Shown piece by piece: positions 1-60,535 of a stretch of 60,535 nucleotides of DNA; positions within the stretch are counted from its first letter, which is position 1, and the number at the start of each line of letters is the position of its first letter. The notes beneath the pieces are model-generated. The model had not been told where the DNA came from. It saw only the letters and a program-made list of their open reading frames with translations, and searched no databases. This DNA is from Mycobacterium phage phiGD23-1. Location: sequence record MW314855.1; one strand, given 5' to 3'. A program made the translations under genes and the position numbers.

Positions 1-40
1 CCGTCTTTTCGGCCTGTACGGGTTCCCCAGCTTTTCCGGC

Positions 41-72
41 CCCGAAACGGGGCGTCCAAGTCCCGAAACGGG
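41..72 (+). repeat. Two direct copies of CCCGAAACGGG (41-51 and 62-72), 21 bp apart, just upstream of the terminase small subunit start; candidate cos-proximal terminase recognition sites
   Basis: Exact 11-nt direct repeat read from the sequence; position at the genome end upstream of the small terminase subunit. Confidence 0.4.
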
Positions 73-75
73 AGG

Positions 76-537
76 TTGATGATGCCTGGACCCACCAAGA
101 AAGATCCGAGTCTGGTTGCTCGGCGCAATAAGACGACGACCAGGGCTGTTTTGTCTGCCGATCACGACATTGAAGCGCCCGAGCTCCCTGCGGAGATCGC
201 GTGGCATTCGATGACGAAGCGTTGGTGGGCTGATATTTGGTCGTCTCCGATGGCTCCCGAGTATGCGGAGTCGGACATCAACGGTTTGTTGCGTGTGGCG
301 ATGTTGTACAACGACTTTTGGTTGGCGGAGACAGCGAAAGAGCGGGCTGAGATTCAGGTTCGGCTCGAGAAGGCCGATGTCGACTACGGAACTAACCCGA
401 TGGCTCGGCGCCGGCTGGAATGGCAGATCGAGCAGTCGGAGGATTCGAAGGCAAAGGGACAGAAGCGCCGCGGCGTCCCCAACCCCGCCCCGATGCCAGA
501 ACCCGACTCCGATCCGCGGCTCAAGCTAGTCCAATAG
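76..537 (+). CDS. Terminase small subunit (TTG start per track)
   Basis: 153-aa ORF immediately upstream of the large terminase; first gene of the structural operon; RBS GGAGG at 71-75. Confidence 0.55.
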   Translation: MMMPGPTKKDPSLVARRNKTTTRAVLSADHDIEAPELPAEIAWHSMTKRWWADIWSSPMAPEYAESDINGLLRVAMLYNDFWLAETAKERAEIQVRLEKADVDYGTNPMARRRLEWQIEQSEDSKAKGQKRRGVPNPAPMPEPDSDPRLKLVQ

Positions 538-544
538 TCCCGCC

Positions 545-2197
545 ATGGCGGTTCTGATTGTTCCGCCGCTCGACCTGTCCTACCCGACATTGGGGCCGCA
601 GGTCTGCCAGTTCATCGAAGAGCGGATGGTGTTCGGCCCCGGATCCCTATCGGGGCAGCCGGCACGCCTCGATGACGAGAAGCGCGGCATCATCTACCGC
701 CTCTACGAGATCTACCCGCAAGGGCACCGGCTTGCGGGGCGGCGCAGGTTTCAGCGTGGAGCCATTGAGGTCCGTAAGGGGCTGGCGAAAACCGAGCTCG
801 CCGCTTGGATATCGGGTTGCGAGCTGCACCCCGAGGCTCCGGTTCGGTGCGACGGGTTCGACGCCAGCGGCAATCCGGTCGGCCGGCCCGTGGAGTCGCC
901 CGTCATTCCGATGATGGCGGTCACCGAGGAGCAGGTGGAAGAGCTCGCGTACGGCGTGCTCAAGTATGTGCTCGAAAATGGGCCTGACGCGGAACTGTTC
1001 GTGATCACTAAAGAGAAGATCATCCGAAAGGGCTGGAACGGAACCGAAGACGGCTTTGTCGTCGCGGTATCCAACGCCCCCGGATCCCGAGACGGTGCAC
1101 GAACCACCTTCCAGCACTTCGATGAACCACACCGATTGTTCATGCAGCGGATGCGGGACGCGCACGAAACGATGCTCCAGAACATGCCGAAGCGGCCCCT
1201 CGAGGATCCGTGGACGCTGTACACCTCCACCGCGGGCCAGCCGGGGCAGAACAGCATCGAAGAGGATGTTCTCGCCGAAGCGGAAGCTATCGACAAAGGT
1301 GAGGTTGACGACCCCAGCCTGTTCTTCTTCCGCCGATGGGCCGGCGACGAGCACCGCGACCTATCCACTGTGGAGAACCGGATCGCAGCCGTCGCAGACG
1401 CCACCGGCCCCGTAGGGGAGTGGGGCGTCGGCCAGTTTGAGCGGATCGCAAAGGACTACGACCGCAAGGGCATCGACAAAGCCTACTGGGAACGGGTGTG
1501 GCTGAATCGGTGGCGCAAATCTGGCTACCAAGCGTTCGACATGCTCAAAGTCGAATCCCTGCGCTTCGAGGACGAAGACAAACCGTGGGGTCCGATACCG
1601 GACGCCGCGTTCGTCACCGCAGGGTTTGACGGCGCGAGGTTCCGTGACGCCACTGCACTCACCATCACGGATATCGAGACCGGACGGCAGATGCTTTTGG
1701 GCTGCTGGGAGCGCCCTGAAAACGCTGAGGACTGGGAAATCCCAGAGGATGAGGTCACGGACCTAGTCACGGACATGATGTCCCGGTATGAGGTGTGGCG
1801 CATGTACTGCGACCCGCCCCACTGGACAGAAACCGTTGCTTCATGGGCGGCCCGATTCCCCGATCAAGTTGTCGAGTGGTTCACCCAACGCAAAACGCCT
1901 ATGGCCGCCGCGGTTAGGGCGTATGTCGAGGCTATCGATTCCGGGATTGTCACTTATGGCGAAAACGCCTGGCAAGAGACGCTGATCAAGCATATGGGAA
2001 ACGCTGGCAGACACGAGTTGAAGCTCCTTGACGACCAGGGAGCGCCGCTGTGGATCCTCCAGAAGCAAGACGGGCGCCTCGAGGACAAGTTCGACGCAGC
2101 AATGTCCGCGGTCCTGTCCTGGACAGCCTGTGTCGATGCTCGACGATCCGGGGCTAAGCCGCGGCCGAAATCTTATGTGCCGAGGCGCATCTACTAA
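545..2197 (+). CDS. Terminase large subunit
   Basis: 550-aa ORF in the canonical position between the small terminase and portal; size and order typical of siphovirus packaging ATPase/nuclease. Confidence 0.75.
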   Translation: MAVLIVPPLDLSYPTLGPQVCQFIEERMVFGPGSLSGQPARLDDEKRGIIYRLYEIYPQGHRLAGRRRFQRGAIEVRKGLAKTELAAWISGCELHPEAPVRCDGFDASGNPVGRPVESPVIPMMAVTEEQVEELAYGVLKYVLENGPDAELFVITKEKIIRKGWNGTEDGFVVAVSNAPGSRDGARTTFQHFDEPHRLFMQRMRDAHETMLQNMPKRPLEDPWTLYTSTAGQPGQNSIEEDVLAEAEAIDKGEVDDPSLFFFRRWAGDEHRDLSTVENRIAAVADATGPVGEWGVGQFERIAKDYDRKGIDKAYWERVWLNRWRKSGYQAFDMLKVESLRFEDEDKPWGPIPDAAFVTAGFDGARFRDATALTITDIETGRQMLLGCWERPENAEDWEIPEDEVTDLVTDMMSRYEVWRMYCDPPHWTETVASWAARFPDQVVEWFTQRKTPMAAAVRAYVEAIDSGIVTYGENAWQETLIKHMGNAGRHELKLLDDQGAPLWILQKQDGRLEDKFDAAMSAVLSWTACVDARRSGAKPRPKSYVPRRIY

Positions 2198-3580
2198 ATG
2201 ACAGAAGGGAGTCCCATGGCGTCTACACCAGAAGAATGGCTCCCCATCCTGACCAAGCGCATCGACGACAACATGCCGCGAGTCCGGCTCCTGGACCGGT
2301 ATGTGTCCGGCGACGCACCGCTACCGGAGCAGTCGAAGAACACGAAAGCATCCTGGAAAGCGTTCCAGAAGATGTCCCGCACCAACTGGGGCATGCTGAT
2401 ACGAGACTCAGTTTCTGATCGCATCGTGCCGAACGGAATCACAGTCGACGGGTCCGCGGACTCGGAGACTGCTAAGCAGGCGCAACGCATCTACCGCGAC
2501 AACCGCATGGATGCCGTTGTGCGGCAGTGGCTCGACTACGGGCTGACCTTCCGCGATTCATACCTGACTTGCTGGCAGGGAAATGACGGCCAGGCAATAA
2601 TCACCGCCGATTCCCCCGAAACCATGTACGCCGCAGTAGATCCCCTGCAGCCTTGGCGAGTGCGTGCCGCGATCCGCTACTGGCGCGACATAGACGAAGA
2701 GAAAGACTTTGCGTTCGTTTGGGTGAACGGTGCGCGCCAGAAGTTCTCACGCCCCTGCTACGTGCAGAACATCAACTCCAAGCGCCTCATGACCAGAATC
2801 TCGGGCGGTTGGGAGCCTGAAACCGACCTGATCGAGACTGACGGCGCCCCACCTGTGGTTGTGTACACCAACCCGGGCGGTGCTGGGGTTTTCGAGACCC
2901 ATATAGATCTCATCAACCGCATCAACTCCGGCGTTCTGCAGCGCTTGTCGACGATGGCGATGCAAGCGTTCCGTCAGCGCGCTCTAAAGAAGGAGGGAGA
3001 CAAGCCCCTACCGGCGGTCGATGACAAAGGCAACGCCATCGACTATGCGGCCATCTTTGAACCAGCCCCCGGAGCGCTGTGGGATCTCCCACCAGGTGTT
3101 GACATTTGGGAATCTGCCACAACCGATGCAAGCCCCATGCTCGCCGCGTCGAAAGAAGACATCCGGCATCTCTCGGCGGCCACGAAAACGCCCCTTCCCA
3201 TGCTGATGCCCGATGGCGCAAATCAGACGGCGGAAGGCGCGATGAACACCGAGAAGGGCTTCATTTTCAAGTGTGAAGCATGCCTAGCGGTAGTGAAACT
3301 CGGCCTCGAAGCCATCATCGTTAAGGCGCTAGAGACCGAAGGTGTCGCAGACGTAGGCAATGTTGAGGTGTCATTCGAGGCGCCAGCCCGTGTGACACTC
3401 TCTGAGAAGTACTCTGCCGCAGCACAAGCGGCGGCAGCAGGGGAGCCGTGGGGCTCAATTGCGCGGAACATCCTCAAGTACTCACCCGACCAGATTGCAC
3501 AAGTCGAAAAGGATCGGGCCAAGGAAGAGGCGATGGCGCCACAAGTAGCGCCACCTGCTCCACAAGACTTCCCCCAGTAG
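2198..3580 (+). CDS. Portal protein
   Basis: 460-aa ORF after the terminase; start overlaps the terminase stop (TAAATG). Confidence 0.7.
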   Translation: MTEGSPMASTPEEWLPILTKRIDDNMPRVRLLDRYVSGDAPLPEQSKNTKASWKAFQKMSRTNWGMLIRDSVSDRIVPNGITVDGSADSETAKQAQRIYRDNRMDAVVRQWLDYGLTFRDSYLTCWQGNDGQAIITADSPETMYAAVDPLQPWRVRAAIRYWRDIDEEKDFAFVWVNGARQKFSRPCYVQNINSKRLMTRISGGWEPETDLIETDGAPPVVVYTNPGGAGVFETHIDLINRINSGVLQRLSTMAMQAFRQRALKKEGDKPLPAVDDKGNAIDYAAIFEPAPGALWDLPPGVDIWESATTDASPMLAASKEDIRHLSAATKTPLPMLMPDGANQTAEGAMNTEKGFIFKCEACLAVVKLGLEAIIVKALETEGVADVGNVEVSFEAPARVTLSEKYSAAAQAAAAGEPWGSIARNILKYSPDQIAQVEKDRAKEEAMAPQVAPPAPQDFPQ

Positions 3581-3630
3581 GGGGTTCGCCCGTACGGGCG
3601 CCACCAATGCGAAACGCAAAGGAATTTCAC

Positions 3631-4245
3631 ATGTCTGATGTGACCCCGAATGACATGCCGGGAGCCGTAACGGAACCGGGCGAACCAGAAGGAACCGTAG
3701 ACGCCATCAAGGCGCCGAAATCCGAAGCCAAAACCGATGGTTTGACCGCTGAGGAACGGCAAGAGCTGGACAGACTTCGCGCCACCCGCGTTGAGGAACG
3801 ACGCTGGGAAAAGCGCGCGAAGGAAAACTACGACGACGCCACCAAGTGGCGTGAGCTCATCGAGAAGAGCGGCGGAGACAAGAAAGAGTTCGACCCAAGG
3901 GCCGAAATCGACAAGATCCGAGCCGAACTGACCACCGAACGCACCGAACGGTTGCGATCAGAGGTCGCCAGAACCACCGGAGTTGACCCTGAGGACATCA
4001 AGGGCGGCACCGAAGAAGAGATGCGCGAATCCGCCGAACGGTGGAAGGTGCGTTTCAACGCTCGACTCGAAGAAGCGATCAAGTCGAAGTCCGCACCGGC
4101 CGCAGCGCCGGCAGCCGAGGTTACTTCAGACAAGAAAGTCACCGGTCCCAAGCAGTTGACCCGTGATGACCTCAAAAACATGTCCCCCAAGGCGATTCGA
4201 GAAGCCCGCGAGAGCGGGCAGCTCGACGAGCTGATGGGGAAGTAA
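3631..4245 (+). CDS. Scaffolding protein
   Basis: 204-aa highly charged E/R/K-rich coiled-coil-like protein between portal and capsid; ATG at 3631 preceded by AAAGGAA RBS, internal to track ORF 3448..4245. Confidence 0.55.
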   Translation: MSDVTPNDMPGAVTEPGEPEGTVDAIKAPKSEAKTDGLTAEERQELDRLRATRVEERRWEKRAKENYDDATKWRELIEKSGGDKKEFDPRAEIDKIRAELTTERTERLRSEVARTTGVDPEDIKGGTEEEMRESAERWKVRFNARLEEAIKSKSAPAAAPAAEVTSDKKVTGPKQLTRDDLKNMSPKAIREARESGQLDELMGK

Positions 4246-4266
4246 GCATAGGAAGGAGCCAGTCAG

Positions 4267-5097
4267 ATGGCTGTTACCCATTTCATCCCCGAAATCTGGT
4301 CGTCCTACATTCTTGAGCGCTACATGGCCAAGAATGTGTTCGCCTCCCTCGTTGACCGCAAGTACGAAGGTGAAGCCCGCAAGGGCAACACCATCCACAT
4401 CCCCGGTGTGGTCGCCCCGGCGGTCAAGGACTACAAGGCGGCTAGCCGCACCACGTCGGCAGACGCCATCAGCGACACCGGAATCGACATCCTGATCGAT
4501 CAGGAGAAGAACTTCGACTTCTACGTCGACGACATCGACAACGCGCAGTCGAACGAAAACCTGCTGCCGCTGTACACCGACGCCGCCGGTGACTCGCTGG
4601 CCACCGACGCCGACCAGTTCATCGCCAACCTGCTTGTCGCCAACGCCACCGGCATGCCATGGTCGTCCAACCCCACCACGGGAGATGGCGCGTTCAACGT
4701 CGTCAAGGACGCCCGCAAGCTGATGAACAAGGCCAACGTTCCTGACGACGATCTGCGTGTCGCGGTTGTGAACGCCGAGTTCGAAGCCTTGCTGGTCGGT
4801 GCTGATTCGAAGCTCACCAGCTTCGATTCGTCCGGCGACACCGCTGGTCTGCGCAACGCCACTGTTGGAAAGCTGCTCGGATTCCGTGTGGTTACCTCGA
4901 ACAACCTGCCTGAGTCTGACTCGCCGCAGGCCGTGTTCTTCCACCAGCGTGCCGCAGCGTTCGTGTCTCAGATTGACGAGGTCGAAGGCATGCGCGCACA
5001 GGACAAGTTCGCCGACCGCATCCGCGGCCTGCATGTGTACGGCGGCAAGGTCGTTCAGGCCCCCGGCGTGCTCGTCTTCAACCGGGCCGGCAGCTAG
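4267..5097 (+). CDS. Major capsid protein
   Basis: 276-aa ORF after the scaffold gene, strong RBS GGAAGGAG upstream; position in head module. Confidence 0.6.
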   Translation: MAVTHFIPEIWSSYILERYMAKNVFASLVDRKYEGEARKGNTIHIPGVVAPAVKDYKAASRTTSADAISDTGIDILIDQEKNFDFYVDDIDNAQSNENLLPLYTDAAGDSLATDADQFIANLLVANATGMPWSSNPTTGDGAFNVVKDARKLMNKANVPDDDLRVAVVNAEFEALLVGADSKLTSFDSSGDTAGLRNATVGKLLGFRVVTSNNLPESDSPQAVFFHQRAAAFVSQIDEVEGMRAQDKFADRIRGLHVYGGKVVQAPGVLVFNRAGS

Positions 5098-5669
5098 TGC
5101 TGGCATCTCCCGCTGACGTCGCCCACGCCCTAGGGCTGGAAGACGAGAACGAGCTCACCGCCTCCCAGCAGGCCCGTGTCGAGGGCCTGCTGGAGAGGGT
5201 GTCTCGAAGGTTTCAGCGGGAGGCCGGACGAACCCTGACCGCAGGGGCGGTGACCGTGCGTGCACTCACGGTGGAGGGCCGGGTACATCTACCGGACCCC
5301 CCGTCTGGAGACACTGTTACGGTCACCGACCTCTGTGGTAACACGCTCGAAGGTGTCATCGAGGGCGACTACGTTGATGTCACCCGCAACGGGTGCCCTG
5401 TCGCCACGGGTGAAATCCTTGTCGTCGAATACACCCGAGATGAGCCGCCCCAGGCCGCAATAGATGCGGTAGCGGCGATGGTCGCGCGCCACCTCACGGT
5501 GGAACCCGGTTCACCCGAATCGAAGTCCACCGACCTCACCGCGGGCGCGGATTTTCGGCAGCGTCTTGCCGACTGGGTGTCTGACACATCCTTGTTCACC
5601 GACGAGGAACTAGCGGAGGCGAGAAGCTACCGCTACCCCGTCCCTAATGTGATCATCCACCGCCTGTGA
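5097..5669 (+). CDS. Head-to-tail adaptor/connector
   Basis: Position after the capsid gene; overlapping start/stop with neighbours. Confidence 0.45.
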   Translation: MLASPADVAHALGLEDENELTASQQARVEGLLERVSRRFQREAGRTLTAGAVTVRALTVEGRVHLPDPPSGDTVTVTDLCGNTLEGVIEGDYVDVTRNGCPVATGEILVVEYTRDEPPQAAIDAVAAMVARHLTVEPGSPESKSTDLTAGADFRQRLADWVSDTSLFTDEELAEARSYRYPVPNVIIHRL

Positions 5670-6001
5670 CCTTCGAATCACTGGCCAGGATCCCGGTCAC
5701 GTACACCCCATACACGGGTGTCACTCAGGATTCCCTAGGGAACGATGTTCCCTCATTCGGCCCCACAGTGGACCTGAAGGCGTACTCGTATGCCCCGCAC
5801 CGGACTGAAGACACGGACGGGCACACCTCACGCGATATCGCAGAAGTCGATCTAGCCATGCCCCCCATGACCGTTGATCTGATGTCCCGATTCGGGATCA
5901 ATGGGAAAACCTACGAGGTGGTGGGTGAACGCGACGAAACAGGCGGATTCCACGGCTGGAAGCCAGGAATCATCGTCGAGCTGAAAAGGGTGACCGGATA
6001 G
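5666..6001 (+). CDS. Head-to-tail connector (GTG start)
   Basis: GTGA overlap with upstream stop; synteny. Confidence 0.4.
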   Translation: MTFESLARIPVTYTPYTGVTQDSLGNDVPSFGPTVDLKAYSYAPHRTEDTDGHTSRDIAEVDLAMPPMTVDLMSRFGINGKTYEVVGERDETGGFHGWKPGIIVELKRVTG

Positions 6002-6267
6002 TGGCCAAGTTCAGGCTGAATCGTAAGGCGCAGAGCGAATTGACGAAGGAAATCGTCGAGAAGGTCTGCGTTCCCATGATGCAGCGGGTCGCTGACGCCT
6101 GCAACCAAGAAGCGGGACTGGAAGACGGTTTCCGCGTCTCGGTAGAAGGCGATGATCCTTTGGATAAGCGCGACTACCGGGCAACAGCTATCGCCGCAAC
6201 GGCAGAGGCCATCCGGTACGACCACAAGCACGACGCACTGCTACACAACTTTGGCGAGGCTGGCTGA
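6001..6267 (+). CDS. Head-to-tail connector / head closure
   Basis: Synteny, coupled starts. Confidence 0.4.
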   Translation: MAKFRLNRKAQSELTKEIVEKVCVPMMQRVADACNQEAGLEDGFRVSVEGDDPLDKRDYRATAIAATAEAIRYDHKHDALLHNFGEAG

Positions 6268-6644
6268 TGTTCGCCTACCACGCCCAAGTGGTCAGGGACT
6301 GGCTGGACGAAAACATGCCGGTTCGGGTGTCCACTGACGTGCCGAAAACGCGCCCAGCGCAGCTGATCACAATCGATTCAGCGCCAATCTCTAGCGGATA
6401 CTCGGGAACCAAAGCCCGCGTACTCGCACGGCGCCGACTGATCATCTACTCATGGGGCGCCAACGAACTGGACGCATACAACCTGATCGAGCAGACGCGT
6501 GAATGGCTCCTCAAACTCCCCGGCAAGGGCCGCGGAGTGCACGCTGTAGACATCGCAGGGGAACCTGCCCGCCGCGATGACATCGAAAGCGAAACGCGAC
6601 GGTTCGTGATGACCGTCGATGTATTAATGCGTTCAAATCCCTGA
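6267..6644 (+). CDS. Tail terminator / neck protein
   Basis: Synteny immediately before the major tail gene. Confidence 0.4.
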   Translation: MFAYHAQVVRDWLDENMPVRVSTDVPKTRPAQLITIDSAPISSGYSGTKARVLARRRLIIYSWGANELDAYNLIEQTREWLLKLPGKGRGVHAVDIAGEPARRDDIESETRRFVMTVDVLMRSNP

Positions 6645-6710
6645 ATTTACAACTAAATACACCCTTTCAAAGGCTCGGCTGCACCGATCTGCTTCTGAAA
6701 GGGGCACATC

Positions 6711-7298
6711 ATGGCTGAAGAAGTCGGCAACGTTTTCGCCGCAGAGCCGTCCGCCGCTGGGGCCGCGTTCGTCGCCCCGCTCGGAACTACCCTCCCAACC
6801 AGTGTCGACGGAGTGCTCGATGCCGCGTTCGTCGGTCTTGGGTATGTCGGCGAGGACGGTATCACTGAAACATCGGAGCGGTCCACCGATGAGAAGAAAG
6901 ACATGGGTGGCCGCATCGTCAAGGTGCTGCAGACCGAGTACAACCACTCGTTCAAATTCGTCCTCCTGGAATCGCTGAATGCCGATGTCCTCAAGGCGAT
7001 CTACGGTGCTTCAAACGTCACCGTCACCCCCGCTGACGGTACTCACGGCACCCAGGTGAAGGTCCGCAAGACCAGCAAGAAGCTGCCCCACCAGACGTGG
7101 GTGTTCGACACCATCGACTCGGAGCTGTCCGCGAAGTACCGCAACTGCGTCGCAGACGGGCAGGTCATCTCTGTTGGTGATGTGACCTTGGCTAGCAAGG
7201 ACACCATCGAATACGAGGTGGAACTGAAGGTCTTCGAGTCGTCCACCGGTGAATACGTGACCACGTACACCGACGACGGGCGGATCGCGGGCTCCTAA
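6711..7298 (+). CDS. Major tail protein
   Basis: 195-aa ORF after an intergenic gap with RBS; followed by a strong stem-loop; precedes the chaperone pair and tape measure. Confidence 0.6.
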   Translation: MAEEVGNVFAAEPSAAGAAFVAPLGTTLPTSVDGVLDAAFVGLGYVGEDGITETSERSTDEKKDMGGRIVKVLQTEYNHSFKFVLLESLNADVLKAIYGASNVTVTPADGTHGTQVKVRKTSKKLPHQTWVFDTIDSELSAKYRNCVADGQVISVGDVTLASKDTIEYEVELKVFESSTGEYVTTYTDDGRIAGS

Positions 7299-7303
7299 TA
7301 GAC

Positions 7304-7346
7304 GCGGCGGGGCCGAATTCCCCTGCAGCCGAGCGCGGCCCCGCCG
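7304..7346 (+). terminator. Stem-loop after the major tail gene: GCGGCGGGGCCG (7304-7315) pairs with CGGCCCCGCCGC (7335-7346), loop about 19 nt, no clear U-tract
   Basis: 12-bp perfect inverted repeat seen in the sequence; a terminator or attenuator after the major tail gene is a common phage arrangement. Confidence 0.5.
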
Positions 7347-7392
7347 CTCTCCAAGCGCTACGGCTGCACACAAACCCCTTGAAAGGGCGCTC

Positions 7393-7659
7393 ATGGCTGC
7401 AAAAAACGCAACACCCTACGTCCACATCGTGGAAATCGAAGGCGTCGAAAAGAAGATCAACCTCAAACCCTTCGGGTCCGTTCCATCCGGTGTCATTCGG
7501 CGAAACCGCAAGAACCCCGAAGAGGGTATGTGGGAAATCTTTGAGTGGGGCGCGGTCTCGGAAGCCGATCTTGCTGTGTTCGACGAGCTGCCCCTAACTG
7601 AGGTGGAAGACCTTTTCACCGCCTGGCAGGAGGCCGGACAGGTCACCGTGGGGGAATAG
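7393..7659 (+). CDS. Tail assembly chaperone (G-like)
   Basis: 88-aa ORF directly upstream of the tape measure; paired with an overlapping -1 frame ORF. Confidence 0.6.
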   Translation: MAAKNATPYVHIVEIEGVEKKINLKPFGSVPSGVIRRNRKNPEEGMWEIFEWGAVSEADLAVFDELPLTEVEDLFTAWQEAGQVTVGE

Positions 7660-8087
7660 TCGCGCTTCTCGACCTCATCGAGAAGCATGGCACCGCACTA
7701 GAATACGACCTGATCAAAGACGGGCTACGCCTACGTGACTGCCCGTCTGACGAATTCAACTGGCGCGATCTGTGGGTGTATGTCAATCACCCGGAAGAGA
7801 CAAGCGCGCTATGGAAGTCCAGGAACCCGAAGTATGCGGGCTGGACTCTGACTACCCGCCTTCTGGCGATTATCGCCAATGCGCTGCGCTGGCTGGTGTG
7901 GGCGAAAACCAAGGACGGACACCGTAACCGGAACCGTCCGGTGCCAATCGGCCCTGATATGGGCGATCAGCAGTCACGCCCCGGCCTGAAAGTCAAAGCC
8001 GCGCCCCTCTCGAAGGTCAAAGAGCTACTCGGCCTTTCAGGCGAAGAGCGGCGCGAGAAGAAACTGCGAAACCTGTTCGGAAATTAG
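7393..8087 (+). CDS. Tail assembly chaperone frameshift fusion (G-T-like), made by a -1 shift near the G-rich run GTGGGGGAATAG at about 7648-7659
   Basis: The -1 frame (ORF track 7776..8087) stays open upstream back past 7620 and overlaps the end of 7393..7659; conserved G/GT arrangement upstream of tape measure genes. Confidence 0.45.
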
Positions 8088-8097
8088 GAGGTGACAC

Positions 8098-11000
8098 ATG
8101 GCTGTTGAACTTTCATCGGGATATGTGTCGGCCACCGTCAGGTTCGATGGGGTCAACAGGGGCATCAGCAAGCTCTTTGACAACGTCCAGAAGCAGGCAG
8201 TCAGCGCGGGAAAGAGGACCGGCTCCGCATACGCTAAAGCCCTTGCCGACGAGGCGAAAACCGCTGCGGATCAAGTTAAAAAGATCTCCGAAACGGTCGC
8301 TAAGTCTCGCGACAAGGAAGCCGACGCCGCAGGCAAGCTCAAGGTGGCCCTTGAGAAGCTGAATGAGGCGCGCGAGGCGGGAACCAAGGGTTCAAAGCTC
8401 ACCGCCTTATCGGAAGCCCACGCGTCCGCCCTCCGCAAGCAGCAGTCTGCAGCGAGTGATCTCGCGAAAGAGCTAGACGGGCTCTCGCGCGCCCAGAAGC
8501 GCTCCGAGACGGCCCAACTCTCGATCAACAAGGCGCCGAGGCCCATACGTAGCCGTGTAACTCAACTACTTTCCGGCTCTTCGGATGCCGCGGGGCGTGA
8601 AGGCGGCTTAGCGGGGCGTAGGTTCGGCGACTCGTTCTCCAACTCCTTGCGTACCACGGGAATCGTCGCAGCTGGCACAGCGGTGGGCAATTTGGCTGCC
8701 AACGCGATGACGAAAGCTGCGAGCCTGGCCACAAGCGGTGTTTCGGCGATTGTCACCAAGGGCCTGGACTTCGAGAAGACCATGAACACCCTTTCGGGTG
8801 TTACCGGGGCCTCCACGGATGTCATGCAGCGATTCCGCGACACGGCCAAGGCCCTCGGCAACGACATGACCCTGTCGAACACCTCCGCAGCTGATGCCGC
8901 ACAGGCCATGACAGAGCTGGCAAAAGCTGGCTTCTCAGTGGATGAGTCGATCGCCGCCGCCAAGGGCACCCTGCAGTTGGCTGCCGCCGCCCAAGTTACC
9001 GCCGGACAGGCCGCGGAAATCCAAGCCAACGCGCTTCAAGCGTTCGGGCTCAAGGCCGATTACGCCTCCAAGGCGGCAGATGTGCTGTCAAACGCCGCAA
9101 ATGCATCCTCGGCAGAGATCACCGATGTTGCTTTCGCTCTTCAGGCCGGCGGTTCTGTCGCACGCCAGACGGGAGTGTCCTTGGAGGACACTGCGGCGAG
9201 CATCGCACTGCTTGCCAATAACGGAATTAAGGGTAGCGACGCCGGAACTCTGTTGAAATCAGCGCTTTTGAAGCTATCGGCGCCGAGTGACCAAGCCGCA
9301 GGAGCGCTGCAAGAGCTGGGCGTGAGCGCCTTCGACGCGCAGGGCAATTTCGTCGGCATGGAAGCCCTATTCGGGCAGCTACAGGCCGCATCCAAGCGTA
9401 TGACGCCCGAAATGTACGCGATGAACACCTCTATCGCGTTCGGATCGGACGCCGCACGCCTGGCAGGTGTGGCCGCAAAGGATGGCGCTGCCGGCTTCGA
9501 CAAAATGCGCGACGCCATGAACCAGGAGGGTTCAGCGGCCAAGCTTGCCGCCGCCCAAAACCAGGGTCTTCCGGGCGTCATCGAACGACTGAAGAACGCT
9601 GCGGAAACGCTGGCAATCACCCTGTTTGAGAAGATTCAAGGCCCTCTGTCGAGCATCGGTGATGGCCTGACGGGGTTCACAAACAAGATGCAAGACGCAT
9701 TTGAGAACCCCGCAGTGAGCCAAGCCGCGGGCAATATCGGGGCTGCCCTGTCGAGCATCGGCACAGCCTTCGGGAACGTCCTATCCGCAGTAGGGCCCTC
9801 ACTTGTGAGTGGGCTATCCGATGCGGTCAACCTGATTGTCCGGTTCAAGGATTTCCTCATCCCGCTGGTGGCGGGATTGGCTGCTTACAAGACGGTAATG
9901 CTGGCCATCACGATCGCAACCAAGGCGTGGGCAGCTGTCCAAGCCCTGCTGAACATTGCACTCACCGCCAACCCGATCGGCCTGATTATCGCTGCCATCG
10001 CCGGTTTGGTGGCAGGAATCGTCCTGCTATACAACCGGAATGAGACGTTCCGCAAGATAGTTCAGGTCACCTGGGCTGCCATCAAAAACGTCATCGGCGC
10101 CGTGTGGGGATGGTTGTCGACCACCGTATTCCCAGGCCTCAAGGCTGCGTTCACGGTCATAGGGGCTGCGGCAACGTGGTTGTGGAACAACGCAATCACC
10201 CCTGCCTGGAACGGCATCAAGGAAGTTATCGGCCTTGCCTGGGAGGTCGCTTCCGATCTGTTCGACAACTGGAAGCGCGCAATGAACCTGCTTGGCCAGG
10301 GCGCCCTATGGCTATGGAACAACGCGATTTCGCCCGCCTGGGAGGGCATCAAGACCGCAATCAGCGCGGCATGGAACTTCGTATCACCCATCTTGGACAA
10401 ATTCTCCTCGGGATGGGACGCCCTCAAGTCTGGCATCACGGGTGCCTCAAGTGCCATCAAAGATGCCGTCACATCAGCCTTCTCTGGACTGGCCGCGGTC
10501 ATAAAGGCACCCCTCAAGGTTCTGGGAACATTCCTGGCGGCCATCCCATCTGAGGTGTTCGGGTTCCAGATCCCCGGCGCCGACAAGCTGAATTCATGGG
10601 GCAAGACCCTGCAGGGCTTCGCGTCCGGCGGCCTCGTCCGCGGACCAGGTTCCGGCACCTCAGATTCCATCCTGGCGTGGCTGTCCAATGGCGAAGGCGT
10701 CGTTACCGCCAAGGGTATGCAGAACGGTGGCGCGGGCATAGTCGCGGCCCTTAACTCGGGCTGGGTGCCGTCCGCCGCTTATCTACACGACATGATGCGC
10801 GCCCCTGGATATGCGCAGGGACTCAACCCTGGGGCCGACTATCTGCGATCGATGGTCATGAAGATGTGGCCGCAGATCAAGAACATTTATGGCCGGCGTG
10901 CGGAAGACGGATATGGCGAGCACTCCTCCGGCAACGCCATCGACATCATGATCCCGGACTACAACTCGCCGCAAGGTATGGCACTTGGCAACACCATTGC

Positions 11001-12096
11001 GGCGATGTTGGCGAAGAACGCCAGCGCCCTGGATCTCAACGGATTCATCTGGCGACAGCAGAGTTACGGATACGGTGGCTCGTTCTCGTCAGGCAAGCAG
11101 ATGCCCGATCGCGGCAGCCCGACTCAAAACCACATGGACCACGTGCATGTGATGTTGGGCTCCGGGCGTGGTTCAAATGCCGCGGCAGTAGGACTACCCA
11201 CAAGCAGCATTTCGCTACCTTCCGGCGGATCAGTTGCGGCCCAGGCGCTAGGTAACACCTCCGGCTCATCTGGTGGTGGAGCATCGCCCAAGCAGATCCG
11301 TGAGGCTGATGACCGCATCACTGACCTGTCCAACCGTCTAGACGTCACCGAGAAAGAGCTCGCAGACCTCGAATCCAACCCCAAGACAAAAGAGACGACC
11401 AAGGAGCGCAAACGCGACCAGGTTGACAAGCTCAAACGGGATCTACAGCAGGCGAAGGACGATCGCGGCGCACTGGATTCGAAGGGTTCCGGCGGTTTCG
11501 GCGGCGGCAACAACCCGTACGCCAAGATCATGGAGGGAATCTCCGAGATCTTGCCGGACTTCGGCGGCCTCGCTGACATCGGAATCGGCGGGCTCAAGGA
11601 ATCTCTTTTGCCCCCCGGATTCTCTGACCCAACCCAGTGGGGATTAGTCCAGGCCGGCTCCACGCTCCTGAAGTTCTTTGGCGGCCTGCGCAACAACTCC
11701 GACGGCTCACCCCTCCTCGGCGAGGGTGGAGCGCTGTTCGCGAACATCGCCGGATCTGCCATGTCTGGATCTGGTGGCGGGATTGTCGACGCGATAAAGA
11801 CCGTCATCCCAGCGCCGTTCGGCAGCATGGAGGCTAAGCAGCTTCAGGGCGCCCCAGGCGATATCAACCCCGTCAATCCCGGCGCACAACTCCCCGGAAC
11901 CGGATACGGCGACATGGGAGCGGCCTTCTCTCAAGGCAGCCCAGGCCCGAACCCGAGCGGAAACGCGCCGACGGTTGATCAATCAGTCACGGTCAACGCA
12001 ACTAACACGGATGCCGCTATTGCCAAAAACAATGCAGCCCAACTGCAACAGTACCGCCGGAGCAATAGCACGGGCACAATGCCAGGACCACGCTGA
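8098..12096 (+). CDS. Tape measure protein (with an internal LAS/M15-type peptidase motif, about 10740-11160)
   Basis: 1332 aa, the longest ORF, Ala/Gly-rich with hydrophobic segments; HSSGNAID (HxxGxAxD) and HMDHVHV motifs inside. Confidence 0.85.
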   Translation: MAVELSSGYVSATVRFDGVNRGISKLFDNVQKQAVSAGKRTGSAYAKALADEAKTAADQVKKISETVAKSRDKEADAAGKLKVALEKLNEAREAGTKGSKLTALSEAHASALRKQQSAASDLAKELDGLSRAQKRSETAQLSINKAPRPIRSRVTQLLSGSSDAAGREGGLAGRRFGDSFSNSLRTTGIVAAGTAVGNLAANAMTKAASLATSGVSAIVTKGLDFEKTMNTLSGVTGASTDVMQRFRDTAKALGNDMTLSNTSAADAAQAMTELAKAGFSVDESIAAAKGTLQLAAAAQVTAGQAAEIQANALQAFGLKADYASKAADVLSNAANASSAEITDVAFALQAGGSVARQTGVSLEDTAASIALLANNGIKGSDAGTLLKSALLKLSAPSDQAAGALQELGVSAFDAQGNFVGMEALFGQLQAASKRMTPEMYAMNTSIAFGSDAARLAGVAAKDGAAGFDKMRDAMNQEGSAAKLAAAQNQGLPGVIERLKNAAETLAITLFEKIQGPLSSIGDGLTGFTNKMQDAFENPAVSQAAGNIGAALSSIGTAFGNVLSAVGPSLVSGLSDAVNLIVRFKDFLIPLVAGLAAYKTVMLAITIATKAWAAVQALLNIALTANPIGLIIAAIAGLVAGIVLLYNRNETFRKIVQVTWAAIKNVIGAVWGWLSTTVFPGLKAAFTVIGAAATWLWNNAITPAWNGIKEVIGLAWEVASDLFDNWKRAMNLLGQGALWLWNNAISPAWEGIKTAISAAWNFVSPILDKFSSGWDALKSGITGASSAIKDAVTSAFSGLAAVIKAPLKVLGTFLAAIPSEVFGFQIPGADKLNSWGKTLQGFASGGLVRGPGSGTSDSILAWLSNGEGVVTAKGMQNGGAGIVAALNSGWVPSAAYLHDMMRAPGYAQGLNPGADYLRSMVMKMWPQIKNIYGRRAEDGYGEHSSGNAIDIMIPDYNSPQGMALGNTIAAMLAKNASALDLNGFIWRQQSYGYGGSFSSGKQMPDRGSPTQNHMDHVHVMLGSGRGSNAAAVGLPTSSISLPSGGSVAAQALGNTSGSSGGGASPKQIREADDRITDLSNRLDVTEKELADLESNPKTKETTKERKRDQVDKLKRDLQQAKDDRGALDSKGSGGFGGGNNPYAKIMEGISEILPDFGGLADIGIGGLKESLLPPGFSDPTQWGLVQAGSTLLKFFGGLRNNSDGSPLLGEGGALFANIAGSAMSGSGGGIVDAIKTVIPAPFGSMEAKQLQGAPGDINPVNPGAQLPGTGYGDMGAAFSQGSPGPNPSGNAPTVDQSVTVNATNTDAAIAKNNAAQLQQYRRSNSTGTMPGPR

Positions 12097-13199
12097 TGGC
12101 ACTTTCTAACCCGTGGATCCACGGTCCCGAAACCGGCGAGGACTTTAACAATCTGCCACCACACCTGCAGGGTGTGGAGACGAAGATCGTCTACGTCGGC
12201 GTGGTCCACCCGATTCACAAGAAGCGATTCACCTGGAATCTGCTGGGATCTCATCACGGCAAAGAGGGCGTCGTAATGGCGCCGACAGCGGTGGGGCTCT
12301 TCCACACACCATTCGAAACCCTAATGTCCGAAGGGCCTTACCAGATCGGCGCCGAACCAGAACGCACCGACTGGAAAAAACGCATGATCTCCCTGGCTGT
12401 CCATGTGAATCCGGACATTGCCCCCTGGGATAACAACGGCAAGCTCATCGACACCCCATTCCGGTATCGGATGATCGAAGAGCGCTGGTGGGGTTCATGG
12501 TCGGCCACCGAAGACGGATACCTGGGAGTCTTCACCCGCACCCATGGATGGCGGTGGCTTCGAGTCCGCCTAGCCGAAGAGCCCAAAGACGCATGGGAAC
12601 TCGATCCCGTGGCATTTGGCAACAACTTCATGACATGGAACATGAGCATCGTTGCCACACAGCCCTACTTCGCCAAGCGAACCGAGTTCAAGACGTGGCA
12701 GAACGATATCGACACCTCCACCCTGTGGGACAAGATCGAGGACCTGCTCAACGAATTCATCCCCGGGCTGGATGTGGGCGAAGGGGCCATTCGGGTCCCT
12801 AACCGGGGGGATATCGCTGTCTATCCGAAATTCCTCGTGTCCTCACCTGGCAAGTGCTGGATCCAGGAAGGGGACCGGTGGGTTGAACTCCCACTCCTGA
12901 GCCCCAAAGACGGATACATCATGGTCGACACCGATCCGAACGCCCAAACACTCACCGCAACAACCGATCCAGTTGACCCGCTATTCATGCGGATTCTACG
13001 GAACTCGCAACTCCTCGACGTCCTCCTGCATGACCTGCTTTCCATCACCTTGCCGGTGTGGAGGCGTATGGAAGACCGATTCACCGAAGCATCAAAGATA
13101 CCGCCCCGCACGCTCGCGGCAGTGAAGGTGCGCCACTCCAACGCTGATGGGCGGGTCACCATGTTTGTTCCCCAACGCTATTCAAAGGGCTTCGCGTAG
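12096..13199 (+). CDS. Minor tail protein
   Basis: Synteny after the tape measure; overlapping start. Confidence 0.55.
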   Translation: MALSNPWIHGPETGEDFNNLPPHLQGVETKIVYVGVVHPIHKKRFTWNLLGSHHGKEGVVMAPTAVGLFHTPFETLMSEGPYQIGAEPERTDWKKRMISLAVHVNPDIAPWDNNGKLIDTPFRYRMIEERWWGSWSATEDGYLGVFTRTHGWRWLRVRLAEEPKDAWELDPVAFGNNFMTWNMSIVATQPYFAKRTEFKTWQNDIDTSTLWDKIEDLLNEFIPGLDVGEGAIRVPNRGDIAVYPKFLVSSPGKCWIQEGDRWVELPLLSPKDGYIMVDTDPNAQTLTATTDPVDPLFMRILRNSQLLDVLLHDLLSITLPVWRRMEDRFTEASKIPPRTLAAVKVRHSNADGRVTMFVPQRYSKGFA

Positions 13200-13201
13200 C
13201 A

Positions 13202-14998
13202 GTGTCAGGTGATTGGTCGATTGATCTGACCGACTTCACAAGCCTGCAAGGAATCCTGGACCGGCTGCTCCGCGAGACGCAGACCACCCCAGACCTCGGC
13301 GACCCGATGGTGGCATACCGCTACCTCAACGCGCGCCGGCAGGCAATGAAGGACGCCTACAAACAGCGCCCCCTGCTTCGGATCTGGGACAAGCACCATC
13401 GCTACATCGCCGACTTGGCTGGCGAAAAGTCAGTCGTTGTCGAGGAAGTCATGGCGGACTCCGGTACCGCCACCGTCGTCATCAAGCACTCCAACTGGCT
13501 GTCCAAATTCCTGCTCTACGACCGCCGCGCTGAAGAAGATATCCAATTCACGCTAGATCCAAACCCCACCAACCGTTCCTGGCAGAACCGTTGGGGCGGA
13601 AAGATCGTGAACGTCAACGCCGTCCGCGACAAAGACGGCCTACACACCGTCGAACTCGAAATGGTGCACAACCGGGAACACGCCAAACACATCCTCGGTG
13701 GCGCCAATCCTCTACTCCCGCCGGAAATCCAATTTCCGAAGATGTTCTTCCTTCCCTGGAACATGCGCACCGCCGGCTCCATCATCATGTTCCTGAACCT
13801 CGCTCGGCAGTTCTTCCCGCTACTGAGTATCCCCACGAACATCTTCAACCCTGGCGCCTGGCTGGGGGTTCGGGACGTCATCGGCGGCCTGAACCCGTTG
13901 GCGTGGCCTATCCAGGTCCAATTCGTCAACCCACTGTTCGATCAGTCCCGTACCACGATCCTGTCGTCCCGGTGGCAAGACCTGCACACCGTTTTGGCTG
14001 CGCCGATGCAGGACGCCGGCTGCATGCTGCGCGCCTACACCTGGCTGACCGAAGATGACACCTCGCCGCACCCAGAACTGGAGGCACTCGGGGATGCGCT
14101 GGCACGCCCAACACGAAACTGCGTTGTCTTCGCATTCGAAGACAAGTCCGGGGTTACTGGACCCACGGGGACCTTGATTGACGGCCCGCTGCGGCTCATC
14201 GCGGAGACCGCAGACGACCTGATCACCAACGCCATCGTCCCGCCCGACATGTACGACGAAGACGGCGACGGCAAAACCGATCCACTGATCAGGAAATGGC
14301 TGGGGTTCGCCCCCGCTAAGCCCAAGGTAGTTTTCCGCGAAGGGGAATACACCGGGATCATCGACGCGAAACGGTCCATGAAGGGATCGACAGCAAAGAC
14401 CGTGATGACCGGCTCCCGGTCACCGGCATGGCTGAATCAACTCCAAACATTCGGCATCAAGTACGGACTTTCCCAGCTGTCCGCGGTCGTCAGCTATGTG
14501 ATCGGCGCCTACCAGCAGCCCGGAACCCCCGGTTTGGAGGAGCTATACCAAGGGCAGCTGGATAACACGCTGTTCGCATGGCAACGATTCACCGATCCGC
14601 GCCGCGTCCTGCTCATGGGCGACCTGGGGTTTCTGGAGCATTTCGAGCAAGGCCAAGGGACCGCCTACACGTCAGCGGGAATCCTGGATCTGCGCAACGG
14701 GCATTGGAAGACAAGGGCGTTCGTCAGCTTCAAGACAAGTATCCGCAACGGCATGCCTTGGATAGCCGATGAGCATTTCACGCTCGGTGACAGGGTCGCG
14801 TTCCAGTTGGGAAGCGTCCTGCACGTCGACCAAGTGTCGGCGATCCGCCGCTCATACGACGCTGACTCGCCACTACTGGTTGAACTATCGCTCGGCCAGG
14901 ACTTGGACGAAGAAGACCCGGTAGCCAAGTCGATGCGAACACTCGCGGGCTTCTGGAACCTCGCCGGAACCTTCTTCGGTTCCGACTCAATGTTCTGA
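13202..14998 (+). CDS. Minor tail protein (GTG start)
   Basis: 598 aa, synteny. Confidence 0.55.
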   Translation: MSGDWSIDLTDFTSLQGILDRLLRETQTTPDLGDPMVAYRYLNARRQAMKDAYKQRPLLRIWDKHHRYIADLAGEKSVVVEEVMADSGTATVVIKHSNWLSKFLLYDRRAEEDIQFTLDPNPTNRSWQNRWGGKIVNVNAVRDKDGLHTVELEMVHNREHAKHILGGANPLLPPEIQFPKMFFLPWNMRTAGSIIMFLNLARQFFPLLSIPTNIFNPGAWLGVRDVIGGLNPLAWPIQVQFVNPLFDQSRTTILSSRWQDLHTVLAAPMQDAGCMLRAYTWLTEDDTSPHPELEALGDALARPTRNCVVFAFEDKSGVTGPTGTLIDGPLRLIAETADDLITNAIVPPDMYDEDGDGKTDPLIRKWLGFAPAKPKVVFREGEYTGIIDAKRSMKGSTAKTVMTGSRSPAWLNQLQTFGIKYGLSQLSAVVSYVIGAYQQPGTPGLEELYQGQLDNTLFAWQRFTDPRRVLLMGDLGFLEHFEQGQGTAYTSAGILDLRNGHWKTRAFVSFKTSIRNGMPWIADEHFTLGDRVAFQLGSVLHVDQVSAIRRSYDADSPLLVELSLGQDLDEEDPVAKSMRTLAGFWNLAGTFFGSDSMF

Positions 14999-15012
14999 GC
15001 AAAGGAACGAAA

Positions 15013-15531
15013 TTGGCTGCAGATAAGTACGTTCCGCGTGCCCTACAAGCCTATGCGGAGAAGCAGAAGGCCCAGGACGCGCAGAAAGCGGAGATGGAAA
15101 GCGCCTATCAGGACTTTCTGACGGACTGCCACTACCCGCAGGACAAAGACGGAAACCGCATGGACTCGGCGCATTTCGTGTGGCTTGTGGGTTACCACAT
15201 GATCAGGTGCGGGTGGCGGCGCTCGGCGCAACCCCTCATCAAACCACGGGCCGTCGAGGCACCCGGAGTAGTCGAAGGCGCCATCGAATGGGTCCCTATC
15301 GACGCACCCGACGACCCCCTAGAGGGCGTCGAGAACATGACGTTCGCACAGATCAACGCCCTACCAGAGTGGCTGAAACGCAAAGCGATACAGCGACTCA
15401 ACGGCAACCAAGACGCAGATGACGACCTACCCGAAATGGCCGAACCGGCATGGCGGGTGACTCCGAACATCGCCATCAAAGATGAGCGACCCATCGGGGA
15501 TGACTTCGTGAAGGGAATCGAGAATGGCTGA
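15013..15531 (+). CDS. Hypothetical / minor tail-associated protein
   Basis: Position inside the tail module. Confidence 0.35.
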   Translation: MAADKYVPRALQAYAEKQKAQDAQKAEMESAYQDFLTDCHYPQDKDGNRMDSAHFVWLVGYHMIRCGWRRSAQPLIKPRAVEAPGVVEGAIEWVPIDAPDDPLEGVENMTFAQINALPEWLKRKAIQRLNGNQDADDDLPEMAEPAWRVTPNIAIKDERPIGDDFVKGIENG

Positions 15532-16609
15532 ACCGGGCGATACCCCCTACCTTGGGTCGATCCTTGCGCGCCTGCACTTCTGGGGTGTCGTCTCCGACAT
15601 GGACGTGCCCGGTGGCGTCACGGGCACATTTGAGCTTGCCGACCAAGACGGCGCAGTCACCATGGACGCCCTCGTCGGCCCTCCTGGTCCTGCTGGTGAG
15701 AATGCCCCCATCGTCAAGATGCAGTATCAGTCCAGCATCGACGACCCCGCCGATCTTCCCCAAAACCTCACCGACGATCCGATTGATATCGGAAAAGCCT
15801 GGTGGGTAGGCAACATCGTCTACCTGTGGGACGGCGAACACTACGTCCAGAAGCAGATGGGCACACAAGGCCCCCCGGGACCGCTGCCGAACATCACGCC
15901 CACGGTCCAACTACTGGACCCAGACAACCCCAGTTTGACCTCGGAGATCATCGTTTCGGGCACCTCCGCCAACCCGACATGGCTCCTGAAGCTCAAAGCA
16001 CCGCGTGGTCCGCAAGGCGATAACGCCACCATCCGAGACGCAACCGACTATGACGACTCGGTCGCGCCCGCCGCAGGACAGGTCATTGCTTGGAACGGCG
16101 TCGACTACGCGCCAGCCGACTTCAACCCCTTGGCGACACGTTTCTACACCGTCCCCGAGTCTGCGTTCACCGACTTCACGGGTCTAGCCACACGGCAGAC
16201 GATCGGCTCATTCATCATCCCACCGATGCCGTTCGACTACGTCCCCGTAGTGCACGGGCATTTCAAGGCCAACGGCATCGAACTCGACGCCGACCCATTC
16301 ATTATCGGCTCCGAGGTCCGCATCGGTAACGCCACAAGCGGCCAGCTGATCGCCAAGGGCGCCGGCAACATGTCCTCCTGGTCCGCCCTGTTCCCGCATG
16401 CCTCATCCACGGGCTCCCCGAACACCGCTATCACCCCAGACAACGGGATCGGCATGATCCCGGCCTACAGCACCGGTACAACGTCAACTTTGTACGTGAA
16501 CCTCGTCAACGAGGGCATGGCGGGCTTCTACTCCTTCAACAAAGCGGGCGCACAGCTCTCAATCCTCATCGTCCCAGTCTCTCCGTTGAAGCCTGAGGAC
16601 GGCTCCTAG
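15524..16609 (+). CDS. Minor tail protein
   Basis: 361 aa, synteny; overlapping starts. Confidence 0.45.
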   Translation: MAEPGDTPYLGSILARLHFWGVVSDMDVPGGVTGTFELADQDGAVTMDALVGPPGPAGENAPIVKMQYQSSIDDPADLPQNLTDDPIDIGKAWWVGNIVYLWDGEHYVQKQMGTQGPPGPLPNITPTVQLLDPDNPSLTSEIIVSGTSANPTWLLKLKAPRGPQGDNATIRDATDYDDSVAPAAGQVIAWNGVDYAPADFNPLATRFYTVPESAFTDFTGLATRQTIGSFIIPPMPFDYVPVVHGHFKANGIELDADPFIIGSEVRIGNATSGQLIAKGAGNMSSWSALFPHASSTGSPNTAITPDNGIGMIPAYSTGTTSTLYVNLVNEGMAGFYSFNKAGAQLSILIVPVSPLKPEDGS

Positions 16610-19053
16610 TGCCACGGTCTTTCGACCGCACCCCAGCGCCGTTCAACGACCCCAACCAGGGCATTGAGTTCCATATCGGCACCGCTTTTCAGCAAGGGCT
16701 GGACATGTGGAAGGCGATCATCGACGCCCTTGGGGAGTTCGCCGAAAACCTTGTCAAGGAACTCATTCAGAAGCTCCTAGGCTTGGACGTTGACCCGGAA
16801 CAGGCGCTCGAGGATCTATGGAACCTGCTCACCGGCTGGACTGACGATATCCCGATCCTCGGCGACATCATCCAGATCGTCAAGGACTTCCTCAACGGGA
16901 ATTCATTCCCAGGTGTGCTGTCAATATCCCGCATTGCCAACATCATCCAGGATCTGATCTACGGTGCGGGTGAGTTCCTGACCGCTGAGAGCGTCACCGA
17001 TAATCCGTACTTCGACTGGGATTCGGTGACGCCCGGTTTCATCTCGGGCGGCTCGATCCGGGCGACCGCCAACGGCACGCAGCAGGTGTTGCGCACAGAG
17101 CCGTTCGAGGTGTTCCCGGGTCAAACGTTGGAGTTGCGCGCCGCTTCGCAGTGGACCGGTGCGAGCGCGACCGCCGGCTCAAACCCCGTCAAGGTCGGGT
17201 TCACACCATTCGACGCGGACGGCAACCCGCTGGCCGATGTCATTCGCGGTTCGCTGCAACCTTCTGGTGATCATGGTTGGCAATGGATTCCGGTCGCCGA
17301 TAAATGGCCCGTGCCCGCCGGTGTGAAATACGTATCGCAGCTGCTCATCCTCGATGCCGGAGCCACGGCCGGAACCTTCCGTTTCTCGAACGCTTCGGCG
17401 TGGGCGTCGAACCTGCTGGACCTCGGGCTGGTCAAGGATCTGCGTGAGATGGTCGATGCCATCGGCGGTGTTGTGAATTCCGAGGCAGCCAACATCGAGG
17501 ACCGCCTGCAGGCGATTACCGCTGACGGCAAGATCACCGCCTCGGAGATCGTCGGCTTGATCCAACAGGCGCAGGTCTCGGGCCTGGCCATCATGCAAAC
17601 GGTCATCAACCAGATTCTCGACATTCTCAACGGCAACATCGTGACCCCGATCAACTCCCTGGTGCAGGGGGTCAAGGACTGGTTTGGGCTGAACCAGAAC
17701 AAGACTCAGAAGTTGACCAGCGGCGGAAATCTGACGACGGCCGACGTTACCGGCACGTTCGACATGAGCCGGGTCGATGATCTTGTCGATAACCTCGGCA
17801 ACATTCTGTCTGGGGTCAAGGACGGCGCCGACGGCGTGGGCACCGGCACCACGGGCGCTATCGGGGACCGCATCAATCAGGCCAAGGACTCGCTACTGGC
17901 GCTACTGGGCTTGTCGCAGGATGCGCTCAAAAGCGCCATCGCCGCACAGACCACCCTGCAAGAGCAGGAGACCGAGCAGAACACCGGCGACGGCAATAGC
18001 TACAGTTTCGTGTTCTCCGGGGCCGACGGTGCCGCACTGAATTCGACCGATTGGACCACCGGCCCCACGCCCGGCGATATCACCATTCGGGGCGACTCGG
18101 GGTATGCGGGTGTCAAGAACGGCAACCCTGACGGGTACTACTTCGCCAGCCCCAACTACACCTATGCCACGGACGGGCAGTCCGCCTCATTCGTGCTCGG
18201 CAACACCCAAAACGGAAACTACTACTCCGGGGTGTTCATTCGCTGCAACGCCGATCGCACCACGGGCGCCTACTGCCTGGCCAAAGAGGGCGAGATCCGT
18301 ATCGGCAAGTTCACCCGCTCGGGTTCTAGCTGGTCGTTCAGCACGCCGCTGACCCTGCAAACGGGCCTGTCGGCGGTTAAGCAGGGCGCGCGTATCGAGA
18401 TCCGCTGCTCGGGAAGTAACTACTTCGTGCGCGTTAACGGACGCCAGATCCTGTCAGCCACCGACGCAGGAAACACCATCAGCATCGGTGCGGCGTACCG
18501 GTATTCGATGTTCAGCGTTCAGCGGGCCAGCCCGTTTTTCACCTACGACTCCTACCGGGTCGCGGCGTTCGCGATGTCCGACTACACCTCTGCGGGAGCG
18601 GGATTCTCGATGTCAAATTCGTGGAGCATCAGACGCGACAGCACCGCCGACGTCACCTATGGCCCCTACTCGTCCGGCGCATTCCCTTCCGGGTTCTTCA
18701 CATTCAACGACTACACCACCGACGTCACTCTCGACGACTTGGGCACGGCCCGCATCGAGATCGCCACCACCGGCCTGTACCGGATCAGCACCACCTACCG
18801 ATCGGTCACCGCCAAAGGCACGTCCGTGCCCTATTGGGTGGTGTACAAGAACGGCACCCGCATCACCGGCGCCATCCCATCGGGCTGCCCGTTTGAGATC
18901 CCTCTCGTGGCAGGAGATTTCGTGCAGCCGGGATTTATCGCCGTCGACTACGACGTACGTTCCAACGGCTCGACAGGATCGGAAACCGTTGTCGCACGCA
19001 GCATCACAGCACTATCCGGCATCGCCACATTCGATGGCCGCCGAATCGCATAA
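16609..19053 (+). CDS. Minor tail protein (large, probable receptor-binding or fibre component)
   Basis: 814 aa in the distal tail module; Gly/Thr/Ser-rich C-terminal region. Confidence 0.5.
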   Translation: MPRSFDRTPAPFNDPNQGIEFHIGTAFQQGLDMWKAIIDALGEFAENLVKELIQKLLGLDVDPEQALEDLWNLLTGWTDDIPILGDIIQIVKDFLNGNSFPGVLSISRIANIIQDLIYGAGEFLTAESVTDNPYFDWDSVTPGFISGGSIRATANGTQQVLRTEPFEVFPGQTLELRAASQWTGASATAGSNPVKVGFTPFDADGNPLADVIRGSLQPSGDHGWQWIPVADKWPVPAGVKYVSQLLILDAGATAGTFRFSNASAWASNLLDLGLVKDLREMVDAIGGVVNSEAANIEDRLQAITADGKITASEIVGLIQQAQVSGLAIMQTVINQILDILNGNIVTPINSLVQGVKDWFGLNQNKTQKLTSGGNLTTADVTGTFDMSRVDDLVDNLGNILSGVKDGADGVGTGTTGAIGDRINQAKDSLLALLGLSQDALKSAIAAQTTLQEQETEQNTGDGNSYSFVFSGADGAALNSTDWTTGPTPGDITIRGDSGYAGVKNGNPDGYYFASPNYTYATDGQSASFVLGNTQNGNYYSGVFIRCNADRTTGAYCLAKEGEIRIGKFTRSGSSWSFSTPLTLQTGLSAVKQGARIEIRCSGSNYFVRVNGRQILSATDAGNTISIGAAYRYSMFSVQRASPFFTYDSYRVAAFAMSDYTSAGAGFSMSNSWSIRRDSTADVTYGPYSSGAFPSGFFTFNDYTTDVTLDDLGTARIEIATTGLYRISTTYRSVTAKGTSVPYWVVYKNGTRITGAIPSGCPFEIPLVAGDFVQPGFIAVDYDVRSNGSTGSETVVARSITALSGIATFDGRRIA

Positions 19054-19250
19054 CCCAGAGAGAGGCCCAAGAGATGGCGACAACGTTCACCATGCCCGAA
19101 CTGCCCGGTATCACCTTCACGGTAGAGCGCGGAGGACTCGACCCGGACGGGAAGCCCAACCCGTCCTGGATGCAAATTACCGGCACCCGCGATGCCGAGA
19201 ATGACGAAGAGGCGCAGGTGGTCTCGCGCATAGGATTCGCTGGCCCGTAA

Positions 19251-20405
19251 ATGCCCTGGTCTCCAAACCCGACCGTTCCCGCTGCGCGGTCGGGCGGTAA
19301 GTGGTCGCCCAATCCAGTCGCGCCAGCAAGCGCACCGGGAGGCCGGTGGCACGCCGTAATAGGCATCGACGCATCTCTGGCGATCATGTGCGTCGGCGAG
19401 GTCGAACTCATCGCCATGCAGGCGCTCGGGGTTGTGCAGTCGATTCACCTATCCCGAGACCTGGCGCTACAGGCGGTCTACCAACTGGCCGCGCAGCGAT
19501 CGATCCTGGTCACCCGGAACCTGCAACTACAGGCCACATTCCAACAGGATCTCGCACTGGCCGTCACCATGGAACGCGCGCTATTCCTGGCCAAGGTCAT
19601 CGGATGCGACCTCGCGCAGGCCGTGAGTATGACCGGCACCATCTCATTGGCCCGGGTCGCGCCGATCGATTTGACGTGCAACATGACGGCGCCGCGATCG
19701 ATCAGCTTCGACAAGCTACTGCCCGTCAACCTGACGCGCACCGTCTCGATGTCCTCGGCCCTGGTGATCGAACGGGTCGCCAAGATCGACGCCGCACTCA
19801 CGGTGACCATGGCACGCGCCTGCACCCTCGGCTATCCGCCGGGCGGTTTGCCTGTCCTGGCCAGCTACACCACCGCCGGTGCGTTCACTCACAACATCGT
19901 GCGCAACTGCGACTTCATGGACTGCGTTGGGTGCGGTGCCGGAGGCGGCGGGGGTGGCGGTGACGGCGGCCTGGGCAGCACCGGACAGGGCGGCCGTAAA
20001 GGCGCATGGAACGCGCGCACCGTCGCCCGCAACATCGACATCCCCGGCTCCGCATTGACCCTGACCGGCATGGTGGGCGCGCCCGGAGCCGCGGGAGCCA
20101 AGGAGAAAGACGGCGGCGCCGGCGGTGACACCACATTCCTGATCAACGGAATCACCACCACGTGTGCCGGTGGCGCCGGCGGTAAAGGCGCCTACGCCGG
20201 CAACGGACTCAACCAGCCCGGCGAGGCTGCGGGCAACACCACCCTCAACGGCCAGACCTACACCGGCGGCGCGCAGGCAGGCACCAACACCAACGGCAAC
20301 TCACCCGGAGGTGGCGGCGGCCCCGGCTCAGGCGGCGTATTCGGCATCGCCAACCCCGGACGCCTCGGCGGAACGGGCATAGCACATATCCGGTCGTATC
20401 AATAG
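19251..20405 (+). CDS. Minor tail protein, glycine-rich (about 19-aa periodic repeats at the N-terminus, GGGGGGDGG collagen-like C-terminus)
   Basis: Composition and repeats visible in the translation; position in the tail module. Confidence 0.5.
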   Translation: MPWSPNPTVPAARSGGKWSPNPVAPASAPGGRWHAVIGIDASLAIMCVGEVELIAMQALGVVQSIHLSRDLALQAVYQLAAQRSILVTRNLQLQATFQQDLALAVTMERALFLAKVIGCDLAQAVSMTGTISLARVAPIDLTCNMTAPRSISFDKLLPVNLTRTVSMSSALVIERVAKIDAALTVTMARACTLGYPPGGLPVLASYTTAGAFTHNIVRNCDFMDCVGCGAGGGGGGGDGGLGSTGQGGRKGAWNARTVARNIDIPGSALTLTGMVGAPGAAGAKEKDGGAGGDTTFLINGITTTCAGGAGGKGAYAGNGLNQPGEAAGNTTLNGQTYTGGAQAGTNTNGNSPGGGGGPGSGGVFGIANPGRLGGTGIAHIRSYQ

Positions 20406-20420
20406 AAAGGGAAATCCACT

Positions 20421-20804
20421 ATGGCATGGGGAATTTCGGCCTACCTGGCGAACAAGATTCTCGATCACATCTGCCGCAACGTGGCCTACACACCACCGGC
20501 AACCGTGTACGCCAAGATGCACACCGGCGATCCCGGCGCGAACGGAACAGCCAACGCATCCTCGGTGGCCACCCGCTACCCGTGTGCGTTCAACGCTGCT
20601 GCGGCCGGTTCGATCAGCCAATCCAACACCCCTGAACACACCCTCGGTGCCACGGAAACGATTGCCGGGGTGTCGTTCTGGGATCACCCCACGGCCGGGA
20701 ACTTCTTGTGGTCATCGCAGGCCGCCGCCACCAAGTCCGGTGCCAGCGGCGACATCATCCGCATCAACACCGACACCCTGACTCTCTCGCCGTTAGCTGC
20801 ATGA
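20421..20804 (+). CDS. Minor tail protein (small)
   Basis: 127 aa, RBS upstream; last gene of the tail module. Confidence 0.45.
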   Translation: MAWGISAYLANKILDHICRNVAYTPPATVYAKMHTGDPGANGTANASSVATRYPCAFNAAAAGSISQSNTPEHTLGATETIAGVSFWDHPTAGNFLWSSQAAATKSGASGDIIRINTDTLTLSPLAA

Positions 20805-20938
20805 TGTTCTCTCAACTGCTGCGGTACCCCGCCTTCTACGCCGTTATCGGGTTGGCGGGGTTCGGGTTCGGAGTGTGGTTCCGGCGCTCCCACTGGGCGG
20901 GTAGGCCTGGGCTTGATCCGCGGATCGGAGGTATCTGA
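20801..20938 (+). CDS. 45-aa single-pass membrane protein (MMFSQLLRYPAFYAVIGLAGFGFGVWFRR...), coupled into the lysis cassette
   Basis: ATGA overlap with the upstream stop and TGATG overlap with the downstream ORF; hydrophobic core. Confidence 0.3.
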   Translation: MMFSQLLRYPAFYAVIGLAGFGFGVWFRRSHWAGRPGLDPRIGGI

Positions 20939-20988
20939 TGCTGCGCAAGATCAATGAGTGGCTGGCCGCGATCTGGTGGTCGTACTGA
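20938..20988 (+). CDS. 16-codon leader ORF (MLRKINEWLAAIWWSY) with a strong GGAGG RBS, overlapping the lysin A start
   Basis: GGAGGTATCTGATG then 16 codons then TGATG into lysA; seen in the sequence. Confidence 0.25.
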   Translation: MLRKINEWLAAIWWSY

Positions 20989-22361
20989 TGGCCGTGCTAC
21001 GTACGAACGTCGAGTTCGCAAAGCGGATCTTCCAAGACCGTGTCGGCAACGACTACGTCTACGGCGGGAACTGGAATCCGTTCAACCTTAAGGTCGGCAC
21101 CGACTGCTCCGGTCTCGTCATCGATATCTGTGATGCGGTGCGCAACGGGACCGCGATGGCCTGGACTCGGCATGGGATGTCCACCGAGAGCTGGCGTCCG
21201 ATTGAAGTAGGGCAGACCGGAACCATCTTCAACACCATATGCGTTGCGTCGCCGAACGACTTTCCGGCTGATGCTGCGGTGAAGATCGCCATCCACCACG
21301 GCCCTGGCGGTGGAGCGAATAGCCACATGTGGTGTGAGGTTGAGGGAATCCGCATGGAGTCCAACGGCTCCGATGGGTGTGTGACCGGGAACCAGGCGCG
21401 GTCCGTGTACGACACGAGCTATGCGAACGACTGGCACTACCTGCCCGGACCCATCACAGGCCAGGTAGGTGTCGATCCCGCAGGAGTGCTGGCACGTGCC
21501 ACCGGGCTAAGTGTCGCGAGGGCTTCGCAGATCCTACCCGCGGTGTCGGACGGGCTCAAGGCTAGTCAGTGCACGAACGTCAATCGGATCGCGATGTGGC
21601 TGGCGCAGGTCGGCCACGAGTCAGCCGGCTTCAATGCCACCGAAGAGTATGCCTCCGGTGCCGCCTATGAAGGGCGTGCAGATCTGGGTAACACCCAACC
21701 CGGGGATGGGGTGCGGTTCAAGGGCCGCAGCTGGATTCAGATCACCGGCCGCAACAACTACGCAGCGTTCTCGCGGTGGTGTTCGGGTAAAGGACTCGTT
21801 CTGTCGCCAACGGAATTCGTTGATAACCCGAACCGACTGGCCGAACTGCGGTGGGCCGGTATAGGTGCGGCTTGGTACTGGACGGTCGCCCGCCCGGACA
21901 TCAACGCCCTGTCGGATCGGCAGGACTTAGAGACCGTCACGCGCCGAATCAACGGCGGCACCAACGGCTTGGCTGATCGTCGCGACCGATACAACCGCGC
22001 CCTACTCCAGGGCGATGCGCTTCTGCAACTACTCACTGAACCGCTGGACCCGATTGAGGAGCTACTGATGTCAGACCTTCAGGTCGAATCCCTATCCATC
22101 TACGCCACCCCAGGTGAGCCGTTGATCCCGATTGTTCGCATGGTGCAGGCCATCGACGCCGCGGAGCACCGCAAGCTCGTCGAGGACTGGGCGCGCACCG
22201 GGGATGCAGACGCACTATCCCGTATCGCCCGCACCGCGGCGGGGCAAGGGAAGTTCCGTGACGCCGCCACCATCGCACACGCCAAAGCCGTGCTCGCTGA
22301 CATTGAAGCCACTAACCCTGCAGTCCTGCAGGAGTTCATCTCTCAGAAGGGACAATCATGA
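20988..22361 (+). CDS. lysA: Lysin A (endolysin), with N-terminal Cys-peptidase-like region and GH19-like lysozyme core
   Basis: Motifs VAQVGHESAGF and GRSWIQITGRNNYAAFS (GH19-like); the track ORF begins at 20958 but the ATG at 20988 coupled to the upstream stop is preferred. Confidence 0.75.
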   Translation: MAVLRTNVEFAKRIFQDRVGNDYVYGGNWNPFNLKVGTDCSGLVIDICDAVRNGTAMAWTRHGMSTESWRPIEVGQTGTIFNTICVASPNDFPADAAVKIAIHHGPGGGANSHMWCEVEGIRMESNGSDGCVTGNQARSVYDTSYANDWHYLPGPITGQVGVDPAGVLARATGLSVARASQILPAVSDGLKASQCTNVNRIAMWLAQVGHESAGFNATEEYASGAAYEGRADLGNTQPGDGVRFKGRSWIQITGRNNYAAFSRWCSGKGLVLSPTEFVDNPNRLAELRWAGIGAAWYWTVARPDINALSDRQDLETVTRRINGGTNGLADRRDRYNRALLQGDALLQLLTEPLDPIEELLMSDLQVESLSIYATPGEPLIPIVRMVQAIDAAEHRKLVEDWARTGDADALSRIARTAAGQGKFRDAATIAHAKAVLADIEATNPAVLQEFISQKGQS

Positions 22362-22774
22362 CCGCCCAGATTCGCAAGTGGTACTACCTCATCGGCGCAC
22401 TGGTGACAGCGCTCGTGCCGATTCTGGTGACCTCCGGTGTCGTCAGTGACACCCAGGGCAATGCGTGGATCAACGCCGTTGTAGCTATCGGTGGCGTTCT
22501 GGGTGCTGCGGGTCTCGGCACTGCCGGTGTGGTCTTGGGCAAGCAGATCAAGGGAGCCCCCGGTGCCGCAGCGGACAAGGCCGTCACAAGCCTGCAGGAC
22601 ATCCAGGCTCAGCTGAACTCCACCGCGCAGGCCGCGCAGGACCAGCTTGCCGCCGCCACCCAGGTTGCCGTGGACAGCATCACCAAGATTCAGGCCACCG
22701 TAGGCAATGTCGTCGGCCCGCAGGTTTCCCTCGGCCCGCTGGCTGCCGAGGTCATCAAGAGCGTGACTGAGTGA
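22358..22774 (+). CDS. Holin-like membrane protein
   Basis: 138 aa, two N-terminal hydrophobic helices then a charged tail; sits between lysin A and lysin B with ATGA overlaps. Confidence 0.5.
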   Translation: MTAQIRKWYYLIGALVTALVPILVTSGVVSDTQGNAWINAVVAIGGVLGAAGLGTAGVVLGKQIKGAPGAAADKAVTSLQDIQAQLNSTAQAAQDQLAAATQVAVDSITKIQATVGNVVGPQVSLGPLAAEVIKSVTE

Positions 22775-23739
22775 TCCTCACCCTCGGTTCTCACGGGGAG
22801 GTAGTAGCGAGGTGGCAGCGGGTCATGTTGGCCCGCTTCGCCTCCTACGCCAAAGCCGCCGATGGGGGACCACTGAAGGTCGACTCGTATTTCGGGTACG
22901 ACGACCAAGCCGTCCAGAAGGAATATCAGCGCCGCACGAACCAACCTCAGACGGGTGAGGTCTCGCAAGCGGATCTGGTGAAGCTGGGTTTGACGCCGCT
23001 GTTCTTCACGGTCGAGGGACACCTGTCCGACATGTACCAGGGGCCTTGTGCTTTCGTGGCCTCTACTTTGGAGCGTGAAGGGCGGGCGGTGTGGCGGCCC
23101 ACCGGCTATGACAACGTGCGGTTGCCGTTCAACAACCAGTCCGGTGTGGACGAACTCGTCAACCGTCTGGATACCAAGCTGTTCGACGACGGCACACCCT
23201 TCCCTGAAGGAACACCCTGGAATCTGGCGATCTTCAGCCAGGGCGCGATGGTCGGCTGCGAGGTCATGGAAAAGCACGTCCTACCGACTAATGGCAGGTT
23301 GCATTACCGGCTCAAGGACTTCCGCAAGGGTATTGCATTTGGGAACCCCTACCGCCTGATCAACCAGTGCGCCCCTTGGGTTCCCGACCCGCCCCAGCCC
23401 AACACGCAGGGAATCATGGACTGGCACTTTGACTTCCTGAAATACCCCGAGCTGGCGGGGAAGTGGCAAGAGCATGCCCGCACCCGCGACTGGTACGCCG
23501 AGAACCGGTTGGACGAGGCAGGTCAGAACATGACCGCGATCGCAAAGATCATCACCCAATCCTCCTGGACCGGTGGGGCTTCCTCGATAGTTGCCCGAAT
23601 CATGGACCTATTCATCAACCCATTCGACGGGTTGATCGACATCGTGTGGGCGATCGTCCGAACCTTCCAGGGCATCGCCCACTTGGAGGCCCACGGCACG
23701 TACGACCTGAATCCAGTCCTTGACTGGTTCCGTGCTTAA
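22771..23739 (+). CDS. lysB: Lysin B (mycolyl-arabinogalactan esterase, cutinase-like)
   Basis: FSQGA (GxSxG-type serine esterase) motif; position in the lysis cassette; family restricted to phages of mycolata. Confidence 0.75.
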   Translation: MILTLGSHGEVVARWQRVMLARFASYAKAADGGPLKVDSYFGYDDQAVQKEYQRRTNQPQTGEVSQADLVKLGLTPLFFTVEGHLSDMYQGPCAFVASTLEREGRAVWRPTGYDNVRLPFNNQSGVDELVNRLDTKLFDDGTPFPEGTPWNLAIFSQGAMVGCEVMEKHVLPTNGRLHYRLKDFRKGIAFGNPYRLINQCAPWVPDPPQPNTQGIMDWHFDFLKYPELAGKWQEHARTRDWYAENRLDEAGQNMTAIAKIITQSSWTGGASSIVARIMDLFINPFDGLIDIVWAIVRTFQGIAHLEAHGTYDLNPVLDWFRA

Positions 23740-23755
23740 CAACTGAATAGAGCCC
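23737..23755 (+). repeat. Copy 1 of ACAACTGAATA(G)AGCCC, immediately after the lysB stop
   Basis: Exact 11-mer ACAACTGAATA shared with 35988-35998. Confidence 0.4.
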
Positions 23756-23787
23756 TCGAAGCGCCCCATGAAAGGCGGTTCAAACAA

Positions 23788-24009
23788 ATGTCCATCCGGG
23801 AACAACTGGCCGAGGCCGCCAAGCCGAAGCAGCGCTGCACATGCTGTGCATGGGTCGCTACGCAGAGTGCAGATGACCGTAAGGCTATTGAGGAATGGGT
23901 AGCCGAAGGGAAGTCGATTGAGGCGCTTGTCCGCGTGCTGCGGAATGAGGGTCTTCCGGTGGGGCCGGTGCAGTTCCGGCGTCACGTGCGAGAGTGTGTG
24001 CGCTCTTGA
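23788..24009 (+). CDS. Hypothetical protein (73 aa)
   Basis: ORF with RBS. Confidence 0.35.
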   Translation: MSIREQLAEAAKPKQRCTCCAWVATQSADDRKAIEEWVAEGKSIEALVRVLRNEGLPVGPVQFRRHVRECVRS

Positions 24010-25241
24010 GTATCCGTGACAGCCTCAATAGTCGCCGCCCCGTGCCGGAAGAGTCGGCACCAGAGCAGGCGAAAATGCGCGCGGAGTGGGACGGCACCGC
24101 AGGTTTTATTCAGACGGGCAAGGTCTCAGATGACTTCGATGAGCAGGACTTCGAGGGCATCCTTCGCGAGTTCGCCGACGAACTGCACTACGACCCAGCC
24201 AAGGTTGAGATTGCCGGTAACCCACAGGTCGTGGTGTGGGAGACGGGCTTCCGCAACAAGGAGGGGGAGTGGGAGAAGCATAAGCACCACTCCTGGCGGT
24301 ATCACCTCGCCGTCCGGCGTTGGGCTATAGACCTACCCGCCTTGTATGCGGAGGTCCGCAAGACGAGGCCGGTGCAGCCGAAGAAACCCACAGGGGAGTC
24401 GACGGTTGTGGTGTGCTGGGCAGACATTCAAACCGGGAAGGTCGACCACCTCGGCGGCGTCAAAGAGTTATTACTGCGCCTTCAGGAAAAGCGGGAAAAC
24501 CTGAACGCCTACCTGAAACGTTCAAGGTTTGATCGCATCATCATCGCGGACGTGGGCGACATTGTGGAGGGCTTCGACAACGTCACAGCCCAAACCCGCA
24601 CCAACGGCCTATCTCTCATGGATCAGGTCGAGGTTGCCGCCACGGAGTTCTGGAAGACCATCACCCTGTGCGCCAAGCACGCCCCGGTGGATGTGCTGTC
24701 CATCCCGTCCAATCACGGCCAGTGGCGCCGCGGGAAGGATCTAATCGGGAAGCCCACCGACGACTGGGGATTGGCTATCTCGAAACGTCTTGAATGGCAC
24801 AACAACCCCGACAACCAAGGCCCGAACCTGCCGGTAGATTTCCACCGGCCGCCCGAGTGGTGCGAGACACTGCAGTTCGATGTACGCGGCACCAGGTTGG
24901 GGTTGGCGCATGGCCACCAAGCCTCCGGCGCTGACCGGGTTAAGACGTGGTGGGAGAAGATGACCCACGGCGGCGTCATGGACTGCCACGTCCTCTTGAC
25001 TGGACATTTCCACTACGCCAGCCTGCGCCCCCATGGGCGGGATCAAGTAACGGGTAAGGCGCGCTGGCACATCCAAGCCTCAACCCTGGACAACGGCTCC
25101 GCATGGGTGATGAACAAGATGGGCGAAGACGGAGATCCGGCACTGACGGTGTGTTCCAGATCAACAACGACGGCTTCGACGTACAGAGCTTCGCCCTCCT
25201 ATGAAACGTCACGATACGATTCAAGTAGGCGCCAACGCTGA
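23994..25241 (+). CDS. Calcineurin-like metallophosphoesterase
   Basis: Motifs DVGDIVEG, PSNHGQW (GNH[DE]-like) and GHFHY (GHxH). Confidence 0.55.
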   Translation: MCALLSIRDSLNSRRPVPEESAPEQAKMRAEWDGTAGFIQTGKVSDDFDEQDFEGILREFADELHYDPAKVEIAGNPQVVVWETGFRNKEGEWEKHKHHSWRYHLAVRRWAIDLPALYAEVRKTRPVQPKKPTGESTVVVCWADIQTGKVDHLGGVKELLLRLQEKRENLNAYLKRSRFDRIIIADVGDIVEGFDNVTAQTRTNGLSLMDQVEVAATEFWKTITLCAKHAPVDVLSIPSNHGQWRRGKDLIGKPTDDWGLAISKRLEWHNNPDNQGPNLPVDFHRPPEWCETLQFDVRGTRLGLAHGHQASGADRVKTWWEKMTHGGVMDCHVLLTGHFHYASLRPHGRDQVTGKARWHIQASTLDNGSAWVMNKMGEDGDPALTVCSRSTTTASTYRASPSYETSRYDSSRRQR

Positions 25242-25848
25242 AAAGCGCTGCCCGAGATGCGAAACCGTCAAGCCCGTCACGGCATTCTCGGTTGACCGTA
25301 ACCGAAAAAGCGGCCGAAACTGTTACTGCCTCGAATGTACGCGTAGGACCAACCGGGCGTCGTATAGCCGGAACTTCGAGGGTGGGAAAGCCCGGAAGGC
25401 GGCAGCCTACAAGCGTGACCGTGAGAAGTTTTTGGCGCGAAACAGGCGCTGGCGGGCTGATAATTACGAACGCGAGCTGGAAACGAACCGTAAGTACTAC
25501 CACGATAACAAGGCTCAAGTTCGGGCCTGGCACAAGCGCTACTACGAAGCTAATAAGGATGCAGCTTTCGCGGCAAGTCAGCGGCGGCGAGCTCGCATGC
25601 GGTCCGCTGCTACCGCCCCGTTCTCCATGGACGATCTGCGGATGAAGTGGCGCTACTGGGGTAATAGGTGCTGGATCTGCGGCGGGAATCCCACTGCGAC
25701 TGATCACGTCAAGCCACTGAGCAAAGGCGGTGCCCATATGCTGTGCAACCTCAGGCCGATCTGCAAACCTTGCAACTCGGCAAAGCATGACAAGTGGCCG
25801 TATCAGCGTCCGATACCCGCTGATACTTCCGAAGATGTCGCGAGCTAG
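25201..25848 (+). CDS. HNH endonuclease
   Basis: Cys-rich N-terminus and a C-terminal HNH motif (DHVKPLSKGG...CNLRPICKPCNSAKHDK). Confidence 0.7.
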   Translation: MKRHDTIQVGANAEKRCPRCETVKPVTAFSVDRNRKSGRNCYCLECTRRTNRASYSRNFEGGKARKAAAYKRDREKFLARNRRWRADNYERELETNRKYYHDNKAQVRAWHKRYYEANKDAAFAASQRRRARMRSAATAPFSMDDLRMKWRYWGNRCWICGGNPTATDHVKPLSKGGAHMLCNLRPICKPCNSAKHDKWPYQRPIPADTSEDVAS

Positions 25849-25850
25849 CT

Positions 25851-26075
25851 ATGAGTGAACACCCTGACGAACTCATACAGAAGTACGTCGAAGCAATGGA
25901 TCAAGAACCGGGCTGGCGGGTATCAGATTTCGTGCTCATGGTCGGGTTCGAGAGAGTCCAAGCGGACGGCACCATAGAGCACACTTACGGCGTGCATGAA
26001 GGTGAGAACCAATCGCCCTGGGCTACACACGGTTTAGTCGCCAACGGTATAGAACACCTAGAACGAACTGAGTGA
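25851..26075 (+). CDS. Hypothetical protein (74 aa)
   Basis: ORF abutting the HNH gene. Confidence 0.35.
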   Translation: MSEHPDELIQKYVEAMDQEPGWRVSDFVLMVGFERVQADGTIEHTYGVHEGENQSPWATHGLVANGIEHLERTE

Positions 26076-26396
26076 CTACGGCTGGCTGTTCCAATGGGCT
26101 AGGTCTTCATCGTCGATCAGTGTGACGACTATCTGGGCGATCCGCTCATCACTCTCGTCAGTGCCGTAGTCCACGATCCACGCCCAGATGTCGTAGCCGC
26201 CGTCGCCGAATCCTGCCGAAAACTGCACCCCGGACCCGTACTTACTGAATAGGTTGTGACCACTACCGATTCCTGGATACTTGGCTGGGGCAAAAGCGGG
26301 GTCGGTGATCGCGGCCATGGCCGAGTCGACCGAGACGCCGCCGATGCGTTCCCATCGACCGTTGCGGCCTGGGGCTGGTGTTGGTGGTTCACCCAT
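26076..26396 (-). CDS. Hypothetical protein (106 aa), reverse-oriented moron preceded by a SAS-like element
   Basis: Only minus-strand gene in a forward block; start codon is the ATG of the conserved 44-nt element E. Confidence 0.5.
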   Translation of the reverse strand: MGEPPTPAPGRNGRWERIGGVSVDSAMAAITDPAFAPAKYPGIGSGHNLFSKYGSGVQFSAGFGDGGYDIWAWIVDYGTDESDERIAQIVVTLIDDEDLAHWNSQP

Positions 26397-26437
26397 CCCT
26401 CAATTTTACGCCGTTGCAGTCGAAGTCGCGGTGTCTA
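26394..26437 (-). promoter_or_regulatory. SAS-like 44-nt element E (minus strand): TAGACACCGCGACTTCGACTGCAACGGCGTAAAATTGAGGGATG
   Basis: Matches consensus TAGACACCGC-N21-wAAwTTGAGGTATG; ends at the start codon of 26076..26396. Confidence 0.7.
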
Positions 26438-26452
26438 GGCCCCGCGCGAGGA

Positions 26453-26493
26453 GAGCGCGCAGGGAACTAGCTCACCGTACCGCGCTCTTTTTT
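26453..26493 (+). terminator. Hairpin GAGCGCG (26453-59) / CGCGCTC (26481-87) followed by T6
   Basis: Inverted repeat plus U-tract on the plus strand. Confidence 0.45.
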
Positions 26494-26576
26494 AGATGTA
26501 TCTGGTGTTGCGTCGAAAAATAGCCCGCTGCCTGCATGTTTCTTTTTTATCCACAACCTAATCGGGGAGGGTTCCC

Positions 26577-26819
26577 ATGGCCTTACATCCATCTGATTGG
26601 GCGTGGATCACTATGGCTGCTGGGATCGTCGCCTACGAGATAGCTTGCCCACCCGGGGAACTGCTATCGGACGCCACTGCACGGTACGGGCAGTCCCACA
26701 TGTTCCTCAGCTCCGCCGTGATCGGGGTAGTGGCCGTTCATCTGCTGCGCACCACCGGACTGCTGCGGTTCATCCCCGAACAGCTCGACCTAATCCATTT
26801 GTTGGCTTCACTGAAATGA
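26577..26819 (+). CDS. Small membrane protein
   Basis: 80 aa, two hydrophobic helices, RBS GGGGAGG. Confidence 0.4.
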   Translation: MALHPSDWAWITMAAGIVAYEIACPPGELLSDATARYGQSHMFLSSAVIGVVAVHLLRTTGLLRFIPEQLDLIHLLASLK

Positions 26820-26881
26820 GAGGACACCGCTATGTGCAGAGTTGAGACCTGGAAGTGTGAGCCGACAGTGGAGACTTCGCG

Positions 26882-27229
26882 GTGAACATGGCCGACTGGC
26901 AGCTGCCGCCACTTGCTCAAGACGGCTGGGGCCTAGCGACCTGGGTAGTAATAGCATTCGTCGTCATGTGTTTCCTCGGCATCCTGTGGACGCTGCAACA
27001 CTTCGACCTCAAAGCCATCCGGCACCAAACAGAGAACTCCCACGACACCAACCTGCGTGACGACATCGACGAGATACGCGAGATGGTCCGCGACGGAATG
27101 GCCGACATCCGCAGCGATATCTCCGGTATCCGAAAAGACATCGGAGGACTGCGCGGAGAGCTGCGCACCGAACGCGAAGAACGCATCGAATCCGACGCCC
27201 GCATATGGCGGGGACCCTGGAAGGCTTAG
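26882..27229 (+). CDS. Membrane protein with coiled-coil C-terminal domain
   Basis: 115 aa, N-terminal TM helix, charged repeat-rich C-terminus. Confidence 0.4.
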   Translation: MNMADWQLPPLAQDGWGLATWVVIAFVVMCFLGILWTLQHFDLKAIRHQTENSHDTNLRDDIDEIREMVRDGMADIRSDISGIRKDIGGLRGELRTEREERIESDARIWRGPWKA

Positions 27230-27267
27230 ACCCCGCCGTTAGCGCTTACCGCCAATAGAATTGGGGT

Positions 27268-27522
27268 ATGACAGCGGGGCAATGGTTTGGAACCGTTCTT
27301 ATGATCGTGTTCGGAGTGTGGTTCGTTGGATTCAATATCCTCCTTTGGGTAGGCGACCGCATAGATAAACGGAACCGCGCCGAACTGGCAGACATCAGTC
27401 GGGACTTCGACGCGCTAGGCCCAAATCCGAGCCTTGAGGAGATGCAGCCAGCGCTAGATCGTCTCGCCGCCTACCGAATCAGGTTTGAGAACTGGCGCTC
27501 GCCCACCAGTAATCCGACCTGA
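27268..27522 (+). CDS. Small membrane protein
   Basis: 84 aa, N-terminal TM helices. Confidence 0.4.
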   Translation: MTAGQWFGTVLMIVFGVWFVGFNILLWVGDRIDKRNRAELADISRDFDALGPNPSLEEMQPALDRLAAYRIRFENWRSPTSNPT

Positions 27523-27541
27523 GCCCCCTCGCTTCACAGCC

Positions 27542-27592
27542 GCCCCCGGCTCCCGTGCTTCCCCCCAGCATGGTTGAGCCGGGGGCTTTTTT
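27542..27592 (+). terminator. Rho-independent terminator: GCCCCCGGCTC (27542-52) pairs with GAGCCGGGGGC (27576-86), followed by TTTTTT
   Basis: 11-bp GC stem plus a U6 tract; ends the rightward late operon before attP. Confidence 0.65.
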
Positions 27593-27684
27593 GCGTTGTG
27601 GACCTGCGGCGATGCTTCCCAGCAACGGGGTGCGGTGGCCCGTAAGGGCTCTCGGTATGCTCTCTAGGCTCGGAGCGAAAACCG

Positions 27685-27906
27685 TTAGGCTACAGTCTAG
27701 GCTACAGTTGGCTTAGGATTTAGTCAGGAAATACGCCCTGAGCAGCGATGGGGCGGTAGCTCAGTTGGTTAGAGCCGTGGACTCATAATCCGTTTGGATG
27801 GTAGAATCATCAGCATGAATGGTCGCATTTGCGCAGCTAGGGCGACTTTCATGTGTTGCACTGTCTAGTCGCATGTAGCCCAATAGGCTACAGTGTTGGC
27901 TACAGT
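27685..27906 (+). other. attP: attP region: four direct arm-type repeats (T)AGGCTACAGT (27685-27696, 27697-27708, 27884-27894, 27898-27906) flanking a tRNA-like core
   Basis: Tandem 9-12-nt direct repeats on both sides of a tRNA-like sequence, immediately upstream of the tyrosine integrase gene. Confidence 0.55.
27750..27792 (+). other. Partial tRNA-like sequence (acceptor 5' strand, D-arm, anticodon arm with CAT anticodon; no T-arm); candidate attP common core matching a host tRNA
   Basis: GGGGCGGTAGCTCAGTTGGTTAGAGC with D-arm GCTC/GAGC, anticodon loop CTCATAA; downstream sequence lacks GGTTCGAATCC. Confidence 0.45.
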
Positions 27907-27928
27907 AGAGCGGATTGGAGTTTGCTGA

Positions 27929-29065
27929 ATGGGGCAAAGGCGCACCCGCGGTGACGGGGGACTCTACAAACGCAGCGATGGCATGTGGGTCGGAGCCGTC
28001 GATATCCCCACCGAAGATGGAAAGCGCCGACGCCGAACTGTCTCCTCGAAAGACAAGGCAACCGCCCTGGCGAAGCTGCGCACCCTGCGATCTGAGATCA
28101 CATCGGGGAAGGCGCCCACAACCTCCAACACCACACTCGAACAGTGGCTCACCCACTGGCTTGAGACCATCCAGAAGCCGCGCGTACGTCCAACCACATT
28201 CAAGTACTACGAGACCACCGTCCGTCTCTATATCCTGCCGTTCCTTAACGGCAGTGTGAGGCTGGGCAAGCTCACCCCGGCGGAAGTACGCAAGATGATC
28301 GCCCGCAATGGAACACGCAACGCACAGAAGGCCCACCAGACTCTCGTGAAAGCGCTCGGCGATGCCATGGACGAGGGGATGTTGGATCGCAATGTCGCAG
28401 CGGTCGTCGACAAGCCCAGGCATGTCGCCGAGGAGCGCCAACCGTTCACATTCGCAGAATCTCGCCAAATCATCACCACCGCATTCGAGATCAACGATCC
28501 ATGGGCGACGATGTGGACTTCCATGTTCTTCACCGCCGCCCGGCAGGGCGAGATCATCGGCATGGAGTCCGACCGCTGCGACCTTATCGAGGGGCTGTTC
28601 GACTTCGGTTGGCAGCTACAACAGCTGCCGTCCGATCTTCCAAAAGGCTTCAACTACCGGCCCTGCTACAAGTCCCTGGTGTGGACCAAGCCAAAGAACA
28701 AAGCCGGTGACCGCATCGCCCCAATGACTGCGCCAGTCTGGGCAATGATGAAGACCTACGTCGCCAACGACACCAGACCCAACCCCCACGGCCTGGTATG
28801 GCGGCATGAAGACGGTCACCCGATCTCACCCACTGACGCCTCCGAGGCGTGGCGAGCATTACTGAAAGCTGCCGGCGTGCGGTACCGGTCAATGCACTCG
28901 GCCCGCCACACCACTTCAACGCTGCTCAACAAAGCCCGCGTCTCCCAGGAGACGCGCATGAAAGTGGTTGGCCACTCAACCGCGGCTGCGCACCAGGGCT
29001 ATGTACACGTGGACCACGAGACGGCCCGCGCGGCGCTGTCGAACCTCAATGAGTTGTTGGATTGA
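27929..29065 (+). CDS. int: Tyrosine integrase
   Basis: N-terminal RGDGGLYKR motif, C-terminal catalytic region (…HSARHTTSTLL…HQGYVH) typical of phage tyrosine recombinases; adjacent to attP. Confidence 0.85.
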   Translation: MGQRRTRGDGGLYKRSDGMWVGAVDIPTEDGKRRRRTVSSKDKATALAKLRTLRSEITSGKAPTTSNTTLEQWLTHWLETIQKPRVRPTTFKYYETTVRLYILPFLNGSVRLGKLTPAEVRKMIARNGTRNAQKAHQTLVKALGDAMDEGMLDRNVAAVVDKPRHVAEERQPFTFAESRQIITTAFEINDPWATMWTSMFFTAARQGEIIGMESDRCDLIEGLFDFGWQLQQLPSDLPKGFNYRPCYKSLVWTKPKNKAGDRIAPMTAPVWAMMKTYVANDTRPNPHGLVWRHEDGHPISPTDASEAWRALLKAAGVRYRSMHSARHTTSTLLNKARVSQETRMKVVGHSTAAAHQGYVHVDHETARAALSNLNELLD

Positions 29066-29067
29066 GT

Positions 29068-29703
29068 TCAGCCTGCTAATTCTGGGTGGACCGTGCCGCT
29101 ATCGCGGATATCCCATATTTTTCCGGTGTCAACGCCGTTGAAGTTTATTCGATCGAGAGTGACTTTTTCGTATCCCACATTCAAGACGATGGTGTCCTGA
29201 TTGCTGTTTCCGTATGCATCCTTGGTCGGAAAGGTTCCTTGTATGAAGACCTTTGTGGCGTTGGGGTATTCGGAGTGTGCGTACTTGAGCGCTTCGATGG
29301 TCTTGTTTTGGGCTCCACGGCGCGTAAGCCCCATAAAGACTGCGTCAGAGATTCTGAAGCTTCCGAAGACGACCTCTCCACTCGATCCCGACTCTGTCCG
29401 AAAGGAGACACCTTCGGGCGGTTTTGGCTTCTGAGGTTCTACCGGTCGCGCAGGTTCGACCAGCGCGGGCGCTGATGCTTTCGTTGCCGTGCCAGTGTGG
29501 GTGGATGGCTGAGTATCCTTACGGTCTTGTCCCCCGATCAATCCGATCAGGAAGAGGACGGCAACTGCCCCCACGATCCACGGCCACTTGGGCGTTTCCT
29601 TCTTATTGGGCGACCGCATCAGCTGGTCCGTCCATCTAGCCCCATCGAAGTATCGCAGCCCCGGAGCGCCTGACGGATCTGGATACCAACCCGGCATTGA
29701 CAT
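29068..29703 (-). CDS. DUF2510-type membrane protein (N-terminal GWYPDPSG…RYFDGARWTDQ, one TM helix, extracytoplasmic domain); candidate prophage-expressed exclusion or defence protein
   Basis: Motif seen in the translation; start taken at the internal ATG (29703) with a GGGGG RBS rather than the track start 29817; convergent with int. Confidence 0.5.
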   Translation of the reverse strand: MSMPGWYPDPSGAPGLRYFDGARWTDQLMRSPNKKETPKWPWIVGAVAVLFLIGLIGGQDRKDTQPSTHTGTATKASAPALVEPARPVEPQKPKPPEGVSFRTESGSSGEVVFGSFRISDAVFMGLTRRGAQNKTIEALKYAHSEYPNATKVFIQGTFPTKDAYGNSNQDTIVLNVGYEKVTLDRINFNGVDTGKIWDIRDSGTVHPELAG

Positions 29704-30014
29704 TGCGGCCCCCTTATTCATTGTTGACCTGCAAATCCTACGACTTTGATAGGAGTCTGCGTGCCCATCTGAGAAGTCGAATTTGGTCCCGGCGTTCACG
29801 CTCGGGGTCATGCTCACGGCTTAGGTATTCATCGAGGGCGCGCTGCATGTCGGGGTCTCTCAGCGCTCCCATGGTGCGCCGTTCTGCTGGTACCACTGCT
29901 CGCGTCTTTCCTGTGACCACCATGGCGCAGGTGGGCCGAAAGGGTGTGTGAAGCCCCAGCGGAATGCCGGGTTATTGAACGCGAACCACGGATGCAGAAG
30001 CCGCAGGAGCCTCA

Positions 30015-30197
30015 TCACGACCTCCAGTCCTGAGGAACCGGCCGCCCCTCGGATACGTCCCGAGCGCATGCCCGCATGCCGTATTCGATCGCTCCCGAGT
30101 AGAACCTCGAGTATCGGCCGGCGAAGGTCCGCAAGATCCAATTGGCCAACCGTATCGCCCCGCGCTCAACAACGGTAGCGCCGCCAAGTTCGCTCAT
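30015..30197 (-). CDS. Hypothetical 60-aa protein preceded by SAS-like element F
   Basis: Its start codon is the ATG of the conserved 44-nt element. Confidence 0.45.
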   Translation of the reverse strand: MSELGGATVVERGAIRLANWILRTFAGRYSRFYSGAIEYGMRACARDVSEGRPVPQDWRS

Positions 30198-30238
30198 ACC
30201 CCAATTGTCCCGCGTTTCAGGCGAAGTCGCGGTGTCTA
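30195..30238 (-). promoter_or_regulatory. SAS-like 44-nt element F (minus strand): TAGACACCGCGACTTCGCCTGAAACGCGGGACAATTGGGGTATG; its TAG is the stop codon of 30236..30457
   Basis: Matches the consensus; exact stop-to-start spacing of 44 nt. Confidence 0.7.
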
Positions 30239-30457
30239 CCGCGTCCGGATTCTCAGTAGCCGGTTTACGGTCACCGGATCAGACTTTAGGGCGTCTTCAC
30301 TTTCCAGGATCTGGTTGAGCTTCTGGTAGTACCTCACGGGGGAGAGCCCAAACCGGTCCTGGATGGCCTTCTCTTTGTCTCCGATCTGGCTCCACCAAAT
30401 GTTCTCGAATGCAAGCACTTCCGCAGTATTCGGGCCGATCACGGTATCCACATCCAT
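30236..30457 (-). CDS. DUF3263-like small protein (HTH-like FGLSPVRYYQKLNQ segment)
   Basis: 73 aa; sequence pattern recalled for the actinobacterial DUF3263 family; overlaps by 19 nt with the upstream ImmA-like gene. Confidence 0.45.
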   Translation of the reverse strand: MDVDTVIGPNTAEVLAFENIWWSQIGDKEKAIQDRFGLSPVRYYQKLNQILESEDALKSDPVTVNRLLRIRTR

Positions 30458-30882
30458 TCGTCACCGAGGACGTGTTCAAGTTCAGCGGTTTCCATCGGGT
30501 CGAGCGTGGACATTCGCGTTCGCAGCGTTGGGCCATCCACCCACAGTCCTTCGGCCAGCTCGTCGCAATCTTGCGTCCATCGCAAGCCGTCCACCAAATC
30601 GCCGAAGGTGATGAGTCGTCGCGCAGCGAGCTCGTCAACGATGCGTTCTTCGCGTGCGGCTGCCCTTGGGTCGGTGGGCAGCGGTCCGCGTTCCCAGTGG
30701 ATCAGTTCGTGGGTCAGGGTGCATCGCCGATGGACCTGCTGCAATCGTTTGCACAGCCAAATCTTTTGGCGCGTGAAGCTGGTCAGCCCCCACACTTGTT
30801 CGGGTAGTTCCCGGCGACAATTGATGACCACATGGGGGTAGTGATCAGCGGCGTAGCGCCAGGGATGCCAACGTTGGCTCAT
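30439..30882 (-). CDS. ImmA/IrrE-family (COG2856) zinc metallopeptidase
   Basis: HEXXH motif (THELIHWERG) in a protein of about 147 aa; track ORF runs to 30975 but the start is probably at the internal Met (MSQRWHPW…). Confidence 0.5.
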   Translation of the reverse strand: MSQRWHPWRYAADHYPHVVINCRRELPEQVWGLTSFTRQKIWLCKRLQQVHRRCTLTHELIHWERGPLPTDPRAAAREERIVDELAARRLITFGDLVDGLRWTQDCDELAEGLWVDGPTLRTRMSTLDPMETAELEHVLGDEWMWIP

Positions 30883-31011
30883 GGTGGTGAAGCTAGCGTC
30901 ACCCACTGACAAAAATGGCTCTGACCAGGAACTACATGGATGTAACTTCTCCACGGCAAGGGCCTGCCAAATCACATCAGAGAAACCTCAGATGTGCGTT
31001 ATCGTTGAGTC

Positions 31012-31281
31012 ATGACCGCCGCGATCAGCTACGAAAGCGTCTCGTCCATCGTGGAGACGGACGCTCATGCCGAGTTGCGCGTGTCTGGCAAGCCGAACGC
31101 GAAGTATGTGCAGGTCACCGAGTCGGATGGGACTATCCGGCTTATCCCGCTATCCCTGCTGCATGAGTCGGAGCGGGCGATCCTGGAAAACCCCGGTCTG
31201 TACAACCAGCTCCGAAGGGGTTTGACGGAGTTCGCCGAGGGGCAGAGCGTGTCTAGTGACTGGTTGTTCGCTGACGAGTGA
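31012..31281 (+). CDS. Small protein with Phd/YefM antitoxin-like features (orphan, no adjacent toxin)
   Basis: 89 aa; weak resemblance (…SGKPNAKYVQV…; C-terminal ENPGLYNQLRRG) to the YefM fold. Confidence 0.3.
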   Translation: MTAAISYESVSSIVETDAHAELRVSGKPNAKYVQVTESDGTIRLIPLSLLHESERAILENPGLYNQLRRGLTEFAEGQSVSSDWLFADE

Positions 31282-31338
31282 GCGCCGAGGAAGTTCGGTT
31301 TAGTCCATCCGTTGACCGATGGTTACGGGTCTTTTTAC

Positions 31339-31368
31339 CAAGGTTAGGGTCTATAGACCCTAACCTTG
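31339..31368. terminator. Perfect 30-bp palindrome CAAGGTTAGGGTCTA|TAGACCCTAACCTTG flanked by T-tracts, between convergent transcription units
   Basis: Perfect inverted repeat seen in the sequence; GGGTCTTTTTACC before it and CTCCCTTTTGG after it. Confidence 0.6.
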
Positions 31369-31920
31369 CTCCCTTTTGGATCGGCCCTGACTACCGTTGA
31401 ACACTGCCGCCAAACCGATCACGTCAAACACCGCAATACCGCCCCCGATCCACTCGTGGCCGAGGTAAGCGAACCATGCGGACACGGCAAACCCAGCGAG
31501 AACGGCTGCTAGCCCAAATCGTTGGCCTTGACTGCGCCCCTTATCGGGTATGCGGTAAGGGGCTTCGCGCATATAGATATCCGAGTCGACCGTCTTGCGT
31601 AATGACGAAACATATGTGTCGTACAGCTCTGGGGTGTTGTGCTTCATCCGCTCCATTTCCGCTGGATCCGGTGTCAGCAGAGGCAGATGCAGGTGATTCT
31701 CGGTGAGATACGCGGTGAGCTGTGTTAGCGAGAGACTTGGCGAAGGTTCCGATTCGCCCGCAGCAGGCTCGCGTTGAGGTTGTACGGCTCCGGGGCTGGC
31801 ATCATCTCCCTCAGTGCTTCGTACGTCGCCTCGCCCTTGATGTCGAACAGGCTTCCCAGGCCGATCAGGAACGCACGCGTCCGCGTCCCCGTGTTCGTCT
31901 CCCGAGTGCTCATGGCTCAA
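31360..31920 (-). CDS. Hypothetical protein with C-terminal TM helices, downstream of the repressor gene
   Basis: 186-aa ORF; start uncertain (an internal Met is possible). Confidence 0.35.
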   Translation of the reverse strand: MSHEHSGDEHGDADACVPDRPGKPVRHQGRGDVRSTEGDDASPGAVQPQREPAAGESEPSPSLSLTQLTAYLTENHLHLPLLTPDPAEMERMKHNTPELYDTYVSSLRKTVDSDIYMREAPYRIPDKGRSQGQRFGLAAVLAGFAVSAWFAYLGHEWIGGGIAVFDVIGLAAVFNGSQGRSKREQG

Positions 31921-31997
31921 CGATAGCTCCTTGTCATGCGGTATGTGAATGTGTTGTGCATGACGCTATCGGTCGGCATGCGGTTCAAGTGGGTAGA

Positions 31998-32792
31998 TCA
32001 CGAGTCCATGGGTCGCTGCGGCTTATCCTCGTCCGTCACCCTGCGTGCGGCTAGGCCGTAGTCGCCTGGGTTGAAGTCGACCTCCAAGTCGGATCTGTTG
32101 GGGTACATCACCTCCTCGTTTTCGTTGCCTTCCGGCGATGCTGACGGTTGCGGGGACGGGGTGGGGTCGGATGATGCGGCATGGAGGCCCTCCTTTTGTC
32201 GTTGGTCCCAGTAGCTCGTGTTATTGAATCCGTTGAGTTCTAGTTCTTGCTTGTCAAGAAACAGCCGTTGTAAAGCCGGTCGGGCAGCTGGCCCTACGCC
32301 TGCGGTCAGGAGTTGATCTGCCCAAAGGTTGGCCAGGGCGACGGCGACGCGGGCATTCTGCGCCATCGCGGCTCCAGGATCTGGGGACTCGTCGGCAACC
32401 TGACGCATTGCTGCAAGGGCTGCTTCCCATGCGGTTAAGTACCGCGGTGCGGTTTCCATCGCATGGAGATCGTCGACGGTTACGCCAGCGTGTTCTGGTC
32501 TTGGTGGGGCCGGTTCCGAAGGGGCCGGGTCGACATCAAGGGGCTCAGGCTCGGCTCCCTCGAAAATCTTCCTGACCGAGTGCTTGGCCCAGCCGAGACT
32601 CTTCTCTAGGCGTCTATACGAAAGCTCGCTGACCTCCTGGCCATTCTCAATGGCACTCATTGTGGTGCTCGAAGGGCCGTTCGGCATGTTGTCTTGCCGG
32701 TACCCCAGCCACTTGCGCCGACTCTCAACGATCTGTCCAAGTCGAAGTCGGGCTTGTTGCGGGGATTCGAGCCGCTCCTGACGTTCGGTCAT
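31998..32792 (-). CDS. Putative immunity repressor (XRE-like HTH N-terminal domain, long Pro-rich C-terminal region)
   Basis: HTH segment …LGQIVESRRKWLGYRQ…TMSAIENGQ…; divergent from a Cro-like gene with operators in between; start taken at MTERQ (32792) rather than the track 32969. Confidence 0.5.
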   Translation of the reverse strand: MTERQERLESPQQARLRLGQIVESRRKWLGYRQDNMPNGPSSTTMSAIENGQEVSELSYRRLEKSLGWAKHSVRKIFEGAEPEPLDVDPAPSEPAPPRPEHAGVTVDDLHAMETAPRYLTAWEAALAAMRQVADESPDPGAAMAQNARVAVALANLWADQLLTAGVGPAARPALQRLFLDKQELELNGFNNTSYWDQRQKEGLHAASSDPTPSPQPSASPEGNENEEVMYPNRSDLEVDFNPGDYGLAARRVTDEDKPQRPMDS

Positions 32793-32802
32793 ACGGCAAG
32801 AC

Positions 32803-32820
32803 TGCCAAAAATTTTTGGCA
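32803..32820. promoter_or_regulatory. Perfect 18-bp palindrome TGCCAAAAATTTTTGGCA, candidate operator 11 nt upstream of the repressor start
   Basis: Perfect inverted repeat in the divergent repressor/cro intergenic region. Confidence 0.55.
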
Positions 32821-32900
32821 AACCATAGTCCCATTCGGCTAACGACATGGGTGTGAGCAGCCGGAGCGCCGAATCTCACCAGTAGCATTCTGCACGCCAG

Positions 32901-32976
32901 GGCAAAATTGCCACAGAATTGCTTGCGCTTGCGACGGTTAGCCGTTACAGTCGTCCGCATGGGAAGCAAAATTGCC
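32901..32976. promoter_or_regulatory. Two direct copies of GCAAAATTGCC (32902-32912 and 32966-32976), each near-palindromic, flanking the Cro-like start
   Basis: 11-nt exact direct repeat 64 bp apart; both contain the TTGCC/GGCAA half-site found in the 18-bp palindrome. Confidence 0.4.
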
Positions 32977-33285
32977 GCAAAACGGCGATATGACCGTCAG
33001 CGGGAGCGTAGAACCCCGCCTCATGTCAGCCTCCAGACCTTCCGCTTGGCGTTGAAGCGAATCGACCCTGATGGGCACTGGGACCTAGACGACGTATGCG
33101 AACGCATCGAAGCGATCCACGGCGACCGTCCAGCGCGCGGCACGTTGAGTGCTATCGAGAACGGGGCGCGGGGAGCGTCGGCGCAACTGCTGGCCGCCCT
33201 CGAAGAGGCGTACAACCTTCCGGCTGGCTCGATCACCACGGATTACGCTCCGCGCGCAACCCCTGCGACATCCGAGGTGGCCTGA
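32959..33285 (+). CDS. Cro-like HTH regulator (XRE family)
   Basis: 108 aa, HTH …GTLSAIENGARGASAQLL… sharing the SAIENG segment with the divergent repressor. Confidence 0.45.
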   Translation: MGSKIAAKRRYDRQRERRTPPHVSLQTFRLALKRIDPDGHWDLDDVCERIEAIHGDRPARGTLSAIENGARGASAQLLAALEEAYNLPAGSITTDYAPRATPATSEVA

Positions 33286-34244
33286 TGGCCGTCGATATGT
33301 CGAACGTCGTATCAATCACGCGATCGGACACTCCGCACTACTGCGAGCTTCCGATATCAGAGATCGTCGTGCAAGGGCGCCATCGCGCAGACCTCGGTGA
33401 CATCAAAGCACTTGCCGAGAGTATTGAATCGATTGGGCTGATCCATGCCCCAGCAGTTACGCCCGATCATCACCTGCTAGCAGGGGAACGGCGACTAGCC
33501 GCCCTTCGGATGCTCGGCAGGACTGTCGTCCCCGTTGTGGTCATTCACAAGTTAACTGATGCGACCGATCGACTTCGGGCTGAGCGCGACGAGAACACCT
33601 GCCGCAAGGATTTCACGGCATCCGAGTTGGTCTCGATCGGTTGCCAGATCGAAGAGTTGGAGCGGCCTCGTCAGGACCAAGCTCGAATTGAGGGTAATCG
33701 GAGAGGCTCCCAGGTTACGAACCTCGGTCAAAGTTCTATAGAACCTCGACCGGATAAGTCGAGCACCAACAAGGTAGTCGGAGAAGCGCTTGGGGTATCC
33801 GAGTCCACGTACAAGCGTGCCAAGACGGTCGTAAAGGCGACCGAGGATGCCGACCCCGTCGTGGCAGAGATCGCTCGCGATCAGCTCGCCAAGCTTGATG
33901 CGGGGGAGGTCTCGTACACCGCTGCAGATCAAGCGGTACGTGATGTCCGTAACCGTAAGAAGGAACCGATCGACTTCACCGACCCTGGGGTTGACGCGGA
34001 AGCGTCCGAACCTGAGGTGATTCCAGGACTACCAACCAAGGTTAAGGGGCCACGGCCGAACCACCTAAAGATGCTCACTCGAATCGTCGTCGGCCTGTCG
34101 GGAACGGTGATGGCCCTCGACGGAATCGAGGAGGTGAACGACACCGTAAACGCAGAAGAGGCCAGACGACTCATGTCTGACCTCTCCCCATCAATTCGGT
34201 CCCTAAACCGAATCAACAAGCTACTCAAGGAGCGTATCAGATGA
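33285..34244 (+). CDS. ParB-like nuclease domain protein
   Basis: ParB N-terminal domain-like segment (…GLIHAPAVT…LLAGERRLAALRMLG…); start at ATG 33285 overlapping the upstream stop. Confidence 0.55.
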   Translation: MAVDMSNVVSITRSDTPHYCELPISEIVVQGRHRADLGDIKALAESIESIGLIHAPAVTPDHHLLAGERRLAALRMLGRTVVPVVVIHKLTDATDRLRAERDENTCRKDFTASELVSIGCQIEELERPRQDQARIEGNRRGSQVTNLGQSSIEPRPDKSSTNKVVGEALGVSESTYKRAKTVVKATEDADPVVAEIARDQLAKLDAGEVSYTAADQAVRDVRNRKKEPIDFTDPGVDAEASEPEVIPGLPTKVKGPRPNHLKMLTRIVVGLSGTVMALDGIEEVNDTVNAEEARRLMSDLSPSIRSLNRINKLLKERIR

Positions 34245-35032
34245 GCGAACCGATCTTTGTCCGAATCCATATCAGCCTGCTCCATGTCGACCCGATCGTG
34301 CAGCGCGCGCTGGACCCACATAGGGCAGCTGTGATGGCCGAGAAGTTCAATCCCAGTGCGGTTGGCGCGCTTATCGTCAACCAGCGCGATGATGGCAAGT
34401 ACTTCATCATCGACGGTCAGCACCGGCATGCAGCGGCGGTGATCGCGAAGTATGACGGCAAGTTGAACTGTATTGTGCACCCAGGACTTCCGATTGCCGA
34501 AGAAGCGGCCCTTTTCCTGGCGCTGAACGATTCCAAACTCGTTCAAGCTATAGATAAGTTCCGCATGCGCGTACTAGCTAACGAGCCGGACGCGGTGGCT
34601 ATCAATGAAATAATCGAGAAGTACGGCTGGCGGACTGCAACTTCCATCGCAAACGGAAGTTTCGCCGCTGTAGCCGCGATCGAGAAGGTCTACAACGGAG
34701 CGGGAGTTCTCAGCGCTGGCAAGTACCCCGTGCTCGTTAAGTATGTGATGTGGACCATCAACAACGCCTGGGGTCGCGACGCAGCTGGCGCGCACGCTGC
34801 CATCGTTGGTGGGATCGGTCAGTTGTTCGCTCGATACGGACAGAGGGTGGATGGCAAGAAGTTAGCCGCTGAAATGGCGAAGCTCCGTCCAGTTGATCTG
34901 GTGGCTAAAGCTAAGCAGCTCAAAGACGCTCAGGGAGGGACGATCCCGCCAGCGATGGCAGCGGTACTTGTTGGCATCCATAACAAGGGTCGTCGCACGA
35001 ATCGCCTCCCCGATTGGCGGTGGACCCGATGA
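34241..35032 (+). CDS. ParB/Srx-fold (DGQHR motif) protein
   Basis: IIDGQHRHAAA motif. Confidence 0.45.
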   Translation: MSEPIFVRIHISLLHVDPIVQRALDPHRAAVMAEKFNPSAVGALIVNQRDDGKYFIIDGQHRHAAAVIAKYDGKLNCIVHPGLPIAEEAALFLALNDSKLVQAIDKFRMRVLANEPDAVAINEIIEKYGWRTATSIANGSFAAVAAIEKVYNGAGVLSAGKYPVLVKYVMWTINNAWGRDAAGAHAAIVGGIGQLFARYGQRVDGKKLAAEMAKLRPVDLVAKAKQLKDAQGGTIPPAMAAVLVGIHNKGRRTNRLPDWRWTR

Positions 35033-35424
35033 CCTATGAACTGATCACCCTCGCGCGACGGAAGTACCTGGCGGCGAATCCACCTCGAATATCGGACGTT
35101 CAGGGGTATACACGTTCGGGTGAGCCAGCTGGAACGATGAAGATCCCCAACATTGGGGACATTCAGATCATCGGATGCAAGCTAGGCATGGAATACCTGG
35201 CCATCTGCGATGACGAAGAGGCTGTGGAGGAATGGATCCACACAGCGCTTGGAATCGTGAAAGACCCCGAGCTGGCGAGCATTTTGTTCGCCAATGTATT
35301 CCGGGGCGTCAACCTGGTCATCGCGGGAATTATTGAGCAGACTCCGGGCCTTCGGGAGCAGATGCACCGCCTCGCACTGCAGGCGTGGGATAAGGACTTT
35401 GCAGAGTTCGGCGGTGGGGCATGA
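35014..35424 (+). CDS. Hypothetical protein
   Basis: ORF in operon. Confidence 0.35.
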   Translation: MAVDPMTYELITLARRKYLAANPPRISDVQGYTRSGEPAGTMKIPNIGDIQIIGCKLGMEYLAICDDEEAVEEWIHTALGIVKDPELASILFANVFRGVNLVIAGIIEQTPGLREQMHRLALQAWDKDFAEFGGGA

Positions 35425-35798
35425 GCATCTCTGAATCCCGAGTACGGGAGATAGTGCAGGAAGAACTGCATCGTCCTGCCCGCCACCTGGTTATCAAGGT
35501 CAAGAAGGGGCCAATATCACCGGTCGACGATGTCTGGGACAGGGAAGGACGGACCGGACAGGAGGGCGGGGATACCGGGCCCGATCAGGAACCGGTGCAT
35601 CTCATTGCCGCGACCATCCGCGATCAGGTAGTTGATGTCACACAAGACGGTGTCCCCACCGGAGGCGAGCTCGATCGCCTTGGCTACCCGTTGGGCGTGC
35701 TCAAGGGTAAGTGGAATCTTCTCTCCCGCGTAGCGAAGCGTGTACGCGAACTCTTCATCACTCATCCCAAGACGGTAGATGGAAAGGAGTGGTCATGA
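35421..35798 (+). CDS. Hypothetical protein
   Basis: ORF coupled in operon; an antisense ORF 35517..35765 is an alternative. Confidence 0.3.
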   Translation: MSISESRVREIVQEELHRPARHLVIKVKKGPISPVDDVWDREGRTGQEGGDTGPDQEPVHLIAATIRDQVVDVTQDGVPTGGELDRLGYPLGVLKGKWNLLSRVAKRVRELFITHPKTVDGKEWS

Positions 35799-35980
35799 GC
35801 AAGCTTTCCTATAACCGCAAAGAAGCCTCCGAGTACCTCGGTATCAGCCTCTACAAGCTGGACGAACACAAGCGCCTGGGCCATATCTGCCCGCGGTACG
35901 ACGGCTCGGTTCCGCTGTACCCCAAGGAAGAACTCGACTCATTCTTCGCGTCCCTGCCGTCAGAACCTAAGTCGGCGTAG
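35795..35980 (+). CDS. Excisionase-like / MerR-type HTH DNA-binding protein
   Basis: 61 aa; KEASEYLGISLYKLDEHKRLGHI HTH segment. Confidence 0.4.
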   Translation: MSKLSYNRKEASEYLGISLYKLDEHKRLGHICPRYDGSVPLYPKEELDSFFASLPSEPKSA

Positions 35981-35987
35981 ATCGTTC

Positions 35988-36050
35988 ACAACTGAATAAG
36001 CCCCCGGAACGCAGGGGTGGGCAATCTTGGCGGACGACCACCCCTGCGCC
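35988..36050 (+). terminator. Copy 2 of ACAACTGAATA(A)GCCCC followed by hairpin GCGCAGGGGTGG (36010-21) / CCACCCCTGCGC (36039-50)
   Basis: Exact 11-mer shared with 23741-23751; 12-bp inverted repeat downstream. Confidence 0.4.
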
Positions 36051-36078
36051 ACTGCAACCAACACCTTGGAGGTGTGGC

Positions 36079-36387
36079 GTGTTCAAGCATAGATCCATCG
36101 CGGCTGTAGCCGTAGTACTCCTGTCTGTTTCATGTGCTCCACCAGCTGCCGCAGACCCAGCAGGGGACTACGCAACCCGGAACGCCGGCAGGGTATGTAA
36201 AACCCTGGACGCTCACCCAACCTTTGATGGGGTTACCGGAACTATCGCGGCGATCATCGAAGACGGGAACTTCACCGTCATGCAAGCCGCGAAGATCATC
36301 GTCTACTCCGTTGAAACACAGTGTGATCGACACCTTCCTTTACTGCGTAGGTATGCAAACCAAGGTGATGGAGGGCGAGAAGCATGA
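36079..36387 (+). CDS. Secreted small protein with signal peptide, DUF732-like
   Basis: Signal peptide MFKHRSIAAVAVVLLSVSCAPPAAADP; two Cys; pattern resembles mycobacterial DUF732. Confidence 0.35.
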   Translation: MFKHRSIAAVAVVLLSVSCAPPAAADPAGDYATRNAGRVCKTLDAHPTFDGVTGTIAAIIEDGNFTVMQAAKIIVYSVETQCDRHLPLLRRYANQGDGGREA

Positions 36388-36845
36388 GTGAGAACTGGAG
36401 CGCGGTAGACCAATACACGCTAATTCGTGCATGGGTGCCCGGCGACGGACTACGTTGTACTCAATCTAAATCAAACACCTCACGACCATGTGGCGAGCCA
36501 GTAGCTGTCACTAAGACGGTAACCCAGTGCTATGGACGGGTAGGAAAGCCTGATCCAGTCATGGTCGCCTATCGAGGTGGCGAACAATCTCGCGGTGACA
36601 TAACGATCACCCGCGTTCTATGCCTTCGACATGTGGCCAAACTCTTCGATAGCGAGCTAGGGGCGGCGGGGGATAGTAGCGTTGAGAAGAAGGCGCTAGA
36701 AGAACTCGCGCAGCGCTACTGGGACCAGTATCAAGAGATACAACAGCGTCTCGCTGACGAACTAGTCGAGGCAAGATTCTCCGTACTGCCAAGTGGACTG
36801 CGCGGCAAGGTTATAGCCCTTGTGCAGGCGGGTGAGTCAGCATGA
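36384..36845 (+). CDS. Hypothetical protein
   Basis: ORF. Confidence 0.35.
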   Translation: MSENWSAVDQYTLIRAWVPGDGLRCTQSKSNTSRPCGEPVAVTKTVTQCYGRVGKPDPVMVAYRGGEQSRGDITITRVLCLRHVAKLFDSELGAAGDSSVEKKALEELAQRYWDQYQEIQQRLADELVEARFSVLPSGLRGKVIALVQAGESA

Positions 36846-37099
36846 CCGACCAGAAGTTTCGGGATTGGTTCCGCCGTGAGTTTGAGGCGGAACGGGATCT
36901 ATTGAAGATCACACTCATGTTGGCGCCCTTCCGGGCCCAACTCCCTCACCCAGAGTCAGAGCTGTGGCGGCTGGAGCCGTGTGATTTCGAGATCTACCGC
37001 GAGATCCAAGCGAAGACGAAGATCAACCCCCGCGCAATCACTTGGCCTGGTTTGGCTTTCGTATGGGACACACCAGAAGACGAAGAGGCCGCAGCATGA
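36842..37099 (+). CDS. Hypothetical protein
   Basis: ORF. Confidence 0.35.
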   Translation: MTDQKFRDWFRREFEAERDLLKITLMLAPFRAQLPHPESELWRLEPCDFEIYREIQAKTKINPRAITWPGLAFVWDTPEDEEAAA

Positions 37100-37420
37100 A
37101 CTCTCCAATCGCAGTGATTGTTGTGGCACTACTTGCCGGTGTCGCGTTACCTAGTCTGGTCTTGGCGGGGTACGCGTTCCGGGAGTGCTGGAAAACTGAT
37201 CACGTACCCGACTATCAGTCCCCGCTAGTACATGGTTGGGAGGACTGATGCGGCACCTATTGACCCTACCGATATGCCACGCGCATCAGGCGCTTCATCC
37301 GTGCCGTCCGTGTGCGAAAGAGGAAGCACGCAACCAGGTTAGAAACTGGACCGCTATCGGGTGGCTACTCATATTCTCGGTGTTCTTCATGGTTGTTCTG
37401 TGGTACTCGGCAGGTGGGCG

Positions 37421-37741
37421 ATGAGCAGGTGGGACGACGACTTCATCCAAATGGCCAAAGCGGCACGAGAGGCGAAGGGCTGGGATCAGTCCCGGCTCTC
37501 AGATGAGCTATCGGAGAGTGGAGTGGACCTCAGTCAGTCGGCCCTGTCGCGACTAGAGGGCGGGCATAGGCGCCTGGGATTTGGTGAAGCGGTTGCCATT
37601 TCAATGGTTCTAGGACTGGACCTCGACGAGTTCCTTGGTAACCCCTCGCATTGGCACGTCAATGTGAGAGATATCTGGGCGGTTGCCAAAGTTGAAGAAG
37701 CGCAGAAGATTCTCCATGAACTCCTGGGGGCTATCCGATGA
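37421..37741 (+). CDS. XRE-family HTH protein
   Basis: …WDQSRLSDELSESGVDLSQSALSRLEGG… HTH; start at internal ATG 37421 of track ORF 37361..37741. Confidence 0.45.
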   Translation: MSRWDDDFIQMAKAAREAKGWDQSRLSDELSESGVDLSQSALSRLEGGHRRLGFGEAVAISMVLGLDLDEFLGNPSHWHVNVRDIWAVAKVEEAQKILHELLGAIR

Positions 37742-38385
37742 GCATACAAATCGCTTCCATTGTGCTACTCAACCTACTGGTGCTGTGGCTGCTGATCGAG
37801 AAGCGGGACCTGCGATCAGAAAACACCGAACTGCGCCGTGAAATCGCCAGGCTCTCAAAGCATCCCTCTACCTATGAGCCTGAACGACTCCCGTATATGC
37901 GGAGGTACGCAGACGATGAAGACTGAGCGTAGTAACGGCGCGATTCTTCTAGATCTAGCAGTGCATATCGCCGCGGAGCCAGATCTTTCTGAACGTCTGA
38001 GATTGGTTAATGCTCGCGATCTTTTGTTGCGTGCCATGGGTATAGAGCCCGAGATTTCAATATTAGGGGAGGCGTCATGACAAAGCTGGAGCCCAATGAT
38101 CAGGGGACATGCAAATGAGTGGGTTAAGTGATGTGCAGCGCGGGGCGCTCAAGAGTTGCTTGGAAGAGATCTATTTCGGGTACGGCGAGAAAGATTGGGA
38201 ACGCCTCGCTGGCGTGGCTACTGAACGGATCGCGTCTGCGGTGAGGAAGGCGTCATGAGCGACTACATCAAGGATGTTCTTAAAGACGCTATCGAGGAAG
38301 AGCTTTCGTTGGGTGGTGATGCGGGGACTGTGATGGCCCGTATCGGTGAGGTGTTGTCAGAAGAGGGCTACAGGGTGGTGGCGTT

Positions 38386-39381
38386 GTGAAGCTGGAACCG
38401 ACTGAAGCGCAGCGGAAAGCGATGGGTGAGGCCGCTGATGAGTGGCATGGCCGGGTGGACACCACCGATGAGTACATAGACCGGATCATCGCTGCCGCTA
38501 ACAGCATCCCCGAGGGTGCACCTGTTGGCACCATCGCACGACGACCAGACGGGGCGTTCGTAGCTGTCCGGGTCTTAGCGGAAGATCTTGAGCAGTACTG
38601 GACCTACACCTGTGTTGATCACAGCGGACCTGACGATGATTGGCCCGACCGGCACGACGCCGACTCTTGGCCTGTCATCTACGACCCGAGGGAGTACGAG
38701 GGAACCGAGTATGACCCGGAAACGGGTCTGCACTGGTTCAAGCGTGGCGAAGAACCGCTTGTGCCTCGGCCCGACCCGCACGGCACGGTGAACCTAGACG
38801 GGACACTGCCTACGTTCACGCCAGACCCAACAGCACAACAGGAACCGCCGAAGGGGCTCTACGGGAAATACCGGGTCGAGCGGGTGGATGGTAAACCAAT
38901 ACGGGCCTGCTTCGTCCTGGAATACCTGGACGACCTCCACGCCAATAAGGCGCTCTTAGAGTATGCATTCTCTGTCGAACGGGTAAATCCCGAGTTAGCC
39001 AAGGATCTTCGCACTGAGTGGGGTAAATGGCCCGGAAGGTCACAACGGGAACCGGCGCTACGCGAACGGTTTCCCGAGCAGGCATCGGCTTACGTGGCCG
39101 ACCCCGAGTTGGCTGAGGTTGACGATGAACCACTCCCATCCGGGTCACTGATCACCCCAAAGCCCCGTGAACTTCCGAGCCTGGATTGTGAAGAGGCTCG
39201 AGACGGCACGGAGTGGAAGTTCCGGCTGAATGGGGAGCCCCGAAGTCTCGTGTATCGAAACAACGGCTGGCGATACGGGGAAGTCGGCGATCGCATCGGA
39301 GGTCGATGCGGAGTGTCCGATGGGCACGCATTCATTCGGGAGTTCGCGCCCTATATCGAAGTTGTCGGTGATCCCTCATGA
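38386..39381 (+). CDS. Hypothetical protein (331 aa); C-terminal segment paralogous to 49075..49275
   Basis: Shared …KYRVERVDGKP…CFVLEY…NPELAKDLR… segment. Confidence 0.4.
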   Translation: MKLEPTEAQRKAMGEAADEWHGRVDTTDEYIDRIIAAANSIPEGAPVGTIARRPDGAFVAVRVLAEDLEQYWTYTCVDHSGPDDDWPDRHDADSWPVIYDPREYEGTEYDPETGLHWFKRGEEPLVPRPDPHGTVNLDGTLPTFTPDPTAQQEPPKGLYGKYRVERVDGKPIRACFVLEYLDDLHANKALLEYAFSVERVNPELAKDLRTEWGKWPGRSQREPALRERFPEQASAYVADPELAEVDDEPLPSGSLITPKPRELPSLDCEEARDGTEWKFRLNGEPRSLVYRNNGWRYGEVGDRIGGRCGVSDGHAFIREFAPYIEVVGDPS

Positions 39382-39502
39382 GTCGTGGTGTCCGTATGTC
39401 CGATTGGCTCGCAACCGATTACCGGCGTCTGTCTGATCCTGGTCCTGCTGTTCCTGACTGGTTTTGGGTTGATGACGAGTACGACGAGAAGGGGAACCCG
39501 CG

Positions 39503-39982
39503 GTGAGTGATAGCCGTGACGCTGTGGCGCATGTAGCGATGTATGCACTCTTGGGTAAGGCGCTTAAAGATCAAGAGAACCGGGGCCGCTCCTACCTTGT
39601 GGATTCCATGGAGGTTGGGGACGCGGTAGTTGGGCGGGCTAACGGATTGCCTGTGGGTAGGGCAGTGAAGTCGGTGCGCACTGACGCGAAAGTTGTTGAC
39701 GACAAAGCCCTACTGAAGTGGGTGAAAGCCAATCACCCGGACGAGGTGGAGACCGTCGAGCAGGTTAGGCCAGCGTTCCTAGCTCAACTCAAGAAGGCCG
39801 GCGAGCTCTCCGACGGCGATACCCCGCTCATCGTCCTGGTCGAGGGCAACCCGTACGTGACAGTCAAACCCACCGAGCACACAGAGCAGGTGATCCGGGA
39901 GTTATTGGCCCGCGGGAAGTTCTCACTCGAAGGCCCCGCCGCGTTGGATGCTGCCGTGATTGACGTGGAGGTTGAACAGTGA
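39503..39982 (+). CDS. Gp157-like protein (often found with Sak4)
   Basis: 159 aa immediately upstream of a Sak4-like ATPase; weak similarity by recall. Confidence 0.3.
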   Translation: MSDSRDAVAHVAMYALLGKALKDQENRGRSYLVDSMEVGDAVVGRANGLPVGRAVKSVRTDAKVVDDKALLKWVKANHPDEVETVEQVRPAFLAQLKKAGELSDGDTPLIVLVEGNPYVTVKPTEHTEQVIRELLARGKFSLEGPAALDAAVIDVEVEQ

Positions 39983-40869
39983 CGCTCACGTTCAAGCCAG
40001 CGACCCGGGAAGCCTCCCATGCCCGGATCGCTCTGTCGGGGCCTAGTGGCAGCGGCAAGACCTACACGGCGCTGGCCCTTGGAACCGCCTTGTCGGATCG
40101 GGTTGCGTTCGTAGACACCGAGCGGGGGAGCGCATCGAAGTACGTCGGGCTGAACGGCTGGCAGTTCGACACGGTGCAGCCCGACAGCTTCGCGCCCCTC
40201 TCGCTTGTCGAGCTGTTAGGGACCGCGGCCGGCGCCGAGTACGGCTGCGTGGTGGTGGATTCCCTCTCGCACTACTGGATGGGCGTGGACGGGATGCTCG
40301 AGCAGGCAGACCGAAGGTCTAGGAACGGCAACAGTTTTTCGGGCTGGAAGGAAGTGCGCCCCGAAGAGCGCCGCATGATTGACGCCCTGGTCGCATTCCC
40401 TGGGCATGTGGTTGTGACCATGCGCTCCAAAACGGAGTATGTGATTGAGGAGAACGAGCGCGGTAAGAAGGTTCCCCGCAAGGTCGGTATGAAACCTGAG
40501 CAGCGCGACGGAATCGAGTACGAGTTCGACCTAGTGGGGGACCTGGACCACGACAACACCTTGACAGTGGTCAAGTCCAGAATCCACACCCTCTCCAAAG
40601 CGGTGATCCCTTTCCCGGGTGAGGAGTTGGCGCAGCAGATCAGCGAATGGCTTTCTGACGGGGAGAAGGTTCCCACGGTCGCTGAGTACCGCAAGAAGGC
40701 GCTAGCCCTCAACTCCATGGATGGCCTCAAGGCGCTGTTTGAAGAGGTTGCCGGCCACCGGATGGCGACCGCGCCGACTGTGGATGCTGATGGATACCCG
40801 ACCGTATTGGGTGATCTGATCAAGTCTCATGCCATTGAGGTGAAGCGGCAGGAGGCCGCTAGTGCCTAG
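39979..40869 (+). CDS. Sak4-like RecA-family ATPase (AAA_24)
   Basis: Walker A LSGPSGSGKT; size of about 296 aa. Confidence 0.6.
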   Translation: MTLTFKPATREASHARIALSGPSGSGKTYTALALGTALSDRVAFVDTERGSASKYVGLNGWQFDTVQPDSFAPLSLVELLGTAAGAEYGCVVVDSLSHYWMGVDGMLEQADRRSRNGNSFSGWKEVRPEERRMIDALVAFPGHVVVTMRSKTEYVIEENERGKKVPRKVGMKPEQRDGIEYEFDLVGDLDHDNTLTVVKSRIHTLSKAVIPFPGEELAQQISEWLSDGEKVPTVAEYRKKALALNSMDGLKALFEEVAGHRMATAPTVDADGYPTVLGDLIKSHAIEVKRQEAASA

Positions 40870-41221
40870 GGCCGGCGAGTTCACCGCGGAAGCCAAAGAG
40901 CTGATGCTCGAGAGGTCTTTGGGTGAGTGTGAGGTGCAGTGGCCGAACGTGTGCGTGCAGACGGTGGAGTCGTATCACCATCGTCGCCCGCGGGGCAGGG
41001 GTGGTAGCCGACAGGAGTCGACGAGCCGGGTTTCCAATGGGCTGGCGATATGCCGTGGCTGCCACTCCTTCATTGAGACACGCGAGCGCGGGAAGGCTAT
41101 CGAGTTGGGGTTCATCGTGTCCCAGTGGCAGGAGCCTGCTTTTGAGCGTGTGTTTTACCGGCATGAGCGTTGGGTGTGGCTTGCCGACGATGGGTCGATT
41201 CGTGAGGAGCGTGCGGCGTGA
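40862..41221 (+). CDS. HNH endonuclease
   Basis: Cys-x2-Cys and HH motif (…VESYHHRRPRG…CRGCHSF…). Confidence 0.6.
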   Translation: MPRAGEFTAEAKELMLERSLGECEVQWPNVCVQTVESYHHRRPRGRGGSRQESTSRVSNGLAICRGCHSFIETRERGKAIELGFIVSQWQEPAFERVFYRHERWVWLADDGSIREERAA

Positions 41222-41634
41222 GGGCAACGTTTGATCCGCTGAATGTGGATGCTGCGCTTCAGGGTTATCCGGTGTCGTTGTCGAAACCGGATCGTGTGGT
41301 GGCGGCGAAAGCCCTGACCGCTCAGGGGTTGTCCGGGACAGAGGTAGCGCGTCGGCTGAATGTGACTGACCGCCAGATCGAGCGGTATAAGGCTGAGCCG
41401 ATGCCTGAACCTGAAGGGCCTCCAGAGGTGGATTACGAGTTCTGCGGCAACGAAAACGTTTTGGTTCGTAAAGCCACCGAGTTGATCCGGTCTCTGCGAA
41501 CCAAGGATCACTTGGAGGTGTTGGGGGATTGTGTGGACTTCTGTGCCTGGCATCCGGGTGTAGCGGCACAGGTTATGTGTGCGTTGGCGTTGTGGGCTGA
41601 TTCGGGGGAGTGGGCGTTGGGGAGGTCGGCGTGA
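41218..41634 (+). CDS. HTH DNA-binding protein
   Basis: …GLSGTEVARRLNVTDRQIERYK… HTH. Confidence 0.4.
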   Translation: MRATFDPLNVDAALQGYPVSLSKPDRVVAAKALTAQGLSGTEVARRLNVTDRQIERYKAEPMPEPEGPPEVDYEFCGNENVLVRKATELIRSLRTKDHLEVLGDCVDFCAWHPGVAAQVMCALALWADSGEWALGRSA

Positions 41635-41773
41635 CTGTTTGGCCTACCTACCACTTCTGCCGTTGTGGTCATCAGAGATACCAGCATAACGGTCAATCAG
41701 CTGAGTGTTACGGGGCTTTGGATGACGGTGTGACCCTTTGTGATTGCGGAGGGTTTGTTGAAGACAAGAAGGA

Positions 41774-42040
41774 ATGCGCATGAGCGAGCCTAAGAACGCC
41801 AATGAGATCATCACGCAAGCCGCGATCAGATGGTACGGCCCCGCCTTCACCCTTGGCAGCGCCGGATTTGGTGGCTTCATCCTTGAAGAACTGAAGGCCA
41901 ACGGATACGCAGTAGTAGAACTACCGAGATCCCTGCCGGTAACACCGGAGGTGCAATCCGGGTGTGAGCACACATGCCTTATTGGGTCTGATCTTCTCGC
42001 CGCTGCTGCTGCGGCTGCACGTGATTCGGAGGAGCGATGA
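41774..42040 (+). CDS. Hypothetical protein
   Basis: ORF. Confidence 0.35.
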   Translation: MRMSEPKNANEIITQAAIRWYGPAFTLGSAGFGGFILEELKANGYAVVELPRSLPVTPEVQSGCEHTCLIGSDLLAAAAAAARDSEER

Positions 42041-43140
42041 GCGACCTGCGGGAAGGGCTACTTTTTCCCAACCTCCTAACCCGTTCTGAACGTCGTGAAT
42101 TGGATCGCGAACCAGAGCCCAGATTCCTGTATCAGAGCATGGGCGCGGGGTGGCAGTCGACGGCTATAGCGCTCTTAGCGGCGCAGGGGGTCATTGAGAA
42201 GCCCCGGTTTGCGGTATTCGCCGATACCGGCTGGGAGCCACCGGAGGTATACGCGCATCTCGCTCGTCTAGATGAGGAGGTGTTGGCGCCGGCTGGGATA
42301 GCCCTGGTGCGCGTTCGGGCAGGGAGTATCTACGACGAGGCTTTGGACCCCCACTTTCCAAGATCCCTGCCGTTGTACACGAGGGACCCAAAGACTGGCG
42401 AGCCAGGCGGTATTACCAGCCGGGCCTGCACAACCAACTTCAAGATGATCGCCATCTATCGGTGGTTGCGTGAGCAGTTGGGAGCCAAGGTAAGCGAGGG
42501 GTCCTGCACTTTCTGTAGCGGCGAGGGGCAGCGCAATGCCCCCTGGTTGGTGAAGTATGGACACGAAAAACCCTGGGGTATCTGCTCGGTCTGCCGGGGG
42601 ACTGGCACTGTCCGGAAGGTTGGCGCGCCACCACAAGGGGTGTGGGCGCGCAGCTACGTGGGCTTCTCTGCTGATGAGATGGGCCGGATATCGCCGTCGC
42701 GCGTGTCCTACGCCTTCGACACTTTCCCTTTGGTTGGCAGGGATCAAAACGGCGAGGTTGTGCCGCCTGATCTTTCAATGTCTCGGCACGACTGCGGTGA
42801 GTACAACACGCGTCACGGATTCCCTGAGGTGATGAAGTCGGCGTGTATCGGCTGTCCGTGGCATTCGGACGCTGAGTGGATCCGCATCAAACAAGATGAG
42901 CGGCAGTGGCAGCAGGTTGTTGATCTGGACCGCAGTATCCGAAACACCCCCGGTTTAGACAACGAAGCCTTTCTCCATAAGAGCCGCATTCCTATTGAGG
43001 ATGTGACTTTCGAGTCGGCGGATGACGTTGAGCGTCCCAGCTGCTCTCCGTACGGATGCCGTAGCGGGCTGGATACCGATTCCGTGGCACCGCCCTCGCT
43101 TTTCGATGACGACTGGATCGATCTAGAGGAGACCGCATGA
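42037..43140 (+). CDS. Phosphoadenosine phosphosulfate (PAPS) reductase-like PP-loop ATP pyrophosphatase
   Basis: N-terminal PP-loop-like segment …YQSMGAGWQSTAIALL…; size 367 aa. Confidence 0.5.
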   Translation: MSDLREGLLFPNLLTRSERRELDREPEPRFLYQSMGAGWQSTAIALLAAQGVIEKPRFAVFADTGWEPPEVYAHLARLDEEVLAPAGIALVRVRAGSIYDEALDPHFPRSLPLYTRDPKTGEPGGITSRACTTNFKMIAIYRWLREQLGAKVSEGSCTFCSGEGQRNAPWLVKYGHEKPWGICSVCRGTGTVRKVGAPPQGVWARSYVGFSADEMGRISPSRVSYAFDTFPLVGRDQNGEVVPPDLSMSRHDCGEYNTRHGFPEVMKSACIGCPWHSDAEWIRIKQDERQWQQVVDLDRSIRNTPGLDNEAFLHKSRIPIEDVTFESADDVERPSCSPYGCRSGLDTDSVAPPSLFDDDWIDLEETA

Positions 43141-43425
43141 CCGACCTTTGTTCCTGCGGCCACGATCTCGATGAGCATCAACGTCACTACGGCACTTGTA
43201 AAGCCACTATCCCTGGTTCTTTTGAGCCTCTTTACCGGTACTGCCCTTGTGGGGGATTTGATAGGAGTGACGATGAGTGACGAGCGTCTGGATTCCTTGG
43301 CGAAAGAACTCTGCGAGAAGCGTTCTGTGTCCGCGCCGCTGCGATGGGATTCGCTCACATCTGACCAGAAAGACACATGGCGGCGGATGGCTGCGCAGCG
43401 CCTCAACGACCAGGAGGCGGTGTAG

Positions 43426-44361
43426 ATGGGCTGGATACGCGTCTCTGATGACTTCTACGACAACGACAAGTTCAGTGAAGTCGGACCACTGGGGGTGGCG
43501 CTGCACTTCGCGGCGATGGGTTTCTGTAACCGGAACCTAACGGACGGATTCTTCAAAAAGAACAAGGCTCGACTTTTCCTTGACTTCGACGGCATCGGTA
43601 TCACCACTAGTCAATCGGATTGCTTCGGTGTTGGCGTCGACGGTGATGACGCGGTGAAGTTGGTCATCGAATGGATGATGGCATCAGAGCTTTGGCACGA
43701 GTGTGGCCATGGGTGCGAGGAATGTCATTCCCGCGAAGACGGCGGCGAACCTGGCGGCGATGAGTACCTGATCCACGACTACCTGAAGTTCCAGTTTTCG
43801 CGTCAGGAAATCGAGGAGAAGGCCGAGAAAGCTAGGGCGCGCAAGGAGGCCTGGAAGGCTAGGCAGGCGGTAGAACGTAGTTCGGAACAGCGTTCGGAAC
43901 GGGGGAAGAACGGCGTTCGGAACGCTGCAGGAACGCTGGCGGAACACGACAACCCAACCCCAACCCCAACCCCAACCCCAACCCCAACGAAAGATTCATT
44001 CTTCGTTCCTCAGAATGAATCTTTAGGGGGGTCACCAAAACCGGGAACCTCACCAGAGCCCGAGTCGGCGTCAGCCCCGCGCTGCGCGCGCCACCCCTAC
44101 GGAAATCCCGAAGACGAAAACTGCCGGGGCTGCAAGCGAGTCAAAGACGCCGAGAAGGCACAGGAACTCCAGGCCGAAATCGCAGAGAAGGCGGCACGCA
44201 CAGCAGCAGCCGAGCGGCGACGCAACTGCAAGCTCTGCGGCGGCAGCGGATGGATCGACCTCCCTGACGATTCCGGCGTCATCGACTGCGAATGCAAGAC
44301 GCCCATCCCAAATCTCCAGCTTGTCCATGACGCCACAAACCAAAGGAGGTCGGCATCGTGA
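43426..44361 (+). CDS. Putative replication initiator / DNA-binding protein with (PT)n linker and C-terminal Cys4 zinc ribbon; contains internal iteron-like repeats
   Basis: Direct repeats GTTCGGAAC x3 and GGAACGCTG x2 plus an (AACCCC)5 repeat within the coding sequence; CKLCGGSG…CECK zinc ribbon. Confidence 0.3.
   Translation: MGWIRVSDDFYDNDKFSEVGPLGVALHFAAMGFCNRNLTDGFFKKNKARLFLDFDGIGITTSQSDCFGVGVDGDDAVKLVIEWMMASELWHECGHGCEECHSREDGGEPGGDEYLIHDYLKFQFSRQEIEEKAEKARARKEAWKARQAVERSSEQRSERGKNGVRNAAGTLAEHDNPTPTPTPTPTPTKDSFFVPQNESLGGSPKPGTSPEPESASAPRCARHPYGNPEDENCRGCKRVKDAEKAQELQAEIAEKAARTAAAERRRNCKLCGGSGWIDLPDDSGVIDCECKTPIPNLQLVHDATNQRRSAS
43880..43985 (+). repeat. Iteron-like direct repeats (GTTCGGAAC at 43880, 43892, 43915; GGAAC at roughly 11-12-bp spacing) followed by an (AACCCC)5-6 hexanucleotide repeat at 43951-43985
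   Basis: Read directly from the sequence. Confidence 0.6.
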
Positions 44362-44645
44362 CTACCCAAGCCATAACAGACATCAAAGAACTCGTAGGAG
44401 AAATGCCAGCGAGGGGATGTGAGTGGCCCAGCCACGCGTGTGATTCGCAGGCGCACTGGATCGCTCGCTGTCATTGCATGCGCGGATGGGTCTGCGTGTC
44501 GCTCGTGCTGGAGTTATGCGACCGCCACAAAGATGAAGCCCTGTCTATTGCGACGGAGGCCGTCACCGAACGTCGTTTCTGCTACAGCTGCGGCGTCGCG
44601 GCATTGAGCTCGTCTGACGTGGTCGGTCCGGTGATGCCGCTATGA
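44358..44645 (+). CDS. Hypothetical Cys-rich protein
   Basis: ORF. Confidence 0.3.
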   Translation: MTTQAITDIKELVGEMPARGCEWPSHACDSQAHWIARCHCMRGWVCVSLVLELCDRHKDEALSIATEAVTERRFCYSCGVAALSSSDVVGPVMPL

Positions 44646-44986
44646 CCGCCTGGTTTAAACGCACACAGCCCAAACCCCAACCAGTGGTGTCACTACAACC
44701 CCGAACCGGTGAAGAGACCCCTACGGCGTTCCTAGCCCGATTAAAGATCGAATGCACACCCCCATGCGAAGACTGCTACAGGCCCGCGGACTTCATGGTC
44801 ACCATCCACCTCGTAGACCACTGCGACAGACCAGCCGTTGAAGTGTTCATCTGTGCTGCGCATGTATCCACGATCGGGAACTGGGTACAAGCCTCGATAG
44901 AGACAAGACGCAGAGGACGCTGCACCTGCTGCGGGCATGAAGTAACAGCACCACACGACCTCATAGAAGACGTGGTGAAGCTATGA
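44642..44986 (+). CDS. Hypothetical Cys-rich protein
   Basis: ORF. Confidence 0.3.
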   Translation: MTAWFKRTQPKPQPVVSLQPRTGEETPTAFLARLKIECTPPCEDCYRPADFMVTIHLVDHCDRPAVEVFICAAHVSTIGNWVQASIETRRRGRCTCCGHEVTAPHDLIEDVVKL

Positions 44987-45297
44987 GCGATCACGTCGGG
45001 CGCGGTGGTGGCGGCCGGAACAAGTGGTGGAAGATTCGGAAGCTGGGAACCGGGTGGGAAATATGGCAATTCGAGACTGGAACATCCCGAATTCTCATGA
45101 TATGCCAAGGGATCTACCCCTCTGGTGCTGAGGCTATAGCAGCATTCGCGGCAGGTGGAAGATGAGCGACCCATCCGAATCCGCAGTGATAAAGCTCATG
45201 GGGTACGCCCACGGCTTCATGAACCCCGAGTACATCCACCTGACGAGGGAAGAGGCGCAGGTGATTTTGCAGGCGCTGGAAAGGTTGGCTGATCTAA

Positions 45298-45603
45298 GTG
45301 TCTGATCCTGCAATCGAAGCCGCACGCAAGGTATTCACCGAGTACTGGCCGGATCAAGGCGACTTTGAGTTCAACTACAGCAACGAGGGCCGCTTCGGTA
45401 TCGAGGTCGCCCGTGAGATGGCTAAGTCGGTACAGGAACAACTGGCCGTCATCCGTGAACGCTACGAATTGGTACGTACGTGGATGCTCGCAGCTGAGAC
45501 ATCAGCGGAACTATCCCGGCACTCAAGCGAAATGGCTGGTCTCAAGTACGCATACGACCTGATAGCACCCACGGTTTACCCAAGTGAGGAACTAGAGCGA
45601 TGA
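45298..45603 (+). CDS. Hypothetical protein
   Basis: ORF. Confidence 0.3.
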   Translation: MSDPAIEAARKVFTEYWPDQGDFEFNYSNEGRFGIEVAREMAKSVQEQLAVIRERYELVRTWMLAAETSAELSRHSSEMAGLKYAYDLIAPTVYPSEELER

Positions 45604-45896
45604 GTGAGCTTGTAGACCGCGCTAAAGCATCCCTAGAAGGCGTAACCGGAGGACCGTGGGAGACCCGTCCTGGTGCTACCGGTGATCCGACGACGACAAG
45701 TGCATCGGTACATTCCGGCCACCGTTCAATTCTCGTGTCTAGTGACGGCTACCACTACGGATATGCCGACAAGGCGGATGCCCGATTCATCGCCGCTGCA
45801 AGGCAGTTGGTTCCTGAACTCATCGCGGAAGTAGAGCGGCTGGAGGAACGTATCGCTGAGCAGGACCAAGAGCTTAGGTACTGGAGTAACCGATGA
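45600..45896 (+). CDS. Hypothetical protein
   Basis: ORF. Confidence 0.3.
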   Translation: MSELVDRAKASLEGVTGGPWETRPGATGDPTTTSASVHSGHRSILVSSDGYHYGYADKADARFIAAARQLVPELIAEVERLEERIAEQDQELRYWSNR

Positions 45897-46210
45897 GTGA
45901 CGAACCTTCGGACGCACAGAAGCTCATAGCGGAAGTGATAGCCACGCACCGCGCTTTATTCGATGGAGAGGCTTGCGACGCCTGCGACTGGAAGTTCACC
46001 AATGAGTATTACGGGCACGACGAACACGTTGCCGTAGAGGTGGATAAAGCCCTTGGAGGACTCACGCGGAAGCGGCGGATTGACTATCAATGGCGCGAGA
46101 CGGGCGAGGTGCATCACGACCGATTCTTTGAAGGGAAGCCCGTCCCCAAGACGCGGCTGCACTATGTGCAGCAGTCCCGTTGGGCGTCTGGCTGGACGGT
46201 GACCGAATGA
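45893..46210 (+). CDS. Hypothetical protein
   Basis: ORF. Confidence 0.3.
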   Translation: MSDEPSDAQKLIAEVIATHRALFDGEACDACDWKFTNEYYGHDEHVAVEVDKALGGLTRKRRIDYQWRETGEVHHDRFFEGKPVPKTRLHYVQQSRWASGWTVTE

Positions 46211-46490
46211 GCTACATCGACATGTTCGGAATCGAGTATGGCGGCTGCGGTGACTGTGATTGTGATCATGGTTGTCAGGGCGTTGGCTCCGACGATGAGG
46301 CCAAGTTCTACCCCGAGGCTTCCGATGACTGACTACCAAGACACCGGTAGCCGACGGAAACCTACGGCATACACCGAAACGGGGGCCGCTGAGCGGGTGT
46401 GCCCGGACTGTAGTGCCCCAGAAGGACATCCCTGTAGATGGATAGCCATGGATGGGCAGGGGGATTTAGGGAAACCAAGGCATTGGCCGC

Positions 46491-46832
46491 ATGAGACACG
46501 TTGGAGGAAATGAAATGCGTGACGATATTCACCCTGGACCGCGCATCATCTCCGGTAAAGCGGAACTACCCTGCCTGAAACCGGAGCCCTGGATGATCCA
46601 GGCGTCCTGCGCCACCGCAGACCCGGACGCGTTTTTCCCCCATAAGCGTGGCGACGGTGATAGCGAGTCGATCACCGTGCAGTACCAATACGCCAAGAAG
46701 ATATGCCGCTCATGCCCAGTCAGGGTTGAGTGTTTGACCTACGCGATCGTCAACGACGAACGCGACGGGATCTACGGCGGCTTAGGCCCTCGTGAGCGCG
46801 CGAAGATCATGCGTAACAGGGAGGCAAGCTGA
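46491..46832 (+). CDS. whiB: WhiB-family transcription factor
   Basis: Four conserved Cys (C…C…CxxC) and GIYGG-like turn (DGIYGG). Confidence 0.7.
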   Translation: MRHVGGNEMRDDIHPGPRIISGKAELPCLKPEPWMIQASCATADPDAFFPHKRGDGDSESITVQYQYAKKICRSCPVRVECLTYAIVNDERDGIYGGLGPRERAKIMRNREAS

Positions 46833-47146
46833 TGCCGCACTCAAGCCCTACCGACTGGATAGCCGGTGGAAGTGTCGCCGCAGACATCGTTGGATGCCTC
46901 ACCGGTCTGGTCGCGGACCTGTCCTGGCAGGATAAAGCGGCGTGCCGTGGACTCCCTACGGAGTGGTGGTTCCCGGACCAAGGCGGCAGCCGGGAATGTA
47001 AGCGGGCCAAGGAAATCTGCCACGGCTGCCCAGTCAAACTCCAATGCCTCCAATTCGCGATAGAGGTACACGACCAGCACGGAATTTACGGGGAGCTGTC
47101 ATTGAAGGACAGGCGCAGGTGGAACCAGGAAAGGAAAGCGGGCTAG
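46832..47146 (+). CDS. whiB: WhiB-family transcription factor (second paralog)
   Basis: C…CxxCP…C pattern and HGIYGE. Confidence 0.7.
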   Translation: MPHSSPTDWIAGGSVAADIVGCLTGLVADLSWQDKAACRGLPTEWWFPDQGGSRECKRAKEICHGCPVKLQCLQFAIEVHDQHGIYGELSLKDRRRWNQERKAG

Positions 47147-47187
47147 ACACCGCGAATGTCAGTGTATCGGAGGATAATTGAGGTATG
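47144..47187 (+). promoter_or_regulatory. SAS-like 44-nt element G: TAGACACCGCGAATGTCAGTGTATCGGAGGATAATTGAGGTATG
   Basis: TAG is the stop of the second whiB; ATG is the start of 47185..47616. Confidence 0.7.
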
Positions 47188-47616
47188 GGAATGACTGATT
47201 TACAGAACGTCCACGAGCGCATTGCGGGCAAGCGTATAGCCTCCGTCGAGGCCGACGGTACGAGGCTGGTGCTAAACGATGGCACTGTGCTGCATCTCTA
47301 CATGTCAGACAGTGACTGTTGTGCTTCCGCCGATGGGAAGTGGGTAATCCAGCCGGACGCGCTGGAGGCGATTATTACCGGCGTTCAGGTTACACCAGAC
47401 GCGGATCGGAGCGGTTATGACGGTGACGGAAATACCAACTACGCCACCATCTCAATTCTGCACAACCAGAACCCCATTGCCCTTGCAGACTGCTATGCCA
47501 ATGACGGTAATGGGGGCTACTACTTCTCCGTGCTATCCCTCCGTGTTGTCATGCCCGGTGACGAAGATGACGTCAAGGTGGAAGTCCTGAACTCTGACTC
47601 CTCGTCCAGCGATTGA
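47185..47616 (+). CDS. Hypothetical protein
   Basis: ORF following the SAS-like element. Confidence 0.4.
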   Translation: MGMTDLQNVHERIAGKRIASVEADGTRLVLNDGTVLHLYMSDSDCCASADGKWVIQPDALEAIITGVQVTPDADRSGYDGDGNTNYATISILHNQNPIALADCYANDGNGGYYFSVLSLRVVMPGDEDDVKVEVLNSDSSSSD

Positions 47617-47630
47617 GGAGGTAGTGAGAG

Positions 47631-47924
47631 TTGAGTGCTGAACCGCTGCAATGGGACCACAACCCAGATATTCGCGTCCCAAAGAATGGGTGCCGCGCCG
47701 AAGTTGACGGCGGTGCTTACATTCTGTTCAAGTACGGCGCTAGTTCGTGGCAGGTGCTTTTCAGCACTGGGTGGCATATACCCGATGAGGTCTATCTCGG
47801 CGACAGCGAATCAGACGCACTAGCCGCAGCAGAAGCTCACCATATCGCCATTAGGCAGAGAACGATCTACCGTCGAACGGGCAGGAGTGACGATGCCGCA
47901 GCGGATTCAGCGGAAGCGCACTAG
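47631..47924 (+). CDS. Hypothetical protein (TTG start)
   Basis: ORF. Confidence 0.3.
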   Translation: MSAEPLQWDHNPDIRVPKNGCRAEVDGGAYILFKYGASSWQVLFSTGWHIPDEVYLGDSESDALAAAEAHHIAIRQRTIYRRTGRSDDAAADSAEAH

Positions 47925-48261
47925 GGGTTGGCGAATGCCCGAGGGTGCTATCTACGTCGGGCGACCGAGCCAATGGGGCAACCCGTTTCGACCTGTTCTC
48001 GTCGGTGGCGAGTGGCTCATAGAGGATGACAACGGCGTCCAGTACGACGGGTTCGGGAGCAAGGTAAGCGCTATCGGTCGGTGCGTTGCGCTCTACCGGT
48101 CGCTCGATATGACGTTCATGACAGACGCAGACCTAGACGAGTTCGTCGCGCCGCTACGGGGCCACGATCTCGCCTGCTGGTGCTCTCTCGATTCCCCTTG
48201 TCATGCAGACGTGCTGCTTGAACTCGCTAACGATCCACCGTCGAACGGAGAAGCTTTGTGA
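47887..48261 (+). CDS. DUF4326 domain protein
   Basis: WGNPF…LACWCSLDSPCHADVLLELAN signature. Confidence 0.55.
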   Translation: MTMPQRIQRKRTRGWRMPEGAIYVGRPSQWGNPFRPVLVGGEWLIEDDNGVQYDGFGSKVSAIGRCVALYRSLDMTFMTDADLDEFVAPLRGHDLACWCSLDSPCHADVLLELANDPPSNGEAL

Positions 48262-48400
48262 GCGAACTACGTAGAGCACTGTTGGTAGCCAAAGCGGAAG
48301 CGGCACTTATCCCCACCGGCCGACGGGCTGAGCTCGACCGCAGATTCACTGCGGCCCAGAAGGCGGCACAGGCTCACGCCACGTACAGGAGGTCCGCTTA

Positions 48401-49078
48401 GTGTCCGTCTCCGACAGCTTCTTTCTCGATAAAGGCTCCCAACACAAGCTCCGTGAAGAGTTGGCCAGCATCCCCCGCATGATCGGGGAGCTGTCCGTCA
48501 CCCTCACCCGCCAGGCTCGCATCCAGAGGCCAGGGTTGAGTATGTCCCGAAGGCCCAAGCCTGAGTCTCAGGTCCCCATCCATATCGGGGCACACAACGC
48601 CGCTGACGTACTGCACAACTGCCTAGGTACGTGGGTGAGGCTGGTATGCGAACAACGAGCGATCGTGTGGGATAAGGGCAACGACATCATCACGCTGGCC
48701 AAGTGGCTGCGAGTCAACATGATCGCCCTAGCCCTCACTGAAGGTTCAGAAGAAGCGTACGAGGACATCAAAGCCGCTATCGATGACTGCTGGCGACAGA
48801 TAGACATCCCCGCCGACGATGACATTGTGATCGACCGAGGACGAGTACATGAAGCGAACAAACACATCGTCACCGCCGACACCATCGAACCTATCGCCCG
48901 CCGGATAGGGGAGATGGGAAAGAAGCTGAATGCGCAGCGGGTGCACTCGCTTACCCGTGGTGGGCATCTGCGTCCAGTCTCTAGCGACCCGGACACGGGT
49001 AAGAAGTTCTACCGACTGGGGGATGTGCTGCACGCGCACAACAACTGCGAGAAACGAGACCGAAAGAAGGGCGCATGA
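48401..49078 (+). CDS. Hypothetical protein (225 aa)
   Basis: ORF. Confidence 0.35.
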   Translation: MSVSDSFFLDKGSQHKLREELASIPRMIGELSVTLTRQARIQRPGLSMSRRPKPESQVPIHIGAHNAADVLHNCLGTWVRLVCEQRAIVWDKGNDIITLAKWLRVNMIALALTEGSEEAYEDIKAAIDDCWRQIDIPADDDIVIDRGRVHEANKHIVTADTIEPIARRIGEMGKKLNAQRVHSLTRGGHLRPVSSDPDTGKKFYRLGDVLHAHNNCEKRDRKKGA

Positions 49079-49275
49079 GCGACGGACGCGGCATGTACAT
49101 GAAGTACCGAGTTGAGCGGATGGACGGCAAGGATATGGGGCCATGTTTCATCCTTGAATACAAGAAGGATCGCCACGCGCGGGTGGCACTTGCGGCGTAT
49201 GCCGACGCGTGCGCCGAGGACAATCCTGGACTAGCCCAAGACCTGCGGTGGACGCTAGAGGAGCTGGAGCGGTGA
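49075..49275 (+). CDS. Hypothetical protein, paralog of the C-terminal segment of 38386..39381
   Basis: Shared motif KYRVERxDGK…CFxLEY…. Confidence 0.35.
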   Translation: MSDGRGMYMKYRVERMDGKDMGPCFILEYKKDRHARVALAAYADACAEDNPGLAQDLRWTLEELER

Positions 49276-49851
49276 GGGTCGGGACCTGTCCGAAGTGTAA
49301 GCACTTGGAAGGTCGACACATCCAGTCCACGTACTTCGATGAAGAGACGTGGACTGGCCGATTCGTGTACGCCAGGTGCGATTGTGGCTGCACCCACTAC
49401 GTCGTAGTGGAGCCGGTCTAGTGTCGGCCCTCGACTGTGAGGGGAGTGACCTAGATCCTGGTTGGTGCTGCACCCATAGATGCGATTTCAGGGACCCTAG
49501 GCATCCGCACTGCTGGCAGAACTGTGACGAAGAAGATTGCGCCGCCCCTGAGTGTGATTGGGTTGAGTAGTTCACGCTGGTCGCACATACTGCGCAGGCC
49601 AAGGTATCTCACGCATCTTCCACGCCTGCGTAGGGTTGGCCGCAGTGACCCAAACGATAGGCATATCGCGTCCGGGAACTACCCGAGTGGTAGTTAGACA
49701 CTCAACTTCACCACCGGTTGCGGTGGTTACGTAGACACGCATTCTAGCTTCAATACCCATACGTCTAGCGTCGGTCTTGCCAAAAGATCTGTAAAGAAAA
49801 ATCTATGCGACACCGCGTTATGGCAGTGCCTTATGGCAAGCCGCAAAGGGA

Positions 49852-50112
49852 GTGAAACTGATGAACGTATGGATAGTCTCTGCGCATCGGTCCTGGGGCG
49901 ACAGGATTGAATACCACGGACACAGGGGGGATACCCACCGCTGGATGGGCTGGACGCGACCCATACCCAAGGTGGGGGAAGTTATTGAAACTGAATTGAA
50001 GTCCGGACGGGCGGCCCGCTTTCGGATAGTTGAGGTTGAGCGCGGGTACGGCACGGATGATATGTGGTGGGCCACAACCTCGGACGCGCCCATTTATGGA
50101 GCGACGACGTAA
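49852..50112 (+). CDS. Hypothetical protein (GTG start)
   Basis: ORF after an ORF-poor region. Confidence 0.35.
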   Translation: MKLMNVWIVSAHRSWGDRIEYHGHRGDTHRWMGWTRPIPKVGEVIETELKSGRAARFRIVEVERGYGTDDMWWATTSDAPIYGATT

Positions 50113-50158
50113 CTGCCTCCACCTTGCATAAGTATATCGGTTCTGATATATTAATGAG

Positions 50159-50491
50159 GTGACCGACGAAAAGCCTCTCCGCTGGATAGGTACCTCACTT
50201 GAGGACCTACGGGACTTCCCCGAAGCGGCACGGCAGGACGCCGGTTACCAACTGGATAGGGTTCAGCACGGCCTAGAGCCCCACGACTGGAAGCCAATGC
50301 CAACAGTCGGCAAGGGCTGCCGCGAGATACGCGTACGCACCGAAGACGGCGCGTACCGTGTGTTCTACGTAGCCACCCTTGGGGATGTGGTGTTCGTACT
50401 GCACAGCTTCGTCAAGAAGTCACAGAAGACTTCCCAGCAAGACATCAACACCGGTAAGGCTCGATACAAGAAAGCGCAGGAGGAACTATGA
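50159..50491 (+). CDS. higB: HigB/RelE-family toxin (Gp49-like, PF05973-type)
   Basis: …RVFYVATLGDVVFVLHSFVKKSQKTSQQDINTGKAR… matches the Gp49/HigB-like pattern; followed by an overlapping HTH antitoxin gene. Confidence 0.75.
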   Translation: MTDEKPLRWIGTSLEDLRDFPEAARQDAGYQLDRVQHGLEPHDWKPMPTVGKGCREIRVRTEDGAYRVFYVATLGDVVFVLHSFVKKSQKTSQQDINTGKARYKKAQEEL

Positions 50492-50739
50492 GCGTATGGG
50501 ACGACATCGCCGACACCCCGCGCGAAGCGGAGAACCTTCGCGTGCGGTCTGAGCTGATGATGGCAATCGAAAAGAAGATCAACGAGCGCGAATGGACCCA
50601 GGTCCAGGCCGCCGAAGCACTCGGACTGACCCAGCCTCGGGTGTCGGATCTGCTGCGCGGCAAGATCTCCAAGTTCTCCTTGGATGCTCTCGTGGACATC
50701 GCTTCCGGGTTGGATGTGCACGTGAAGGTGTGCGTCTGA
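50488..50739 (+). CDS. higA: HigA-like XRE-family antitoxin
   Basis: …LRVRSELMMAIEKKINEREWTQVQAAEALGLTQPRVSDLLRGKISKFSLDALVDIASGLDV… canonical HigA-type partner; ATGA overlap with the toxin. Confidence 0.75.
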   Translation: MSVWDDIADTPREAENLRVRSELMMAIEKKINEREWTQVQAAEALGLTQPRVSDLLRGKISKFSLDALVDIASGLDVHVKVCV

Positions 50740-51010
50740 TTGCGACACGCCGACCAGGGGATATACCCCTTAACCGCTGTCAAGTAGTAAACTGCGCATA
50801 GGCGCGACTTACACCCATTCTTTTAAACCCCCATCGACATTTGTTCGGTGGGGGTTTTTCTATGCCCAAACGGAGGTTCCCTTATGCCTCTGTCTCGTGT
50901 CCGCTGCTGCATCCCCTGTGGCCGTATCCGCTACGCCCCCTGCTCTGCAGGGTGTCGAGTAGATCCCGAGAACGACCCAACAAGCTGGACAGAACAGGTG
51001 CCGCCGAGCG

Positions 51011-51235
51011 ATGAAGCTGAGTAAGGAAGCGCGCAATACCGTCGCCGACTGCATCAGTAAGGGCATCCACCTGACGCTGGACGTTCAGTGCGATGGCGAG
51101 CCGATGGGCGGCTGGTGCGATAAGTGCGAGAAACCGTCGATGGTCGAAGTGCAACTGCGTGGCATCTCCACTGACGCCGTGTACGACCTCGGACCCGCCG
51201 TCGTATGTGCAAACCATGAGGCTGGCGATGATTGA
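51011..51235 (+). CDS. Hypothetical Cys-rich protein
   Basis: ORF. Confidence 0.3.
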   Translation: MKLSKEARNTVADCISKGIHLTLDVQCDGEPMGGWCDKCEKPSMVEVQLRGISTDAVYDLGPAVVCANHEAGDD

Positions 51236-51479
51236 ATGTCTTGGTTGCGGCTCGACGGTGGGGCAAGACGGCGATTGCCCGCGCCCCGAACACTGCGGAA
51301 ACTGCCCACCTTGGGACTGTGACGAATGCGGCCAGCAGTGCTCGATCAACACCCCTTGCGGGTGCTGGATTTTCCTTGAAGGCATGAACCTCGCCGACAT
51401 CAAGGCGGTACTCGCCGCAGCCGATCTGAGTGTCAATGTGGAGGTGCCGCCATGCTCGACAGATTCTTCGCGGCACTAG
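51228..51479 (+). CDS. Hypothetical Cys-rich protein
   Basis: ATGATTGA start/stop overlap with upstream. Confidence 0.3.
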   Translation: MIECLGCGSTVGQDGDCPRPEHCGNCPPWDCDECGQQCSINTPCGCWIFLEGMNLADIKAVLAAADLSVNVEVPPCSTDSSRH

Positions 51480-51748
51480 CCGGCGCCATGGCCCCTCCAC
51501 TCGTGGCCATGTGTGAGCGCATCGCGGATAAGAAGATCCCTGACGACACCGTGCCGAAGTTCATGGACGGCCTGCTGGATATCGCCCGCGACGGCGTTGA
51601 CCGCGCCGTGAGTGTGGTGCAGACGTCCGCTGACGGTATTGCCGGTAGCGCGGAAGCTGAACTAGGTCAGCTCGGCTCGGAGATTAGGGGAGTGGTCAAA
51701 GCGGCCAACCCCATAGATATTCTCGGCAGCCTGTTCGGGCGACGCTAG
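51452..51748 (+). CDS. Hypothetical protein
   Basis: ORF ending in the TAG of element A. Confidence 0.35.
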   Translation: MLDRFFAALAGAMAPPLVAMCERIADKKIPDDTVPKFMDGLLDIARDGVDRAVSVVQTSADGIAGSAEAELGQLGSEIRGVVKAANPIDILGSLFGRR

Positions 51749-51789
51749 ACACCGCTGATGTCGCTGCACCGCAGTAAAATTGAGGTATG
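51746..51789 (+). promoter_or_regulatory. SAS-like 44-nt element A: TAGACACCGCTGATGTCGCTGCACCGCAGTAAAATTGAGGTATG
   Basis: Stop-to-start spacer of 44 nt. Confidence 0.7.
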
Positions 51790-51963
51790 AGCATTGAGAC
51801 CGAGCGGCAGTTGAATCGCCGCTGCATTGAGCTGCAAGACGAGATAATCCGCTGGGGCGAGAAGGCGCAGTGGGCGCTTGAGCAAGATGACACCGGATGG
51901 TGGGGCGATGTCCTCGGTGGCATCGTCAAGCGCGGCAAGCTGATGGCAGAGAAGGGCACCTAA
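51787..51963 (+). CDS. Hypothetical 58-aa protein
   Basis: Starts at the ATG of element A. Confidence 0.4.
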   Translation: MSIETERQLNRRCIELQDEIIRWGEKAQWALEQDDTGWWGDVLGGIVKRGKLMAEKGT

Positions 51964-52110
51964 CGATGTGCCCTCCACGCTGTCAGAACTGCATCCATCC
52001 GCAGCATGACCACGAAGGCTGGTTTGGTCGCTGCACCCGCGACGACTGCGAATGTAAGGCAATGCAGGACTGACTTGCCCCTACAGCCTCTCCGTTCTAC
52101 TATCGAACAC

Positions 52111-52356
52111 ATGTTCGACAAGGTGTCATACCGTATCGAAGGTGATGGACCCGTCACAGCGGTACTCACTTACCAAAACCGGGAGTACCGGCACACCTCC
52201 CGAACCATGTGGCTCGGACACGAAGACGGCATGCCCCAAGGCTCCATCCAACTCGACGAGCATGTGTGGGCGCGGCTACAGCGCATCAACGGAACCATAG
52301 AAGCCACCATCACCGACTCTAAGACTGGTGAAAGCTACACCCTCACACCTGAATAG
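52111..52356 (+). CDS. Hypothetical protein
   Basis: ORF ending at the TAG of element B. Confidence 0.3.
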   Translation: MFDKVSYRIEGDGPVTAVLTYQNREYRHTSRTMWLGHEDGMPQGSIQLDEHVWARLQRINGTIEATITDSKTGESYTLTPE

Positions 52357-52397
52357 ACACCGCGACTTACGCTGTAGCTCGGTAAAATTGAGGTATG
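52354..52397 (+). promoter_or_regulatory. SAS-like 44-nt element B: TAGACACCGCGACTTACGCTGTAGCTCGGTAAAATTGAGGTATG
   Basis: Stop-to-start spacer. Confidence 0.7.
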
Positions 52398-52631
52398 GAT
52401 GATCCCGAGATTGAAGTCGCTGAGGCGGTGTGTAAACGGCACAACTGGGACGGCATGATGTTTTGCGCTTGCACTGCCGCTGCTCGTGAAGCTTTGAAGC
52501 GAGTGGGCGCCGATCTGCAATCCGTCGATGGCGTCTTAGGTCTGCTTCATCATCGAGGGCTTGTTGACTCCGAGCGCAATAGAGCTGATGTGAAAGCTGC
52601 CCTCGAAATCGTACAGAGGTACACCCGATGA
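52395..52631 (+). CDS. Hypothetical protein
   Basis: Starts at the ATG of element B. Confidence 0.4.
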   Translation: MDDPEIEVAEAVCKRHNWDGMMFCACTAAAREALKRVGADLQSVDGVLGLLHHRGLVDSERNRADVKAALEIVQRYTR

Positions 52632-52903
52632 CTGAACCATCTCAAGCCCATATAGACCGGGCACGTGAACTCGGCCTCTCTTTCGATCCTTCTGATACAT
52701 CGGATGAAGAGTTAAGCCGTGCTATCGCAACGTATGAGCGGGTTTACATCGAGGCGATGACCGAGAATGCTGGTAGGGACACTGATACTCCTACTGAGCG
52801 CCGCAAGATGCTGGGCGTATGGACTCAGCGCGATGAAGAAGAGGCCAAGGAAGCCGCTGAACGGCGGCGGATGTTCGGCTCCCGACGAATCCCACCCGCC
52901 TAG
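52628..52903 (+). CDS. Hypothetical protein
   Basis: ORF ending at the TAG of element C. Confidence 0.35.
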   Translation: MTEPSQAHIDRARELGLSFDPSDTSDEELSRAIATYERVYIEAMTENAGRDTDTPTERRKMLGVWTQRDEEEAKEAAERRRMFGSRRIPPA

Positions 52904-52945
52904 ACACCGCTGATTCCTCTGAAACGTCGGATAATTGAAGGTATG
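52901..52945 (+). promoter_or_regulatory. SAS-like 45-nt element C: TAGACACCGCTGATTCCTCTGAAACGTCGGATAATTGAAGGTATG
   Basis: Stop-to-start spacer. Confidence 0.7.
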
Positions 52946-53215
52946 GACATCACCGAGAAGCCATTGACCAACCTGGCTGACACAATACATACAGCCCTGA
53001 TCGGACACAGGCCGGACGACTACGCCTGCTACTACAAGCAGCTTTTCAATGTGTTTGGAGCGCCCGGCATCCCGAACACCTACGAGGCGGTACTCAAGCG
53101 TTACGGCAGGGTAATCCATCGAGAGACATTCTGGCGGCGCAAGAGCGCAGAGAAGCAATGCATCGCATGGAAGCGCTTGTATGACGCCGTCGTACTACCA
53201 CCTCCACAGTCCTAG
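52943..53215 (+). CDS. Hypothetical protein
   Basis: Between elements C and D. Confidence 0.4.
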   Translation: MDITEKPLTNLADTIHTALIGHRPDDYACYYKQLFNVFGAPGIPNTYEAVLKRYGRVIHRETFWRRKSAEKQCIAWKRLYDAVVLPPPQS

Positions 53216-53256
53216 ACACCGCTGATCCCGTTGAAACGCGGGATAATTGAGGTATG
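53213..53256 (+). promoter_or_regulatory. SAS-like 44-nt element D: TAGACACCGCTGATCCCGTTGAAACGCGGGATAATTGAGGTATG
   Basis: Stop-to-start spacer. Confidence 0.7.
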
Positions 53257-53421
53257 AACGACGAATTGAGCTTCCTGCTTGAGGCGTCGCCGGAAGAGTG
53301 GGATACCTTCATTGGATGCCCACATACAGGCAAGTCCTACACGGAAGTGGGACGGCTAACCGGCGAGGTGTTCACGCGCTGCTGCGACTGTCACACGGCT
53401 TTGCCTAATCTCCCGTCCTAG
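53254..53421 (+). CDS. Hypothetical 55-aa Cys-rich protein
   Basis: Starts at the ATG of element D. Confidence 0.35.
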   Translation: MNDELSFLLEASPEEWDTFIGCPHTGKSYTEVGRLTGEVFTRCCDCHTALPNLPS

Positions 53422-53695
53422 CTGAATCCCTTTGGGAGGTAATCATGCTTGATGGTCAACCGTTGGGCGAGTACCCGGAACTGGGGCCGACGCACACCGC
53501 CGAGTATTTCGAGCTCCTAACACTGGCCTACTTAGCCAGGCTCATGGGTTACCACATCTAGTGCCATGCCCCTCACTGCTAACCAGCTCCGCATCCTAGA
53601 GGCGTTGCAGCGGTTACGTATAGCCCGTACTGAGGGCGATGTTGACGCCGAGCTCGTGGCCTACAGCCGCATGGATGAGCTACTGGATCGTGAAC

Positions 53696-53977
53696 CTAGG
53701 GGCATAGGTTCCGTTTCGCCGATCGCGCCATAGCCAACAGATTGGCTGGTGTCGCGTTCGGATAGTTGGAGTGCGAGGCGACCTGCTCGGGGGTTTCCCC
53801 GTTGCGCAAGTCATTGCACATGCCGTTCCCGGCGGCCAGTAGGAACGGCCGGGACTGCCACATCACTTGAAAACCCTGCCCGGACAGTTCGTCCAGGTAG
53901 GCGTCATCGTCCGCGTACGCCGCGGGCGCGAAAACAATGCTGGCCGCTACGGCGGCTGCAGCTGCGATCTTGATCAT
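53696..53977 (-). CDS. DUF732-like secreted protein (signal peptide, two Cys), reverse-oriented
   Basis: MIKIAAAAAVAASIVFAPAAYA signal peptide; …DDDAYLDELSGQGF…AAGNGMCNDLRNGETPEQVA…NLCP pattern. Confidence 0.5.
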   Translation of the reverse strand: MIKIAAAAAVAASIVFAPAAYADDDAYLDELSGQGFQVMWQSRPFLLAAGNGMCNDLRNGETPEQVASHSNYPNATPANLLAMARSAKRNLCP

Positions 53978-54182
53978 TGGCGGATCGTAGACCTCCACCC
54001 CGACGGGTACAGGCGAAACGGGAGATCAGATGGCCGTGCAGCACTGCGAGGGTTGCCCCTCGTGAGGCGATCCAAGGATTGGGAGACCCCCCGAATTCGT
54101 AAGCGAGACTTGGGACGGGCGGTCGACCCAACTACCTGTTCTTGCGGGGACGCCGAATGCCCAGAATGCATGGACTGGCTAG

Positions 54183-54779
54183 ATGACTAGCCTAATCGAC
54201 ACATGCGCGGTATTTGGGTGTGGCATAAAGCGTCGGACGCGCGGTCTATGTCCATCGCATTACCAGCGATGGCGCCGACACGGGGATCCACTAGCTGGAG
54301 GCCTGCCAGCCGGCGCACCATTTGAGGATAGGTATTGGTCCAAGGTGGATAAGTCGGGCCGCTGCTGGCTATGGACCGGGGCGAAGAATGATGCCGGATA
54401 CGGTCAGATCAGCGTGGGCGGGAAGATGGTTTACGCCCACCGCCTCTCCCTGGAGATGTCCACGGGGAGCACAATCCCACCCGGGATGGACGTTGACCAC
54501 ATGTGCCATACCCGGCACTGCGTAAACCCTAATCACCTCAGGCTGGCGACGCGTAAGCAGAACTTGGAAAATAGGCGGACCGCCAACTCATCATCTAAGT
54601 CGGGCATCCGTGGCGTCTCATACTCAATCAGCTCACGTCGTTACCTAAAGCCCTGGCTAGCGCAGGTCAGGTCAAAGGGGCAGCCGACCTACTCGGGCTA
54701 TTTCAGCACTAAAGAGGAAGCTGCCGCAGCGGTCGTTTCAGCTCGACTTCGCATGATGACACACAGTCAAGAGGATTAG
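54183..54779 (+). CDS. HNH endonuclease with AP2-like DNA-binding domain
   Basis: …CWLWTGAKNDAGYGQISVGGKMVYAHR…DVDHMCHTRHCVNPNHL… HNH_3; C-terminal SGIRGVSYS…WLAQV AP2-like segment. Confidence 0.65.
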   Translation: MTSLIDTCAVFGCGIKRRTRGLCPSHYQRWRRHGDPLAGGLPAGAPFEDRYWSKVDKSGRCWLWTGAKNDAGYGQISVGGKMVYAHRLSLEMSTGSTIPPGMDVDHMCHTRHCVNPNHLRLATRKQNLENRRTANSSSKSGIRGVSYSISSRRYLKPWLAQVRSKGQPTYSGYFSTKEEAAAAVVSARLRMMTHSQED

Positions 54780-54781
54780 CG

Positions 54782-56056
54782 ATGACCGGGCGTCGTCTCG
54801 GGGTAGCGATCACCACCCACAACCGCAGGGATGTTCTCCTCAACGCGTTAACGCATTGGATCGAGCACACCTCGGCTGATGTTCCGATTGTTGTTGTGGA
54901 CGACGGCAGCGACGAGCCGCTGTGCCTTGAGGGCTGGCGGGGTATCCCGGTGCATCGAGTGCCGAGTGTGAGTGTTGTTCGCCATCCATTACCTATGGGG
55001 ATAGCGGTGGCGAAGAACCGATGCATCGCCGAGCTCATGGACTTGGGGTGCGACCACCTGTTTCTGGCTGACGACGATGTGTGGCCCACCGTAGACGAGT
55101 GGTGGCAGCCTTACGTTGAGTCGCCGGAACCGCATCTGTCGTTCCAGTGGCCCAGCGGGGGCCGGCACAGCGTCACTCACCAGGACGAGCAGCATTTCGC
55201 TATCGGATTCCCCCGCGGGGTTCTCCTATACGCCGAACGCCGAGTGATCGACACGGTGGGCGGCATGGACACCGGATATGGGGCGCACGGCGGCGAACAC
55301 GTCGACTGGTCACAGAGAATCCACGACGCAGGGTTGACGCGATGGCCGTTCGCCGATGTCCGAGGATCACACAACTTGATCTACTCCCGCGACAAAGCCG
55401 AAGGAAACCGAACAGGTTCTTCCCGGTTTGAGCTTCCCGAGCGTGCCCGGATGTGTGAGGCCAATGGAAACCGTTGGGGCCACAAGCACCCAACATGGCC
55501 GTACTTTCCATTCCGGGGAGGCGAGGGCGTCCAGGACTACCAGTTAGGCCCGTACTTCCCGCCCGCGGAGCATTATTCGCTGCTGCGGCATGTGGTCGGT
55601 TTGAGACCTTCCGGTGTGGCTTTGGAGTTTGGGGTGGGTAAAGGCGAATCGACCCGCATCATTGCCGAGCACATGCCGGTGATCGGATTCGACAGCTTCA
55701 CCGGACTGCCTGAGGATTGGCGCGACGGATTCCCTAAGGGGTCGTTCGCGCATAAACCACCAGCCATCAACAACACTCGCCTAGTGATAGGTCGGTATGC
55801 CGACACCCTGCCAGGGTTCACGTTCCCTGAGTGTGGTTTGGTGCATATCGACTGCGACCTGTACTCGTCCACGGCAACAGCTCTGGAATATCTACAGCTC
55901 AAGCCTGGAACTTATGTCGTTTTTGATGAGTGGCACAGCTACGACGGCTGCGAAGACCACGAGATGAAAGCCTGGCGCGAATATGCCGACCGCACCGGCA
56001 TCAACTGGTGTGTGGTTGGGCATTCGCATGAGGCTTGGGCGATTCGGATCACCTAG
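54782..56056 (+). CDS. Bifunctional glycosyltransferase family 2 / TylF-type class I O-methyltransferase
   Basis: N-terminal GVAITTHNRRDVLLNAL…VVVDDGSDEP; C-terminal LEFGVGKGESTRII…VHIDCDLYSSTATAL. Confidence 0.6.
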   Translation: MTGRRLGVAITTHNRRDVLLNALTHWIEHTSADVPIVVVDDGSDEPLCLEGWRGIPVHRVPSVSVVRHPLPMGIAVAKNRCIAELMDLGCDHLFLADDDVWPTVDEWWQPYVESPEPHLSFQWPSGGRHSVTHQDEQHFAIGFPRGVLLYAERRVIDTVGGMDTGYGAHGGEHVDWSQRIHDAGLTRWPFADVRGSHNLIYSRDKAEGNRTGSSRFELPERARMCEANGNRWGHKHPTWPYFPFRGGEGVQDYQLGPYFPPAEHYSLLRHVVGLRPSGVALEFGVGKGESTRIIAEHMPVIGFDSFTGLPEDWRDGFPKGSFAHKPPAINNTRLVIGRYADTLPGFTFPECGLVHIDCDLYSSTATALEYLQLKPGTYVVFDEWHSYDGCEDHEMKAWREYADRTGINWCVVGHSHEAWAIRIT

Positions 56057-56062
56057 GGAGTT

Positions 56063-56884
56063 GTGTTGCGAGTCATCCTCTTTGTGTTCGCGGGCCGTAA
56101 AGCCAATATGCAACTCCAGGTACCGTACATCAAACGCATCCTGGCTGAGCATCCGAATGTTGAATACGACATCTGGAACCTCGCCCGCGACCCCAAGGAC
56201 GCGGAGTATCTGCAAACCATCACGGGCGAGCGGATCACCGTCCGTAACGACTTCCATGGCGGATGCCATTGGACCGGTTTCAACAAGGTGTGGTGGTACT
56301 ACGCCCAACCCGAGTATCGGGACTGTTTGTTCGTCAAGGTCGATGACGATGACGTGTTCTTCGAGACCGCACGCTTCGGTGAATACCTTGAGGCGATAGA
56401 CAACAACCGCGGCAGCGTTGTCTCCGCGCTGACCGTGAACAACGGCGCCTCAACATGGTTGGAGCCGCTGATTTGGCGCGGCTTCGAGAACCTGAACATC
56501 CCTTTGTTGGATGTGCACATGTCCGGCGACTACGCCCACATGTCACACGAGCATTTCCTGACCAATTGGCGGGATGTGACTGGTCAACCCAACCAGGTCA
56601 TCCCGACGACGGACTGGTTGTCGATCAACTGCATCGGACTCGACCACCCCACCCTGAAACGCATCGCAGACCTACTGGACACCCCTTCGCCTGCCCATAT
56701 CGCAGGCAGGGATTGGCCGCACGGCTTCAAGATCGGTGACGAAGGTGCAGCCAATATGCAGCCCCGAGTCATCCATAGAGGGTTTGTGGTGTCGCACCTA
56801 TCGTTTGGACCTCAAGAACTCCCCGATGAGACGTGGGACCAGCTGCGCGCTGGTTATGCGAAGGTCGCAGGGGAGTACCTGTGA
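56063..56884 (+). CDS. Putative glycosyltransferase (GT-A-like, DDD motif)
   Basis: VKVDDDDVFF motif; context. Confidence 0.35.
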   Translation: MLRVILFVFAGRKANMQLQVPYIKRILAEHPNVEYDIWNLARDPKDAEYLQTITGERITVRNDFHGGCHWTGFNKVWWYYAQPEYRDCLFVKVDDDDVFFETARFGEYLEAIDNNRGSVVSALTVNNGASTWLEPLIWRGFENLNIPLLDVHMSGDYAHMSHEHFLTNWRDVTGQPNQVIPTTDWLSINCIGLDHPTLKRIADLLDTPSPAHIAGRDWPHGFKIGDEGAANMQPRVIHRGFVVSHLSFGPQELPDETWDQLRAGYAKVAGEYL

Positions 56885-57576
56885 ACGTCGCCGTGATCAT
56901 CCCGTTCCGGGACCGCGGTAAGGACCCTCTAAGGCCCGCGAATCTGCGACGCGTCCTGATGGGCATGGAGGGGCTGTACCGCATCCATGTTGTTGATGAC
57001 GGCCGCTCAGGCTATGAGTCGTTCAATCGATCCGCCGCATATAACCGCGGTGCCGACATGGTTGACGCCGATGTACTTATCTACTGCGAATCAGATCTGC
57101 TGGTCGACCCTATCCAGATTCGGGAAGCGGTCGCGCTGGCTTCGTTGACACCAGGTTTAGTCGTTCCGTTCTCACGCTTCATGGCCATTGCCCCCGAGGA
57201 CTCGGTTCGCGTCCGAGACCTTGAGTTAGAGCCCGAAGAAGCTGTATCGCATCAGGTCCGAGGCGACCGTCAGTCGATCGGTGCCGTCAATGTCGTCTCC
57301 CGGGAATCACTCTCACTGATCGGTCAATACGACGAGTCGTTTGAGGGTGCTTGGTATGACGATGACGCGATGTGCCGAGCGTTTGAGGTGTGCTGCGGCC
57401 CAACCCGCTTCATAGACGGCCCCGGATATCACCTGTACCACCTACCCGGCGCCAGCGGCGATCATTTGACCGACGCTGATCGTGCCGCCACTGAACGCAA
57501 CAAGGCCCGCTACCAGCTGTACCGGCAGGCAACAACACCGGAACGTATCCGCGAACTCACCGCAGGGGGTGTGTGA
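56881..57576 (+). CDS. Glycosyltransferase family 2
   Basis: VAVIIPFRDRG…HVVDDGRSG… motif; GTG start overlapping the upstream stop (track ORF 56833..57576). Confidence 0.5.
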   Translation: MNVAVIIPFRDRGKDPLRPANLRRVLMGMEGLYRIHVVDDGRSGYESFNRSAAYNRGADMVDADVLIYCESDLLVDPIQIREAVALASLTPGLVVPFSRFMAIAPEDSVRVRDLELEPEEAVSHQVRGDRQSIGAVNVVSRESLSLIGQYDESFEGAWYDDDAMCRAFEVCCGPTRFIDGPGYHLYHLPGASGDHLTDADRAATERNKARYQLYRQATTPERIRELTAGGV

Positions 57577-57821
57577 TGGCCGACCATCTCATCACCGGCC
57601 CTGACGGCATCCAGTACACCTTGGCGGAGTGGGTGAACTCCCACATCGTTGGAACTTTCGAGCAGATGCTCCCCGGCGGGAAGACCCGCAAGGGCGGTGC
57701 CTGCTCGTGTGGGTGGCGCACCCCGCCTTTCGATCCTGTCGGTGATCGCGCTAAAGCGATGGCCGATGAACATAAGCGTCTAGAAGACCTCGCTGATGAG
57801 ATGCGAAGGGAGAATGGTTAA
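57573..57821 (+). CDS. Hypothetical protein
   Basis: ORF. Confidence 0.3.
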   Translation: MMADHLITGPDGIQYTLAEWVNSHIVGTFEQMLPGGKTRKGGACSCGWRTPPFDPVGDRAKAMADEHKRLEDLADEMRRENG

Positions 57822-58237
57822 TGGCAGCCTTCGTGTACTTCACTGTGGCCGACACCTATCAGGCCATCGTCTCTGATGGGTCTGATGAGGGTAGCGAGCC
57901 GGATCTGAAGATGATTTCCGGCACGGTCACTTTCACTCCGTCGGTGAAGGAAGTGCTGGCCACCATCTCCGATATCCCCACCACGGTGCGTTTGGAGCCG
58001 ATCATTGGCCGCATCGAGGAAGACGGTGTGCTGAAGACTCTCGATTCCACACCAGGTGTGAAGCTGCTCGCCAACACCGAAGCAATCGGGCCACTGCCTG
58101 AGCTGACGTATCGGGTGGACTTCACGAACGTGGTCTACAACCGCAAGACCAACCAGCGCATCGAACCGTTCCGGTTCGCCGCTGCCACAAGCGCCACCAC
58201 GCTGCGCTTGTCTTCGGTTGAGCGCCTGCCGCTTTAG
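57821..58237 (+). CDS. Hypothetical protein
   Basis: ORF. Confidence 0.35.
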   Translation: MAAFVYFTVADTYQAIVSDGSDEGSEPDLKMISGTVTFTPSVKEVLATISDIPTTVRLEPIIGRIEEDGVLKTLDSTPGVKLLANTEAIGPLPELTYRVDFTNVVYNRKTNQRIEPFRFAAATSATTLRLSSVERLPL

Positions 58238-58311
58238 GCACACGTACTAGGCGCCCCTACCCGTCCAAAGGTAGGACCAGTTAAGTCAAGTCGAGAATTG
58301 AGGGAACAACT

Positions 58312-58680
58312 ATGTCTGTCGACGTGATCCATGTGCCAGGCGGTATCGGTGGCCGCTACGAGGATTACTACTTTCCTGTCCAAGCGGCGCAGGTCCGAAA
58401 CCTGCTAGGCAAGATCCTGACCCATATCGAGGCCATGAACCTTCCACCGCGCGTTGAGAAGGCCAACAAAGACCTGGTCCGCCAATCCATCTGGGACTGG
58501 TGGTCCGACGCCATGGAGAACTCCACCACCTCAGCGGGCGGATGCATTGGGCCGATCGAGAACATTCGGGAAGCCCGCACATCTGACGACAAGCCAAACC
58601 GATATGTGTGGCACACGACGGTTGGAGAGCTGGCGCCCAAGGCGCCGAAGATGTTCGTCACATACAGAGACAAGCGCTGA
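58312..58680 (+). CDS. Hypothetical protein
   Basis: ORF preceded by a degenerate SAS-like sequence. Confidence 0.35.
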   Translation: MSVDVIHVPGGIGGRYEDYYFPVQAAQVRNLLGKILTHIEAMNLPPRVEKANKDLVRQSIWDWWSDAMENSTTSAGGCIGPIENIREARTSDDKPNRYVWHTTVGELAPKAPKMFVTYRDKR

Positions 58681-58898
58681 TGAGCGACGAGCAGTACTTC
58701 GGCCCCTTCTGGGTCGGCATCAAGACTCGAGATTTCTGCGGTAAGCGCCTACCGAAGCGAGATCATAAGCCGTGGATCGACGACGGCGTCTATGGGGAGA
58801 TCTACTGGGGCGATAGCGCGGGGGCCCGCGAGCTCGCGCAACATCTACTCGACGCAGCGGACGCCTATGACGCACTCGCTTCGGAGTTCAACTCATGA
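58680..58898 (+). CDS. Hypothetical protein
   Basis: ATGA overlap; internal start of track ORF 58608..58898. Confidence 0.3.
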   Translation: MSDEQYFGPFWVGIKTRDFCGKRLPKRDHKPWIDDGVYGEIYWGDSAGARELAQHLLDAADAYDALASEFNS

Positions 58899-59098
58899 GA
58901 CCCGACGAACGCATGAACCAGCTCCAGCGAAGAGTGGTTAACCATGCCCTGGCGGATCGGATGCTGAAAGTATCGCGGGGCGAGCCGATATCCGTTATGC
59001 GGGGATGGGCCAAGGATGGAAAGACCTTTCACTTCCTTGAGCCAGACCTATCTGGCGTGGATTGGCACCATGAGATGCAGAGGCTTTGGTGGGCTTGA
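58895..59098 (+). CDS. Hypothetical protein
   Basis: ORF. Confidence 0.3.
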   Translation: MRPDERMNQLQRRVVNHALADRMLKVSRGEPISVMRGWAKDGKTFHFLEPDLSGVDWHHEMQRLWWA

Positions 59099-59727
59099 CC
59101 TACCGCATCGGCATAGTTGGCCATAACAAGCGGGCCGCCGCGGCCCATAACCTGATGGAAGCTACTGGTGCAGCGTTCCTGTCGTTAGACAACGGATCTA
59201 AGGGCTGCAACGGCAACCACCGCCATGTACTCGAGTGGCTATCCACCAGCCCTACTGAGTGGGTAGTTGTCCTTGAGGATGACGCCCAACCCATAGACGA
59301 CTTCCGCACACAGCTCGATAAAGCGCTCACCGCGGCCCCTTGTGACATTGTGTCCCTGTATTTGGGGACCAACTATCCGCGTCTATGGCAGCGCGGCATA
59401 CAACGCGCCACAACCCAAGCCGACCAAACTGATTCGCCCTGGCTGGTATCCGAGCATCTACTACACGCAGTGGGGTATTGCATCCGCACCACCCTGGTAC
59501 CTGATCTTCTCGACGCCCTACCTGAGATGCCCATTGACGACGCCATCACCACATGGGCCAGAGACCAAGAGCACCGCATCGCCTACACATGGCCAAGCCT
59601 CGTAGACCACGAGGATGCGGACACCTTGATCTCCAAGCGCCCCACACGTAACGCCCCACGCAAGGCCCACCGCACAGGCACACGCACCCAATGGGCTGGC
59701 CCCACCGTAGAACTGGAGTACTGCTGA
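59086..59727 (+). CDS. Glycosyltransferase family 25-like
   Basis: …VVVLEDDAQPIDDF… pattern, weak. Confidence 0.35.
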   Translation: MVGLTYRIGIVGHNKRAAAAHNLMEATGAAFLSLDNGSKGCNGNHRHVLEWLSTSPTEWVVVLEDDAQPIDDFRTQLDKALTAAPCDIVSLYLGTNYPRLWQRGIQRATTQADQTDSPWLVSEHLLHAVGYCIRTTLVPDLLDALPEMPIDDAITTWARDQEHRIAYTWPSLVDHEDADTLISKRPTRNAPRKAHRTGTRTQWAGPTVELEYC

Positions 59728-59868
59728 TGCCCGAAGAGATGACTACGGCCGCCTTTCATGTCGATGCGGGCACGTCCCGTACGGAGCGCACCACAGTAAG
59801 TGCAACGTTCGAAGTCGTGGGTTGCGAAGCCGTGATTGATCTAGGTACCTCCTAAGGGGGATTCACTA

Positions 59869-60153
59869 ATGCCCGTCCTAGTCTGCTCACGAGGCAAGGA
59901 ATACGTACACCCATCAGGCACGCACTACCTGTCCAGTCCCACCAATGTGCTGCACATCTTCAATGGTGAAACCAACGTCGCGTCCTACCGCGAATGGGAC
60001 TATGCCTGGATACCCAACGGAGAACCCGGCACAGGCCAACACGTCGACAACTCGATCAACTTCAACAGGCCAGTCGGTGTCACCACCGTGGAGGAGCAGC
60101 AGAAGCGCGCGCGTCTGCAGTTGTCCCGAGATGGCCATGCCCCGCGCACCTAG
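59869..60153 (+). CDS. Hypothetical protein
   Basis: ORF with RBS. Confidence 0.3.
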   Translation: MPVLVCSRGKEYVHPSGTHYLSSPTNVLHIFNGETNVASYREWDYAWIPNGEPGTGQHVDNSINFNRPVGVTTVEEQQKRARLQLSRDGHAPRT

Positions 60154-60484
60154 AGTCTGCGCACACCCTGACTGCACAGAGCTGGTGCATGGCGCTAGGC
60201 GCTGCCCCCAGCATCAGGTAAGCGGCTGGTCCTCTAGTCCACGCACCGCATCCGCAGGACGCACAGGAACCAGCGCATGGAGACGCACCAGAGCCTACGT
60301 CCTACACCGCGACAACCACACATGCCAGATACGCGGACCACGATGCACCACCCACGCCACCGAAGTCGACCACATCAAACCAGTCAGCCTCGGCGGCACA
60401 GACTTCGCAATCAACTGCCAAGCAACCTGCCACACCTGCCACGCCTGGAAAACCGCACAGGAAGCCAACACGGCCCGGCAATGA
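60131..60484 (+). CDS. HNH endonuclease at the genome right end
   Basis: …CAHPDC…RRC…HRDNHTCQIRGPRC…EVDHIKPVSLGG…CQATCHTCHAWKT HNH motif; ATG at 60131 inside track ORF 59945..60484. Confidence 0.65.
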   Translation: MAMPRAPRVCAHPDCTELVHGARRCPQHQVSGWSSSPRTASAGRTGTSAWRRTRAYVLHRDNHTCQIRGPRCTTHATEVDHIKPVSLGGTDFAINCQATCHTCHAWKTAQEANTARQ

Positions 60485-60535
60485 CCCCCTGGGGACCACC
60501 CCCACCCCACCCCACGCCCCGACATCGGCCAGACG

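Follow-up and report, generated by a model that had tools for sequence, protein, structure and literature searches.

The segment at 50159-50739 of the DNA analysed here, the 60,535-nt sequence of phiGD23-1 (MW314855.1, referred to below as the window), is a real toxin-antitoxin pair, MAB_1762/MAB_1763, which has already been published and belongs to a prophage that is common in Mycobacterium abscessus. The pair is very probably an active module of the HigBA type. On balance, it is best explained as a self-contained type II toxin-antitoxin 'moron', Gp49 (HigB-type) followed by HTH_37 (HigA-type), that lies in an early-lytic operon, is expressed from the resting MabA1 prophage and most likely provides an abortive-infection type of lysogen protection. 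The defence role, taken by itself, is about an even call.

The phiGD23-1 window is a cluster MabA1 prophage of M. abscessus. The region 46500-53500 showed 100% DNA identity with prophiGD11-1, prophiGD17-2, prophiGD43A-1, prophiGD15-1 and prophiGD21-2, and prophiGD27-1 was 99.0% identical across 93% of it. The window also runs colinear with M. abscessus ATCC 19977, the offset staying at 1,726,242 throughout, and the pair there is MAB_1762 and MAB_1763; there is zero sequence difference from these published genes or from genes 58/59 of prophiGD11-1. The latter carry the labels 'toxin' and 'antitoxin', as do their counterparts in the other five prophiGD records, and the ATCC 19977 label for MAB_1762 is 'Phage-related protein'. 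Strong transcription of the pair in MabA1 lysogens, with silent flanks, was reported from RNA-seq by Dedrick et al. 2021 (PMC8092301), and transcription start sites (TSS), ribosome occupancy and peptides were mapped for MAB_1762/MAB_1763 by Miranda-CasoLuengo et al. 2016 (PMC4974804). The earlier published work gives no Pfam family, catalytic-residue mapping or operator description for the pair, and a literature search found no assay of MAB_1762/MAB_1763 for toxicity, cleavage of RNA, binding to DNA or resistance to phages. The present analysis adds the family assignment, a HigB1-like predicted fold, the pocket residues, a promoter-to-terminator map and an operator candidate.

Table 1. Features of the toxin-antitoxin cassette, in window coordinates.
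Feature	Position	Strand	Description
Promoter P1	50124..50152	+	-35-like TTGCAT 50124-50129, 17-nt spacer, -10 TATATT 50147-50152
Inverted repeat (candidate operator)	50127..50156	.	CATAAGTATATC-N6-GATATATTAATG, 10/12 complementary; core AGTATATC/GATATA
Toxin gene (MAB_1762; prophiGD11-1 gene 58)	50159..50491	+	GTG start, 110 aa, Gp49/HigB-type, RelE/ParE superfamily, leaderless
Internal promoter P2, weak	50354..50367	+	-10 TACCGT 50354-50359, TSS A 50367, inside toxin gene
Shine-Dalgarno AGGAGG for antitoxin	50478..50483	+	4 nt 5' of ATG, within toxin 3' end; from sequence
Antitoxin gene (MAB_1763; prophiGD11-1 gene 59)	50488..50739	+	ATG start, 83 aa, HTH_37/XRE DNA-binding protein
Promoter P3	50788..50800	+	-10 TAAACT 50788-50793, TSS A 50800; 3' region
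Intrinsic terminator	50825..50862	+	stem AAACCCCCATCGACA / TTCGGTGGGGGTT, then T-run; ends cassette

The first-pass annotation, made from the sequence alone, had described a 110-aa and an 83-aa reading frame joined by an ATGA overlap, and both were found exactly as described, sharing these 4 nt (Table 1). It had proposed a profile search of the toxin against PF05973, and this was positive: the Pfam Gp49 profile was matched over positions 1-90 of 90 (E 1.7e-24, 86.1 bits, cut-off 23.9). The toxin also matched phrog_2523 (E 1.4e-37), and PF05973 was present in 120 of 120 toxin homologs among the matches listed. The AF2 model of the toxin (pLDDT 87.5, pTM 0.78; elements E7-9, H13-18, H22-36, E44-46, E54-60, E66-74, E77-86 and H93-109) is predicted to be RelE-like, combining N-terminal helices and an antiparallel beta-sheet with the long helix at the C-terminus that characterises Gp49-like toxins. 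The RelE/HigB fold that had been anticipated was borne out by Foldseek, as the top PDB matches to the model were HigB, HigB2, RelE or ParE toxins throughout. The best was ribosome-bound M. tuberculosis HigB1 (7nbu_Y, TMq 0.71), and 7awk, V. cholerae HigB2 and S. pneumoniae HigB were among the other top matches.

Seven of the eight mappable residues of the HigB1 catalytic pocket are kept in the window toxin: HigB1 E66, R68, R77, F93, K95, Q98 and K99 correspond to E56, R58, R67, F84, K86, Q89 and K90. HigB1 N73 is replaced by D63, at a variable position, and HigB1 K58 had no assignable equivalent. E56, R58, R67, F84 and K86 were invariant across 47 toxin homologs, and F84 and K90 are the counterparts of F93 and K99, two of the residues that HigB2 and HigB3, which are non-toxic, do not have. 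The helix at the C-terminus is basic, not acidic (K100, R102, K104, K105). About 60% identity is maintained across phyla with the cognate antitoxin alongside, and this suggests that purifying selection acts on an active pair.

The antitoxin matched HTH_37 (PF13744; E 9.8e-24, 83.4 bits, cut-off 27), phrog_2339 and, among PDB sequences, 2a6c (E 7e-15), and its sequence profile extends to S. pneumoniae HigA and to M. tuberculosis HigA3 and HigA2. A five-helix XRE fold was predicted by AF2 (pLDDT 92.8), and Foldseek matched the model to 2a6c (TMq 0.77, 42% identity), 2o38, HipB and M. tuberculosis HigA2. An N-terminal segment, SVWDxIADTPxEAENLRVR, is conserved, with V3 and W4 invariant in the alignment; from its conservation, this segment may be the toxin-binding region.

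The order of a Gp49 gene followed by an HTH_37 gene with a 4-nt overlap recurs in an alphaproteobacterial ICE (L006-L008), on chromosomes (L009, L010), on a mycobacterial island (L011) and in other prophages (L012, L013). Additionally, a second variant was found in M. abscessus-complex isolates, in which the toxin is 86-90% identical and the same AGTATATC-N6-GATATA core is present. The profiles, the predicted folds, the catalytic residues and this conservation of the pair in unrelated genomes all support the original call of a prophage-borne, toxin-first Gp49/HTH module of the HigBA kind. The call is correct and the feature is an ordinary, already annotated member of a well-studied family.

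The published dRNA-seq primary TSS of MAB_1762 (1776401, read depth 978, 5'UTR 0; PMC4974804) corresponds to window position 50159, exactly the G of the toxin GTG, and the published 52-nt promoter string for this TSS is identical to window 50109-50160. P1 fires at this G to give a leaderless bicistronic mRNA, and the terminator closes the unit. The P1 region has a GC content of 0.33 compared with 0.59 for the window, and the promoter is conserved in L012, L013 and L011. A generic sigma-70 scan missed P1 and found no promoter, and a simple terminator scan missed the hairpin at 50825-50862; both negatives were overridden on account of the published TSS and the RNA fold of the terminator (-21.3 kcal/mol, z -4.1).

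In the lysogen, both genes are transcribed, show heavy ribosome occupancy and yield peptides, and the phage genes on either side are nearly silent. The published values are 96 RPKM in RNA-seq, 1177 RPKM in Ribo-seq and 2 peptides for the toxin, and 84 RPKM, 1658 RPKM and 1 peptide, respectively, for the antitoxin, compared with Ribo-seq values of 0-3 RPKM in the flanking genes (PMC4974804). Expression falls from 84-96 RPKM in the pair to 1.8 RPKM at MAB_1764, the next annotated gene (PMC4974804). The pair sits in the early-lytic right arm, with early genes of the same orientation around it, and has the marks of a moron: its own promoter and terminator, and expression in the lysogen while its neighbours are off.

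The inverted repeat at 50127-50156 covers the P1 spacer and the -10 box. Its core pattern, AGTATATC/GATATA, occurs once in the window (0.04 expected), and GTATATC has only 2 occurrences in the window, both within the cassette. Four loci in which the coding sequence diverges by 10-14% share the block AGTATATCG..T.TGATATA.T without any change, and in the divergent L011 locus the repeat is a perfect 15-bp CCCCACAAGTATATC gacttt GATATACTTGTGGGG. Judged from the sequence, the repeat is a candidate operator for the HTH antitoxin. The possibility was considered that the GGGGATATACCCC hairpin (50756-50768) is a second antitoxin site, and it was rejected because the hairpin is not conserved in L013.

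A second published TSS, 1776609, was assigned to MAB_1763 (read depth 92, UTR 121; PMC4974804). Its string matches the window exactly, and the -10 box of P2 was read from the sequence. P2 would yield an antitoxin-only transcript with a 121-nt leader, although the weak internal TSS at 50367 might be a processing site instead of a promoter.

A third published TSS, 1777042 (read depth 540.5; PMC4974804), has a string that is an exact match to the window at 50800, and the P3 block GTAAACTGCGC(A/C)TAGGCGCG is invariant in L012 and L013. From its position between the antitoxin stop and the terminator, P3 would give an RNA of about 60 nt with a pyrimidine-rich single-stranded stretch. In two other prophages the promoter and the terminator position are kept and the hairpin sequence differs; the L013 terminator occupies this place but its stem differs in sequence. 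An Rfam scan of 49000-51300 returned nothing at E up to 1. No SecB-like chaperone gene follows the antitoxin, the 3' region and the terminator being found there instead, and the pair does not belong to the TAC group. Homology with relatives bearing other cassettes restarts at about 50866, and the next reading frame past the terminator encodes an unrelated Cys-rich protein of 46-58 aa that is conserved in those relatives. On the other side, the cassette boundary in L012 starts at the promoter, directly 3' of a different upstream gene.

Upstream of the pair, an ORF-poor region carrying operator-like TTGCCA half-sites had been reported, and this description holds only in part. An AT-rich divergent intergenic region is indeed present (GC 0.47-0.49), but on the minus strand 49422-49851 holds a 62-aa ORF (49572-49760) whose product is identical to that of MAB_4999c, which is listed for ATCC 19977 as a 'New CDS' with Ribo-seq support (RNA-seq 56 RPKM, Ribo-seq 61 RPKM). 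Since MAB_4999c is encoded there, the reading of the region as non-coding or regulatory was rejected. TTGCCA is not enriched, with 27 matches in the window against 29.3 expected, and the half-sites were rejected as operators because the hexamer occurs at chance frequency. The longer CTTATGGCA with up to 1 mismatch is likewise at chance level overall (9 in the window, 8 expected); three TTATGGCA-like copies form a local cluster at 49778-49838, upstream of MAB_4999c. Neither neighbouring gene was retained as a component of the system. Gene 57 (49852-50112) is missing beside the pair in L012 and L011, and its homologs were found in cluster C myophages without a toxin-antitoxin pair; MAB_4999c was rejected because it is present in L014-L016 without one.

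The same slot is occupied in related prophages by HicAB or by a pair labelled 'BrnT-like'. In prophiGD02-2, Pfam did not confirm this label (E up to 1e-3), and the partner gave only a weak RHH-like match. In three further related prophages (L014-L016) no recognisable toxin-antitoxin pair was found in the slot, and the proposal that the slot always holds one was rejected on this ground. The slot survey is incomplete and does not cover prophiGD22-1, GD20-1 or GD57-2. In PADLOC, none of the defined defence systems was matched, and only partial matches to the NsnC C-terminus (E 1e-4) and weak HTH models were returned; its library does not include plain HigBA pairs, so this negative carries little weight.

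The following mechanism is proposed for the pair. The antitoxin would be made from its own AGGAGG site, aided by the weak internal promoter, and these two together would set the antitoxin slightly above the toxin. An antitoxin dimer, probably with the toxin as co-repressor, would bind the inverted repeat at P1 and repress the operon. Free toxin would enter the ribosomal A site and cut mRNA, like M. tuberculosis HigB1. The likeliest role would be abortive-infection-type shielding of the lysogen from other phages; retention of the prophage would follow as a by-product.

Several other explanations were weighed. The same active mRNase pair could have been selected for addiction, so that loss of the antitoxin kills or arrests cured cells and the prophage is stabilised. 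Constitutive expression in the lysogen would fit such a role, as would the plasmid stabilisation conferred by the GP49-type HigBA2 of A. baumannii and the carriage of Gp49/HTH_37 pairs by Tn3-family transposons and an ICE. However, an integrated prophage is lost solely via excision, which is rare, and the exchange of unrelated toxin-antitoxin families between close relatives, some of which have none, is more typical of diversifying defence cargo. Addiction as the selected role is considered unlikely, although it and defence are not mutually exclusive. It is still less likely that the toxin is attenuated or non-toxic like HigB2 and HigB3, and that the pair serves today chiefly as a small regulator of transcription or as a factor that binds ribosomes. 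Those two toxins showed no toxicity and no translation block, the counterpart of HigB1 N73 is the non-conserved D63, and both window proteins are at high ribosome occupancy in growing cells. The pocket, however, is nearly complete with its five invariant positions, F84 and K90 are retained, the C-terminal helix is basic, and the identity kept across phyla beside a cognate antitoxin suggests purifying selection.

A role in the phage lytic cycle, for example in host shut-off or timing, was proposed because of the location of the pair in the early-lytic right arm, where the surrounding early genes share its strand. It is very unlikely, as the pair brings its own promoter and terminator, is expressed strongly without induction in lysogens whose neighbouring genes are silent in the published data, and is dispensable and replaceable in close relatives. 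A counter-defence role, with the phage-borne antitoxin neutralising HigB-type toxins from the host or other elements, or cross-repressing them, is favoured by the second M. abscessus-complex variant with its closely similar toxin and shared operator core. Nevertheless, the antitoxin does not stand alone: the locus also encodes a complete toxin whose active-site signature is intact. This explanation is very improbable. Protection of the lysogen by an active HigBA-type pair is the preferred explanation.

A more speculative proposal, which we regard as improbable, is that the P3 RNA is itself a third working part of the system, as a small RNA with toxin-antitoxin or host targets or as a regulated leader gating transcription into the downstream lytic genes, and that the locus is possibly a MabA hotspot at which defence toxin-antitoxin cassettes are exchanged. 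If this were true, the hotspot cassettes would shape the susceptibility of M. abscessus to phage therapy.

MabA1 prophages are the commonest in clinical M. abscessus, the type strain included. A constitutive HigBA-type module could affect the infection of isolates by therapeutic phages and their stress tolerance, a point already raised in print. The practical gain of the present analysis is a family assignment, active-site residues that can be mutated (K86, R58 and R67 are the candidates), a defined candidate operator and a cassette map that agrees with the published TSS data.

Toxins of the PF_gp49 family are ribosome-dependent mRNases encoded toxin-first, and one of them, from E. coli, functions in abortive infection (PMC11980606). 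M. tuberculosis HigB1 (Rv1955, the TAC toxin; PDB 7nbu, 7awk) is, like the window toxin, a Gp49 family member with a long C-terminal helix, but the two share only about 20% identity. Moreover, the antitoxin of HigB1 requires a SecB-like chaperone encoded by a third gene, whereas the window pair has no third gene and a terminator after the antitoxin. HigBA2 and HigBA3 of M. tuberculosis have the same Pfam pair and gene order as the window. HigB2 and HigB3, also of the Gp49 family, are non-toxic and do not block translation, so family membership is no guarantee of activity; several pocket residues are missing from them, including the equivalents of F93 and K99, whereas the window toxin keeps F84 and K90. 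The pairs of Tn3-family transposons share the Pfam pair and the order and are likewise carried on mobile elements. HigBA2 of A. baumannii (plasmid pAB120), with a GP49-domain toxin and an Xre-HTH antitoxin, is a two-gene, toxin-first system, as here. Its toxin is an RNase, HigA autorepresses with HigB as co-repressor, and the plasmid is stabilised (PMC5906591). It comes from another host phylum, its predicted internal antitoxin promoter is inactive, and the window pair differs in its leaderless transcript and in having a weak internal TSS that was mapped experimentally.

The first-pass annotation had read the two genes as a toxin-first HigBA-like module, and the open reading frames were recovered where it placed them, with a 4-base overlap (ATGA). 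The profile search against PF05973 that it had suggested was positive, the toxin covering the entire Gp49 profile with an E-value of 1.7e-24 and 86.1 bits (cut-off 23.9). The antitoxin matched HTH_37 (PF13744, E 9.8e-24), and the PHROGs families were phrog_2523 for the toxin and phrog_2339 for the antitoxin. The Pfam matches, the predicted folds and the recurrence of the pair elsewhere support the HigBA-like interpretation.

The pair is already known, being annotated, published and a member of a well-characterised family. The window belongs to cluster MabA1 of the Mycobacterium abscessus prophages; its segment 49400-51100 matches prophiGD11-1, prophiGD17-2, prophiGD43A-1, prophiGD15-1 and prophiGD21-2 at 100% identity and prophiGD27-1 at 99.9%, and all six records label the genes "toxin" and "antitoxin". 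Nineteen M. abscessus prophages were reported to carry at least 9 TA systems, mostly within early lytic genes, and RNA-seq of MabA1 lysogens, GD17 and GD43A included, showed the TA pair strongly transcribed relative to flanking phage genes (Dedrick et al. 2021, PMC8092301). For ATCC 19977, eight promoter sequences of 52 nt and the sequence of one protein have been published (PMC4974804); all of them occur unchanged in the window, with coordinates shifted by 1,726,242 throughout, which identifies the toxin as MAB_1762 and the antitoxin as MAB_1763.

Features of the TA cassette, its surroundings and the loci compared (window coordinates unless a locus is named)
Feature	Coordinates	Strand	Details
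62-aa ORF identical to MAB_4999c	49572-49760	-	Ribo-seq "New CDS" in ATCC 19977
P1 (TA promoter) -35-like box	50124-50129	+	TTGCAT; 17-nt spacer to -10
P1 -10 box	50147-50152	+	TATATT; ends 6 nt ahead of toxin start codon
Operator candidate (inverted repeat)	50127-50156		overlaps P1; 10/12 complementary
Toxin ORF	50159-50491	+	GTG start; 110 aa
Internal TSS	50367	+	published; weak, depth 92; -10 TACCGT
Antitoxin ORF	50488-50739	+	ATG start; 83 aa
Third TSS	50800	+	published; read depth 540; -10 TAAACT; 25 nt before terminator hairpin
Promoter-to-terminator stretch of third TSS	50788-50862	+	
Terminator hairpin	50825-50862	+	-21.3 kcal/mol, z -4.1; closes cassette
Gene 60 as annotated	50848-51024	+	from GTG 50848, within terminator hairpin
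Promoter unit TAGACACCGC-N22-AATTGAGGTATG	26428, 30229	-	repeated
Promoter unit, further copies	47144, 51746, 52354, 52901, 53213	+	
Slot pairs (HicA/HicB or BrnT-like)	L002 3752-4338; L003 3624-4351; L004 4075-4802; L005 3748-4385		
Thg1-like gene, M. saopaulense prophage L012	2273-2962		immediately upstream of TA cassette

Both TA proteins are expressed and translated in the lysogen, autonomously and from a leaderless transcript. The P1 -10 box leaves no room for a Shine-Dalgarno sequence ahead of the GTG, so that a leaderless start at 50159 was predicted; this matches the published dRNA-seq table, in which the primary TSS of MAB_1762 lies at 1776401 (window 50159) with a read depth of 978 and a 5'UTR of 0 (PMC4974804). 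Ribo-seq density was higher for the antitoxin (1658 RPKM) than for the toxin (1177 RPKM; PMC4974804). A strong AGGAGG precedes the antitoxin ATG and, with the weak internal TSS, offers a possible route to antitoxin excess. The Ribo-seq density of both genes is 12-20 times their RNA-seq RPKM, compared with about 1:1 or below for typical genes of the same table, for which highly efficient translation of the leaderless transcript or pausing of ribosomes on the TA mRNA are possible explanations.

The inverted repeat over P1 is the expected autorepression operator, to which the antitoxin would bind; in A. baumannii, experiments have demonstrated autorepression of the GP49-type HigBA2 (PMC5906591). 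The core of the repeat occurs only once in the window, where 0.04 occurrences would be expected, and four loci share the block AGTATATCG..T.TGATATA.T without variation. In a mycobacterial island (L011, toxin 86% identical) the flanks differ and the inverted repeat is a perfect 15-bp palindrome; there too, the -10 box ends 6 nt ahead of the GTG. The Mycobacteroides prophage L013 (toxin 90% identical) has virtually the same promoter-operator as the window.

Elsewhere in the window another promoter unit is repeated, its exact 10-mer occurring 7 times against about 0.1 expected. Leaderless TSSs (UTR 0, depth 165-1887) map to five copies, at MAB_1757, 1766, 1768, 1770 and 1771 (dRNA-seq, PMC4974804), indicating that these copies fire in the lysogen. 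The repeated unit accounts for the intergenic gaps of some 38 nt that recur in the early region.

Downstream of the TA pair, the next annotated gene has an RNA-seq value of 1.8 RPKM, down from 84-96 RPKM at the pair itself (PMC4974804). The third TSS implies either an RNA of about 60 nt containing a single-stranded segment rich in pyrimidines or a leader transcript of the downstream genes that stops at the terminator. Its promoter block is invariant in L013 and in the M. saopaulense prophage L012, L013 has a terminator at the corresponding position but with another stem sequence, and the promoter-to-terminator stretch had no Rfam match. Conservation with relatives begins at GGAGGTT...ATG, suggesting that gene 60 probably starts at ATG 50884 and encodes a 46-aa Cys-rich protein (MPLSRVRCCIPCGRIRYAPCSAGC...; phrog_1694). 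Prophages of MabA1, MabA2 and MabA3 share the gene 60 segment of about 120 bp at 94-99% identity, and it forms the right edge of the variable slot.

Pairs in Gp49-then-HTH_37 order with the identical 4-nt overlap are also found in unrelated contexts: in an integrative element of alphaproteobacteria, where relaxase and integrase genes are adjacent (L006-L008), at a site in a chromosome (L009, L010), in the L011 island, which also carries VapBC and an NTPase, and in the prophages L012 and L013. The same Pfam pair has been described on Tn3-family transposons. In L012 the same promoter directly follows a different upstream gene, indicating that the mobile unit begins at the promoter; this boundary rules out gene 57, upstream of the pair in the window, as part of the unit. 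The L012 neighbour is Thg1-like (tRNA-His guanylyltransferase family, PF04446, E 4.5e-28), an unusual prophage cargo beside an mRNase toxin.

At about 50866 the window abruptly becomes homologous to related MabA prophages again. The same slot holds HicA/HicB in prophiGD102-1 and, on the opposite strand, in prophiGD91-2, and a pair labelled BrnT-like toxin and antitoxin in prophiGD02-2, prophiGD90-1 and CCUG48898T-2. Pfam confirmed the HicA and HicB labels and did not confirm the BrnT label; the CCUG48898T-2 pair carries only hypothetical-protein annotation. No recognisable TA pair was found in the slot of three further relatives (L014-L016). These differing contents indicate exchangeable variable cargo, often but not always TA.

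The upstream stretch had been described as ORF-poor with operator-like TTGCCA half-sites. Neither point held: the stretch encodes MAB_4999c, and TTGCCA is not enriched in the window. MAB_4999c reaches 56 RPKM in RNA-seq and 61 RPKM in Ribo-seq data from ATCC 19977 (PMC4974804). It is a full-length match to phrog_37576, and none of the six GenBank prophiGD records annotates it. Its homologs form only three clusters, all from MabA-like prophages, and its presence both with and without the TA pair marks it as independent cargo. Between it and gene 57 lies an AT-rich divergent intergenic region (49776-49840) with local repeats, (G/C)TTATGGCA twice in tandem and one inverted copy (CTTGCCAAAAG / CTTATGGCAAG), which may be regulatory or promoter sites of these two genes, not of the TA pair.

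The antitoxin model (pLDDT 92.8) has a five-helix XRE fold closest to the HTH_37 structures 2a6c and 2o38; HipB and M. tuberculosis HigA2 are also similar, and the sequence profile extends to S. pneumoniae HigA, HigA3 and HigA2. The N-terminal segment SVWDxIADTPxEAENLRVR is conserved, V3 and W4 without exception, and is a candidate for contact with the toxin. The toxin was modelled with AlphaFold from an alignment of 47 homologs (pLDDT 87.5); homologs are about 60% identical across phyla. The PDB structures most similar to the model were those of M. tuberculosis HigB1, both ribosome-bound (7nbu_Y, TMq 0.71) and unbound (7awk); next came V. cholerae HigB2, S. pneumoniae HigB, ParE2 and RelE. 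These matches establish a RelE/ParE-superfamily fold for the predicted model.

By homology and conserved residues, free toxin would cleave mRNA at the A site, the antitoxin would neutralise it, and the operon would be autorepressed at the inverted repeat. PF_gp49 toxins are classed as ribosome-dependent mRNases with toxin-first order (PMC11980606). Defence by abortive infection is tentatively favoured as the role, because of the lysogenic expression, the swapping of cassettes among close relatives and the known ability of one Gp49-family TAC system to abort infection by lambda (PMC11980606). PADLOC, whose library does not list plain HigBA pairs, gave only partial hits to the C-terminus of NsnC (E 1e-4) and weak HTH models, and so says little about a defence role. 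Prophage addiction is its main rival, and a role in the phage lytic cycle is contradicted by the expression data.

The main rival mechanism is an attenuated toxin, as M. tuberculosis HigB2 and HigB3, also of the Gp49 family, are non-toxic (Mansour et al. 2022, PMC9098466). Catalytic residues were mapped by profile-to-PDB alignment with the residue list of the same study. HigB1 E66, R68, R77, F93, K95, Q98 and K99 correspond to E56, R58, R67, F84, K86, Q89 and K90 of the toxin, of which E56, R58, R67, F84 and K86 are invariant in 47 of 47 homologs; HigB1 N73 corresponds to D63, a variable position. An active toxin thus appears likely from its sequence. In HigB2 and HigB3, K58, N73, F93, K99, K113 and R117 are missing and the C-terminal helix is acidic (Mansour et al. 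2022, PMC9098466). The window toxin retains counterparts of F93 and K99, its C-terminal helix is basic, and at those positions it therefore resembles the active member HigB1.
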